Part shown: positions 1-64,000 of the stretch, piece after piece
Numbering within the stretch: position 1 is the stretch's first letter
Layout of the letters: each line of letters opens with the position of its first letter
From: Phoronis australis
Lineage: Eukaryota > Animalia > Phoronida
Length of the DNA stretch: 64,000 nt
Reading direction: 5' to 3'
NCBI GenBank assembly: GCA_002633005.1
Contig: NMRA01000254.1
Location: 238,546 to 302,545, forward strand
Made by a program: the position numbers and the translations under genes
Notes under the pieces: model-generated
What the model saw: the letters and a program-made list of their open reading frames with translations, nothing else
What the model was told of the DNA's origin: nothing
Database searches by the model: none

Positions 1-395
1 ATATATACTTAATACATGCATTCAAATTCATGACTTTTCTGTTGGAATAACCTAGCAAGAGAAGAGTTAACATTCACAAGCTCTGGTAGAAGAGTTTTCA
101 TCAGGTCTCCAAGAAATGAGACTCATCTTCAATTTCCCCCATATGTCGCATATTCTCTCACTTCTAGGAACACCCATATGTCTACCTCTCTCCTGTGCAA
201 TTAGTCTTCAAGTATAGATATCGGGGATAATTCTAGCTCTTGCTTTCAACATGGTTGGCATTTTTTCTTTGTGGCCTGGTATAAATGTTGCCACGGATTT
301 GTCGGCGCAGCTACACCCTAAAACTGACACGGTCCGTAGCTATGGAATTTCTGGTCTTTTCCTGGTATTCACCTGGTACGTTTCCAATTTTCTAG

Positions 396-560
396 AATGG
401 AGAACTTGTGACTGTGATGGCTGGTGATGACATGAACTCTACCGACCTTCACCTTGCACTAAATGACTCTCTGTTGGTGGGTCAAGTGAGTACAGAACAG
501 ACGAGTCTGGACATGTCTGATGTACAGGCGAGCAACAGGGTACCACTGAGGAAGCTACAG
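396..560 (+). CDS. WD40-repeat protein, internal exon (first visible; gene starts upstream of window)
   Basis: tttctag acceptor before 396, CAG|gtgggt donor at 560/561; 165 nt, phase 0-0, NGELVTVMAG...VPLRKLQ, joins in frame to IWDF of the next exon. Confidence 0.8.
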
Positions 561-814
561 GTGGGTCGTTTGTTCTTTGACATTAAACATGGCAAATACC
601 TGCATTCACTAACATTCTTGTTTTGATAGTTCCCAAATGCTGTGTCATGTCCAATATTCCCATGCAAAACACTAAGTCTAATCTCAATATTTGAATCTGG
701 ACTTGAAAGTAATTTTCACATTTTCCGTTCTATGTTAAAACATTGTTAAGAAAAGAGTGTTTTTTTGTTCTCAAGTACGCTATGGTTTACGCAGACGAAT
801 TTCTAGTCCCAACT

Positions 815-935
815 TCACACTTCTTGACCCCTAGATTGGAGTTGCAAACTTGAGTAAAAACTAGAGATTTCATGTTCAGACTCGAACTTATAACTTTAAT
901 GCTGGTGTCGTCAAGTGTAAACTAAGATTAGACAG
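815..935. mobile_element. Short MITE; degenerate copy of the family at 41090-41225
   Basis: shares gttcagactcgaa...atgct..gtc.tcaagtg..a..ttagacagt with 41170-41230. Confidence 0.55.
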
Positions 936-1460
936 TTGGTCATCCATGTTAACCACTGTGTGTTGCAGCTCAAAGAAAAGTTGTTCTGAGTTCACACATC
1001 AAAGGTAGAATGAAAAATGTCAAATAACAATTTCGAGTTTTAGTCCGATCCCAAATTGAAAATAAATTGCCTCTAATTTGAAACCTAACTTTTCTTATGG
1101 CAAGTTCTTTAGTGTCACAAGATCCAGGGTTTGTAAAAAGCTACTACTAACTTTAAGATCAGTCGACACTGTCATAAGTAACATATTATATATTTTTTTC
1201 ATGTTAAGCCAAATTCAGAACCACCTTCGATGAAAATTTGTGTTCTTTTTGGAATACATCTTAAAAGTATTTTTGCAGTCTGTAGTGAATTAGTCAGTTC
1301 CTAATTTCACAGTTAAACCTCTTGGAATAATACGGAGAATCATTGATTACTGCTGGGGCTAGATTCACTGTCATAACTTTGAGTTATTTTAGTTTCAAAT
1401 GGCCGATTATAACTCTGACTTAAATATATCTTTTTCAGTGAGGCGTGGGAATATGTTAGG

Positions 1461-1835
1461 AACATTTTGTGCCATCAGCACGCCATCTGTTCGGTCACAT
1501 CAAGTGTCCTAATGAATATATAAGTTCGAAAAGATTTTTGCCCCCAAATGGGACTTCTGCTAACCGTGCAGACGCTCTAGCCACTGAGCCATCGGGACCA
1601 CTGGTCAAAGAGAAATCCAGTGACACTTAGTAGTGGGCATCTTACCCTAGATTAAGGGTAAGATGCTCACTACTAAGTCTTATTGGATTTCTGTGTTTGA
1701 CTAGTGGTCCCCTGCATGGTTAGCAGAAGGTCCTGGGTTAGAGTCCCGTTCGGGGGCAAAAATCTTTTCGGACTTATGTTCATTAGGACATGTGATGTGA
1801 CCAAAAAGATTATGTGCTGATGGGTAAAAAATGTT
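1461..1835. repeat. Foldback palindrome with tRNA-derived sequence in each arm
   Basis: arms pair around the centre cttaccct-agatta-agggtaag (1641-1662); A-box TGGCTCAGTGG on the left arm (minus strand), B-box-like GGGTTAGAGTCCC on the right arm. Confidence 0.85.
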
Positions 1836-1989
1836 TGCAACTCTGATGACTTAATGCAACTATTATCACTGCACAAGGCTTTAGATTTTAAAAGTGTCCT
1901 AAATCAGGTGCAAATTTTAAGGAAAGAAGTCCTAGAATGTGTTACTACCCCAATTTATTCCTATGCATCTGTTATCACTGATTTTTCAG

Positions 1990-2165
1990 ATATGGGACTT
2001 TGAAAGCGGTCAGCCATTGGAAATGGCCGATGGTCAAATGTGTTCTGCCATAGCCATGATGTCTGATGGACGACGCGTGGTGCTGGGACGAACAGACAAG
2101 TTTGGAAATGCCACTCACGTGACCATTTATGATCTCATGGGAAACGAGACATTACGTGATATTAG
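1990..2165 (+). CDS. WD40-repeat protein, exon
   Basis: tttttcag acceptor, AG|gtaatg donor (phase 2); IWDFESGQPL...VTIYDLMGNETLRDIR, WD-like blade. Confidence 0.9.
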
Positions 2166-2553
2166 GTAATGATTGAACTGTCTAATGGTATTAATTTTGG
2201 TACTACCTAAATTATTACTATAGAAATTGCAGGAGGGATCTGTTTTCACAGTTAGTGTTGTGGTGAGTTTATTTTTAATTCAAGTAGACTAGTTTTTTGG
2301 TTTGATTTAGCTGTTTTTCATGTACTTGATTTTAGCATTTTACGTGCAGATTTTTCATTTCCGAAAGAAAAAAGTATGCTGTTCAAAAAATTGATTTTTG
2401 TCACCCACACAAAATATCTGAACACACTAGGAAACATTTTTCTGTGTTAAGTGGAAGTATTATTTGTACATGCCAAGTTTTGGTCACCATGTAGTTGCCA
2501 TTGGCAACTACTGTATTCTCGCGTAATAAATGTTATATCTGTACATGGCGCAG

Positions 2554-2777
2554 GTACGACGGAGGTGTTGGGATCGCTGACAGCGTCACGTGTCTCCATC
2601 TGTCACCTGATGACAGGTATGTCATCGCTGGCTTCAACAACTCGTATGACGGGAATGCCAATTTTGTCGTCTTCGATCTCAGTGTTAGTGACCACATCGC
2701 TGTCGACCCCAAGATTATCGCTCTTGATGCCGAGCCTCAGTGTACAGCTATCTTGGACACTCACGAAGCTGTGACTG
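2554..2777 (+). CDS. WD40-repeat protein, exon
   Basis: gcag acceptor (phase 2 matches previous exon), G|gtacgt donor (phase 1); VTCLHLSPDDRYVIAG...FVVFDL blade. Confidence 0.9.
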
Positions 2778-3254
2778 GTACGTGTTGCAAGGTTCTGTAG
2801 CAGTGTGATCCTTTTCGGGAATTGCAACTTTCTCTCGTTCAGTGGCCATGCCAGACAGCAGCAAAGCTGTTGTTCTCGATTTCCTTCATATGGTAAACCA
2901 TTTTCTTGTAAGACTATCGAAGACAATTAGTTAAAGCTGAATGAGAGAAATTTTTAATGATTTGTTAAAGCAAATTTAAGAAACTCAGTGCCACACTTTA
3001 TAACAGTCTGCTTGAATATGATTGTGTGAAGTCTTCTAGAAAAAGGTTATGTAAGCACCCTTAATGCTCATTGTTTTTCATTGCCTAGCATCTTGCAAAT
3101 GCTTGGCATCACTAAGTATGGCCTACACTACTTCTTTTACGTTTGAGTCCCACATAAAAATTGCTGTGGACTCGAGACTTCTCATAATGGCTGCATTTTT
3201 CCCAGTGGTTGCCTTGCCAACTATGTTTCTTATACTTCTTTCATGTCATTGCAG

Positions 3255-3508
3255 GCACTCGCAAGGGAGAGCTGGTAATCTGGAGCCTGCGGACCGGCAA
3301 GCCTCTACGCCAGCTCATCGGCAACACCGGGGGGACCATGACCTTGAACCGTGTTTCCGCGCTGAGCGCTCACTCAGCTGAGATAAAGGACCTTACACTG
3401 TCCAAGGATGGCCGAATATTGGTGTCAGCGTCTGCAGACGGCACGCTGAGGTCATGGTCAATGGACACAGAGAAACTAATGCACACTCTGTCTGGACATA
3501 AGGATGAA
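3255..3508 (+). CDS. WD40-repeat protein, exon
   Basis: ttgcag acceptor (phase 1), GAA|gtaaga donor; canonical WD40 repeat AHSAEIKDLTLSKDGRILVSASADGTLRSW...GHKDE. Confidence 0.93.
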
Positions 3509-3539
3509 GTAAGAATTATTGTCTCACTCGAATCTACTC

Positions 3540-3708
3540 TCTTGTTCCCCACTCCCCCCTCCCCTCTATCCTGTGCTCTCTGCTCACCATCCCTGCCACC
3601 CTCTCTGGTTACCTCCTTCCAGCCTCCCTACATTTCTCCTCCCTCACTCCCTCCCCCCTCCCTCCAGCTCTTCCTCTGACTCTTCTCTCCATTCTCCCCT
3701 CCTCTCCT
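3540..3708. repeat. Polypyrimidine (CCT-rich) low-complexity tract in intron
   Basis: direct observation. Confidence 0.8.
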
Positions 3709-3972
3709 AAATTAAGATATTACCGATTTCATTCTTTTTACAAAAATAATTTAATTTTGAAGTTTCACAAATTAATGAAGTTTCACCGGTAGCTTTAACT
3801 GTAACATGGTTGTACTGTTGTTACTTGGCACTGATGAATATAGTATTTTTGTCATAAATATTGTCACACCCCACAATACAAACATCATTTCACCATGTTC
3901 TACTTAACGCGTGTCATATGTCTTCCGTTATTTTCTTTTTCCCTGTCTTACTTTGGTAATTTCACGCCTATT

Positions 3973-4001
3973 TGTGTGTGTGTGTGTGTGTGTGTTTGTG
4001 T
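3973..4001. repeat. (GT)n microsatellite
   Basis: direct observation. Confidence 0.95.
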
Positions 4002-4071
4002 GAATGACTGTGTGGATGTACAACACTACAATCATTGGTCTCAAATTTAAATTATTTCTTGCCATGTGTAG

Positions 4072-4311
4072 GTTTGGTGCTGTGATATATCCCATGACAA
4101 CGAGATGATTCTGTCAGGATCGCGTGACAGTACAATTCGACTCTGGAGGACCCGCAACGGTGCACCTATATGTCTATTCAACGCTAACATGGACATATTC
4201 TCAGTAAAGATGAGCGCCAATGCCGGAACCGTTGTTGCCCTAGGCGACAAGTTTGCGTCCAGAAAGTTGATCATGTTGCAGATAGTTCATTCAAGAAGCA
4301 GACGACATTAG
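4072..4311 (+). CDS. WD40-repeat protein, terminal exon. C-terminal propeller; NACHT-WD40 (NWD/QUI-1-like) family is plausible but unproven
   Basis: gtgtag acceptor, phase 0; VWCCDISHDNEMILSGSRDSTIRLW completes the GH..W repeat; stop TAG 4309-4311. Confidence 0.92.
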   Translation, partial: VWCCDISHDNEMILSGSRDSTIRLWRTRNGAPICLFNANMDIFSVKMSANAGTVVALGDKFASRKLIMLQIVHSRSRRH

Positions 4312-6834
4312 ACTGTTCCAGAGACAGATGGCACTAGTTCGCTTGTTTTAAGTGCTAATTTTGTTTCTGCATTTCATTTATTTTTATGTTAAGGATAAGA
4401 AGCTCATTAATGTGTAGATTGATTTGATTTAAACTGCAACATTATATAAAGCAGTTTCTTGAGCTTTTGACATTCTTAGTCGTTAGTAATTGTTTCTCAA
4501 ATCTGGGTTTGTGTGAGGAAAGCTGTGTACTAAACTTACAATGGCAGTCAATTGAACAAAGTGTATGACAAAGTTATGACTGCGAGATGATGAATCACTG
4601 TTGTTGACAGCACTCTCTATTGAGGCGTATGGTAATCAATGGTTGTCTGTTAGGTGGAGCCAGATTGGTTGGTTTGTTCTGGCATGCCTGATTGGTTGGT
4701 TTGGGTTAATACTGAACATGTTTTGTAACAATGCTGTTTTTAAAATGGAGAAAAAGATTAATATAGACATAAATATACCGTAAATTTGTGAAATAACGCC
4801 CTGGGTGCTTAAATTAGGAAACTGTAAAATGGTGAGGGGGGGGGGGCACTTGCATCAAAAATTAAAAACCAGATTGCGAGTTTTTCGTTTTTACTCAATG
4901 GTCAAGGTAAAATGCTAAATATTTCTTTGTCTATATTTGTCTTTTTACCCATTTTAATTTTATGTTTTAGCTGGTCATAGCTGGTAACTATTTACACCTT
5001 GATGAAAGCTATTCTTGTTGTAGATGTAGTAGTTTTTTAAAACCATTTTGAATCTGTGTAATAATATATATTTCTTGTGTTATTACTATATTTTTGTTTA
5101 TTTCGTTTACTAATTGCTTTTTAATTATTATTTATCGCAGACTTGCCAACTTGCTTGAGGAATCAAATTACTAGATCTGGTGGTCTACTGTTTTTTATTT
5201 TGCATAATATTTCCACGGTCTCTATTGGTTTCAGTGGAAAAGGATCTGAGCAGGTACTGGCTTTTCATCATGAGATCAAAGTTGCATAAAGTTTTAGTTG
5301 TTTGTAGTGAGTTCAAATGCAATTTGTGTCTATGCGAAATGATCAAGAAAACTTGTGGAACTGTTACATGTAATAGTTTAAATTTGCACCCCTGTGTAAT
5401 TTGAGAGTTGTGAAATCAAACAAATGAATTGGAGTACAAAGTCATGTTTTTGATTGCTGTAATTTTTCATGCCCACATATTTATCACCCAATTTGTCAGA
5501 AAAGTGGAATTGTGGTGTCAGAACTCTCAATACAAACAGTTACAAAAATCTTTTAGCGGTGGCTTCAACTTTGCATAAAATTGTCATGAAACAACACAGG
5601 ACAATTATGAGCATTTATAACTGGGCAAACTACTGGAAGAAAAACAGTACGTGACTTTGTGCTACAAAACCGTCAACAGTGCCATTCTAATTCTATTGGT
5701 TTGTGGTGCTACTGTACACTTAATCGTTTGCTGTTTAGCGGTGGTGAGGCTGTGAATATTAAATATTCTCGGCTGAAAATGTTGTTCTTGGACTATCTCG
5801 TATGAAATACAGGCAGTTCAACTAGTTCTTGTAGGTTATTTAAATTCTTGAAGCCTGTTAGCTTGGGTGGTACTATAATAGGCCATTGTGTATACTGCTT
5901 GTTTTTGTCATAGAATTGCAGAAGCTGTTGCTCTGTTGCTTAGCTACTAATTGTTAATTATTAACTCTGTTTTTTGGTGGTTTGATTTATATTTTGCATT
6001 CACCACCAAATGGTAGAACTCATCGCCAACTGTTGTTTTTGGTGTGCAATCACTTGACTTGAGAATTCCTTGCAGAAGTGGACATTTGAGCTGTGTGACC
6101 TTTTTCATGGATCTCTCAAAAGCAATTGATAAAGTTCCCTTTCATATTGATGGCAGGTGGCCCCTACCTAAGTCACTGTGACAATAGCTTTGATGTCACA
6201 GTTACTTGCGAGCTGTCTAGGGTTGCGGCAGTTTCGAACATTTTGATTTCAATCATCAGCTTTGTATATAGTAAAGACTCACCAATTTCCACAAAGATAT
6301 TAGCCAAAATTGACCTTTATTGTTCAAAGTTCAAAGGCCTCTGACCGACAGTTTCTCAAAACATTGTCTGGTAGTAGGTATGGTATAGAGGTATGATTTA
6401 GTTTGCTTCTCTTATATGAATAATGAATAATGAATAATCGACTTTTCCGCTATATTGTGCCCTAAATTGGTGTGGTTTTATTTTATCATTAACTTCTTAA
6501 CAAGGCAGTTCTCGTCCACACTCTTGTGCTATTTCGATGCAGTCGGAAATTTCCTGTCTGTTTGCTTTCATTTTTTGTGGTGATTATGGTAGATTGTACT
6601 AGTTTTCAGTCTGCAGAGTATAGGCGAAAAACAACGACTTGTGCCAGTGATTGTACGAGGTGGTGGGCGAGTCAATTCAAAAGCTGGCCCTTCATTGCAG
6701 CGGTTGTTGCGATCTTAAATCAGGTGGTTGTAAACCATTAGTGAATGCTCGCTTCCCACAGTATGTGAACTGTGAATCTCGTGTTAGTACTATTATCATC
6801 ATTGTGACCTTTACTATTTTTATTATTATTTTGA

Positions 6835-6840
6835 AATAAA
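6835..6840 (+). promoter_or_regulatory. Candidate polyadenylation signal closing a ~2.5 kb 3' UTR of the WD40 gene
   Basis: AATAAA at the end of a long T/G-rich, largely repeat-poor stretch downstream of the stop, followed by T-rich sequence. Confidence 0.4.
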
Positions 6841-7460
6841 ATATTGCTTACATTAAATTTAGTGATTCTTTTCTTAATCAGCACAAACTTACGCATTCAC
6901 CGGGTAAATTCGAGGATTTGGCATGTTTTTTCTTTAGCGTTTTCCTTAGTCCTGGAGAAAATACACGGCTTTTTACCGAAAGGACTGTTTGTAGCGGAAA
7001 GGTGTTTTGGTGTTGTTTCATATTAATTAACAAATTGTCGGAATTCTCGTTGTCGGTTGGGGTCTAACGATGTTGCTCATTCTTCGGTGTTCCCATCAGA
7101 GGGTTAGAGTAGTGCATGTTTCAAACCATGTTCATGTAACCTTCAAACAGGGATCTTGTTTCCGAATTAATTTCAGTTGGATACCTCGTCTGCACGTTCC
7201 ACAGATTTCGATAACCTTGCCTTGCGACTGTAAATGACAGATAAATATTGAACGAAATGAGCTATCACCAATAAATTAACCAAACCTGGCTTGGTGGTGG
7301 TGGTAGGGTCCGCTGACCACGGATCGAGGCACCAAAGAAATAAATAAAAATACAATGTTACAAAATTAGGTGATAATGTAATTTAGAACTACTTGTAAAA
7401 AGACCACAGTGTAGGAGAGATTATCGAAAACAGTTACACACGAAGCAGTTGAAAATAGTG

Positions 7461-9319
7461 CACTGATACGCAGTAATTGTTACATTTTACGCCAATGATT
7501 GTTACATTTTACGTTGCTAGGCCTCTCCTAAAATGTAACAAGTTGTTACATTTTATGTAATTTTACAATTTATGTCAAATGCACACGCGAGAAATGTACC
7601 ACTGTTACATTTTACGAAAGCGACGTCATATTTCATGAGTTTGCATGGTACACGGAGGAAAACGCGTTCTCGGATTGTTTGAATGAAATTCTATCAAGTG
7701 TGCCAGCTCAAATTTATAGATGTGTCCATATGTGCTTTCTATTGTTTTGTAACCTGGGTACTTTCTTGGTATAGTCAAAAATGTAGCCGTACAGTTTCAA
7801 TTCCAGACGAAAGAAATTTCCAGGATCAGTTAACAAGTTTTTTTATTGTTAAATCGTTCTTGCAATCTTTTGTGGGCGGTCGCAGGTAACACCCAATTAT
7901 GTGTCTGGCATTACAGTAAAAACACTTCCCTTGGTACCTCGTAAGGACAGAAACAATGACAGCGTATTCAATTTCGGGAGCCAATTTGATAGAAAAATAC
8001 CCGTTTTAATACACGGTAGCTGGATTTATTTCAGCCAGTGTTTTATTGCCTTGGAATCGTGGCTAATGCTCCACACGAATGAGACAAGACCAAAGTTTCT
8101 GATGCGGACGGGTTGTGTTTACCATCTTAGTTACGAACGATAATTTCTGGTGGAACGTGTTTTGAAGAGCTAAAAGCTGAAAGAAATATAATGGTTCCTA
8201 TGATGCTAAACCTGTCTGAAATAGCGGTGGTAACAGCTAATCAACCGTGACGTGTATGCGTAAAATGGGAGGCCTAGGTGGGGAAATAAGAAATATTTTG
8301 CCACTCTGAAAGGACACGGTCATTTTGCTCATACCGCGTGTAGGTCGATAGTTTAAAGGGGCAACACTCCGAAAAAAGCTGACTGGAGGCCTTGTGGACT
8401 TCCAAAACATGCACTTTCTCTTTCTATTATCTTTTAAGATAAAAAAAATCAATGAAAATTGGTATTTGGTCAATGATCGTTAGTCCAAACTAGGAACCAG
8501 GTTCCTATGTCCGAAGCACATATACATGTAAATAAAGACAGAGTCTGGACATTCTAGTATTAATGGACGTGAAGTCACGTGTCTCATGAGGCGCCATTTT
8601 TGTGTTGCAGCTCGCTGCCAACAACACGCATGGTTGTAGACAAATAAAGATGTTTGGTATATTAAACGTTTTGCTACACCGAGATGATTTTAAAATCTTT
8701 GACGATCATGACGTATTAGCACTTTGCTAAAACATGTATTATTTTTATTGCACTGTGTCATTGTTAAATAAATTCAAAAATATCAACAATGATAACAATA
8801 ATGATAACGATACCGATAACTAGTAACAGTAGTGAAAGTAGTAATAGTAGTAATGGTAGTAATAGCAATAATAATAATATAATAGTAATAAAATGATAAT
8901 GGGTATCCGTGTCAGTCTGGAGGGCATTCCTGTAGAGGAGGTATACGAAAAGTGCCGCCCAAAAGGATGCTTTTTCATAGCAAAAATGCTCTCCAATATG
9001 GTGCCATTTATAACAAAATTATCTAAAGGGTGCCTTTTATGAACAGAAATGTGTGAAAATTGGAATTTGTACGCAAAATTAGTCTCTAAATGGGCCAATA
9101 TTTTGTCCAAGCCCACACTCTAAACGATAAGTATTCAAATTTTTCGGGCGCCACCCCTCGTCTAAAAATACTCGAGTGTCCCCGGCCGTGTCATATACTA
9201 CTTGTTCCTGATTTTAGTCATTTTCTTTGAAATATGACATAGGTTTCGTAAAATGTAACAATAGTACATTTCTCACATGTGCATTAGACATAAATGCCAC
9301 ACTTTACGGCGTATCGGTG
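7461..9319. mobile_element. Non-autonomous DNA transposon with bipartite TIRs and subterminal TGTTACATTTTACG repeats
   Basis: cactgatacgcagtaa (7461) is inverted against ttacggcgtatcggtg (ends 9319); second inverted block about 7568-7635 vs about 9228-9296; another TIR copy at 30189. Confidence 0.8.
8785..8900. repeat. Degenerate (AAT/AGT)n microsatellite
   Basis: direct observation. Confidence 0.8.
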
Positions 9320-10228
9320 CACTCAAGTTCATAACTTTCAAAACAAACGTTCGTAAAATAATTTATAACAGAGGATAACGCATGGGTAAATCTGGAAGAG
9401 TATAAGAAGAATTGTCAAGAATTTTTGAGTAAATTTTGATAACTCCTTGCACGTACTAAGTCTGTTTAGGCCGTAGTCACAGCTCTCCTATCTTTCACCT
9501 CCGTGACCACTTTCTGGGGGAAACGGGAACTTTGCATTAAACCCATCTACACATGTTCAAAAGTCAATTTCAAAAAAGTTCCCAAGAATACACTTGCACG
9601 TTTAGTTAGAATTTTAATTTAAAAGTTGGAAAAAATATAACCTCAATTAATGTGTTAGCCACCAGGTGTCAGCGCAATCAAATGCCAGAAAAATCTTGAG
9701 TCCATACCTTTCCCCTTCAAAAGCCGTCTGCTTGGCAAGAAAACATTCATCAGAGGACAGGCAGCAGATGTTATCCTGCTGGCTTAATAGCTAGATTGTT
9801 TACTGCTACTGACTACATTGGATAGTATCAATTCTTGGATGGGTGTTCAAGTAATAGGCAACCACCAAGGACCAAGGCTCAAAAAACAGCAGACAGCAGA
9901 ATTGAGGAAAGCCAAATCAAGTGGGCACGAGTGTCATCGTAATGAAACAATTCTTGGCACATTCCTGAATCATTTTGTGTTTCGCAAAGAACAGTTTTGG
10001 GAGAGCTAGGACCATGAATTATTGAACGAGTGTGCGACTTCACAATAGACTGGCAAGATGTCTGCCCCTTGCAGCATTCATGTGTCAGGTTCTGCTCAAA
10101 TTTCTGAGCTGGAATTTTCAGATATTACCTGGTCTAAGGCTACTACAAACAAACGTATCAACATTGCGTGCAGGAGAAGTATCATTGCTGAAAAGTTTTT
10201 AAGTTTTTGTGAAAAAACAGAGCTCTTG

Positions 10229-10481
10229 TCATGCGCGCACCCAAGGGTGGGGGGGCTTGAACGAGCCTCCTCCATTTGGTAAAGCGGGTAAAAAGGTCAG
10301 CCTCAGAGAAACAAAAACTCCAAAACAGTTGAAAACGAGACAAAAGTTCATTAAAAAGGCAGGAACTACCAAAACTCGGCGAACGCACAATTCGTAGCTC
10401 TGAAGTACCCCGTGAATCTTAGTGAATGTCCACATTCTCAAAAACTCGAGCCCCCCATTCATTAGGCTTGGTGTGCCCATG
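10229..10481. mobile_element. hAT-type MITE nested in the Academ coding remnant
   Basis: catgcgcgcaccca + G-run ... C-run + ttggtgtgcccatg termini; TSD not clear. Confidence 0.5.
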
Positions 10482-10887
10482 CTTCTATCACAAGCAGTGT
10501 TAAAGACACTTAACAGATATAACAACAATCGAAAGAGCTCTTAAAAAAAGAAGAGACCAAGCTGATGATGGAAATAATACTGAGCCCACGAGAAAATTAA
10601 GGAAATTGTCACTGTCAGTTACATGTACATTTAACAGTGCTCAAAGAAATATACCTTATATGTCTTGCCACCACAATGAACCATTTGCCACAAATCAAAT
10701 TTCATCACAGGGGAACTTCACAAACAAAAGGAAAGTTGAAAACCTATACCAGTTCCAAACATTCAATTGTAAATACCTATTCTCAATTTTAAAAGGTGTC
10801 ATTTATGGTAAATAATGTTTAGTTTAGGTCACACTACAAAAATTATTTTGCTTGATAAATTTGCAGTAATAGTCGTCTCAATCTCAA

Positions 10888-11175
10888 ATGTACTGGCAGT
10901 ATTTTTTACCNGGGTGGCTTTTGGAGCAGGTTAATCTGAAGCTCCCCCGGATGACTCTGCCTTTAGCCCCAGAAAATGCCATGGAAAACGTTAATGGCAA
11001 GTGTAAAAGAAGTGGTTGTAGTAAAAAAATGTGCTCTTGTTGGAATTCATGCATTCCATGTTCTAAGTTGTGTGACTGTCCAGACATTGTAAACAGGGTG
11101 TCTCAGTCAAAAAACAACTTTTGATGACAAGGATGTTGATATAAATGATGAAGGAGTGGATGAAGAAACATAATA
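10888..11175 (+). pseudogene. Academ transposase C-terminal Cys-rich (CXC/Cys8) remnant
   Basis: ORF 10888-11124 cysteine pattern, then frameshifted acidic tail DDKDVDINDEGVDEET. Confidence 0.75.
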
Positions 11176-14100
11176 AGTGGACGCCATGTTGTTAAAGAAC
11201 TTTAAATTTCCAACCTCATGGAAAATATTGACAACATTTAATCATACTGGTGACTGTGGGGACTGTTGGGTGTATCGTTCCCTGAGACAGTTGACAGTGA
11301 ACAGCAATGTGGATAATAATTAATTGTGACTATTAATGAAAGTGATGACAGTGAATTTGTTGCAGAAGTGTTGGAAATGTATATTGTTCATATATGTAGG
11401 TTGTGATATCAAATCTTCGTCAAGTTCCATCCAAATGTTTAACAGTATTTGTTTTTTGGCAGATCAGAATATAGTAGTATGTTTTCTGGCCAACAAGAGG
11501 CGCTGCTAAAATATTTCTTTTTCTCTTTTTTGAGCAATTTCCCACCTAATATCATAATATATATCACTTTTCTTGTTCCGTAACTTCAAATGAACAAATC
11601 CCAATCAAATTGTCATTCAGTTTTTGTCTAGTGTTGTTGGTTTTTGAAGATAGGTTTTCTGTGCCAAAGTATGCAAAAAGTCAGATTTTTGAGTTCAAAT
11701 TTCTCGAACACGAGCAAGTCAAAGCTTGATAACTTTTTAGATTCTTAAAGTATAGTACTTAATGACCTTCAAAACACCAAAATTATCTTGCCCCAAAAAG
11801 TGGCCACGGAAGTGATTTTCTAAGCTTCCTAGAGTCGAATGGACTATTGGCCTAGTTTAGAAGGAAAGCGCTTTGGACGCACTGCACGTCAGTCTGTAGA
11901 AAAATACTATACAGCAACGGTATTCTTTCTCTGACACAGTTACAATTTGATTTTAGTTATGCTCTGCTTTTATCACTGAAGTGAGACAATGATGCGTAAC
12001 AGCGAACAAGGAATATCATGCTGAAATCACTAAAACACAGTTTAGTGATAAAAGGTTATCAATGACTTAAAATCTACGTACTTGCTCCCGGAAAATCTTC
12101 AATTTGAGAAATGAAATTCATCGGTAGTCATTTCTGATTATCTACAATTTCCAAAAACGAACCGAACGTACGCTTTTTGGCAGACCCCGTTCCCCTCCCA
12201 GCCTCCACCCGCTGCACTAACGCATACTATGACATTCTACAATTTATAAAGACACGCCGGCCGTTAAACCCCTTTCCTACCGTACGTCTTCGAGGTAGAC
12301 ATTGCAAATAGGATAATTGTGTCCCTTAACATATCGATGTAAGAAAGGTTGAAGAAAAAGCAAAGGAGCCATAAGCTCATATCGTGTTGTAAACCTAAAC
12401 ACTGAATTCATTCTTGCAAACCTGGCACCAATCTTTCAGGCAGTTCTCGTTTTTGTTTCTCCCCAACTCATGCAAGAAACGAAAACGGGCATGATTGAGA
12501 GAACAAGTGCGCATGATTTTGAAGGCACCCGAAATCAGTAGCTATACAACTAACGGTGTGCTTGATTTATCGCTAAATTTCCCAGCATTGCTATTCAACG
12601 GGTCTAATGATTGGCTGTTCATTCGGCGTTTTCTTATCCACCCGACGTACGAAAATCGAACGAACAGTCCAGCTACTGTAATCCGAGTGACGTTCTCTGT
12701 TTTCATGGGGCGTTCCGCACTGCGTCGGCGATGTAAGTAAATGAAAGCACTTCAATGGGCTTGCAAACAGTTGCCAATAATCGCGAGATGAAGGACGGTC
12801 TTCAATAATAAAATATCCTTAAATGGAGTTAATCCTACTCGGCGTAGCCTGCACCGGAGAACTTCGTCGTCTTCAATAAGGTAAGATTTCATATAGACAT
12901 GAGAAAACGCATACGTTGCTACACGTATCATATGTTCTGACATATGGAAGACGCAGCTCCGTTGAATCAGCCGACAAGCCAGTACTTCCGTTAACGCAGG
13001 CAACAGTTTTAAAACGATTATAATATCATCCATAATGATGAAAATGTCATCCAGCTAAAACGAGTCCTCAGTGTGTCTCCGGGAACACTCCACATTTTTA
13101 GACGATTTGTCCCAGGAAAATCGAGTATGATATGCTGGAAAAGGGACACATTTCTATTACGAGCTTCCATGAAAAAGGAATTTTACTCCATTATTCCAAA
13201 AACACTAGAATTCTGTAGAACTAGATTCTATTATACAGGTAACCCTTTCATTTATACAAAAAGTATAACGTTTAATCTCACGACGCTATATATTTTTTGA
13301 AAGCAAGAACGTTTATAGGGCCATAAATTGGATCACACCTATTTCAGTGAAATTAAAGAAAATCAGAAATTCATATTTCGATGTTCATAGCAAAACAGCA
13401 CCATCAACGTGATTAAACTTCTTAGGGTAGAAAAATTCAAAACTATTATTAAGGCTGATTTCTAGTTCTCAATTAGCCATTTTCTTCACTTGAAAGACTA
13501 TTTCGGTGTACATAAATAAAATCTTAAAAAATATATAAATACTACCGTTCAGAATAAGTGTCGCTCACTGCTGTACGATTCAACTTCATCACTGAAAGTA
13601 AGGCAGGGGAAATTATTTTAAAAAGTCGAGTCATTTTTAATGGAAAATATGGCAAATGATAATCTAACTCAAGATGCAGACTTACCGTAATACTGAGTGA
13701 GTGCTAATATTAGAGACTGATACGCTTATTTCATAAAAAGTACCGTAAGATCTTTCAAACCAGTCGATACGTACAGCATGCATTTCAGTTTCGTTACGTT
13801 GTAATCCTACACCACTCAGAGAAATCGTAACCATAGTTAAAATGTGGGAAAATTAAGTTGGTTCAAACAAATGACATTTCCATTCTTATTGTCCCATAGT
13901 TTCATAAAACTGGGAAAAATATTTGGATTCTACGTAATCCAAAGGTTCCGGTCAGCTATCAGAATTTGTCTTTAAATATCTTTGACGAAAGCAAAATTTC
14001 ATATACGTTAAGGGATCATGTTAGACACTGTACGTTTTGAGCTCACATGCACGCAGCTCATCTCAAATATCGCATCTGTACCACGTCATAGGTGACATGC

Positions 14101-15492
14101 GTGGAGATATGATCCGAAACCTATCAGCGACTTTGTCTAGTATTCCTTAATTTAAAACTTAGTTGTTTTGCATTGCGCAATGATGTATTTGCACCAAGAA
14201 GGTTGAATTTCCTTCCCTGATAATTAGACAAACGTTCGGTAATTGAAGTCTTCGCAAGATTACGTGAGATACTGCCATGCAGTTTAAATTAACAATTAAG
14301 TTATTTCGGCTAGATTTTAGAGAGGCACTATAGTCGGTCCTAGGGTTACAGAACTTGACTCTGGTGTATTTGCTTTGCCAAGCAATGCGTTTCCATGTTT
14401 CCACATGCCCGTGCAAAATGGTGTCTCTAGAAGAAAAATCATTTGGCCAGTTTTTAAGTCAACAGGTACCAATTTCACGAATCCTCCGAATCTAAACCTA
14501 ATGCTGAGCCCAGTTAACTTTCCGTATTGTTGCACTCCAAACATTTTAGGCCCCAGGGTCAGGCAGCATTTTTTCACCAGGATGGCGGCTGTGAGGTCAG
14601 AGATCACTACATGTACATGTAATGTAATTATTAAGATGACGCTTACCTGCAGTGGCGGAGGGTAGGGAATTAGTATTTTGTCACCCTACTCGCTTAACTA
14701 CCACAGCAACGCGGAATTTCTTCAGTTTCACTAGAAATAGATCTATCAAGCATTACGACTTTACAGAGACTATACGCATTACGGATAGATGAAAACATCC
14801 GTTTTATTTCGTCGCTCAAGTAAAGCGACTCCAAACGCATATCGTATCACGAATTATGCATTACCTCCCAATGGAACAGGTTTAAAAGCCTTACCAGACG
14901 GTGAGTATTCGCCTGAGGCAGATTACGCGCAATTAATGTACCTCAGACAGATACGCTCAATGTGACGTCTGTCAATGTTAAGAAAATACCTCATGTGTCA
15001 ATGTAGAAGCAGATTTAACACGCTAGAAATTCTTACGACATGCCAGAAAGATACTCAGCGTGGAGTTAAGGCTTGCAGCTTTGCGTCGCCGAGCTGCTGA
15101 CAAATGAGAACGTAGTAACCGTGGTGTGCGCGTGGCACAGCCCACATCAAGATAAATTACACATCATCAAAAACGCCTAATATGAACATGTTGTTTACCC
15201 GTTGTGTCACCAGAAAACGCACACATTTTGGGCTGGTGCAACATGTTTTGAAGACGCAAGAATCTCGCTAAGGCCAAGCTATAATTTTATCAAGTGCATT
15301 GCTTGCCTACCTATTTTCTCTTCTCCCAAGAAACTAGGTTTTCATTAAAATTGCATTTAGCGGGTTCATTGGTTTGCCACACTTTACAGGTTATTTACCT
15401 TTTCCTTTATTAGTTGGTTTCTACCAGCATGCGAGTATTACCTAAGTTTACCCTTTCCGCTTACTGAGCTAGTTCTCGTTTCCACCGGCAGG

Positions 15493-15645
15493 TCTGATTT
15501 TCCAAACACGATCGATTTTTACGGATTAGGATTGATTTTCCTAACAGGATTGATATTTACGAATAAGGTTTGATTTTTACAAATTAGGTTCGAATTATGT
15601 TTAACTTTGATTTTTACGATTTAGGTTTGATTTTTCTATTAACAA
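15493..15645. repeat. Minisatellite, unit about 19-20 bp (TTGATTTTTACGAATTAGG-like)
   Basis: about 7 degenerate tandem units. Confidence 0.75.
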
Positions 15646-15948
15646 CTTTTGCCCTTTCCGCGGCCCATACTCAAACAATGAAATTTTACCGCGACATGAA
15701 TTTCGGTTTCAACAATTTTGAATTTTAAATTTGTCTGGACAGTGACTCTTCAAATAGAATAAATATTTTTTTCTTTTTGTACGTGTTTACCCAGAAGTGA
15801 TATCATTATAATGATTTGTGAATATGACTGGGGTTGGGTGGCCCCAGGTTCATACCCCTAGAACATACAATATAGTACATCATAAAGAACAAATAAGTAT
15901 TTTGAAAAGTAACTCCTAGCTAATGGGCCTACATAGAGCAACAGCACA

Positions 15949-16760
15949 TTTATAAGTGGGCGCACTATGCCGTCATCCCACTCCATCCGTTGGTAAAAAC
16001 CTCCGCCCTTCCGGCGTCCTGCGTCCGCTGCTGTATCTCCAAAGCCCCTTGATGGATGTTCGTGGACGTTTGCAGAGATGTTCGTTTTATGGATGGAAAG
16101 AAATTCCACTACCCGGGTGTCCCCTAGTGGCGAAAAAATTTTATGTTTACCTCAGTCTGTACGCCTTCCGGATTCGATGTATTCTGTGCCACCGGGAGGT
16201 CGTATCTGTTTTGAAACCGTCCATCTATCAGATAAACTACGCAAAATATCATTATGAAAATTGGTGTACGTGGCTACTGGGGCGAATGCGGCTGGTGATG
16301 TTTTTAGAATGGCCTTTATGTCATTTTTATGCGCCCACCTATTTACATGCTAGTGCATATTGTCGTCGTCTCTTTCTGGGCATCCGGCGTCCAGACTTCC
16401 GACGTCTGCTACTGTATCTCCGAAACCCCTTGCAGGTTCTTATTGAAATTAGGCAGGTGTGTTTTAATGAAGTTGACGACAGATGGCGAGTAGTTTTGGA
16501 CCGATCTGAATACAGTACGTTGTGCCCCCTTGTGGCAATTATATTTTTTACGTCTGTTTCTGTATCTTCGGAATTTCTGGGTGGATTTTCGTGAAATTCG
16601 TCAAATGTTTTTATTACAGAGACGACGATGCCAATTCATTTTGGATGAATTTGGCATATTTTACGTCACATTGTATCAATTTTTGTTATTTTTGCGTCCT
16701 TTTTGTGGCGTCCGCCTCTTTATCTGCCAATAGTCGGTGGGCCAGATTTTGTAGGGCCTC
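15949..16760 (+). mobile_element. Helentron-associated (HINE/DINE-1-like) repeats, two nested or adjacent copies
   Basis: subterminal IR tttttatgcgcccacct (16324) / aagtgggcgca (15955), CGTC-type microsatellite, core repeats containing ccccctagtggc and ctgtatct. Confidence 0.65.
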
Positions 16761-18494
16761 TAGAAAATGGTTTGTGTGAAGAAGAACCGGCATAGTTCTG
16801 TGTTTCAGACTGTGTTGTTCCACGAACGGCTAGAAAAAATACGGACACGCAACAGTCTGCTTCACAATCTCTAAAGACGTTGAGATTCGGAAGCGTTGGG
16901 TCGTTGCCGCGACGAAGCAAAATATGTCCGTGTAAAATTTATAAATGTTTTCGAAAAGTTAGATCATTTTGTCGCATGTTGGTCAATTGTTAAGCATCAT
17001 AGTAACGACCGGAGAATGGGCCAGCCAGGCTGTGTTTTCATGACTACGGATTTAGGGGGGGGGGGACATGCCCCCCTAAAATTGTATCAGGCGAATTGCT
17101 GACTAGCACACATGCGCAACCGGGGCGGGTCTTGGGGGGTGAATAAACAACGCATAGGAGCTGAATGAACCCCGTTTACAGTTTTTTTTTAGTCAACAGG
17201 TCCGCAAACCCAAGAATTCAAGACCCCTGCATCCCCAGAGTTTAGGCTGGGCGCGCGCATCTGCCGAAATCCTGCTTATTCCTGTGCCCTGCCCCCCTTA
17301 ACTGGAAAACCTGGATCCGCCCCTGCTATGGGTTGAAACATTATAATTTTTCTTTCCAAAAAGGACTGGGCCCTCAATCCCTCAAATTTGGGGCCCAATA
17401 TCGGCCCTATTCCCCTCTCAAACATATTGAAATATCACGCGAAATTCCCCCCACGAGGCATAAAAATTCCCCTAGTGAAAAATCTCTCTGAGTTCACATC
17501 ACCTGTAACCACACAGGTGACAATTTTTAAGAGCACAAAAGGCTACTTTAAATTGAGGCAGAGCCTATGAGAGCTTGCAACAGGGCGGGGGTGCTATTGA
17601 TGGTGATCGGGAGGTAGATTGTTCCCGCCCTCACTCGGCGAAAAAATCGCCTCTCAGTAGGCACTGGCACCGTTCCCCTCAGATGAAAGAGGCTTCTGCA
17701 GAAACATGATAACTATGATTGCATTGTCCAGTTAACTGAAATTGAGTTCTAAAACGATGTTATGTTTTGGACGAACGAATTAGGTGTTTTAATTTTAAAA
17801 TTCAACTTGGTCCAGATTGATATTTGAAATCTAACACATGAAATAGACGTAAGAATTATTACAACCAAGAAAGCATTGATGGTCAAATAATTTTTATTTT
17901 CAATTACGAGCCTGGTTTTTTATTTTAATAAAAATATATTTAATAACATCAATTATTCTTTCAGACCAATGACAAATCAACTGTTAGTCCCAGTGAGTGC
18001 ATAGGATCAGGCTATGCTTGATGTTAATATTCTTGATCAACAAATTAAACCAGATGTGACTAATTGCACATGACAGACACCACTGTCGAATATGTCTTCA
18101 ACTCGTCAACAATACGAGCAGATGACCTGGTCCGCGTAGAAAGTATTTTGATCAACAATTTACAAGAAAAAAGTTAACCCTGCATTCAGCATAATACCTA
18201 ATCCGTAACACTACGATCGCCGCAATTTGGTCATATTTACTTTTCATGTTTCGAACCTAGTTTTCCGAAAAAATTTAAACCCTTACATCAGACAACTCTT
18301 TGGCGCCTTAACTTGTTCTCTAATGTAATTTTCTACGTCTCTGTGGTTAATTGTCGACACATCATTAAAATTTAATATCCAGGTTGGACTCGAAAGACCG
18401 GCTATTTAACTCACGCAATGTCTACTTTCGCTTTGTTTATCGCAGTGAGCCTCGCTTTGGATCTTAATGGCCGCCGCGTGAATAGGGTCTATTG

Positions 18495-19300
18495 TGAAAA
18501 TTTACGGTTGTGTTCCTGATGAGAAGGCCACGACTGACGTTGAATTTCAGACGGGTTCAACTATGATTGTGTCGTCCACTAGTGGCGATTTTGTTTTTAT
18601 TTGCGTCTGCGTCCGAATATTTTTATAACCCTTTGAAGGAGCTTTGTGAAATTGAAAGATTGTGTTCCTCTTATACTGCCGACGAAAACGGTAACGAGTG
18701 TTGAATTGATCTGAATACCACTGTGCCCCCTAGTGGCAAAATGTTTTTTTACGTTTACCTCTGTATCTTCGGAGTTCATTTTTTATTAAATTTGACAAAA
18801 AAGTTTTTGTAAAGGTGAAGACAACCCCTTCCCATTTTTAGACAGCTTTGATTTTCTGCCCCACCTGGTGGCCATTTAGATATTTTTGTGTAGTACAGTA
18901 CGTTTTTGACGTCTTGCTCTCTATGTGCCAAACCTCTGAAAGTATCATTTCCAAAATTCAGTGTTGTGATCCTGATGCAAATACCGCGACAGACGTTGAT
19001 TTTCGGACGATTTCGACTGCTCTGGCGCCCTCTAGGGCGTCTACAGCGTCAATCCTTTGCCAAATTTGCGGATAAGCTCCTACATGTACAGTTTATGTAG
19101 ACGGCAACAGATGACGCTGAGTTTCAGACCAATTGGACCGTACATGTGCACCCTAGTGCCAATTTTATTTTTTTTACGTTTGTCTCTGTATCTTAGGAGT
19201 TCGTTGGTTTATTTTCATGAAATTTGGCAAATAGTTGTGTTAGAGACGACGCGACCTTCCCAATGCGGACTGGTTTACATATTCTGTTCCATCTAATAGT
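18495..19300 (+). repeat. Array of about 150 bp HINE core repeats, same family as 15949-16760
   Basis: recurrent gccccctagtggc / tttacgt.t.tctctgtatct / gaaatttgg units at about 125-165 bp spacing. Confidence 0.7.
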
Positions 19301-19454
19301 CATTTTCGTGATGCTAAGAACGTCCATAGAAACGCACCGTTTGCGGTGCTGTCGTGGGCGTACTTCAACGCTCTGAGTTGCTCTGTTTGTGTCCTTTGTC
19401 GTCTACGTCCCAATCCTCCAAACTTCTTGAAGAATCATGACGAGATGTAACATA

Positions 19455-19612
19455 ATGAGGAAGGATCCCTTTTGGAACCAAAGAACAATACCTGATGTGG
19501 TAAGTGTACAGCCGTTTCGACCTTATACCACGGACATGATTCAACTCCGGGTGAGATAGGCTGTACACATCAAGGTACGGTTCTTTGGTTCCAAAAAGGA
19601 CCTTTACTCAAT
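19455..19612. mobile_element. Palindromic MITE
   Basis: ttttggaaccaaagaac...tgtacagcc inverted against ggctgtaca...gttctttggttccaaaa. Confidence 0.75.
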
Positions 19613-20830
19613 ATTTTTCGTCACGTAAGTGGAACCCAGTAATACACATAGCCTTATGATGAGATGTGACAAGCGTGTTTCTATTCAGCGGAGCATTTCT
19701 GACTTGCTTTGCACTTCCTAAGGGCAAGGAGGATGTTTAAAATAATGATCAACTCTTTTATCAGCGTTGTATGTCATACAACTCTCTCTGCGTTTCTCTT
19801 GCCTGGTAAAATTAGAATAGGTTGTTGATGGCGTTATACATTTAAATAATAACATAACAAATGTTTATGAACGGAAACGTGAAGGCTGGCCATTGTTGAA
19901 AAAATCTGGGGGAATTGAGGTAATTTCATACGTCGAGTTATCGTCTCCAGATGGGTCGTTCATACATTGTACATGTACTGTTAGGATGAGCCGAGTGGCG
20001 TTCATTTGTTTCTTCTGTTGCTAGGTTACCTTCCTCAAATCTGGATTTTGCAGATATTCACGAGCCTTTGGTTAAGACATACTTTAAAGTACGCGTAAGT
20101 TTAGCCACTCTTTTATGGGGATAATCCCACAGAGTAACTCTTTCGGAGCCGGGAATTTGTGGACAGCTGAAACCGTACAAGAGGAAATGCCACGTTGTCA
20201 AAAATTAACGCATCTTTGCAAAAAATATTTAGAAACATAGTTGATATTGAAAACTCCTCTGTAGATTCACGTAGTTGGAAAATTATCCTTTTGTAAAGTT
20301 TGAAGCTCCCAAAGTGGATCCTTTTTCTGGAATATTATCGGAAAAGCCACATTTTCTTAAAGAATTTTTGTCAGAAAAGGGCAAATTTGCAGGGAAATTA
20401 GTCGTGAGGGTTTGCTAATAGCGAATGTGTTGTGTACAGTGTTGCCGGGTGTTGTTGTAACGAATGTTTAACACAGAAGCAATTAATAAAGTTATTTTAT
20501 TTGATTTATTATCATAAAATCAATATTAAACTAATAACTTGTGTAGAAAGCATTCAACTGTCATGTTATTATAGAAATGTTTTGGAAATGAATAAAGTCA
20601 CCGTTGCCGCACCCCATCTCCATCGACTGTGTCTGTGTTCAACCGGGTGACATTATGCTCATAACCAGCTGCAATGATCTCTTCCGTATAGAAACCCTCA
20701 CACTGTTGCCAGGGATGCATACTATCACCTATAATGCAGTACAGAGGAACTGGTATGGGGCATGCGCATTGAGATTTGTACATTCGCTATTAGGTACTTG
20801 CACTCTAAAACCTTTTCAACATTGTTGTAA

Positions 20831-21012
20831 CGAGACTACTAAACATTATTTTGGTATAGACGACGAAAAATTGGACAGTTTATAATGCCATCCTACTGAA
20901 GAACCAGGAGTGCGTCAGTTCGAGGATGGCCGCCAGTACTAGGACTAGGAGGCTGAAAACGCTCACGAGGTAAAATTTCGTCGTCTATGCCAAAGAAGTT
21001 TTAGTAGTCATG
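20831..21012. mobile_element. MITE with TIRs of about 40 bp
   Basis: gactactaaa...tttggtatagacgacgaaa inverted against tttcgtcgtctatgccaaa...tttagtagtc. Confidence 0.75.
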
Positions 21013-24000
21013 ATTATTCTGGACGCATGATTATATTTAGTACATTGCTGTAACCACATTGAACATCAACTATGACGGGCAAGAAAACATGGAAGAGAAA
21101 TTATGCGCTTGTTGTGTGATGTTAGTCAGTGGGACTGAATCTCATTTTTGTTGGTTTGTTCCTTTTATATATTCACCTTCGACGTAAGTTTTACATCTCA
21201 GCTATTGTGAGTGGTGTATTTTGGATTGGTAAACAGTTTAAAATGCATAAATTAACACCGTTTTAAAACACCAACACCGTGTGTGCGTATGTGTAGGCCT
21301 ACTTATTGTTTTCTATTGCTGTACAAGTGCCGGTAGACTGTTCTCAGGGATTAAATGTATGTCTTATAAAGCCACCCTCCAGAGCGGCACGTTCTACACA
21401 CTTTTGCCTCACCTTTAAGATTCTTCAAGCAACATCTACATACGTTTCTAGGCAAACCTATACGGATCCTCTCTTTTCTGATTCTGGGATTCCTAGTAAT
21501 CATTTTGAATGACTCATCCGAGTTCCTGTAATTATGCCTTATGATCCCGCGAATGATCCTATGATTTCGCCTATTAGATTAAATACGCCAAGTGATGGAT
21601 ATTTATCAGCAGGGCTATCCTAAAGCACTCAGTGGATTCTTAATGGCCATTGAAACATCGTGCAGGTTCGCCTATAAGAATATAAGTAGTAGTACCAGCA
21701 AAGCATTACATGTAATGCCGTTTTGGTAGTATACATGTGGAACCTTATCGACAAGACAGTTTATTTAGTAAGACATCTAGAAAACTAAATTAATTAAACA
21801 GTATAAAAGTATTTATTTTCTGAGAGAAGAAAGCTTTTAGATTTTGTCTTTAATATTGTAGCAACGTGCCATCATTTGGAAAGTTGGCCATAACGTCTTA
21901 GTAAAATTTAGCATAAAAGAAAAGTACATTCATTCAAATTGGCCAAAATTTATTTCATATAAATGTACAAGATAAAATCTCATTAACAATTTTACAGCTT
22001 GTTTGGAAACCATTTCGTTTTATTTGATTTTCGATTGTTTCTCGACTGGACGAATATCATGTATACGATTAATATAATTCCTATTGTCGTAAACGAATGA
22101 TTTGTTCTCATCTTCCGCAGGCGTTTGTCTGGTTCGTCTTTTCTTATTTCGACTGCTCGCTTTACCGCATTTTCAACATAACTCCGAGTTAGCCTTATTC
22201 CGTTAACGGATGCATATTATACATACTGTGTAGTCAAATTTACCGTACACGAACTCACTGTCGTAAAATGTGGTGCAGTGAAGACAGGCTTTAAATCGCT
22301 GATATATTTTTCTGAAAATTAAGTGTGTTTTAGCTACTATTCGACTCTTTCCGGTTCATTTAGATAACATTTAATATAACTGATTTTAACGTTAGTTAAT
22401 TCAGTCGAAACTCAAACCCAAATAATTTCCATTCAACGTCTGGTATAATCACTCATCATCAAGAACTGATAAAGGGCTTTCTAATGATATGGCTCGTCTG
22501 CAATTAGGTTGAAAAATGGCAAAGTGTTGCGAATTAAAGTTTTAGTGACGGTAAATTCCATTGCAACACCCAACACCGGAACAAATCATATATATTGAAC
22601 TACATTCTCTGGAACAACCACAGACATTCCAGTGCAACCGGAATAGCTTGCTCGACAAACAAGATTACTGCATTTTTATAATATCCTGAATAACAAAATC
22701 GAACTTTTCCTTGGGGATAGATATAACTCGCGTAAGAATTTACTTTCGAATAAATCACGCGCATAACCCATTATTAAAAAGTAGCGTTTTATTTGTCAAT
22801 TTCCCGTGTATGCCCTGTGAACCACGCAGCATAATCTATATTGTACTACGGCAAATTATTCCTAGGCGAGACTGCTGTGGGCGGCGCACGTTGATAACCG
22901 AACATTCGAAATTAAAAAGCGAGACACCTAGACTCAGGCCATACTGCAAGGGGAGAATGTCAGCCGCAGTACTCCAAAAGATCTGTTGTGTAGTCGTGCC
23001 TGAGAAATGGAACGGGCAAATATTTGTAAATCGTGTGCACGAAAATTTACGAAAATTTTCGAAAATTTCGTAGCGTGTGTCTAAAAGGGGACATTCTAAT
23101 GATGTGGTGGGACGCGGGACAAAGCTTCAAAAAAGAGGATCATCAATTGCCTCTTAAAAGAGATCTAAACTACAAGTTTCAGTATTTTAGTTAGCCAGAC
23201 AGCTAACTGTATGAAGACTATACATCTAGGTACCACTGTGTGTTTTTCTTCCATAGACCCCGAAATTGCACACTGCCAGGGTAGTTCTGCTCGTCAACTC
23301 GCCGTGAATTTGTATCAACATGTAGAGCTAAAGACCGGTGGGGGTGCATGCAAAATCAGTGGGAGGCAACCGACTCTCATCTTGCCCGTTACAGCCGTTT
23401 AAGTGAAAAACAATCTAATAAACGTCATTTTCTTGAGTAATTCTAGAGGTTTTGTAACAAAGAAAAGTCTGTCGTCGTTTTGAAAACAGTAATGTGAACT
23501 AATAAAAAAGACGTGATTTCTTATATAGACTTAATCCATAACCTAAATTACATAAAAATGCATGTTTTTGTACTTCAGTAATCTTTAAAGACATCCCGAA
23601 TATCCAAACGGTTACCATGCACCGCTCCGGAAGTGTCCGTATTCAAAAACGACGTCTTTTGGCGTAAACGTTGTCGCACCCAGCCATTGGTTTGTTGTGA
23701 ATTAGAGTAGCTGTCCATCTGTCAAGGGTGACGCGATATGAAGTTGTCCATTAGTTAATGTATAGGTTTGTAAATATTTTTAGTCCAGATATACGTCTTC
23801 TACATTATGGTGGCATCGGTGTCCAGAGGTTTATTTGTGGGTATACTGGAGGTAAACATGCTTTCAGATTTTCAGATTTGTAATGCCACACGATAGTGTT
23901 TACTTACGAAGTAACTGAATGCATGGTGTTGATGAAACACATGTTCTCCATGACACCAATGTTTTTGGAAGTAAGACCATTTCTAACTGTAAGAGGTACT

Positions 24001-24206
24001 ATACAATTGTCACTGTGTTTTGTCTACCCTTTGTCACTGGACTTGGTGCCTTTCGCCCACGCCGTCGAAAATTCAACTAAGTAACAAATTGTCAGTCATT
24101 TCACATCACAGTTCCTACGCATGACCTGTTTCATATTTTTAGCACATTTATTTCCACCGAAAAGGGGAGGCTCTCCGGAAAAAGTGTCAAAACACGCAAA
24201 ATAGAC

Positions 24207-26376
24207 TCGGTTAAATCACAATCAAGGTCCATTGACTGTGTTACGGTCTAAAATAAATTTTTTAGTCACCAAATGCCAACTGAATCTCGTATGCAAAGAG
24301 TTATTTAGTTGTGCAAATTAAAAAAAGAATAATCAAAATCGGACAATGTTTGAGAAATTTATGCATGTTTTTGTCTATGAATTTCATGCATTTTTACCAA
24401 TACGAGTGGCCATTTTAAAAATTGCTGTTTTCAACTGTCAACAGTGGAAAAAAAATTATTAAAAAAGCAATTGCTTTGATATGACTGGGAATAACTTGAG
24501 TCACTTTCAGAATCACTTAGATGAAGTTGTGCTTAATCATTGAGAAATGGTAGGGTTCATCATAGAACAGGCACTCGTTACGAAATTTGTAAATTCTGTG
24601 TTTCTAACCTTCACCTACTGTAAAGAAGGTTAAAAACTAAAGTTCACACTCTGTACTAAAAAGAACTGTCTAGGCAACACAGAAAATTATACAATATCTA
24701 AACAAACCAAAAGTTTGGATATTGACTGGGTTCTGTTATGTTGAAAATGGGCCAAAAACGCTAACAAAATGTAGTGTACGTACCCCCATGTGGAATTCAG
24801 TAACACAAATGGTCATTGCAAATGAAATTATTGCCTCTTAAATAACAAAATGGTGCTTATTATCACCAAAGAAAAATAAATGGCCATACAACATTACGTT
24901 ACCATGTGATGCAGAAACAGTGATGCAGTGTACGTACCCCCTTTTGTAGTGTACGTACCCCCATGTTTACAAATGCCACGAAATAAAAATATCACTTGGT
25001 AAGTGGGCAACATTGACCATAGGCAGTTTCCTTCCTTAAGAATGTTAGGTTAAAGGGTGTTTATTGCAAATACATTTGTTTTGAGTGAAATATGTAGCAC
25101 TTGTGTAGTGTACGTACCCCCATATTTTAATTAGTGCCTATTTTCAAAGTATGGCAGATAGGCACATGAATGCTGTGCTTTTTATTTTTTCTCTTTGAAT
25201 TGATTTAGTAAATCAACTAACACTCAGTAGATTCGTATTTTAGGTATTTATTATCATTTACAAACAATTACAAAAACAAACAAACAAATATCTCGTTTAA
25301 AGTAAACTAGCCGTTACCCGTGCGAAAGCACGGGTAGCAGCTAGTGGGAAACGCCAAGGGAAATACATGTAGATACTCCTAGGAGTGAACATTAATGCTC
25401 ATTGCAAGAGACGGAAATACTTCTTGAAAGGCCGTGTTCAAACAAGTCATTGAAATGTAGTGTACGTACCCCTGTGTAATGTACGTACCTTCAACCTCTG
25501 TGCTATAGTATTGCCCACGAGTATTTTTACATACTGCTGTTCCCATGAACAATAATGATATTTTCAGAATGCATGCAGTCTGACAAAAATGGATATTATT
25601 AAATTTGTGGGCAATAAAAAATGCCACACAGGACTTGGCTAGTAACATCCTAGAAGACACGTCATGTGACAACTGATGTTGCAGGGCAGGTTCTCTATCT
25701 CTCAAGACAACTTGCAACAAAACAACTAGTAGAGGCAGCACAAAACTCGAGATCACCCCATACATTTGTAACTTAGTCAAAATTTGACGTTGATTGACTG
25801 TACGTAGTGTACGTACCCCCCAACCAGTACCATTTTTTTCTGTTTACAAGTTGAACACTGGGCCTAGCATTGTTTTGACTATTTTGACCAAGTGCTGAAT
25901 GTGTTGAAAACTAGGTAAATAGCACCAGTAAAGTTTTTGGAACAAGTAGTTACTTGTCATTTTCTTTTTGTAAGAATCATATTGCAAGACGGAAAAAGTT
26001 CTCATTATACTGTGTTAATATATGCAATGTATCATCAACTAGAACAACTTGATCAGCACGGTAATAACTTTTCTTACTTTAGTTTGTGATACTTCTTCAA
26101 TTTGATCAATAACTTGTTTAATTAACAGCTACCTTATGAATTTATGCATGATAGAAGTGGGCAGTGACCACAAATTGTAGTGTACGTACCCTTTTATACA
26201 ACTGCGATGCATTAGGCCATAAAATTTTATTTGGTGGTTCTTGTGCAAAAATATTTTAGTTTATAAACCTGGAATGATGGTACTTTAAAATAACCCAGCT
26301 TTTACAGTTATATGACAACCTTCATTTTTCACGAAAAGTGGCCACCGAATATGGACCTTGATTGTGATTTGCACGA
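24207..26376. mobile_element. 2.2 kb non-autonomous DNA transposon with eight internal GTAGTGTACGTACCC motifs; superfamily unresolved
   Basis: perfect 20-bp IR aaatcacaatcaaggtccat (24213-24232) / atggaccttgattgtgattt (26351-26370); no clear TSD. Confidence 0.8.
25306..25345. mobile_element. Helitron-type 3' terminal hairpin plus CTAG
   Basis: actagccgt-tacccgtgc-gaaa-gcacgggta-gcagctagt. Confidence 0.6.
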
Positions 26377-29024
26377 CAGTGTTTAACCCCAAACCTCTGC
26401 TTCCTTGCAAATGCTAGACATGAGCCAACACTAAATTCTGACTCGGAAAAGGTGGTTCAAAAGTGTTGCAATCCAACTAGTATTTTTGCAATTATGGGTT
26501 ATTTGTGGGCTGCCTGAAATCGCTGCAGGTTTCTGAGTCGCTGCCTAGAATGCGACAATACTAATGGGTCCACCATTGTAAAGAAAAGTGTATCTTCAGC
26601 CGAGCTAGTGAACAGTTCTCATTCCCAACATGTTTACAAATACATGACAAACCAGATTAACTGAACCTATTAATTAAGTCGCTAAACCTGGCCTTTCCGA
26701 AATATTTAATTTCTACGAACTGCAAATTACCCGCAGGTACAGTCTAACTGCACAGTTCCACCTACCAACTCAGGCCAGTAGCCAGCATCGTTCGGAGGGT
26801 AGTTCGAATTTTTGAAACGGTGAACCTTTTGATCATACTTCGCAAACGTCGGCCATTTTTTCAGTAGCGCCCGTATGCAACTAAACTCGGTAGAAGGGAA
26901 ATCCGTATACACGACGAAGACTCTTGCCGGTTCCATTTTCTTGAGACAAGACGGAATCCGAGCAATGGCGATGCCATCACGGTTACTCGAAAAAAAAAAC
27001 GGGACCCAAATTCAGATGTAATGTGGTCCACAAAGTTCTCTTTCTGGGTTACTGATAAATGAGTGTTTAAACACCATCACATACGCTGACGGAAACATTT
27101 AGTGAGAGAGAATGACTTGAAGAAATTTTTGTCAGGTTGCTCATAGCGTTGGAAATCGGAACAGCCTGCTACTCCGCCAAAGGCATTTCTTCAAAGGTTC
27201 ATTACTCCGAAGATTCACTACCCCGAAAATGTATGACATTTCGGATTGAGATGTAATTTATGTACTTCCATATGCAAAAATACACATATCGGTTTAGACG
27301 CAGTGGCGTACCTGTATACTGAGAACAACGCCCGGGTATTAATAAACTTAAATTACTTGTTTGGGTTTCTTACGCATGCGAAAGTTTGCTTCTAAGCATT
27401 TCTTTTGAAAAAGGAGAATGAAATCAATGCGTTCTTGCATTTGAAAAGAATATGAAGTAGGAATATTGATGAACTATCAACCACGGTAGATTCACCAAAT
27501 TCATTTTAAAATCGCATCAATTCACAGCGCGCCTGAAAGTTAATCCGCAGTGCTTCAACCTCACCCACCGCGTCGGAAAGACGCGCATGGCCAGGTCGGA
27601 ACTAAAAGTTGTAGTTTACCCTATCCCTGCTTGTCTTCACCAAGTTAGAGAGCCACATCCACATGATCCAGTATTCTCAAATTTAAATTCGCCCGTAAGC
27701 CGCCGCAACCCTGAAATGGATTTAATATTCCCTTGCGGCCAGGTGCAGGTGTTGTCCCTGTTTGAAAACGAGTCGTTTATGATTCAAGAATCGCGATTGC
27801 AAATGATTGGAACTGAGCTCATGTGCAAGCAATGCAATCAATGTTTTATGAACTATTCAACTTTGGCTACTATATGGGCACAAAATCAATAATTTATGAA
27901 TTTTAGTTCCGCTTCATTAGTAGACATTCAAAAATAGTACTAAACTGTCGGACTTGTGAACATTTTTTTCACAATAGTGAACATTGGAAATCTTTTCCAT
28001 CAAGTTTGTTGCTCGTATGAGGTCTGCGAGGTTGTGCACCATCGACAGTAATTTAGAAGAGAAGACTTTTCTTCGTTGACCAAAGATTTTTGATAGTTCT
28101 GAGCCTATCTTTACCCAGAATAATGTGAACATGTTCGTCGGCGCGATTTTCTCATTGCAAGAACGGTTACCGTAGTGAAATGTCTGCTTTTCGAGCAAAA
28201 CAGATGGCTGCCTATTGAAGTTACGTGTACTGTATTTAAAAGAATGAAAACGCACACATCACATGCATATGAATCTATCAATAAACAACCGAAGCGTACA
28301 CTGGATGAACATTATATTCGACAATGACTTTCAATTCGAAAATTAAAAATGCCTGCACACCACTATATGCTGGCAACTATACCAAAAATTTAGGTAACAC
28401 ACCTATCTTCTGCTGTTTTGTTGGTTGATCGATTTTAAGCCATTCACACACTACGTTTTGGGGCCTCTCGCGGCATTTAGTTCTAGGCTCGTGTTAATCT
28501 ATGGTACAACAAAAACTCCCTCTTTATGGTCTCTGGGTACAGCGTGGCAGTCGGTGGCTTACGACTGTATGTAAAGTCGCCTGGGCGAACCTGTCATCTA
28601 CTGTAGTACGCAAACACATGGCCACATGGCAATTGCCGCCTTTTACGGCCCAAGTTATTACCTAAGGCGCCTGGCAGAACCAAATTTGAAATTATTAGCA
28701 ACTTGATTAACTTAGTAGTACCAGTAATAACTACAACAATTTTGTTGGAATTTTTGTTCATCTATATCCTATACGTAACAGATATGTACGGGCTGGACCT
28801 TTTCCGCGGGGAGGGTTCGATCGAACCCCCCCTGCAGCCTCCTGGTATTACTGGCCTGAGACTTCGTCGAAACTATATGTTGCATGAACAATTGCTGTCA
28901 TAGCGCACAAAAGATTTCGTTGGAGTAATCGGCACGAGACCTGCATATGCATACGTATATAGCTCCATTGTATGATCTGTGTAGGCCTACCGGTAATAAA
29001 TCTTAACTTGTTTGTCACTGCGGT

Positions 29025-29200
29025 TTCAATCCCCGGCGGTCATGTTCAGTCCCCGGCGGTCCTGTTTTCTGGTGGGTCGGTCATGTTTTTAGGTGCGCCG
29101 GTCAGTCGCATTTTCTGGTGCGACGGTCCCATTTGATTCCCGGAGGTCCTGTTTTAGATGAGTCGGTCCCATTTAAGAGGACAGGCGGTCATGTTGTTTC
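29025..29200. repeat. Minisatellite, unit about 21 bp with cggtc(a/c)tgttt core; similar degenerate array at about 38560-38730
   Basis: about 8 units. Confidence 0.7.
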
Positions 29201-32200
29201 TCACCCAGGGAACAAATTGTTGGTCATAGGTCCATGATGTAAATTGACATGCGTCATCTCAATTAAACAATTGTTCTGTGTTGCAAAAATCTTCACTGTA
29301 CTTAGCCGCTTGTTAAGTTTGATTATTGCATGTCTTCTAACACCAGCCAACTGGACGTACGACCATGTGACGTCATTGTAATTGCTATCGAGCGTAAACA
29401 ACTATTATGTAACTGGGACAAGCGCGTTGCTAACGAAGTTTTACATAAATGAAATTGACGACTAAGTACCATCCACTGGTATTTGACGAAGATTAATTTC
29501 TTCTTGAGCGAGCTAGGTGTAATAGTCGGATGTGAAGTCTTTTTGCGCTGGGGCAACGCGTGTAACTATTACTCCACTTATCGGCATTGACCGGTAGTTT
29601 GTTCTAGGTTAGCTTGCCCAGGCGCAAGCCGTAATGTCGACGCAAACCCCTTAACATTCGGAAGTAATTACCAGCAGCACGCTTCCTCAGTTACACGCAT
29701 AGCGGGGTTGTTGAACAAGTGTTGCACCATACTTGTTTCATGGTCTAGGGTGTGTAATGTGGACGCTTGGCTGAACTGGGACAAGCTGTTCCAGAGCATG
29801 TTGACCCGGGGTAACTCGTAGTGTGGACACGGTTGTAATTAGCGTTTTTGTAACAAACGCGTGTTCTTGCTACATTTTTTGACGTTGTCGTTTAAGGTTT
29901 TGTTACGCATTGGTCCAAGAAGTTCTAAATAAATATCATGAATCGGGTATTCATTTCACACTGGAGATGGGTTAATTGTGTCTACATGCATCACAAGCCG
30001 TGACCGCCACCAGTAAACTGACAAAATTATACCGACAAACGAGCTACAATATCAATGTCAAGGAAATATTACTTTATTTGATGATTTTAACCTTATTTAA
30101 TAAAAATCGTAAGCGAATGAAAATCACAAGCGTGCATGTTTCATGTACCACTTGACGACTGCGGTCTCTTTGTCCGCTTTGACGGAGGCACTGATACGCC
30201 GTAAAATTTCGATAGACTGCGTTAAAGCTAACTGCACTGTGTGTACGTATGCACCTTTGTCAAAATAGAACTTGCGAAGGCTGTGTTTACACTCGGTTCT
30301 CGAGTCCCGTTAGAACTGGGAATCCTTAGTTTGTAGGTCAACATTGCATCGCCTAAATTAAAAAAAAAAAACGCCATAAGTTCGCATAAAATCGTCACAT
30401 TTTTGGAAAATGTCAAATACAGCTCTCGCCTTATTGGCAATTCTACTTTTTCCGTCACTTTGACGGTCTCTATGAGCTTCGTCTTCTATTCGACCAAAAA
30501 TTTTTCGATTCTTCGACAAGAGATAAAAATATTCAAAACCACGAAGGCACACATGTACTTGTAAGTCTAAGCCAGCTGATTCACTCAGCATATGATCTGC
30601 ATGGGGAAACTAGAGAAAACCAATGCCAAGGGATTTGCTTAGGAAAATAGGCGCCATTTTTGATCCAATTGACAGATCACGCTTAAACCGCAATGTATGG
30701 TATCTAAAAGGGGAACTTCCCTAGAAATCAACAACTCCAAGTTATGAAATTCATATAAAATCCCTCCATGCAGTTTTACAGCAAACAAAGACGTTGGTTT
30801 CCGATGGTTCCTTCGGCAAAAGTCACCGTTGGTAACGACTGTTTGCGCGTAACCCATAGATGACAAATTTATAAGCCGCAAACTTAAAATATGGACATTT
30901 GTTAAAACTCGGCTTGTTTTAAGATTTAAATTGTCAGTTTCCAGCTTCATAAGTGATGGTGGCCCTGTTTTCTTTCTTCCTTTCGAATATGGCTATTCAG
31001 AAAATAACCGCATCCAGACCATGCTGTTTTGTGTGAGTTTACTGAAAGGCTCTTGTAGTTAATTCAGTCATGTCACCGCCTGAGTGTATTTCCGGGAAAT
31101 TCCCTCTGGAATTTTCCGACCAATGGTTTCAATGACCCCCAAAATACGATTGAGCATATTTCTAACATCCTGAACCGTCTGCTTTCGACATCGGACGTCC
31201 ATGCCACCTGGTCGGCATGCACAAATAGTGGGATTGTATTAAAAACCCCTCGACCCCCACACCCCTCGACACATGACGCCCGCGACTCACAACCCCCTTG
31301 ACCCACCACTAACATAACCCAAAGCCGGGTTCGGCTCCGTCAGGTTATCGACTTCTCTGGGTCTGTACACCAGCACAGCTAGCATCAGACTCAACCATAA
31401 GTTTCAAACGCACCATTAACAAGGTGTATATAATTGAACCAGGAACAACGCACCTTTCTGAGAGAAACGGCAGACGGACCTCCGATGGACCGAAAATAGA
31501 CCGATGCTGCTTTCGTCCCATAGCAGCGCAGGAATGTAGACGATGGACAGGAATCACGAACTATTTTTCGTTTTGACGATCAGAGGCCGGGAAGGTTGGC
31601 ACGCGATCTGTCACACGCTCTGTCTGCACAAGACCTGCTGTGCGGAGCCAGAGGGTGCACGAATGTGTTCGTCCGGTGGAACAATGTCTCATGCAACAAA
31701 ACTCAAAATTCGAATTTATTACATCAAGACATGGGGTGTGCAGCGCAGAATTAAGTGGGGACTATAGGCCCCCCAGGCCCCTATGGTGCGCCGCCCATGC
31801 AAGATTATTTTTCAAAAGGGGTAAAATGCATTTTAATTTTGAAAAATAGATTAGATTTTAAAATGGTTCCGATAAAAAGTTATGTTTCTGACCTCTTGTT
31901 CTCAACACTACACAGTTCCCACCCCTACATAAATGAAACTTGTTGCTGATAAACCTTTACAGAAAAGTCTTGTACATTTATTACTAATGCTTACTGCACT
32001 TGCACGTATGTCACAAGGACACATTTAAAACATACCAAAAGTAATGCTGTGCCAATTTTTTAAAAAATGTATGCCTGAAAGGCACTGTTTGTTAAAACAA
32101 AGCACTTTTCTTAAAGGTGTCTGCCACCCGATTTAATTAGTCTTTTTTACCGATTTAATCGGTCTATGATCCACATCGACTCTTTTACGCTCGACCCCAC

Positions 32201-32289
32201 CTTGCCGAGAGGTGTCGCGTTAACCTGTGAAGAAGGTGAGAAACGACACAGCGCCGTCAGTGGTTCATCTGCAGAGTGAATGCCGCTAT

Positions 32290-32545
32290 ATTGCGGTGCA
32301 TCGTTCCCACTTGTCCGAACTATGAAGCTGGGAAGAAAGCGCGTATATCATTTTTTCGAATTTCTCGAGAGCTCGAAATTCTTAGGAAGTGGCTCGCGAT
32401 AATGGAGAATGAAAAGTACCACGCTGTTAATAGCAAGTATGAGGCAGTGAAACGTCTCCGTGTCTGTCAGAGAAATCACTGTCGGACAGTGATTTCTCTG
32501 ACGAATTCGGTCTTACCAAAGAACTATCCATACGTTCCGTTGCCG
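32290..32545 (+). pseudogene. THAP zinc-finger remnant of a DNA transposon (possibly Kolobok-type, starting at TTAA-AGG near 32111)
   Basis: CIVPTCPN...ISFFRI...LRKW...LRVC, then frameshifted H...SDSDF; matches the C2CH THAP signature. Confidence 0.7.
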
Positions 32546-33700
32546 GTGAATGTTCACGGCGCCTCTCTAGTATTTCTTGATCAGTGTATTCCGGTTCGAA
32601 CTGATAGCCTGTGAAACCTAACGATCAGACCCGTGAAATCTTCCTCGGAGGAGCTCTCGACTAAATGGGGATTGGCGCCGGGCGAGTTGCCACGTAGACG
32701 ATTATTATTCTTCGAAATGCTTCAAAATGAATTATTCACACCCTAACCAATGCTTATATAAAACTGAACCAAAGTCTGTCTCATTAGATACAATATGTTA
32801 TGCTTTTGGAATATTCGTGAGTGCAAATGTTTTGAGAAGCCAGCAATTATAGCTGCGTTACCGGGTTTAGATGCAATAAAAGTAGTTGACAGGGCACCGA
32901 GGCCGTGTGAGCGCATGCTAATTCAGTGTTTGCTGAATGAAAGCTGCTGTGAAAGAGTAACTAGATTTTGTATGCTATGGTCACATGCTGAAGGGGAATC
33001 TTTATTTAAATATACAAATACATTATTCAAATCATTGTTACTGTATAACCTTTGCCCTGACGCTTCTGTTCGTGGAAGGGGAACCTGATTTCGCGGCCCC
33101 CGACAAGTGAGTAAGTAGATTTTCAGTTTCGTGGTTAGTTCACCTAAATAATTACGTGCACATTATTTCTTTGACTCAGTATTATTGTCTTTTCGTTACT
33201 GCAGGTTTAGTTTCCAACTTAAGCTGGTTTATGTAAAGTGATGTAAAGTCCCGGCGGCCGCGACGGGCCTGATCGGGTTCCGAGACAGTGGCGGGGAATA
33301 ACAAGCGTTTTGTGTGCTTAGAACTGAAAAAGCGCAAGTCTAAAAGTACAACACACAGCTCACGGAAGAAGGATTCGAATTTATCACCAAACAGACCCAA
33401 CATGCTATGAACATTCCCACTAAATAAAATTGGTTCTAACCCCGGTGTTTAAGGTAAACGGCGGGGTATGGAAAATTGAACTAGACCGTATTTATACACC
33501 TTGGCTGAGACGCGCTCGGCTCATGCTCAAAGGGATGCCGCCAAGCTGCTCTATTCATCGAGTCACGAGCGAGGATAATTGACTTCGCTCATGCGGATAT
33601 GATCAGCTGATTACAGTCTAGCCTAACAACTGTACTTTTTATGGAGAGAATTTTACGTAGTTTTTACTGTAATATTTGAAAAGAGGAGCGAAAACAAATA

Positions 33701-34056
33701 NNNNNNNNNNNNNNNNNNNNNNNNNNNNNNNNNNNNNNNNNNNNNNNNNNNNNNNNNNNNNNNNNNNNNNNNNNNNNNNNNNNNNNNNNNNNNNNNNNNN
33801 NNNNNNNNNNNNNNNNNNNNNNNNNNNNNNNNNNNNNNNNNNNNNNNNNNNNNNNNNNNNNNNNNNNNNNNNNNNNNNNNNNNNNNNNNNNNNNNNNNNN
33901 NNNNNNNNNNNNNNNNNNNNNNNNNNNNNNNNNNNNNNNNNNNNNNNNNNNNNNNNNNNNNNNNNNNNNNNNNNNNNNNNNNNNNNNNNNNNNNNNNNNN
34001 NNNNNNNNNNNNNNNNNNNNNNNNNNNNNNNNNNNNNNNNNNNNNNNNNNNNNNNN
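33701..34056. other. Assembly gap (356 N)
   Basis: run of N. Confidence 1.
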
Positions 34057-34737
34057 CCCGTGAAATGAATTTTTCTAAGCGTTTGTTTGAGCCAATACAG
34101 TATACAGCTTTCCACCAAGGCTAGGTGATGCAAGACATTATTACTTGTTCTTTGTTGCATTATAGTAACTGGTCTTGGCTAATTATCATTTTATGGCCTG
34201 GTCATCCATTCAGCCCAAAGTAGTTCCAGAGGTGGCTTATCAGCCAATTATTCACGCATGCTGACTCACAATAGAAGCCTGATAAGAGTGAAGGTGGATA
34301 AATGCGGTGTTCCTACAGTTTCTTGTTTTAGTGGATGTGTTCACGATCGACCACGGTAAATTGGCCTACCCGAACGTTGTAGGCTACGGTACTTTCAAAT
34401 ACCTATAAATCCGTAACAGTAAAATAAAACAACACGTTTGTATTTGTAAGGGGTTTTTATCGAATTTTGATAATTTAATGGTGCAAAACGATGAATTCAA
34501 GCGATTAAGTTGACACCAGTAAGCGTGTTGTGGACAGCTGAACAGACTGCGTTCGAACCGATTACATCATTGGCTAATTTCAACGAGTGATATTTTGCTT
34601 TGAGAAACCGCAGAGTGCCTCCATTGACTGAGACAATTGACGGGAAACAATTAGCTGCCCTCACCGCGTCACCTCGTAGAAGAAATGCAACTAATTCGAA
34701 CAGTTACGGGGCATGTACAACAGTAGAAAAAGGTTGT

Positions 34738-34819
34738 CTGTTGTGGATATTTAGAAGTTGACTTTATCCAAAAGGATACTGTTGTGGATATTTAGAAGTT
34801 GACTTTATCCAAAAGGATA
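34738..34819. repeat. Perfect 41-bp tandem duplication
   Basis: ctgttgtggatatttagaagttgactttatccaaaaggata x2. Confidence 0.95.
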
Positions 34820-36417
34820 CCACACCGGTTTTTAGTGACCTATTTTAGTATGTTAAAACATACTAAAAACGACTCGGTCCATTCAGCTCTGTGGAACAAA
34901 ACAATGCACCGTAACCTTCGACCAACCTCAAAAATTTTGTAAGAAATTTTGAAAACTCCGTTCAAAGTCTGCTAACCTTCCACATTTACTTGCTTGCAGA
35001 ATAATTCAGTGATTGTGGCCTTTGTTATAATCAGTCACGTACACTGCAGTGTTTTGCTACGTGACTTATTCCCTAGTAGGCATGCGTACTTGTTTGGTAA
35101 GTTTCCCTGTGCGTGATGTGTACATGTACAACGACAAAATACGTCATTAGACATGTCTTACCGCACAAAAATAATTGTTTGCATAAATGGTACAAAGGTG
35201 TGCACAGATTCCATGATCGTGACAACCATCATGGTTCCATGATCGTGACAACCATCAAAATTCCCTAAGTCCCATTAACGGACCAGCAAACACCAACTGC
35301 TACGTAAATCCCTAATGAGACCAATTTCGATTTGTACAACCAAGGTCGTCTTAAAAACATCATGGATTCCCGGACTCAGCAGTTCAGAGGGACCCCTGTT
35401 ATATCAACTAACTGTTTATAGCAAGAAAACACTAAAAAGCAGCATCAATATTTGACGATCACGGTTAAATGTTTGGACAGTATTAACTCATGGAGTGCTT
35501 TACAGAATGCAAGTTTAGCACGGAAATAAATCAGGCGGCATGACACCAGCATGATATTGCCCATTAGAACTGGTAATATAAGGTAAAAGCAGTTACTGTA
35601 GTAAAAATATTGCTTTTCTTACACCACACTGGTTAATATCACCGACTACGTAATTTTTTGATATTACACGGGCACATCATAAAGTAGTGCAAAGTAGAAA
35701 TCCATACGCCTTACATTTTATCGTCTGCAAAACACTAAAACAACCAAACGCGCGCCAACCAAACAATACCGGAATTCCGAGAAGGTGACAGAACGGGTGT
35801 CGTATACTGCAACCACTGCAGGCGTCTACTTTGGGAAGAGAACTTCTACTTGTGCGTGGCTTGTATAATGTAATACACTCAAGTTTCAGCTTTCTTAATA
35901 CATATCGAGTTTTTATGTCGTTGGAAAAGTTTTTCTTATACAAGCACTTCTCAACTTCAGATACATTGTATGTAAAAGAGTACACGAAGGCCGCAGCCGC
36001 TCAGCACTCATTTACTGTTGAGGCACGAAAGCAATCTGCTCCTCGGTAGACAACCACGGTGTTGTGGATTCGAAAATCATTTACAGTATTACATGTTTGG
36101 TTCTTCCCAATCCTAGGATAAAAACACTTCTAGTCTCACCAGGTACAGGTTGAGGTCATTATTGTGCCAAATGAACTTAATTTTCATTTTTAAAACGTCT
36201 TATTTTTGACACAGGGAATCGTCAATCCGGGTCTTTAATATGAACTTGCCAATTAGCCTAAGTTATTCTAAAGCAGAAGATTGATCGCGAATGGATGGGA
36301 AATTGTTAACGAAAGGCCGTCCATAATGGGTAAAAGGCTTTGGACTGATGATCAGTAAATTACATGTACGCAGATCTATTGGCAAATGATTTTATTATCG
36401 AGTTATTGAAAACCATG

Positions 36418-36625
36418 GTTTCCATGGACAATTAGTAGCTACGCAATAACGGGTCAAGGATTTCTTGCGTCACTACGATTTAGGTAGATGAAGAGAGATG
36501 TTGTTTTGTAATGTTACCGTTGTTGCCTAGGAGATGAGCGCTGCATGGGAATTTAAACGCATTTGTGTTACAGTGATACCGAATTGTGACAGCGAAAACT
36601 TTGGACGTCCCATCTAAAGGTAAGA
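36418..36625 (+). promoter_or_regulatory. Candidate RFX X-box promoter and short non-coding first exon of the opsin
   Basis: GTTTCCATGGACAA (36418), GTTGCCTAGGAGAT (36522), ATTTAAA (36551), donor AAG|GTAAGA (36619/36620); the opsin ATG exon starts with an acceptor. Confidence 0.3.
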
Positions 36626-39600
36626 CAGGAGATATACTTAGTGTTAGTAATACCTTTCAATGAAATAGATTACAACTATAATATTGTTACTATTGAAACT
36701 CCTACTTTTCCTTCTACTGCTGCTGTTAGGAATTCTCAGTTTTTGTCCTGCCTACAGGGGTGCTATCGCTTACAACTTACTGGGGACTGCCGTCGTGAAC
36801 GCGCCCAGTGTCCACGTCTTCAAACAGAAATAGTGGAACTTTGTGCGCGGTTCGGCACTGTATGCCTCATCTCATCATTATTTTACTCTATTTTATCTAC
36901 TTGTACTTATTAACGAATGTTTACACTAATTTATTTTATTTATTAATATTTCAATCTTATTGTACATAGCTCTCTGTATTTTACTTCATGTACTTATTTC
37001 CGACTGGGCCCACTTGAAAATCAATGTATTCACTGAAATGGTCACCCAGTCTTTTAAGAGGTTTAAATGAATAAACAAATATTTTCGATAACCGCCTGAA
37101 AGCTTTTATTCCGTTTTTATTATTATGTACTTCGTGTCAGGTAGATGCACACATAATTGGTTCTCTGCTTAAATCGTCGATGTTAACCCGAGGGACTAGT
37201 CTTTAGAATTGTGGACTAGACTTGTTCCCAGTTAGGGGTAGCCGATTTCAATCTCTTCTGACACGTCGTGAAATTACGTAAAGTAACTTCATGTTGTGTA
37301 GGCTCCTACAAAAATGCCCAAATTTTACTAACTTTGGAACATCCTATCAGAGAAATGGCTGGTCAGATTCAAATGAAACTTTCTGATACAATACTTTACG
37401 CATTGTTCTCCTACATGTATATGCTGTTAGAGTTTGCTTTCAAGATTATCCACTTTTATATGAGGGGTTATTATAAATAAATCTTTTATGATTTTCTCGA
37501 AACAATAAAAAGTGGCTTTAAAACGAAAATGGAGGGAAGTTAAAAAAAAATAACAATGCTTTTGTGATTTCATACTGAACATTTGTATGTAATGAAATTC
37601 TTCCAGGTTTTTCAAGGAATTATATCGAAATTGGAATTCCGGTGGAAAACAGACATCACCGACTCCCGCACTTTCAAAACAGCTAATCAGCCCGAAAAAC
37701 ACAAACCTCGGCCTTTATAACACGACCCCAACCTTTAAAATAGATAAGGATCGGACAGGAAACTCGGACATTTTTTTAAATTTTGTGAGACCGTTGTCAG
37801 TAGCCTCAAGCTTTGAGTTAAAGCATCTTCAAGTACTTTCCAGTTGAATTTGATATTGATATGGGACTATGGTTACCATTTCCTGCTCGTGGCTAGGTAT
37901 TGAAATGGGTATGATTTTTGACATGACCGTGGCCCGTCCGTACCCAACACACTTTTTTCGAAGTACTCCATGGTAAATGTTATCGCCAGTAGCTCCGGTC
38001 ATTTTTTTACAACATTGCAACCAAATTTAAAAAAGAAACGGTAAAGAGGAGACTGGTTATAAGCAAAAAACGTCTACCCAAATACAAATCAAGTCGAAAC
38101 TGATCGGACATCCGACTTTCAACCCGGGCACTGGGCCCGAAACGCCAAACAAATCGACCAACTTTCAAGCAAATTGTAAACGATTACATTAAAAACAGAA
38201 AATTCCAATACTACAGCATCTATAAAGAAAATCCATATCTGCTTCTTGCAAAATAGTTATGAAGGCAGATGAAAAATCTCGGATTGAATCCGCCAAATCG
38301 TCCACCACATAAGCACTTGCCATTTCTTATTGTCGAGTACACTGTACACCTCCGCGAGTAAATAAGGTCAACGCTTTATTCGCTAAAGAGATCGGTCATA
38401 TGTTGTCTAAAATTCTCATATAGTAAACAACATATCACATCAGCTATCTTAAGTACGGAGATTTATTTTTCATCAAAATGTGAAATTGATTTATGTCGTA
38501 TGAAAACAAAGCATTTTACAGGTAGTAAGGTACTATTTTCTTGGGACAGAAAATGCAGGAGTGGTCTTTCGGTCCCCGGGTGTCCTGTGCGATCCCAGGG
38601 GCTCCTGTTTTAAAAGTCGGAGTTCATGGTTTTCGGGCTGGTTAGCTATTTTGAGGATGCGAGTCTATTTCGACTCCGGAATATCTGTTTTTCACGGGGT
38701 TCCAATCTCGATGGAACACTTTGTTTTTAGTACCGATGTTTGACTATAAATGTATCTTTCGTTTTTTGCTAAAGCACGTGGTCACGTGACCCAAGTAATG
38801 CCATATTAATAAAAATTCAAACATAAAATTTTAAAGGGCTTCTGGTTTTAGGAAATCTATACTTTTACCGAGTTAAAAGCTATCGTTTTGTAGATATGTG
38901 GCTACATACAACTGTACACAGACTTGTCTTATCGGTAAGGTCCGACAAGGGCACAGAGTAGTCAAATTAACAATTTTATGACTGATTTTTGAAATAGCCA
39001 CGCCGTATTCAAATTCACTATAACACCAGACGGCGATCAGGTCTTTGATGGACAGGCGTTCAGCGCCACCTACAGATCCCATGTAATGGGGACGGGGGGT
39101 TTCAACCAACTGGTATATGTTGTGTGTTTTAAAGCATCTTTCCTGCTATCATAATGCCAACAAATTTCATCTGTTGTGTATTAATGCCTTAAGGAAAAAG
39201 GCCAACAATGGATGAAGGACATCGAAGTTCCCCATAATTCCCACTGACTGAGAAAACGAATCTGCGCCAAAGCCAGTGGATACGGTGGATAAAGCGGGAG
39301 AATTTCTATCATAGCTTGTGTCAGAAATCTAAAATTAGTTAATGAACTTAAACTAATCAAACAAGAGGAGTGGCTGATAGTGGTATTTTTCCTTGGTTTT
39401 TAACTTAATGAACCACTTAGTAAAAATTGAATTTCTCTCCATCAAATCTGAGTTGGGATGAAGCGGAAATCACTTTGGTACTCTCATTACTCTAGAGAGC
39501 GCTACATGAATATGAAAAGTCCCTAATGTCTACGATGTTGCTTGGCAGCTATATCAAATGTGTTTTAATGTCACTCTCTATAGTTTCCTTGTGTTACTAG

Positions 39601-39955
39601 CTTCCCTCCGAATAATAATAATAATAACACATAAAATTGTGTTATGCCTATTCACACAAGCTGTGCAACTGATACGACAGTCAGCTCAGTGAGTTTCTAA
39701 ATAAGGAGGCAATAATAACCTGGCAATAATTATTATTAGTTTACTCTACGTCCGCTGCGTGTTTCCGTCCACTTGAAAGAAGCGAAGAGACGTAGAAGGA
39801 ACTGTTCAAACACTTTGTGGCAAACAAGTGGAAGATGAACCCGAACGGTGAAAACATTTGATTTAAACCAAGACTGCTGCTATAAGATTGATTTCAATTT
39901 GTCTCTCCTCACTGGAGATTTAGCGAGATTTCCGGGCTTAAGGCTGTCACTGTTT

Positions 39956-40529
39956 CTCGCTGGTTCCCTGCGTGCCGCTAGGTGGGGCGGTAGCCGCGCC
40001 AGCACGCAGGTATCACTTAAATTTCCTCTGTAAATTTTTTTACACCGGAGTTTCTGATTGGCTAGTCGATTCGTCAACAGGCAGCGCTTTGCGCAAACAA
40101 ACTGGCATGGCTGATGGACTGAAGTGTAAATGTGGTCTGTTGTACAGACAAACCGGTGCTTAAAATTATGTTCAGGAAATGTGAAGCCTAGAAATTGTGA
40201 TTGAGCCTTTTCGGAATGCATCTTTCTACTGTCGATGACTTTTGTTTACGATAGTGTCTTTATACAGTATGAATAACACACCGTAATATGTGTTTATTGT
40301 GCATGTATGTGCTTCAAGCACGGGGCTATTAAACATCACTGCACAAACGAAATAGTTGCTGCGACGCCACTTGCATGACAAGGCTAAAATCATTCACAGT
40401 CTGCCATTTTTTTCACGGTGTTGTAAAGCTAACCAATGACTGCCAAGATTACATCGACCAATGCTAAAGCGCGTGCCACTGCGTGATACCTGCGTGCTGG
40501 CTGGGCTAAGCACGCAGGGAACCAGCGAG
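39956..40529. mobile_element. MITE with 10-bp TSD (Mutator-like), copy 1
   Basis: TIR ctcgctggttccctgcgtgc / gcacgcagggaaccagcgag; perfect TSD gtcactgttt (39946-39955, 40530-40539). Confidence 0.92.
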
Positions 40530-41089
40530 GTCACTGTTTGTGCGCCAGAACAAGCTGAGTAAAATACGTGGTCTTACAGTGCACGTTATGTCTTAGACTC
40601 AAATACTCATGACTTGTCCGTTATTCCCAGGCCTAAAAATCTCTTTGTATATTAGTAAATCTGAAACTTAACCCTGGCTGTCCCAGACTTGGCCCAGGGT
40701 CTAATGCCCGCAATTGAAATCGTGCTTGAAGTATTTTTTCATTCTCTGTTCTATTTCTAAAAGGACAGTGTCGTTTTTGGAGATTAGTACTAAATTATAC
40801 TTTTGAAACTATTAGCTCTGATTAGAGCTATAGAACACAAAAACCTTGGTGTTTATGTGACGGTATTACAAATCGCTAGTTAATGCTGATGTGTGCTCTA
40901 ATTAATCGAGTGAGATTTAACTCAGCCAGCAGAGCGTTTGGCTGCGACTACGAAAGCTTCCGTTTCGAATCCACGCTGGGGCTGTTCTCAGACAATTAAT
41001 TTCCCTGATAATGGCACTTTATATACACTCAAAACAAAATATTCTGTGTTCGAGTATATTATGCTTTAAGCAGGTAAGTGTCATGTTCA

Positions 41090-41222
41090 AATTTGCACTT
41101 GATGACCCCTTTATTCGAGTTACAAACCCGAGTATAACCTACAAATCTCACGTGAAGATTTGAGACGTCTTGTTCAGACTCGAATTTACAGCTTTTATGC
41201 TTGGGTCATCAAGTGCAATTAG
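41090..41222. mobile_element. Short MITE
   Basis: TIR ttgcacttgatgaccc / gggtcatcaagtgcaa. Confidence 0.75.
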
Positions 41223-41353
41223 ACAGTCATTCATGTAAACTTCACCAAGGAATAATGAACAACTATCGAGTGTAGAATGGAAGTGGCAACCCTAATTATG
41301 AATTCGAATTCTAAAACAAATATTAGAGCATTGCTTTATTATGGTGATTTTAA

Positions 41354-43594
41354 GGGACATGATCGATTTTAAGGCCGAAAAACGTTTTTTTTTTGGGTGG
41401 AATTGCTGTTGGGTGGTATGGATTTCTTGAAGTAATTAGTTTTGACCAGAGCTATTAAACAATAAAATACATGAACGATGTGGTTTTGTGATTATATTTC
41501 AAATTGCCAATTCATACCGTTGTCTGTCAGATATTCGCTATACTCAGGGCCGACGATTTTACCTGTTAACTATGCTCAAAATACTCTCCTGATTTATCGA
41601 GTGGCAGTTTGGCTGCGACCTAGGAGGTCCCAGGGTCCATTCCATAGCTTACATGTACCTCTATAAAACTGGTTTATGGTCTTGGAGAAAACGGACAGAT
41701 CGTTATTGTTATAGTCTATGCCTGGTTCATCAACTGACCTCCAGCCAAACAACATGGAACTATCATTCTTTTTCAACATCAGAAAAACGTTCAATTTGAG
41801 TAAGGAGCGGATTGGAGACCAACTCCAAACCGGAAAAGGCCTCATTCAAAAGTTTGTTTCTGACTGAAAGCGCGTGCTGCAGGCTTAAGGGCGCTGCCAT
41901 TACCTACATGTAAGGCCAAGATTAGTTGGCGAAAAATACTCCCGAGGATATTCGCAGAGAAACTATATCTTTTCAGGAAGAACCCTAAGTGTGAGCTATG
42001 ACTGTTTTTGCAATTAATTTCACCAGTAAATCCATTTTAATTTACCTGCAATATTGTGAGTGTTCAACGAATTAGTGATATGATTACTAACGTGGCCGAC
42101 AGGAAGCCTTTATGAGCGCTAATTTCAATGTCGTCGTATAAAAATTCCAAACCGATCACTGTGAAATTTTTATGTGACGGCAGATCAGACGTTTGACTGA
42201 GGTGTAAAACAGCAAAATATGCCGTGTTTCCGATTTTGTTGCAAATTGCCAGTCAATCGAAATCGAGGCAGCTGGGTAGCAAATTTCTCAAGAAAGCCAG
42301 AGTTTGTGACCATTTTGAAAAGCAAATTCAGGGCGTGCCATAAATCAGTGTAAATCCATTTCGACTACATCTATGTACATCTTGAGCAGGAATTTCTCAG
42401 TGTGAATGCCTATCTGTTAATTTGTTCGATGCTAGAAGTTTAGGGGCGAATGTTCGAACGGTACTGAGTGAGGAGACATTTAGATGCCTAGTTCTAATCT
42501 GATACCTACTTGTCTAGCCCGTTTCATCGCAAGACAATGGCACGAAAGTAGAACGGACTATCCCTAAAAAGGATTTTTACTGATGCTTAGCGAAACGTAA
42601 CCGTGAACATGAGTACACTGCATTTACTTACTCTCTGCACTCTGGCAAAAAGAAAATTGTACTACATTATTTTTATTCTAAACCATGTGGGCAAAACGTC
42701 ACGAGTCACGACATCATAGAGTGGATATGTCATTCTCAACTACAGCTTGACCCAAGGGCGGTGTCGAACTCAAGACCCGTGCGTCTGTAGCCTAAAGTAC
42801 TTCTTGCAAACTCATTGATCTCGATTTCAGCTTGAGTCTGGCAGACAACGGATGGAATCTCGCTGGTTCCCTGCGTGCCGCTAGGTGGGGCGGTAGCCGC
42901 GCCAGCACGCAGGTATCACTTAATTTTCCTCGGTAAATTTTTTTACACCGGCGTTTCTGATTGGCTAGTCGAATTCTCAACAGGCAGCGCTTTACGCAAA
43001 TAACTGGCATGACTGATGGACTGAAGTGTAAATGTGGTCTGTTGTTCAGACAAATCGGTGCTTAAAATTTATGTTCAGGAAATGTGAAGCCTAGAAATTG
43101 TGATTGCGCCTTTACGGAATGCATCTTTCTACTGTCGATGACTTTTGTTTACGATAGTGTCCTGTATTCATACAGTATGAATAACACACCGATTAAATCG
43201 GCCAGATATGTGCTTCAAGCACGCGGCTATTAAACATCACTGCAGAAACGAAATAGTTCAGTGCTGCGACGCCACTTGCATGACAAGGCTAAAAATCGTT
43301 CAGTCCGCCATTTTTTTACGGTGTTGTAAAGCTAACCAATGACTGCCGAGATTACATCGACCAATGTTAAAGCGCGTGCCATTGCGTGATACCTGCGTGC
43401 TGGCTGGGGCTGAGCACGCAGGGAACCAGCGAGCGGAGGGAATAAGCGATTTGAACTCAAATCACAAAAACTCAACGGATTTTATTGTTTTTCTACTGCA
43501 GCTTTGATCAAAGCTATAACTCCAAGAAGTTTATGCTATGTAGCTGTACCGCCCCAAAATGCGTTTTTCGGCCGCAAAACCGACAACGTGCCGT
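41354..43594. mobile_element. Old TTAA-flanked (Kolobok-type) non-autonomous element with degenerate TIRs of about 160 bp
   Basis: TTAA at 41350-41353 and 43595-43598; ggccgaaaaacg...ttcttg.agt...tttgtgatt...ttcaaat mirrored at 43445-43594. Confidence 0.65.
42859..43433. mobile_element. MITE with 10-bp TSD (Mutator-like), copy 2
   Basis: same TIRs and body as 39956-40529; TSD cggatggaat / cggagggaat (9 of 10 match). Confidence 0.92.
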
Positions 43595-45536
43595 TTAAGG
43601 AGAAATCAGCCGTTTTTTGATGTTACCCATGCAGTCTAGTTTTGCTTTCCGTGTTACTTACAGTTTCCTCGGTGTTTGCGTCCTACCATGGAACAATAGA
43701 AAGGGACGTACCGGTACACGGCCCAACATACGGAACATGTGTTTGTTCTGCATTCAAACCGGTTCAGCAAGCACGAACAACCAACACACACTGTGCATTC
43801 AGCATCTAATCGTAGGGCATCGTCTTTGGTCAATTGGAGTGAATACAGAACCAAGATGCAGCCCCTTTGCTAGACCGTTTACGTACAGTGTACTAACGTC
43901 TCTGTTGCTCCACGGATAATGGGGCTACAGTTATTCAAACAAGCATCTGCATTTTCACTAAGGGTAACATGAAAACGGTTGCTTTCCCCTTAAACATCCA
44001 TGTTTTTGTTTCAGAAATAAACATAAGACATAAAGGATATTGTTCATCCGACGACTGCGTGGTTTGCATAATTATAGGATGCGCCCAATTCACGTCAAAT
44101 ATAAAAAGGTCTCACTCATCGAAAGATATGACGAGAAGTGAAAATTGCACACCTTTACTTAGTAACGTTTTAAATGTTATTGTTTCGTAGAGACATGTTT
44201 TTATAACATGTTCACTGCCATTTAACAATAGTCACGGTTCTGTTGGAGAAAAAATGTATTTGAAGTTGTTTTCAAGGCTGAAAGAATTCCTTTCTTGCTG
44301 AAACGGAATCATATGGACATACTTTGTACTGCATTGGTTTGCGTTTGAACGTTTTATGGGATTTTGAAATAAAATGAATAGAAAAGAGTCTTGAATGCTC
44401 TGCCATGAACGTTTGGAACGCATTTAAAAATCTGTATTAGCATTTTGTATGTTTAATGTTATAAAAATTACCTTGGTTTCAGAAATGTTAGAGAACAAGA
44501 ATTATGACCAGCCATTAGCGATTCATTTGTGTAGAAAATTTAAATTCACTTCAATGACATAAATAAATAGAACACTGTGTGCACATTTTTTTGCATTGTT
44601 ATTCGAGTGTTACCTCATATGCGCATGTGTGTGCCCATGCGTCAAGTTGATTCTGTACTGCTCAAAGTCAGGCGCATGCGCGGGTATGCGAGAATTTGTT
44701 TCGAATGTATGTTAAACTTGAACTATCCATGGTAAATGTATTAACGTTAATCTTCAATTTCAAATTTTGACATTGAATTTAATTGTTAAGTTACTGAAAG
44801 TTGCGTTACAATCTGTCGATCGTGTTTTACACGATTAATCGGAAGACGCACCATGCTTAATTTACTGTTCTCCAAAATGCTGATAAATTTTTTTTTTTAA
44901 ATCTTCCGCCTTTCCATGAGGGGCTAACGAATTAAGCATTTTGTGATTTTCATGCGCAAAAATAAAACTTGTATTATATTCTAGATGACTGTAAAAGAGG
45001 TTTTGAGATCTCATTTTTAGCAATTATATCTACTAAGTTTAATCCTGTTATTGATACTGTAATTGTCTTATGAGCTGTAACTTTCTTTTTTGTTAAATTT
45101 CATTATAAAAATAGTCACGAGATCCAATGAATGATTGATTCCTAAAAAGCCAAAATAGAATATTGAGAGATTTCCTTCTTTCTGAAAATATATACTGGTT
45201 TAACATCTGTAACTATGTAGATATTTGGCTAAATATGGCTCAATGTGGTTAAATAGCTGACAATAACCTTTAAAGTGCATCCCGTACGCACATGCGCAGT
45301 ACCTAGATTGTACATAGCGGTCAACAGATTTTTACCAAGGTGGCTATGGGAAATTGCCAGGATATTAAAGCTAATTCCGCTGCAGCTCTAATGAGTAGGC
45401 TCATGGGACGTGCAGTTGAGCGTAAAGTCTAATGGTCATCTTTTACAAGTTTCTGTTTGAATGAGCTTTAATTATTTCCACTGCAGTGTCAATCAACGCA
45501 GCATTAATGATAAAGATTACGTCTGATTTTACAGAA

Positions 45537-45642
45537 ATGTATAACATATCGACCAACCAATCATCAGCTATAGATCTGAAGTACGTGTCGAAACTTCAGC
45601 CCTTTGAAGATATCATCATTGGCGTATATACCATACTGTTAG
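45537..45642 (+). CDS. Opsin-like GPCR (probable neuropsin/Opn5-like, group 4), coding exon 1
   Basis: ttttacag acceptor 2 nt before the ATG; MYNISTNQSSAIDLKYVSKLQPFEDIIIGVYTILL-G with two N-glycosylation sequons; SKL...D...G.Y resembles the Opn5 N-terminus; G|gtaggt donor, phase 1. Confidence 0.78.
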
Positions 45643-46637
45643 GTAGGTTAATCGAACGTTCAAGGGAAGGTACTGTATGGAAATCGTCTTCGTTACGTTA
45701 TTTTTATCAGAACACAACGTTTCGGATCTATTCGGGTTTACACGTGCTCGTGCGCTGTAACACCTCGGATGTGAAATAACCTTCGCCCAGTTTCACTGAG
45801 AACATGAAAAAGGAATGTAAGACATTCTTCTGGCACACAATAAGACTGTAAACACATCGGCCTCTAGCAAGACACATGTATTGTTGCTGCCTACTCTCAG
45901 TTTTTTTTTTTCTGAAGCTGCAAAAATCTCCTTAAAAGCAACTTTTTTATTTGGTTATTGTGAACCTCTTTGAATTTCTTCAACCGAAAAACATCAAACA
46001 GTTTAAACCGTTCTGGTGTCAAAACCACCAACATTCTTCACAGCCGTGTTTGGTTTTCCAGACCAACCTCTTCGGGTTCTTATACTTTGTTTGAATTGAA
46101 ATTGGCAAGGGCAAGTCGCGTGGAACACCCTTGACGACCATTCTGTATTGGCGACCTGAACTAACCCACCTTGACAAAAAATGTAACGGGTCTGGTCTGA
46201 CGGAATCACGACTTTTGTTCTAGAAACCATGATTTTATCAACACGAGACCGATTTTATTACGACAAATGGACCAAAGCGTATAGGCAGAATCAATTTCCC
46301 GTTCAAAGTCGTCCAATTCGCAAATTTGCGTGCTGTGTGTAACATGAATGTTTTTTGTAATATTGAAATACCAATCATTAAGAATCATTTGTGATCGTAT
46401 ATGACTTCGTGGGTGGTCTTTCTGCTTGCCCGCCAGATATTAAAAACCAACCTTTTCCTACTTTGAGAATGTTAGTTAATTGTTATGTTAGAAAAGCAAT
46501 AAAATGTGGTTCGACTAATGTACTGCTGCCAGTTTTCGAAGAGAACACAACAGAAAAAGTATCAGAAAGGAACAGGATAGCTTGAAAAGGTGATCTCGAG
46601 ATTTACAACCTTATGGACAAGAAAACTTATTTTAGAG

Positions 46638-46992
46638 TTAAAGTGGAACTAATTCGTTATCTCTGTGAGTGCTAGGCCAAATTAATTAGAAACACAACAT
46701 GTAGCGATAATCTGAATACGACGTCGGTTGAAAATTGCCAAATGTTTTTAAGAACGAGTTTTGTGTCGAAAATGATCCACCGTAAATCACGTGTCCGCAT
46801 GATGCGGGCTATGTGAGCCCCCAAGGCACGTCATTAGTGCAAAGGTCACCTATTTGCAGATTTTTTTGTTTTCCATATTGACAAGTTGTCAATGAATATA
46901 ACTACTGCACTTTGTTTAGCGTAGATTATGTTCAAATAGTCTTGTCGTTTAGTTCTTGCTATACATGCACATTAATAGTTAGGAGCATGCAA
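46638..46992 (+). mobile_element. TTAA-flanked (Kolobok-type) repeat arm, inverted relative to 50607-51037
   Basis: ttaaagtggaac start; tttttaagaacgagtttt, catgatgcggg, agtgcaaaggtcacc and ttaggagcatgcaa all mirrored downstream. Confidence 0.8.
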
Positions 46993-47052
46993 ATAAATTT
47001 TTAATACAATGTATTAATCGTTACAGTAGCTCTTTCTTATTCTAACACTCAG

Positions 47053-47235
47053 GTGTTGAATCAGGGGTGATGAACCTGCTAGTATTTGGTGTCATGTTCG
47101 CAAGACGAAAGTTCATCAAACCTCAAGACGTATTGGTCATCAACCTCTCCGTAGCGGACATGGGTATCGTGTTCAGCACGTTTCACATGATGGCTACGTC
47201 CGCGTTCAACCACAAATGGACATACGGAGACACAG
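47053..47235 (+). CDS. Opsin-like GPCR, coding exon 2 (end of TM1, TM2, ECL1)
   Basis: ctcag acceptor, G|gtaaga donor; NLLVFGVMFARRKFIKPQDVLVINLSVADMGIVFSTFHMMATSAFNHKWTYGDTG carries class A N1.50, NLSVAD and the opsin-like SAF.H.W.YG..G motif. Confidence 0.85.
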
Positions 47236-48288
47236 GTAAGAACATCCTTTCAAAATTAGAGTAGGGAGTGAAGTTAAGCAACGGTTGTTTATTTTGAACT
47301 TACGTGCATGTACCGAAATATTACGCATGTGGCACAGGTTTTTTCATGAGATGAAAACGAGGTCTGTTAAAGAATTTACCGTCAGTTGGTACAACTGGCG
47401 CGGTCGGTGTATGAATTTCGAGAGGAATAGTGTTAAGAATGGCCACGTCGTTCATACTGTAGGTACAACATTGGATAGTGCGACAAAGCAGTTACATGTA
47501 GGTCATGCCCAACAGAATTACCATTGCGAAGTCTCACAAGCCACAGGCGCTCGCATGCAGCGACACAACCACAAAGGAACCTGATTCGAAGTCTTTGGGT
47601 CTTTTCATAAATTACTAACCTGTCCGCTGAGCTCCATTCAGATGTCAGAGGCTCTATTCCGAGGCTAGTATAGCTTACACTGTATGTGTTGATTTGCACC
47701 ATAGTTCATGGGAAGATTATGGGTGTTTCCGACTTTAAACATACTGCCAGTCCCTGAAACTCCTATCGTTTTTGAATGAAATTACAGCAATCGAATATCG
47801 AGCATCACCCCTGCCGATACCGGAAATTACCGACGCAATAACCCATCGCTATTCTTAGTTTCTGCGAATGGCCGGGTACATAATCTCTTCGCTTCTATAG
47901 CCTGTTCCACACTATCTGTGTATCGGTTCTTGCCTGCGCATGGTAGCGTTTCATTTACGACAAAGCTGCATTTCGAACTTCCAGTAGTCGTATTCACCGA
48001 CAAACACACGAGTAATACAGTCGACGCCTCAATAAAGAGCCAATATGGGGACACAGCAATTTCATTTCGATTCGCTTATTCATGTCAATTGAAGTCATTT
48101 GGAACTGGATTGCAAGCATAATGACGATACAGGGGGCTTGGAGTGCGTTAGCAAATTAACTGCAACACTTTTGCAAACATAGAATCGACAATCAAATAGT
48201 CAACCAGGCGACAAAAATGTCGGTTTTACAATCCGCAGACACGGAAAGATGAGCTGTGAATTAGCTTGATGTTGCTTTTCGATTCAGC

Positions 48289-49411
48289 CACAGGCGCTTG
48301 GGTTTATCGCAAATGACGTCAATCAATAATATATATAAGAAAACATAAAGGTTGGACACTTAAACTTTGCCAAGCCGAGGATCCCAACTCAACCGTCCAA
48401 AATCCAAATAAAATCTGCGTGCACCTCCCTCAGTCTGGTGTTGCATAAACCTTCGAAGCCTTATCTTTCCTAGATCCCATTAACTGTCTTCGTGAGTGGT
48501 GAATTGGCGATGGAATTTCCAAAACAATCTCAAAACTCTGAATTCAAGGACCTGAAATAGTAAATATGGCGGATTTCAGTTGTGCTTCAACTTGTACGCC
48601 TGTCGTAGGTGAAACTTCGAGTTTGAGCAAGCAACCTATATTTCAAGTTCAATAATTCTAATCCAAAACTCAACTAATTGAGAATGTTAAAGTTAGTATT
48701 TTAATGATTATTTGTAACTTTATTCCACTGACGGCTCATTTTAGCCCTTAACTTAGAACTTTATTACATAAACTGGCGAATCTTGTTTCTCATCTTGACA
48801 TCACGCACTTTTTTGATTGAAGCACAGCACACACTCGGCCAGGAAACGCAGTCCGTGCAAGTATTACAATGCGCGTGGCCGACGAGTTAACTCAATGGTT
48901 TTGGCCAAAAGTAAAACCTTCATAAGAAATCACAGTACACAAAAACTTCGCACATCAATACAGTATCAGGATAATTTATATTTGACACAAATATGTGAGT
49001 AATTACATTTATTTGGCAATAAAGTGCTCTCTGCTTCTCATGATCAAGTAGTCGAGGGATTGACGATGAAAGCCGCGCGAAATTAGACTTAGATTTAGCT
49101 CGGGAGCGTCCGTTAACTTAAAAACCCGGATGTGCGAAGACCGTCTGCCATGACATCACGGAATCACTTCCTTGAATTTGTGATTTTGGCATTTTTTTGG
49201 CATTTTTGTAGCCAAATCACCACTCGAAGGCAATTTGAAGAGATCGAATGGAAGAAAGTATTCTAAGAGTTGTCCGATGCTAATTTCGTAGAGTTCCATG
49301 CACATTTGAGTAGAAAATTCTGAGCAAACAGATTTCGAGTGTCCAACCTTTATGTTTTCTTATATATATATTATTGAGTGACGTCATTTGCGATAAACCC
49401 AAGCGCCTGTG
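48289..49411. mobile_element. Recent non-autonomous P- or hAT-type DNA transposon, TIRs of about 72 bp, 8-bp TSD
   Basis: CACAGGCGCTTGGG...CCCAAGCGCCTGTG termini; perfect TSD gattcagc (48281-48288, 49412-49419). Confidence 0.92.
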
Positions 49412-50606
49412 GATTCAGCTATCTGATTTTCCGCAAAATGGCACCCAGTTACCTAATAAATCGTTTAAGGCCCTAAAATTTGACAAAGCATTCGAAGGTA
49501 ACGGAATATCCCGTTATGTTTGGTAACTATTCAACTATTCCACTATTCCACAACACAACTGCCGATGAAGAAACACTTTCAACGACGTTACCTCATCGGG
49601 GTCCATTGGTGATCTGAGGTATGGAATATGAATACACAAGTCTTTGTTGGTTATTCACGATGTCCTTACGTCAAATGTGACGTCACCCACCCATGGTCCA
49701 CAACTAATTGTTCCACTAAATTCACAGCTGAGAGTAGAATTAGAACATGAGAGAAAATATAAGCGAAATGTACTGAAAGTGAATTCATTTCGTTATGGAC
49801 TTGCTTTGTTATAAGTACGAATTTATTTCACTTTGCGCTTGTTCAACAATCGTTCTGCTTTCGTGAGCTACATGTACGAATGTTTGGGAAAAGGTGGCGC
49901 ACGACCGTAATGTTCTACATTCTACCACGCTTTATAAATTGCAATTGATACATTTATTGACTTGCTGGAACCAGCCACTGCTGTAGCATAAGTGTCGGTC
50001 TTTTTTGGTAATATCGTATGTTTGGTGTCAGCGCTCAACGTTATTTTTTGCCGATTTTGGCATTGATAAACCAGTTCTTGGCAGCTCCTACAGGTTGTAC
50101 AAAGCCTGGAAATATGAACAGTGTATTGTTCAAAAGACTTCAAAAACATTGTCAAAGTCTATTAAAACTGATTTCAAAGTCAATTTTCTGTATTTTACGA
50201 CAATCGGAAGTGCAGCCGGCCACTCAAAGCACGAGCAAAACTATACTTGAAACAGATAAATGCAGCCGTGGCTAAAAAAACTACCGAGTGCTACTTAAAC
50301 TATTGATAGATTTCACAAATCTATTAACAACACACGTTTTGCATGATGTTTACCGCGAATCACTTGGTCAATATGCAAGTCTTGTTGTCAGTCTAACACA
50401 TCAACCAGAAAGAAAACAGCTGGAGAAGCCCAATTTTTCGAATTCACTGGGCTATTTGAGCCAATGAGAGGTTCTTGCCTGCTGACGAACTTGCCTGACT
50501 TACGTGCAGCTATTAGTAAGCCAAATGGTCACTGCGGACAATTCCGACATGGCGATCAAGTTAATAATGGCAGCCGATCATGTCGCTGGAACATTTAAAG
50601 ATGTAA

Positions 50607-51037
50607 TTGCATGCTCCTAATTGAGCTAATGTGTAGCAGGAACTAAACAACAATGTTATTTTATCATCGTCTGTGCTAAATAGAGTGCAGTTGTATTCAC
50701 TGGCTACTTGTCAATGTCGAAACAAAAATTCTGAAAATGGGTGACCTTTGCACTATTGACGTAACTTGGAGGCTCACGTAACCCGCATCATGTATTTTGA
50801 GATATTCTGGCAAGTATTCATTTAAAGCTTTCATTTTTGTTCTCCAACACCGCGTCACGATACGTACTGGACACGGTTGAGTTAGTTACGGCGAATCATT
50901 TGCGACGCAAAACTCGTTCTTAAAAACACGTGGCATTTTTTATATTCACATTGAGGCTACATGATGTTTTTCTAACTAATTTGACCAACTTATCGCAGAC
51001 ATGAGGAATAAGACAGTGTGCTTGTTCCCCTTTTTAA
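50607..51037 (-). mobile_element. TTAA-flanked (Kolobok-type) repeat arm, inverted copy of 46638-46992
   Basis: reverse complement aligns along the whole upstream arm; ends gttcccctttttaa. Confidence 0.8.
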
Positions 51038-53044
51038 AAACACAAGAATTATCCGCCACCTTTCTCCCACAAGCCTGGATTTTGAACAGTTACACTGTAC
51101 GTGTCTGTGCTTGTGAATGAAAACCGTATGAGGATTTTACATCGCACCTTTGGCACCTGTATTGCCGATTAACAGTATAAAGAGAACAAAAAAGGAAAAG
51201 TGCATGCCGCTGATAAAACCACAGTTCGATTAAATGAATATACACTCGTGTAAACCATCTATTATTATCGAGTGTATATGGATAAACAATTACAAAGTTA
51301 AAAATTGACCTTCATAACATTTTACAAGTAACCTCACTTCATTTTTAACAGTACATGACATGGATTAACAGATGGACGTTGGGCTATGGATGTGAAGGGT
51401 AGCGTTATTTACGGAAATACACTTGGAGCGGCAATAAGCACACATTCCATCGGTGAAACTAAACGTTTGCGTTAGGCCGCTTACTGCTACTCAGATGAGA
51501 CGTCATTTTTAGTCTCGCAAATGACTGACAAGTCGTTATTGCTCGAGACTTATGCTCGGTGAACAAACTGACACGCCGATGCAAGTCAACTTGTAGTGTC
51601 TGGTATCGAGTGATGACGGAATTTCAGTTCTTTTCGAACCCAGAAATCTGTTTTTACCAAAGAACAACTCGAGACAAATATCATAACGGTAAGCGGCCAC
51701 TGAAAGTTGTTTTCGTGACGGAAAGTGGGTTTATAGCCACAAATAAATACTACTCCACCGGTGGATACTGAACAAAAAATTCAGAATTCAGTCAAATTGC
51801 GTGGAAGTAGTTTTTCCACTGTAAATATAGTTTGTGTTACGCAATGCGTTAGCAGGGCACACAATCTTGTCGCCGAACATACATGTAAGAGAACAGTGCA
51901 AACAAACTGCTGAACCCCGGAGTTCAATAACGCGAGGACCTAGCTAGAAAAGCAAGACTTCGTGAGATTACGCGAGATATGGCCGTGTATTTTCAGTGAG
52001 AGCACATGATTTCGGCTAGAGTTTTCTCGCCGCCATATAGTTACAGAACTCTACCCAGATACTTGTGTGTTTGATTCCATCAAGTTTTTTTGTTTTCCTA
52101 GTTCAACTTTACAATCAGATTGTAGGATTTAACTAAAATAAAATATACATCTAAGCGGGTCTTAATAGACAAAAAATGAACAAAGAAAAGAACATGCGAT
52201 GAGGAGTATCGAGAATAATTTGTAGTACACGATATCTGGAGGAGACAGAGAACAGTGATTTACAAAATTTAGCTTTACATTGATATTAAATAGTTCATTA
52301 TTGACCATATATTTGTAAAACTGTCCATTTCTATTTGTAACACATGTATTTCTCTGACTAATCATACACATCTAATTCTTTTTCCAATGTTGTTAATTTT
52401 GGAGGTTTACCTCTGAGACGTTGGTTATATAGTGAAAGTGAAATTTGCAAAGACATAAAATTAAGTTTTTCACTGGGCTGCATCTGTTTCCAAATAGAAC
52501 TGTAACAACATTATTTGCCAAAGAGATATGGGTTCTAAAATTCTTCTGTTATAATTACCTGCAGTGTTCGAAATACACGATGTCTCGGTGGCCAATGGAT
52601 TTGCGGACGGGCCAGTTAACATTCACATATAGGCCCCATGTGGATGTGGTCTCATATTCAAGTAACTGGCTCCACGGGCCAGCACATTTATTTGTTGAAA
52701 TTCAAACACTGATTATGTATCATTGTAATTAAAACCTGGCCACCCTTTATAAGTCAAAATTTCATTTTTAACAGATGTGCATTCAGGACAGTGCCCCTTA
52801 TTCTATTTCAATGAAACTTTTAAATTAAAATTTACCAATACATCTCAAAAATGCTGTTAGGAATTGTTGGTTATTCATTTAGTTTGGTTTATACGCCAAA
52901 TTAGATCGCAAAACGTAAGGTATTTTTGAAAAAAAAAACAGCGGCAGTTTTCGTCAATGGTGCCGTAAAATAAAACCAGGACTAATGTTAATCTTTTTGA
53001 GATTAGTATAGTTCTGTAGCAGCCCTTTGTTAATACAAACTTCG

Positions 53045-53842
53045 TTGAAAACACGACCAAACTTACAGAGTCGCTCGTAGTGTTGAAACAATCTCCTCTC
53101 TTCAGGTGTGCAGCGATGTACGTGTAGCAAAGCACCGAGAGACATCACAAACAAACACATTAAACCACTAGCTACATGTATACATTTCGAGACTGCATGT
53201 CTCATCATCAGGCAATAACATATACGAAGCGAAATAATCAGTGAAATTCACGTGACATCGGTAAGAGGGACCTACAAGCAGAGTGTGAATGTAAAACACG
53301 TTAGGAAGCCCATAAGCCTTTCGAAACAGAGCCAGCGTGTGGTACACACTTTGAACTGCTCATTCGACACAGCTTTTCGTGACTGATCAATAACGACTAC
53401 AAAATCTTTAGCGGAAAGTGTCATTTTCAACATAGCGAATGATGGTATTGTCTACTATTTCTTGCCTAGTTATATTTCGGCCATGTTGATGTAGAAAATG
53501 ATTAGTCAATTTTCACAGACAGGCAATTCACACGTGAACTTTAATATGGAAATGATTCTAGCACGGTCTGTAGGGTCAACAGTTCATCACGCGAACAGTA
53601 AACAAAGATATCATCGACATAGCGGACATAGATATGCTGAGCTGATAATTTCGCTTCGTTTATGTTCATTCCACTTATTGCCTGATGATGAGACATGCAG
53701 TCTCGAAATATAACTAGTGTTATGATTTGTTTGTTTGTTATGTCTCTAGGTGTTTAGCTACATAATTGCGAGATTGTTTCGAAACTCACGAGCTACTCTG
53801 TATCTAGCTTCCAAGCAAAACGTTTAGTCGGAGTTTTTGAGA
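53045..53842. repeat. Inverted repeat pair (about 200 bp arms), each with a hammerhead-like core as in Penelope-type pseudo-LTRs
   Basis: ttattgcctgatgatgagacatgcagtctcgaaat (53675-53709) is exactly mirrored at about 53184-53218; flanking arm homology on both sides. Confidence 0.7.
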
Positions 53843-55006
53843 TTGATAAATATATACTGAAACTAAAAAGTTCCTGTGAAATCCACCGATTTGCAGAAGC
53901 CGAGAAAAAGCGGAAAACGTCGCGAGACTTTAAAATCTCTCGGTTTTCGCTTAATTATTTGGTGACAACTTGTTTTTGTCATTATAACCAATAAATGCCT
54001 GAACCATGTTGGTTATTTTAACATTCACTCTCAATGTCAACTGAAATTGCAATGCGTAATTAGCTTAATTATCATCGAAACGTTTTAATTTTGTAAGTCA
54101 GATTTCAGTGACTCGTGTCAAACTAGGCGGGATCAGCTGTAAGTAGGTCAACATTTCAATGTGACGTACACCAGGCGACGCGGAGGCTGATATCAAGAAA
54201 CCAACTACCAAATGAGTTATAGAAATCACGCCGTGAAAACAAGATCGAAGCAGCGAAACGTCAAAATATCAAATTATTGAATTTGGGTTAAGATTTATCT
54301 TTTTTCACAAGTTGCTGTGTTCGTGAACTCAAAGTGTCAGACAACGACTCGGACTCGTGCATTTGTTCTAAACGGCCGTATGCACGTAGACGTGTGGCTC
54401 TCTCAGGATCAAAACTAAGTTTTCCGCGACATTTTTCTATGCAATGTGCTCCTTGTTCACCCAGTTAATGGTAGGACTGGTGTACAAACGGAACTGCTTT
54501 CTGCCTACCGTGAGACTCGATTTGAGTCACTTCTCTGCAGTCTTTGAACTTGGATAGGTAGCAAAAAATTACGTGCTTGAGGTAGGCCTGGGAAATCGTT
54601 TTTTCTATCACAAACAGGCAAGATGTCGGTTTTAAAGTTATCTAGATATGAAAATAAAAAAACTATTCCACACAATTAAAAAGTGAGGTCATACATGCCC
54701 TTAAGATATTTAAAATGTATATGTTATGAAGAGCAATTCTGACCCAACTGGTTACATTTCAGAAGCTGTATTAAGTGGCACTGTTGTTCTTATTTGGGCC
54801 TGCGCAGGCGCATGTGGAATAAATGTCCCACGTCATTTCCTGAATTCATGCTAATTTCAAAACGAATCATTTCACCTACAGTGAATGTCGACATTCTTTT
54901 TCATGGAATATTTCTCGCTATCTATATTTAAGAACGCATGAGCAGTCAGGTAGCTTGGATGTGAAAATATCGTATTTCTATGAAAGTCACGCCCCCAAAA
55001 CACAGA

Positions 55007-55285
55007 CCTGTGACCCGTTTGATGAAAGTGATTTCAGACTTAAGGCACTAATTTGGTCTTACGCTCAAACTTCACGTTGAATTACTGAAAAAGGTTTAGC
55101 TATGTAATTACAAGTGCACGGAAGTCTAGAAATAACTGCGTAATTTACCTAGTACTTAGCAGTAATGAATATTGTCTGGGAGGTTTTTGCACTTTTGCAT
55201 AAGTGAGACTTATTTTTCAGAAATAGTTGTTTGGAGCGTAAGGCCAAACTTAAGTCTGAAATCACTTTTCAGGAAGCAGACCCTA
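55007..55285. mobile_element. Harbinger/Tourist-type MITE
   Basis: aaagtgatttcagacttaag / cttaagtctgaaatcacttt IR plus inner ttggtcttacgctc / gagcgtaaggccaa IR. Confidence 0.7.
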
Positions 55286-56048
55286 GGGCTGCGTTCCGTA
55301 GATATATTCCGTACCTATGGATTTGCGTTGAGAAATTGTGACTTATGGAGCGGATGCAGTAAGTTCTATGTCATAATGTATGAATTAGCTTCCCTAACTC
55401 AACATTCCAATCTCACCAAGCAATCATTCCACAAGGCGCCATTTTGCTGGGGGTATCATACTAAGGTCTCGAGCATAACGGTGATGCTCTCGCTTTTCAG
55501 CCTCGTGACTTGAAGTTCGCTTTTCTTGCATGAAACTTGGCCTAGGAGACTCACACTAGTACGAGGTATACGTTTTGCCGTTTTTTTTTTATAGTCACCC
55601 CAAGGCTCCACGTGTGGATTTGCTATTATTATTTCAAACTCTCAGTGCAATATTCAGATCAGACGTCCACACCTACATGTACTACTTATTTCGATGTCAT
55701 TAACCGCTATTATAGCTTTATAAACTGACCATCGTAACTAATTTATTGGCATTAGTGCACTTTTGTTCCAGATGTCTCACATGGATGTCTTCGAATAATT
55801 TGCTTTGTTAAATACGGTCTTTGATGAAATTAAGTCGTAAACCAGATCGATACCCACGCAACTCAACTGATGAAAAAATGGCTATATATTTGTTACGAAA
55901 CCATAGCAATCAATACCTGCCGGACGTTCAAGGCACCCATCAACTGCATTTCTATCTATAAGAAAAATATTTTAATATCGTTTCTGGAGTTTCCAAAATC
56001 TGTCGTGCATAACAGTTTCGTAACACGACAGTAACCGCGGAGCAAGAC

Positions 56049-56713
56049 TTATTACTCTGCGCGTGTAAGCGCAGAGTACTGTTGTTCCTGGGGTTTCTTC
56101 AATTTTGTTCTTATTCTTATTACTGTGCGCGTTCAAGCGCAGAGTTTTACTGTTCTACGTATTTTATCTTCTTATTCTTATTATTCTTAATCTTCTTCTT
56201 CCTTCCTTTTCATATTGTTATTACTCTTACATTCATTCATTTAGAACAATAATATTCATTGTTATTGATAAGATAGGTAAGGGATTTATATTGATAATAT
56301 TTTTTCGACCCTAAATGCACTAGGATTACCTGAAACGGGTCAATTAGTGCATTTTTTCAAAATGCTTCTTCTACAGTTTTTCAGATATACTCTTCGAATT
56401 TTGTTAACAAGTAGGGAGTAAAGAAGTGCATCAGAAATTTACACGGATTTCCAATCGGACCAAGGGAACCGAGTTTCCGGGTCAAAAGTCATTAAGTGCA
56501 AAAGTGATTTTTGAGCTAGACCTAATAATGCACCGGAAGAGGTCAATTAGTGGAAAGGTCATCAAAAAATTAATATGTAATTTCTCCTACAATTTTAAAG
56601 AATTCCTTTTCATATTGGTAAACGAGTTGCTGTCAGTAACTTCCCATAATAATAACACTAATACGCACGCGCAGAGTCCGTTATTGTCACGCCGTGACAC
56701 TAATCTTTCTAGT
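56049..56713 (+). mobile_element. Helentron-associated (HINE-like) element with doubled 5' end
   Basis: 5' actctgcgcg..cgcagagt hairpin twice (about 56054 and 56122), (CTT/ATT)n microsatellite, two core repeats (ggtcaattagtg), 3' subTIR cgcgcagagt, hairpin tgtcacg-c-cgtgaca, CTAGT end. Confidence 0.78.
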
Positions 56714-56908
56714 TAGTGTTGTAATTGTCAACGCTTGGCAGTGTCTATTATACATATACAAATGTACATTTTATTGTGCGTCAGACGTCTACAAGCCACA
56801 AACTCGGACCCACTGAGCAACACTGTCGAACGGCCTTTGTTGGCTATGAGGCTCTTCACAACAGGAATTTTAAAGTCTGTCAGTTTATTTGATAAAAGAT
56901 GTGGAAGG

Positions 56909-57166
56909 TAGATAAACATTCGTCATTTCTTGTCAACCTTTATTGAAAGAATGATGGAGACCTAGAAGTACAAGTAAAGAGAATGCTTACTGTATAGCTC
57001 AAGGGTAATGACAATGTACTATAGACGGGATATAAAGTGAATACTCGTGGAAAAGGTGATAATCCCTACCTCTATGTAATTTCAACGTGTAGTCACTAAG
57101 ACAATGGTGGGAAGCTAGCTACAGAGACACCTAGTGGTTATAGTATAAACTATATATAATTCTCTA
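56909..57166 (-). repeat. 3' LTR (258 bp)
   Basis: direct repeat of 62719-62976 with 4 substitutions counted by eye; termini TAGA...TCTA. Confidence 0.97.
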
Positions 57167-57175
57167 CCTCCCCCT
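57167..57175 (-). promoter_or_regulatory. Polypurine tract
   Basis: AGGGGGAGG on the minus strand, directly abutting the 3' LTR. Confidence 0.9.
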
Positions 57176-60100
57176 AAGTTATGGAGGGACGTAATAACTA
57201 AGAGTAATGTATTATGAAGTAACAAAATCGTCCAGCCAGGCCGGTTTTCGACGTTCCCGAATAGACCGTCGAGGGGCCGGGGGTTCTGCAGCAGGGCAGG
57301 GCTCGGAAGAGCTCAGGACAGGCGGAGGATCTGTAGTGGTCACGTTAGGTGCTGGGTCGTGTGAATGACCGTCCGGAAGCTGTGCGTCGACGGTCCCGCG
57401 CGACAGTGAGTTATCAGGTGTGGGGGGTGGACCAGCGTTGCGAGTGACCAGTATGTCAGGGAGTGCAGGCCTGGCTTGGACGAGTGGCCGGGCAGGAATG
57501 TACTTCCGTAGAAACCGTCTGTTGCGGAGAGTGACACGTCCAGAGCCATGAACTCGCACGACGTATTGGTCGAACTGTCTCACCTCTATCACCAGGCCCG
57601 TCTTGTCCCAGCGGAGTGGCTCCGGTCCGGTTTGATTTTGGATGCGGACGAAATCACCGACAATGAGGGGACGAAGACGTTTGGTGTGCTCAGAGATCAG
57701 CTTCTCCGAGACCTTCATATGTCGATGGCGCAAAGCGGCCTCGCGCAGATTCAGGGTGTCAGTCCAGGTGTCGTGGGGCTTGTAGCGACCGGGCAATATC
57801 GGGATAAAATCTTTTATAGGACGACCGAAGACACATAGAGCTGGTGACAATCTCGTGTCTTTATCTGGGGTGTTACGGTACTGTAACATCGCCCGCTGAA
57901 AGGCAACCGTGTCCAGCTCGCCGTTTGGTCCAGTGTTGTCCGTAATGAGTCGCTTGATTGTTTTCACGCCAATCTCGGCTCGACAGTTGCTGTGGGGGAA
58001 AGCGACGGAGAAAACACGATGGTGGACACCCCATGACGAGAGTAGGTTCGTGGTAGCAGAGGACGTGAATTCTGGGCCGCCATCACTGGATAACTCGTCG
58101 GGTATGCCGAAAGTGACGAAACAACGGCGTAAACTGTCCACGAGACCTTTGAACCCCGAGTGAGCGCGCTCAACAATAGGCCAGTTTGAGTAACGATCGA
58201 CGATAACGAGGTAATGGAACCTTTATATGTGAAGAAGTCGGCACATACACACTGAAACGGGTAGACGGGTAAAGTAGGTGGTGTGGGAGGGGCATGTGGC
58301 TGGGATGGTGACATGCGATTGCAATGGTGACAACCCCGACGTCTCTCAGCAATGTCGTTAGTTATCCCTGGCCAGAAGACGGAAGCGTCAGCCCGAGCAG
58401 TCATAGAGGATATGCCTTGGTGGGCAGAGTGGAGCGAATCCATGATAGATGACCGTAAGGCAGGAAGAATGATGACGCGATCTTTATAGGTGATGACGCC
58501 ATCTATGGTGGACAGGTAGTCGCGAAACTGGTGGTAAGGCCGTAACGCCTCGGTTAAGGCTTCTCGTTGGTCGGGCATGCCAGATTCGATGATGCCTAAG
58601 AGGGTATGTAGGTCCTCGTCACTGCTGGTAGCCTCACGGACACGGTCCCATGTTACACATTTAAGGGAGGTAAGGGTGCAAGTGGCTGTAATGTGAACAC
58701 CGCGGTCAATATCAGTATCGATGGAAGCGACGTCGTCAGGGAGGTGAAGCTGCCCCCTTCTGCCGGTGGGGTGTCTGGAGAGAGCATCTGCCGCCTTGTG
58801 ACGCACGCCGGGGATGTGAACGATGGGGAAGCGGTATCGTAAGGTCTTCTCTTTGAGGTTGCGTAGGCGGGTGTTTGGGATATCCTCTAAAGCTCTGTCG
58901 GAGAAGACTTTGACAAGTGGTTTGTGGTCGACGGCGATCGTTAGGTCGGTGCATCTCAACACAAAGAAGCGAGCCTTGTCCAAGGAGTCAGCAACAGCCA
59001 GGGCCTCGCCTTCGATTGGGGCATATCGGGTTTCGGCAGAATGGGTGAACCTGCTGCCGACGAGTGTCACCTTCCAACCGGATGGACAACAGAATGGCCT
59101 CGTCTTGGAGCAATGGCAGTGTTTCTGCAGTAACCAGAAGCCGACTCCTGTCTTGGACCAATCGGTTGCCAGGCAAGTTGGTTTAGTCTTGTCAAAGATG
59201 CGCACACCTTCCTCGATCTGACGAATGATGACTTGCTTGGATTTGACAAAAAGTTGCTCCAGCTTTGTGCTCCAGACAAAGGGGGCTCCTTTCTTTAAGA
59301 GCTGGCGGAACGCCAAGGTCTCGTCGGCCATGCTGAATGCATACGAGACTTGGTTCAGGAGGCCAAATCAGGAGGGCATGTCGGTTATGTTTTTAGGCGT
59401 GGGGAACTCGAGTATGCTGTTCAGGTATTGCTTTGACGGGCGAACACTATCACTGGTGATTTCAAACCCGGCAAATTCGACAATGTCTTGGCCAAATGTG
59501 AATTTATCGGGGTTGAGGACAATTCCGTTTCGACCGCAGACATCCAACCATGCGCATGCCTGATGAAAGCTGTCTTCGAGGTTAGTTGCCCATAGTAACG
59601 TGTCGTCGACACATTTGGTGTGGTTGGGGATGTCAGCCACGATTTCGTCAAATCGACGAGTGTAAGCGTCGCCAGACGCAATGTAGCCTTGCGGAGCTGC
59701 GCAGTATCTGTAGCGACCCCAAGGGGTGATGAAAGTGGTGTAACGCAGAGAGGCACACTATGGTATCCATTCCACGCTTCGAAGACAGTCTTCTTCGTGC
59801 CACCGGGGATGGATCGAGCTTGGTGGAACGGGGAACGCGTGTGGTGCGTTTCTCGCAAGGCATGTCTGTTGAGGGGTTGCAGGTCTACAGTGCGACGACA
59901 CGTGCCATTTTTCTTCGCGCAGACGACCATCCGGTGGCACCATGTGACCGGTTCCCCGACTGGCACAGGTTCGATCACACCTAACTGGACGTCTTGGTCC
60001 AAGCCAGCTTTCACCTCAGCCTGCCAGTGGAGGGGAACTGGGACAGGGGAATGGTGTGCGACTGGGGTTGCGTTGGGGTCAATCATCAGGTGCATGGGCG

Positions 60101-61163
60101 GCCCGCTCATCTGGGGGAGCGGCTGATGTTGGCAGGTATTCAGAGTGCTGGCCTTGTAATAGTCCCGTAGAAAGGTCTCAAGCTCCGCCCTGTTGTCGTC
60201 AGTGGCCGGACAAGGCGGCGCAGTAGGTAGCGGAGGAGGTTTCTCACGCCAAGGACAGCCACAGGGTGCACAGGATTCAATTCCGTCAGTGTGGGTCGCA
60301 GGAGTGGATGCTGCATCACCAACGGTAGGGAAACTGTCCGTGATGAGCTGTAGGGCAACACAGGCCTCTCGGCTAAGGTAGAAGTTGTCCGTACTGTCAG
60401 TGACGTATACGATCTGTTTAGTGTGTAGGAGTTGGCCGTCGCTTGTTGCACCAGAGATATGGAGGAAAGTGGCACCCAGGATGCGGATACCTTCGTTGTT
60501 GGCAGCGTGCATCTTCATGTCGACTGGCACTAGATTGCGGCGTGTCACACCGAGGCCTTTAAGGGTCTGAAGTCCAGAGAGACAACTCTGGCATCCCGTG
60601 TCGGCCATGCATGCAATTTGAGCGTTCGGGTACCAGGAGGGTGCGAGGTCCGAGAATCCGAAGCGGGAGTAGTCATCTCTGGAGACACGAGCTGTGAGGT
60701 TGATGAAGGGTTGGGGTAGTGACCTTTCCCTCAACCAAGCATTTGTGAGCTCGTCGTAGTTGTGGTGACTCAGTGCGAGTGATCGTTTTAGGACCTGTGG
60801 GTGCGCGGAGATTTCACATAGGGAATCGAAGACAGCACTAGCGGTGTCGGGGGTTTTACCGTTTTGTGGTTTGCTGCGACAAGTGGCCTTATAGTGGTGG
60901 AGCTTGCCACAGTGTTCGCATGTGTGACCGTAGGCGGGGCATACAGTTCTGCGGGTTTGCAGCGGCGCTGTGCGGCCATGGCCCTTGCCGCCGCAATAGA
61001 TGCAGGGTGGCACGTGCTGTTTTGGTTGATTTTGATGTTGTTGTTGTCGCCGGTAGGTGCTGGCGGCTGCGGCACCGTGGGAGGCAAGGAGGCGGGTGGC
61101 CGATCGTTTACCAGCTTCCTTCGCTTCGACAAAGCGTAAGGTTTCTTCCAGAGTCATGTCCTG

Positions 61164-61564
61164 GGCCCGGTCTCCAATCTTTTTACTCGAAATGGAACTC
61201 GAAATTAGGTTTGGCATTTTCTACTCTACTTTTGGGCGAACTCAAGATAATTGTCTATTATTCTAAGCTCGAGTACACAATAACTTACGTAGATAATTTA
61301 TTGCCCTTAGTTCACAGTTTGTAAACCCAATATTAAAGCAATAAGTTCGAGTTTGAACTCGAAATTTCGAGTTTTTACTCGAGCTTGTAGCACGAACATA
61401 AGGGTCTTCAAGAGCAAACTTGAACTAGAAACTCCTATGCATAAACTATAATGTATTCGAGCACAGTCTGATAACCAATTATTTTATGTTCGCACAAAAG
61501 GAGCAGAGAAATTGCCAAGAATAGTTTCGAGTTCGTTTCGAGTACAAAGATCAGAGACCGGGCC
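61164..61564. mobile_element. PIF/Harbinger-type MITE inserted into gag
   Basis: GGCCCGGTCTC...GAGACCGGGCC termini with long imperfect TIRs, flanked by CTG / CAG; removing it restores LLGDNN-Q-DMTLEE in frame. Confidence 0.9.
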
Positions 61565-61692
61565 CAGGTTGTTATCCCCAAGAAGTTCAAGTTGAATTTC
61601 TGAGTCATTAATACCAAGGGATAGACAGTCGCGTATGATGGGGTCTGTGTAATTAACGGCGTAGTTGCAGTTAGGGCATGGTAAACTGAACT

Positions 61693-62648
61693 TGCAAATG
61701 CTGGCTTGGCCCCGCAAGCGGGCGCCGAAAGCGCGTATGGATTCGTCGCGGTTTTGTCGCATCCCGTGCAAGGTGGCCCTAGCGACCATTGCATTCTCAG
61801 CACGTACGGCCAGGGCGCGCATGGCGTGGAGGACATCCTCTTCCGTTCTCTCCGTGAGAGACCCTCCGGCGTTGCGGGTGAGGTCTTTGCGGAGTGGCTC
61901 ATCGCAACATTCCAGGAGTTGAATAATCCGGTCTTTGCCCGAGATGTTAGTCGCCGTGACGTAATCGGACCAGCGGGAAAGGAAATATTGCCAGTTCTCA
62001 CTCGTCCCAGCCGAGGCGATGTGAGGCCGTTTGACCTTTTCAGCAGGCACAGCATGAGGGTGGGAGCTACCAGGGACTGGTGACGTGTGACCTGTGGCGT
62101 GAGTTGTCAGTAGAGCGGCCACAATAGCGGGGTCGACGTCAGGCGTCATGTAGGGGCATCCCTCAATAGNTGCAAATGTTGGCTTGGCCCCGCAAGCGGG
62201 CGTCGAAAGCGCGTATGGATTCGTCGCGGTCTTGTTGCATCCCGTGTAAGATGGCCCTAGCGACCATTGCATTCTCAGCACGTACGGCCAGGGCGCGCAT
62301 GGCGTGGAGGACATCCTCTTCCGTTTTCTCCATGAGAGACCCTCCGGCGTTGCGGGTGAGGTCTTTGCGGAGTGGCTCATTGCAACATTCCAGAAGTTGA
62401 ATAATTCGGTCTTTGCCCGAGATATTAGTCGCCGTGACGTAATCGGACCAGCGGGAAAGGAAATATTGCCAGTCCTCACTCGTCCCAGCCGAGGCGATGC
62501 GAGGCCGTTTGACCTTTTCAGTAGGCACAGCATGAGGGTGGGGGCTACCAGGGACTGGTGATGTGTGACTTGTAGCGTGAGTTGTCAGTAGAGCGGCCAC
62601 AATAGCTGGGTCGACGTCAGGCGTCATGTAGGGGCAGCCCTCAATAGG
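61693..62648 (-). repeat. 478-bp tandem duplication of the gag 5' region (possibly an assembly artefact)
   Basis: two copies differing at about 21 sites, with a lone N at the junction (62170). Confidence 0.9.
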
Positions 62649-62705
62649 GCATTGAATGATCGGCATTGCGACGCTTGAGAAGTCGGCAGAAGTAGGTCAC
62701 TGAAT

Positions 62706-62718
62706 TAGGTCTCCATCA
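62706..62718 (-). promoter_or_regulatory. Primer-binding site complementary to the element's own LTR (self-priming type)
   Basis: minus-strand TGATGGAGACCTA abuts the 5' LTR and pairs perfectly with TAGGTCTCCATCA at 62774-62762. Confidence 0.85.
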
Positions 62719-62976
62719 TAGATAAACATTCGTCATTTCTTGTCAACCTTTATTGAAAGAATGATGGAGACCTAGAAGTACAAGTAAAGAGAATGCTTAC
62801 TGTATAGCTCAAGGGTAATGACAATGTACTATAAACGGGATATAAAGTGAATACTCGTGGAAAAGGTAATAATCCCTACCTCTATGTAATATCAACGTGT
62901 AGTCACTAAGACAATGGTGGGAAGCTGGCTACAGAGACACCTAGTGGTTATAGTATAAACTATATATAATTCTCTA
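62719..62976 (-). repeat. 5' LTR (258 bp)
   Basis: direct repeat of 56909-57166; TATA-like at 62806-62803 and AATAAA at 62754-62749 on the minus strand. Confidence 0.97.
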
Positions 62977-64000
62977 GAAGGATAATAGAATTTTTTAACA
63001 GTTCATGATGAATTGTAAAGTAGGATTAAGCTTGTCTCCCCTTGGGCCCTCGACTGTAAGATATGTGCCATACAGTGCACCAAATAACGTCTTTGAAGGA
63101 TGAAAGAAAACTGAAATATCTTTGTAACATAAATGAACGCCCCACGTCATTGAAAAGTGGAAAATTTAATACCTACCTTCTTATTATTTATGGAAGCATT
63201 AAGAAAATAAGAGATGCCATTAATAGCGACACTGCTATCAGTATAGATATTCACATGGCGACGATTCCTTTGAGAAAAGATCATTGGCTGATCGAGGGCG
63301 GTCAAGGCGGTCAGGCCCCCCTTTTCCCTGGATTTTAGTGATGTCCAATCTAGAATTTTCAAATTCTTGATTTGGACACCCCTTTTTAAAAATCCTTGAT
63401 CTGACCCCTTTAAAAGTCCTGGATCCGCCCTGCTCATGCAAGATTATCAGACGAAGTGCACAAATAGAGAAATTTCAAACCAAATGCATGCCTTCAAATG
63501 ACCAGCTCACAAACACCAAATTTCAAAGGTTAAAACGATGCCACGTGTCTTCAATGTTGCCTGAAATCACCGAAACCCTGTCTAATCAGACAAATCGAAA
63601 CTACGTTTTTGGCAGCTGCTATCTTGCTGAGTTGAAGCAGACGATCGCGTAATACGTTATAGCAGGAAGAGATAACCAGGAAGGGACAACTGTTTTAGCG
63701 CATTTTAACGTATTTTCAAAGGTGATTTCAAAAGTAAATGTTAAAGTAGTCTGGAATCCAAGCATTGTGTTTGAAAGCTTAACTCTTTAGCTATAAAATG
63801 ACACCACTTTTGTCCCCAAAGACTTCATATTAATGGCACTGGGATGCTTTGAACATGACTTGTTTTACCCTTCCAAAAGATGCCTCTTCCCAGGCATGTA
63901 CTCGGGCACGATCCTCTTTTTTGAACCAACAGATGTCACTAATATATGCAAATGAGGCTCGCATCGTCTACGTCATACGACGTCATACGGCGCGAGCTTC

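Follow-up and report, generated by a model that had tools for sequence, protein, structure and literature searches.

Few features of retroviral and LTR-retrotransposon integration are as conserved as the CA end. The canonical rule for retroviral-type integrases, as given in PMC5329712, is a joined 3' end that reads CA, and in PFV integrase the stretch contacting CA is described as mainly Glu221-Lys228 (PMC3554684). TA...TA ends are already known from AtRE1 and IS3EU, and self-priming from Tf1/sushi and TAR; in Tf1 the 11 leading bases serve as primer, with an RNase H cut (PMC7175516; PMC6317226). A literature search for the combination of TA...TA ends with self-priming in a Gypsy clade of animals outside the chromoviruses found no such case.

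The window, a 64,000-nucleotide stretch of the Phoronis australis contig NMRA01000254.1, contains on its minus strand a damaged Ty3/gypsy LTR retrotransposon (Table 1), with two LTRs, a site for primer binding (PBS), a polypurine tract (PPT) and a target-site duplication (TSD), the anatomy of that group. The two LTR copies align over 258 nt without gaps and with four mismatches, and their identity ends abruptly at either edge. Read on the plus strand both run TAGATAA...TTCTCTA, and in the sense of the element TAGAGAA...TTATCTA. All four LTR ends are TA and, because these include the two inner ends, the boundaries have support beyond the TSD. By chance, fixed ends would carry a matching 5-nt pair about once in 790 trials, and the nearest 5-bp repeat in a motif-blind search of shifted ends is the GAAGG pair at these same boundaries. 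The first-pass annotation had claimed TA...TA termini with a clean 5-bp TSD, and a PPT and PBS abutting the LTRs without spacer, and the alignment and positions in Table 1 bear out both claims.

The domain order PR-RT-RH-IN, seen in the frames of the window together with intact relatives, fits Ty3/gypsy, and the best relative of solved structure is Ty3 (E 1.6e-18). No chromodomain follows the integrase in three intact relatives (E 0.05) or in the frame of the window (E 0.001). The frame with the protease is broken close to its end, and a Pfam search of its product gave no match. A single N at 62170 in the gag N-terminal part is flanked on both sides by copies of about 477 nt that are 96% alike, which is likely an overlap left by assembly; in contigs aligned to the element, depth is low across 61912-62399. 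Contigs from all four runs omit 61162-61567, where depth exceeds the internal region's by a factor of thousands, and the inserted high-copy MITE-like element dominates contig coverage. Among the contig rows listed, depth in LTR bins is several-fold that in internal bins, and LTR variants occur there; this depth does not equal copy number. The viral_contigs collection yielded no relative of the element.

Table 1. Features of the retrotransposon in the window, in order of position
Feature	Position	Strand	Basis
Target-site duplication GAAGG, left copy	56904..56908		sequence inspection
3' LTR, 258 nt, TAGAGAA...TTATCTA	56909..57166	-	LTR alignment
Polypurine tract AGGGGGAGG, adjoins 3' LTR without spacer	57167..57175	-	
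Integrase core and C-terminal tail, including catalytic Glu	57215..58222	-	rve E 2e-9
RNase H and integrase HHCC domain, reading frame interrupted near 58220	57967..59367	-	PF17917, PF17919, PF17921
RT catalytic part (CVDD), own frame, ends at stop	59371..59757	-	RVT_1 E 4e-6
gag C-terminal part with two Cys/His knuckles, protease (DTG motif), RT N-terminus	59424..61220	-	translation
MITE-like high-copy element, 33-nt inverted ends, inserted in gag	61160..61568		repeat search and contigs
gag N-terminal part	61687..62666	-	translation
PBS TGATGGAGACCTA, adjoins 5' LTR without spacer, no TGG start	62706..62718	-	
5' LTR, 258 nt, TAGAGAA...TTATCTA	62719..62976	-	LTR alignment
Predicted self-primer TAGGTCTCCATCA, LTR positions 203-215, exact PBS complement	62762..62774	-	sequence match
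Target-site duplication GAAGG, right copy	62977..62981		sequence inspection

Comparison with relatives indicates that TA...TA ends are a trait of the lineage, not of a mutated single copy; this clade-wide evidence comes from related families, not from further copies in the P. australis genome. After four of 24 repeat pairs (L002, L007, L022, L036) were left out as contig-end overlaps without flanks, 20 two-LTR relatives from about seven families, retrieved by likeness to the query and with ends set by hand, showed a TA start in 20/20, a TA end in 19/20 and an exact 5-bp TSD in 17/20. Ten of them represent a single family at separate sites, nine with an exact TSD. No target-site preference was seen beside 18 TSDs. 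A purine tract lies downstream of the integrase in 57 of 80 loci, and the next bases are TA in 53 of the 57 and TG in none. A motif-blind caller returned 15 TA..TA, two TA..GA, four without TSD, five other and no TG..CA among 26 clade rows; by the same rule, 31 control rows (33 before removal of two off-frame motif matches inside clade elements L071 and L075) gave 14 TG..CA, eight without TSD, nine other and no TA..TA. Further families from other assemblies show the same anatomy, and short inverted ends (TAG...CTA) are matched in many families. No joined 3' end reads CA in the window element, its relatives or the 26 clade rows. The occurrence of TA..GA ends in one family suggests that C was lost rather than T required. 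The earlier proposal that the integrase joins TA-3' ends agrees with the clade-wide TA ends, but given the TA..GA family it is better stated as an integrase that no longer needs C.

The PBS is complementary to the element's own LTR and not to a tRNA 3' end, the latter judged from its start, which is not TGG. AATAAA lies 7 nt downstream of the predicted self-primer, and the fold of 62700-62774 reaches -26 kcal/mol (z -4.7, 0/200 shuffles). An exact PBS complement of 12-16 nt is found in the LTR of 15 of 21 elements (each 0/200 shuffles), the other six rows lacking a 12-nt exact complement. At least 12 bases are paired in 12 of 13 family representatives, with sequences that differ between families, whereas the longest such complement in 14 controls is 0-6 nt and all 14 have TGG within 4 nt. 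Most primer starts sit in a pyrimidine-A-(G/C)-TT context that is initiator-like by the consensus given in PMC3601003. The first-pass suggestion of self-priming gains good support from complementarity that persists although PBS sequences differ between families, and the lineage likely uses the 5' end of its own RNA, not a tRNA, to prime reverse transcription. This self-priming is likely of an origin separate from that of Tf1/sushi.

The first-pass annotation had also proposed a blunt cDNA with no 3' processing, as fitting self-priming. A 0-nt spacer does not establish this: the nearest tRNA-primed TG..CA relatives (L143, L148, L149, L167, L170) have one too, so that it is not tied to self-priming. 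As for the cDNA itself, trimming is probably absent at the U5 end, and at the U3 end its absence is an even call. The alternative, which has a real though smaller than even chance, is that GA or GG from the purine tract and TG from the primer site stand on the cDNA as extra bases, which the integrase trims as in retroviruses. A GA or GG adjoining the LTR is indeed conserved at the close of the purine tract and may itself represent a 2-nt extension that is removed; nearly all PBSs of the family representatives start with TG. Ty3 trims two purines adjoining its tract, and Tf1 retains its primer. Trimming of one end would have a parallel in foamy virus, reported to process one cDNA end only (PMC6784120). 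However, the primer complement stops exactly at the LTR edge, so full removal of the primer would leave a flush U5 end, and a survey of 95 loci found no LTR-LTR junction with extra bases, but none without them either.

A comparison of integrase end-contacting residues with those of CA-ending relatives, proposed in the first-pass annotation, did reveal differences. A His and an Arg in the helix beside the catalytic Glu are present in 13/13 clade rows and 0/15 CA-ending controls, and the His is found in all 112 homologues parsed (of 120). They occupy the positions of PFV Gln215 and Lys219, just before the Glu221-Lys228 stretch, and the clade lacks Gly218 and Arg222. Loss of either Gly218 or the PFV-222 Arg as sole cause is rejected; CA-ending controls also replace them (2/15 and 3/15, respectively). 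In trees of rows without a named Mag reference, the clade forms one side of a 99/99 branch, although long branches adjoin it and the clustering is partly circular because relatives were selected for similarity to the query. Residue and terminus both change on this one branch only, which makes their association one event that may be coincidental. The TA ends make it likely that the integrase recognizes a different DNA end than retroviral integrases do.

It is also conceivable, if unlikely, that integrase preference is unchanged and any N-A end is tolerated, TA being set by reverse transcription through RNase H cuts at the PPT and the self-primer. In line with this, the penultimate U5 base varies, as in the TA..GA family; in all well-paired representatives a T follows the primer, and in the folds it pairs with the last A of the LTR; and CA-ending controls vary at the Gly218 and Arg222 positions too. 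Yet different steps set the two ends, and both left TG/CA together while the short inverted ends stayed matched. Nor do the folds contain any pairing that would bar C at that site, and the complete lack of CA ends in the clade rows also argues against an unchanged integrase. Finally, it is extremely improbable that TG..CA ends changed after insertion in the window copy or that the boundaries are misplaced: turning TG or CA into TA is in either case a C-to-T type change and the LTR is TpA-rich (1.35), but four sites would need to change, and copy-specific deamination or RIP-like mutation is rejected by an internal region without such bias (TpA/ApT 0.74, CpG o/e 0.96) and by the same ends in relatives with 100% identical LTRs.

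Taken together, these comparisons make it highly probable that the lineage has TA...TA ends (TA...GA in one family) and 5-bp TSDs, is likely self-primed, and has an integrase that likely does without the C of CA. By analogy to Tf1, transcription would start at the first base of the primer, the first ~13 transcript bases would pair with the PBS, RNase H would cut after ...CA, and DNA synthesis would begin at the last base of the LTR. Standard integrase chemistry would then join both strands via TA-3' with a 5-bp stagger, and the altered helix (His and Arg, without Gly218 and Arg222) may underlie the shift in ends. A lineage with TA/GA ends and matching integrase changes would offer a natural enzyme-substrate pair for testing what reads the C, and probably represents one more origin of tRNA-free priming, in animals and outside the chromoviruses. 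Annotation demanding TG..CA or a tRNA PBS would under-count such elements in invertebrate genomes. The earlier claim that LTR finders requiring TG..CA miss the family applies to motif-restricted runs only; the LTR_retriever preprint already names TA...TA (AtRE1). A broader reading, put forward tentatively, is an undescribed, widespread animal Gypsy lineage in which self-priming independent of Tf1/sushi and an integrase re-specified from CA to TA/GA via a rebuilt DNA-end helix arose on one branch, and which may also mobilize biv-TRIM.

The element has named homologues in bivalves, a sea slug and a hydrozoan, and their 'K02A2.6-like' names presumably point to Mag. Mag elements are described as abundant in such animals (PMC6238403), and intact relatives resemble the Mag lineage (A/B/C clades, MolGy3, MolGy11) in a single gag-pol frame of ~1600 aa, RT-RH-IN order, short LTRs and no chromodomain found. 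However, the LTR models of Mag A and Mag C in Table 3 of PMC3601003 read TGT...ACA, unlike the TA..TA ends and PBS without TGG seen here. As in Tf1/sushi, Tcn1 chromoviruses and TAR Copia, the PBS adjoins the LTR and can pair with part of it, but in comparison with Tf1/sushi the primer is longer (12-16 nt), the three intact relatives lack a chromodomain, and the Sushi LTR model is given as TGT...ACA (PMC3601003). Selgy was ruled out as a self-priming animal clade because it is a Selaginella clade. The bivalve biv-TRIM, described with the PPT GGGGAGA, no tRNA PBS and no known autonomous partner (PMC6934838), fits the purine tract of the clade; it is non-coding, unlike the present element, and the PPT and PBS description makes it only a candidate for a link to the clade. 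Non-canonical TA at LTR ends is listed in the LTR_retriever preprint for AtRE1 (TA...TA) and TARE1 (TA...CA), but these are single families of plant Copia, whereas the present lineage is Gypsy and comprises at least 13 families. The insect Zam/errantivirus group is likewise an entire Gypsy clade without TG..CA, with AGTTA...TAAYT ends according to PMC3601003, but its end sequence differs and it is described as tRNA-primed (PMC13524379). IS3EU/GingerRoot are DNA transposons with 6-bp TSDs and neither RT nor HHCC domain, but their DDE enzymes are integrase-related, and their TA..TA ends (as described in PMC10045372) provide a precedent that an integrase fold can use TA.

The TA ends of the window element, a broken Ty3/gypsy copy, are genuine and shared across its clade, the lineage of relatives with the same anatomy. 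The first-pass annotation proposed TA...TA LTR ends bounded by a GAAGG target-site duplication (TSD), with the polypurine tract (PPT) and primer-binding site (PBS) abutting, and LTR alignment and flank reading bear this out. TA occupies all four LTR ends, no spacer separates the LTRs from the purine tract or PBS, and by chance a 5-nt match at fixed ends would be expected in about 1 of 790 cases. Mutation of TG..CA to TA in this copy is unlikely, because the internal region displays neither TpA excess nor CpG loss.

Relatives provide several lines of evidence that the ends are a lineage trait. Among 80 loci, 24 have a repeat pair around the integrase, and dropping four contig-end overlaps leaves 20 two-LTR relatives from about 7 families, with end positions set by hand. 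These start with TA in 20/20 and end with TA in 19/20, with an exact 5-bp TSD in 17/20; one family contributes ten of them, at different sites, nine with exact TSDs. A purine tract follows the integrase in 57 of the 80 loci and is followed by TA in 53 of these 57 and by TG in none, although only the second base tests TA versus TG, the first being a pyrimidine by construction. Additional clade members and controls came from host contigs within bacterial assemblies. Retrotransposon RNase H matches number 7 to 150 in each of five such species-representative assemblies (G001-G005, behind loci L083-L089), a sign of heavy contamination with eukaryotic host sequence. A single motif-blind rule for ends, the same for both groups, gave 15 TA..TA, 2 TA..GA, 4 without TSD, 5 other, and no TG..CA among 26 clade rows, and 14 TG..CA, 8 without TSD, 9 other, and no TA..TA among 31 control rows. 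The TA..GA family, seen in two assemblies, has GA on both LTR copies and exact TSDs, so the rule common to the clade is loss of C, with T usual. The earlier proposal that the integrase joins TA thus holds for the clade-wide TA ends, but T is not obligatory.

Features of the window and of two contigs with TA..GA clade members (L162, L163)
Feature	Position	Details
LTRs	56909-57166, 62719-62976	minus-strand element; 258 nt each, 4 mismatches between them
TSD GAAGG	56904-56908, 62977-62981	both sides of element
PBS complement	62762-62774	LTR positions 203-215
RT frame	59371-59757	CVDD, not YxDD
Very high-copy inverted-repeat element (MITE-like)	61160-61568	in gag; 33-nt inverted ends; CCWGG-like insertion site
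Duplicated gag block	61693-62647	about 477 nt, 96% alike, either side of single N at 62170
Inverted-repeat pairs, likely MITEs	53123-53762, 55025-55268	
High-copy repeat	about 56300-56790	
WD40-repeat exon of a host gene, consistent with a eukaryotic host	3188-3679	
TA..GA clade member	L162:2747-8206	exact 5-bp TSD; 13-nt predicted self-primer
TA..GA clade member	L163:2551-15133	exact 5-bp TSD; 13-nt predicted self-primer
Nested TG..CA element	L163:6689-13715	inside L163 clade member

The window element has the Ty3/gypsy domain order (gag, protease, RT, RNase H, integrase), with RT and integrase parts in separate frames and a stop after the RT core. In intact relatives one frame of about 1600 aa covers the whole coding region; those that carry a name are from bivalves, a sea slug, and a hydrozoan. 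The insertion in gag is skipped by contigs of all four runs (other contigs, same sample), and the doubled gag block is likely an assembly overlap in which the assembler joined two haplotypes or copies. Most of 42 parsed homologues (among P0001-P0120) have C[IV]DD rather than YxDD as the RT catalytic motif; a literature search found no paper on CVDD in retrotransposons.

The PBS does not start with TGG; instead, its first 13 bases exactly complement a stretch of the element's own LTR, and the PBS/primer stretch folds at z -4.7. An exact 12-16-nt PBS complement occurs in the own LTR of 15/21 elements, each exceeding all 200 shuffles; six fall short of an exact 12-nt match. Across 13 family representatives PBS sequences differ, yet at least 12 pairs are kept in 12, and most predicted primers start in an initiator-like context. 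All 14 TG..CA controls have TGG within 4 nt, and their self-complement is only 0-6 nt. The predicted self-priming of the window element, using its own RNA 5' bases and PBS, corresponds to that of Tf1, where the RNA's first bases pair with the PBS and are then freed by an RNase H cut (PMC7175516).

A flush U5 end is favoured, if the primer is fully removed, because the primer complement stops exactly at the LTR edge. Alternatively, cDNA ends could be trimmed before joining, with the last two purines of the tract as the removed extension. Trimming at one end only is known from foamy virus (PMC6784120), and a 0-nt spacer also occurs in the nearest tRNA-primed TG..CA relatives, which counts against the flush-end argument. 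LTR-LTR junctions, sought in 95 loci, were found in none.

Residues on either side of the catalytic Glu give a gap-free alignment with the Ty3 and foamy virus (PFV) integrases, and we take PFV numbering as fitted to this alignment. Among 112 parsed homologues (of 120), His replaces Gln215 in all and Arg replaces Lys219 in 111; Gly218 is Cys or Ser, and Arg222 is Ile, Val, or Leu. The suggested comparison with CA-ending relatives separates the groups in part: all 13 clade rows whose ends were read carry His and Arg, and none of the 15 CA-ending rows does, but substitutions at Gly218 and Arg222 turn up in the CA-ending rows as well (2/15 and 3/15). The clade forms one side of a 99/99 branch (100/99 in another tree, with a long-branch warning). 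Since clade rows were chosen for their similarity to the query and all the changes lie on one branch, His and Arg are only candidates for altered end recognition. In PFV, the residues reported close to the CA end are mainly Glu221-Lys228 (PMC3554684).

The clade may belong to the Mag lineage. The Zam group of insects lacks TG..CA, and the Mag A, Mag C, and Sushi models retain it, unlike this clade (PMC3601003). A mollusc survey names clades of the Mag lineage, with no mention of LTR ends in its accessible text (PMC6238403). The clade PPT (for example, at L013:8132-8143 in a relative) matches the GGGGAGA tract of biv-TRIM, which has no tRNA PBS and no known autonomous partner (PMC6934838). TA ends and self-priming were not found together in the accessible parts of PMC8632968, PMC10886601, PMC13524379, PMC5329712, PMC2774666, and PMC12619909. 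No paper describing an animal non-chromovirus Gypsy clade with both was found in a search outside Repbase, GyDB, and most subscription papers; such families are probably already deposited in Repbase or GyDB. Each trait has precedent: TA...TA ends are reported for the plant Copia AtRE1 (10.1101/137141) and IS3EU/GingerRoot transposons (PMC10045372), and self-priming for Tf1/sushi, Tcn1, and TAR Copia (PMC6317226). The joint occurrence of TA ends and predicted self-priming with a changed integrase helix in one animal Gypsy lineage opens the CA rule to test.

Follow-up and report, generated by a model that had tools for sequence, protein, structure and literature searches.

Judging from its sequence, the retrotransposon on the minus strand of the window, as we call the whole 64,000-nt stretch of Phoronis australis DNA analysed here, belongs to an animal lineage whose primer-binding site is complementary to, and covaries with, a segment of the element's own long terminal repeat (LTR), and it probably primes reverse transcription with part of its own RNA. 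Textbooks present tRNA priming as the rule among LTR elements, the exceptions being the Tf1/sushi group and a lineage of plant Copia elements. Here a large animal lineage appears to be self-primed, with an RNA fold unlike that of Tf1.

The window element and its primer site

The element is a decayed Gypsy-order LTR retrotransposon that spans positions 62976-56909 (Table 1). Both LTRs start with TAGA and end with TCTA, and thus have non-canonical TA...TA termini. The order RT-RH-IN between two LTRs, with a polypurine tract and a target site duplication, places the element in Ty3/Gypsy. This copy is dead, as gag and pol are both broken. The duplicated gag start at 62170 is probably an overlap of two haplotypes or copies in the assembly. 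The insertion in gag has 19-nt terminal inverted repeats that match at 17 of 19 positions and lies between CTG and CAG triplets; it resembles a PIF/Harbinger-type MITE. Weak look-alikes of this insertion occur in the window at 854-920 and 41152-41218. Elsewhere in the window (39955-43408), a segment of approximately 550 nt is present in two copies that are 2.9 kb apart and 95-97% identical.

The start of Gag contains a zinc-finger-like motif, C-x4-C ... H-x3-H, both in the window (62600-62666) and in homologues. It matched a ZFAT finger weakly (E = 0.13), and a profile search with Gag matched no solved capsid. Over the LTR (62719-62976) the summed depth of DNA contigs was approximately 60-1,200, compared with 7-23 over gag; such depth is not a copy number, and it suggests that there are many solo or related LTRs.

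Table 1. Features of the element, in window coordinates
Feature	Position	Strand	Remark
5' LTR, 258 nt, TA...TA ends	62719..62976	-	
3' LTR, 258 nt, 4 differences from the 5' LTR	56909..57166	-	
Target site duplication CCTTC, 5 bp, upstream copy	62977..62981	-	
Target site duplication CCTTC, 5 bp, downstream copy	56904..56908	-	
Polypurine tract adjoining the 3' LTR	57167..57175	-	
TATA-like TATACAG	62800..62806	-	begins 32 nt upstream of the primer segment; not conserved in relatives
108-nt stretch bounded by GT and AG	62772..62879	-	apparently absent from one diverged LTR copy elsewhere in the host
Pyrimidine tract and YAG at the 5' edge of the primer	62772..62795	-	initiator or splice acceptor
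Predicted self-primer segment within the LTR	62762..62774	-	predicted 3' end A62762
Stem P2, directly 3' of the primer, contains AATAAA	62737..62761	-	closing pair covaries across families
AATAAA, outside the primer duplex	62749..62754	-	
Primer-binding site, directly 3' of the 5' LTR	62706..62718	-	complementary to 62774-62762
gag 5' part, ATG 62666, N-terminal Cys/His motif	62171..62666	-	cut by a single-N assembly join
gag 5' part, second copy, 96% identical	61693..62169	-	478-nt offset across the N at 62170
Insertion, 401 nt, terminal inverted repeats, interrupts gag	61164..61564	-	
Frame with two-knuckle nucleocapsid, protease-like region and RT start	59421..61220	-	
RT core, own separate frame, catalytic motif CVDD	59368..59757	-	
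RNase H and integrase zinc domain, separate frame	57964..59367	-	
Integrase core and 97-aa proline-rich tail without chromodomain, separate frame	57212..58222	-	

Positions 62718-62706, the 13 nt that follow the 5' LTR (TGATGGAGACCTA, minus strand), match the reverse complement of 62774-62762 exactly, and T62761 could add a 14th pair with the last base of the LTR, A62719. The complementarity claimed in a preliminary description of this DNA, 14 bp with the last LTR base, was thus borne out, and a 13-bp match was reached in only 1 of 20,000 dinucleotide shuffles of the LTR. The 84-nt RNA that contains both arms has a predicted fold with z = -3.99, and none of 200 shuffles was equally stable. A DNA contig from a public run covers 62563-62772 with five other letters, none of them listed inside the primer site. 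Since this contig agrees with the window over the primer site, the junction between LTR and primer site is not an artefact of the single-N join at 62170. Separately, five RNA reads retain the LTR end with the initial 10 nt of the primer site, and at window position 62709 they pass into unrelated sequence; they possibly come from a truncated or non-autonomous copy.

The preliminary description had also noted the lack of a standard tRNA-binding site at the LTR edge. This holds, with the addition of a detail it had omitted: a TGG occurs 3 nt into the primer site of the window copy (62715-62713).

Covariation of the primer site with the LTR in relatives

The duplex between primer site and LTR is real and under selection throughout a large animal lineage. 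Relatives were collected by alignment of Gag, using the best 80 of 179 metagenome loci and 7 loci from genome contigs. Of these 87 loci and the window, 6 had less than 130 nt of sequence before gag and were set aside; the other 82 were grouped into 45 families at 80% gag similarity. Gag identity between families was 28-87%, with a median of 56% (43 rows). Seven loci of the lineage (L081-L087) are in contigs filed under bacterial MAGs, most likely through contamination with host DNA. A search of viral contigs found no relatives.

Upstream of gag, the first member of 33 of the 45 families contained an exact inverted repeat of 11-19 bp; in control windows of equal length taken from coding sequence, such a repeat was found in 1 of 324. 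The other 12 families had less than 11 bp in this first pass. Rescoring with tolerance recovered L067, L073, L078 and L083 along with other members of L022, and six families (L027, L042, L053, L056, L061 and L080) had no duplex above the null even with tolerant scoring. These six may be truncated or decayed.

To avoid circularity, LTR ends were fixed independently of the duplex. They were anchored by a terminal motif derived from 7 copies with known ends, for which 27 of the 45 families scored well enough. The primer site paired over at least 10 nt with the family's own LTR in 22 of these 27 anchored families, compared with 4 of 702 pairings with the LTR of another family. Covariation between primer site and LTR, which the preliminary description had named as a check on its proposal, is therefore strongly evident. 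The 22 pairing families have 20 different 10-mers at the primer site, a variability that excludes a fixed tRNA. Because the families are related, all of these family counts overstate independence.

The register of the duplex was examined in 18 loci with two LTR copies. The arm begins at the last base of the LTR in 10 of them; the remaining 8 have ragged alignments, small deletions or mismatches. All four LTR ends are TA in each of the 11 clean-ended loci with two LTRs, and 8 of these loci have an exact 5-bp duplication.

Double, compensatory changes were also observed inside families, between L007 and L002 and between L038 and L055. In one family of 10 loci, seven share a single pair of primer and site alleles and two (L007 and L008) have a changed pair. 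A further member, L004, has the changed primer in both LTRs together with the old allele of the primer site. This is the intermediate expected if the primer is copied into the site during plus-strand synthesis and the resulting heteroduplex can be resolved in favour of either allele; alternatively, L004 could be a recombinant.

The RNA 5' end, its fold and the predicted priming

In the 32 families with a clean duplex the base that follows the duplex is always T, and the next base pairs with one located approximately 20-26 nt before the LTR end, closing stem P2. This closing pair, which took no part in selecting the families, is G-C in 22, C-G in 7 and U-A in 1, with 2 exceptions among the 32. 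The seven C-G families are scattered on the Gag tree, corresponding to seven changes, of which the starred branches force at least two on a tree that is poorly resolved (8 of 40 branches starred). P2 begins at the base directly after the predicted primer end and so would flank a cleavage site that yields a primer ending exactly at the LTR edge. In many of the folds a further small hairpin precedes the LTR end, which turns the structure into a three-way junction, and AATAAA or ATTAAA lies within the enclosed loop, outside the duplex, in 15 of the 32 families. Pairing of the U5 loop was not above controls.

According to the preliminary description, a TATA-like motif 32 nt upstream of the primer segment and an AATAAA downstream of it would bracket the start of the transcript. 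Both motifs are where it had placed them, and the significance it gave to the first was not upheld. The window LTR contains eight TATA words, so the one at 62806 is not special, and TATAWA occurs upstream of the primer in 2 of 22 families. Instead, the 5' edge of the primer is marked by a pyrimidine-rich YAG. A YAG ending 10-14 nt before the primer end was found in 24 of the 32 families compared with 2-8 of 29-31 in controls, and the pyrimidine fraction is 0.70 upstream of it and 0.51 in the loop. The arm begins no more than 2 nt from the end of this conserved YAG in 18 of the 24 families; the duplex begins at the A of the YAG in 11 of the 24 and immediately after the AG in 5. The initiator consensus is TCAKTY, and this fits 11 of the 24 families with a YAG. 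Branch-point words are weakly enriched (7 of 22, with 3.1 expected), and some LTRs have only about 35 nt upstream of the primer. A subgroup formed by L038, L040 and L054 has long leaders, no YAG at the usual distance and a different common upstream motif, and perhaps represents another promoter type. On its opposite strand, the pyrimidine tract that precedes the primer often has the form of a 5' splice donor, as in L001, L016, L082 and L083 and at 62815 and 62866 of the window.

No public run recorded as RNA was listed as containing the stretch. Three RNA runs from the same species yielded 43-100 reads each; at this depth the ends did not pile up anywhere, and the LTR upstream of 62774 was covered by reads as well. 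In two RNA runs, 5 reads each had an apparent GT..AG junction across the 108-nt stretch. We do not take this junction to prove splicing. Contigs from both DNA runs contain a joint that begins at the identical base, and AGGT is common to its two ends, leading us to treat it as a genomic variant of the LTR. The LTR copy without the 108 nt, seen in RNA reads and probably in DNA contigs, arose either through retrotransposition of a spliced LTR or through a microhomology deletion. Nor is there a gain from a primer built by splicing, which by eye would pair over 13 bp across the junction compared with 14 bp unspliced.

We propose that transcription starts at or near the YAG (A62773) and that the 5' segment of the RNA would fold back onto the primer site. 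As in Tf1, it is probably the element's own RNase H that would then cleave the RNA between A62762 and U62761, and the freed 3' end would prime a 43-nt minus-strand strong-stop DNA from the last base of the LTR. This strong-stop DNA would jump to the 3' repeat, and plus-strand synthesis would copy the retained primer, regenerating the primer site. With its predicted cut site and its predicted 43-nt strong-stop DNA, the lineage is a testable system. A more far-reaching version, which we regard as rather unlikely, would have animal-wide, independently evolved self-priming in which the YAG is a 3' splice site, so that cis- or trans-splicing onto host or leader RNA sets the 5' border of the primer and the LTRs need no promoter, a divergent C[VI]DD RT-RNase H is offered the cut site by the three-way junction and not by a Tf1-type pretzel, and the integrase acts on TA rather than CA ends.

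Under self-priming, the source of the primer might also be not the 5' end but the 3' repeat of that RNA or the other RNA molecule packaged with it. The 3' LTR has the same segment, which in the transcript would precede the poly(A) site, and the sequence cannot distinguish the two sources. However, the intramolecular fold of the 5' end is stable and short-range, and the position of the arm relative to the YAG in 18 of 24 families is as expected for an RNA 5' end. According to passages of PMC4600332, the Tf1 primer is likewise the 5' end. We consider a primer from the 3' repeat improbable. Marginally more so, in our estimation, is a duplex that serves as a regulatory or packaging structure of the RNA 5' end, for instance by silencing the 5' poly(A) site, with some other primer in use. 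Consistent with such a role, the duplex is possible only where the leader follows the LTR, AATAAA is within P2 in the window copy, and covariation alone does not demonstrate priming. By contrast, the 3' arm begins exactly at the LTR edge, where primers must act, no alternative primer site is visible, and the poly(A) signal is in the enclosed loop, outside the duplex, in fewer than half of the families. The state of L004 also agrees with templated copying. Together, the register at the LTR edge, the absence of a nearby TGG from 26 of the 27 anchored families and L004 favour priming over a purely regulatory hairpin.

That same absence of TGG bears on priming by a tRNA or tRNA fragment, which would make the TGG three bases into the window site the partner of a CCA end and the match to the LTR secondary. 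The window copy does have this TGG. The diversity of site 10-mers argues against such priming, as does the comparison with known tRNA ends: in the tRNA-end table of PMC13524379, which contains the ends of that study only, the sole entry ending in GTCTCCA matches 8 of 12 nt. No Rfam family reached its gathering score in the region, and ARAGORN detected 0 tRNAs in the window. A tRNA match was the outcome that the preliminary description had set against its own proposal, and no tRNA in that table fits the site. We find tRNA priming scarcely credible, and prefer priming by the element's own RNA 5' end. Self-priming would release these elements from silencing by tRNA fragments.

Comparison with Mag, tubeworm, plant and Tf1/sushi elements

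Homologues of the element are numerous, with 2,091 RT matches, and their named hosts include mussels, oyster, clam, scallop, snail, sea urchin, sea anemone, a hydrozoan, a tubeworm and an eel. In the open full-text literature that we searched, we found no report of self-priming in a non-chromovirus lineage of animal Gypsy elements; PMC6238403, PMC5006619, PMC10886601, PMC8556966, PMC6934838 and PMC5443660 were among the sources covered. The lineage itself has been sampled before, in the survey of Lamellibrachia luymesi by Aroh and Halanych (PMC8220671). All 13 Gypsy elements that it lists with TATA ends have the RT signature of our lineage, which places the lineage within one of its LGF families. 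The signature is in 17 rows of its RT alignment, none of which is a reference element, and the sections examined describe neither a primer site nor a mode of priming.

The preliminary description called the element Mag-like. This fits the Gag knuckles and the integrase tail and does not extend to the LTR ends or the RT motif. Like Mag, CFG1, Gulliver, Hydra2-1 and SURL, which form the Mag group, the lineage has a two-knuckle CCHC nucleocapsid and an RNRxxL integrase tail, both features of Mag type. The nucleocapsid was found in the window and in 47 of 64 homologues of at least 1,500 aa, and the integrase tail in 100 of 120 long homologues. Intact relatives also have a single long ORF as in Mag, and differ from it in a polyprotein of approximately 1,600 aa. 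The LTR ends of the lineage do not match the motifs of Mag A and Mag C, which are of the TGT..AACA type in Table 3 of PMC3601003. The RT signature of the lineage was not present in any Mag or other reference row examined, and the nearest outside clusters by protein features were K02A2.6-like, at 0.95-0.97. Thus, the lineage is Mag-like in Gag and integrase tail, and membership in Mag itself is unproven.

Self-priming was tied to Tf1/sushi in the preliminary description. The association with that group stands, and it is not exclusive: as stated in PMC6317226, self-priming has been predicted for the plant Copia lineage TAR (Houba, Osr-1) and for Tcn1, where a segment of the LTR is complementary to at least 10 nt after the 5' LTR. 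TAR and Tcn1 differ from the window lineage in superfamily or clade and in their plant hosts. The prediction for TAR shows that self-priming arose more than once. Its apparent use by a large animal lineage with a different RNA fold suggests that the switch to self-priming is easy to evolve.

The closest likeness in mechanism is to Tf1, Tf2, Tj1 and the Tf1/sushi group, in which the primer site also directly follows the 5' LTR and is the complement of a part of the LTR close to where the RNA is expected to begin. Passages of PMC4600332, PMC5341516 and bioRxiv 2022.12.06.519325 describe this group as having a duplex of at least 11 nt and no tRNA site, and both are true of the lineage as well. 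The folds diverge beyond the primer. The pretzel of Tf1 is described in bioRxiv 2022.12.06.519325 as having three duplexes, one of them a pairing of leader and LTR 3' of the primer site. This third duplex was not above controls in our 32 families, with a cognate mean of 5.2 bp compared with 5.5 bp for non-cognate and 5.6 bp for shuffled pairs; in its place, the lineage has the covarying stem beside the 3' end of the primer.

The proteins and LTR ends also differ. Tf1/sushi elements have a chromodomain at the integrase C-terminus. As the preliminary description had stated, none is visible here: we found none in the window, in the Pfam lists of 120 homologues or in the 10 homologues that were rescanned (0/10). 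The integrase tail motif of chromovirus type was present in 0 of 120 long homologues. LTR ends are TG..CA in Tf1/sushi and TA...TA in the window and in 11 of 11 loci tested, and pipelines that demand TG..CA ends and a tRNA site would overlook or mislabel the lineage. The RT motif is YMDD or YLDD in Tf1/sushi and C[VI]DD here. Of the 120 long homologues, C[VI]DD occurs in 113 and Y[ILMV]DD in none, and the RNase H of 118 contains TDWS. Hosts of the lineage are animals, from cnidarians to a fish.

Aligned by eye over approximately 170 columns, the RT is identical to SURL at about 53 positions and to TF1 and to Sushi-ichi at about 46 each, values too close for placement, and blocks common to TF1 and Sushi-ichi are absent from the lineage. 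The polyprotein of one relative scored only 125 bits against Ty3 (uncalibrated). Given the missing chromodomain, the RT motif, the TA ends and the missing third duplex, we think it likely that self-priming here originated independently of Tf1/sushi. The lineage could formally still be a fast-evolving offshoot, as its RT is by eye only slightly closer to SURL than to Tf1 or Sushi-ichi. By its predicted priming, the lineage works like Tf1 yet lacks three of the features that mark membership in Tf1/sushi.
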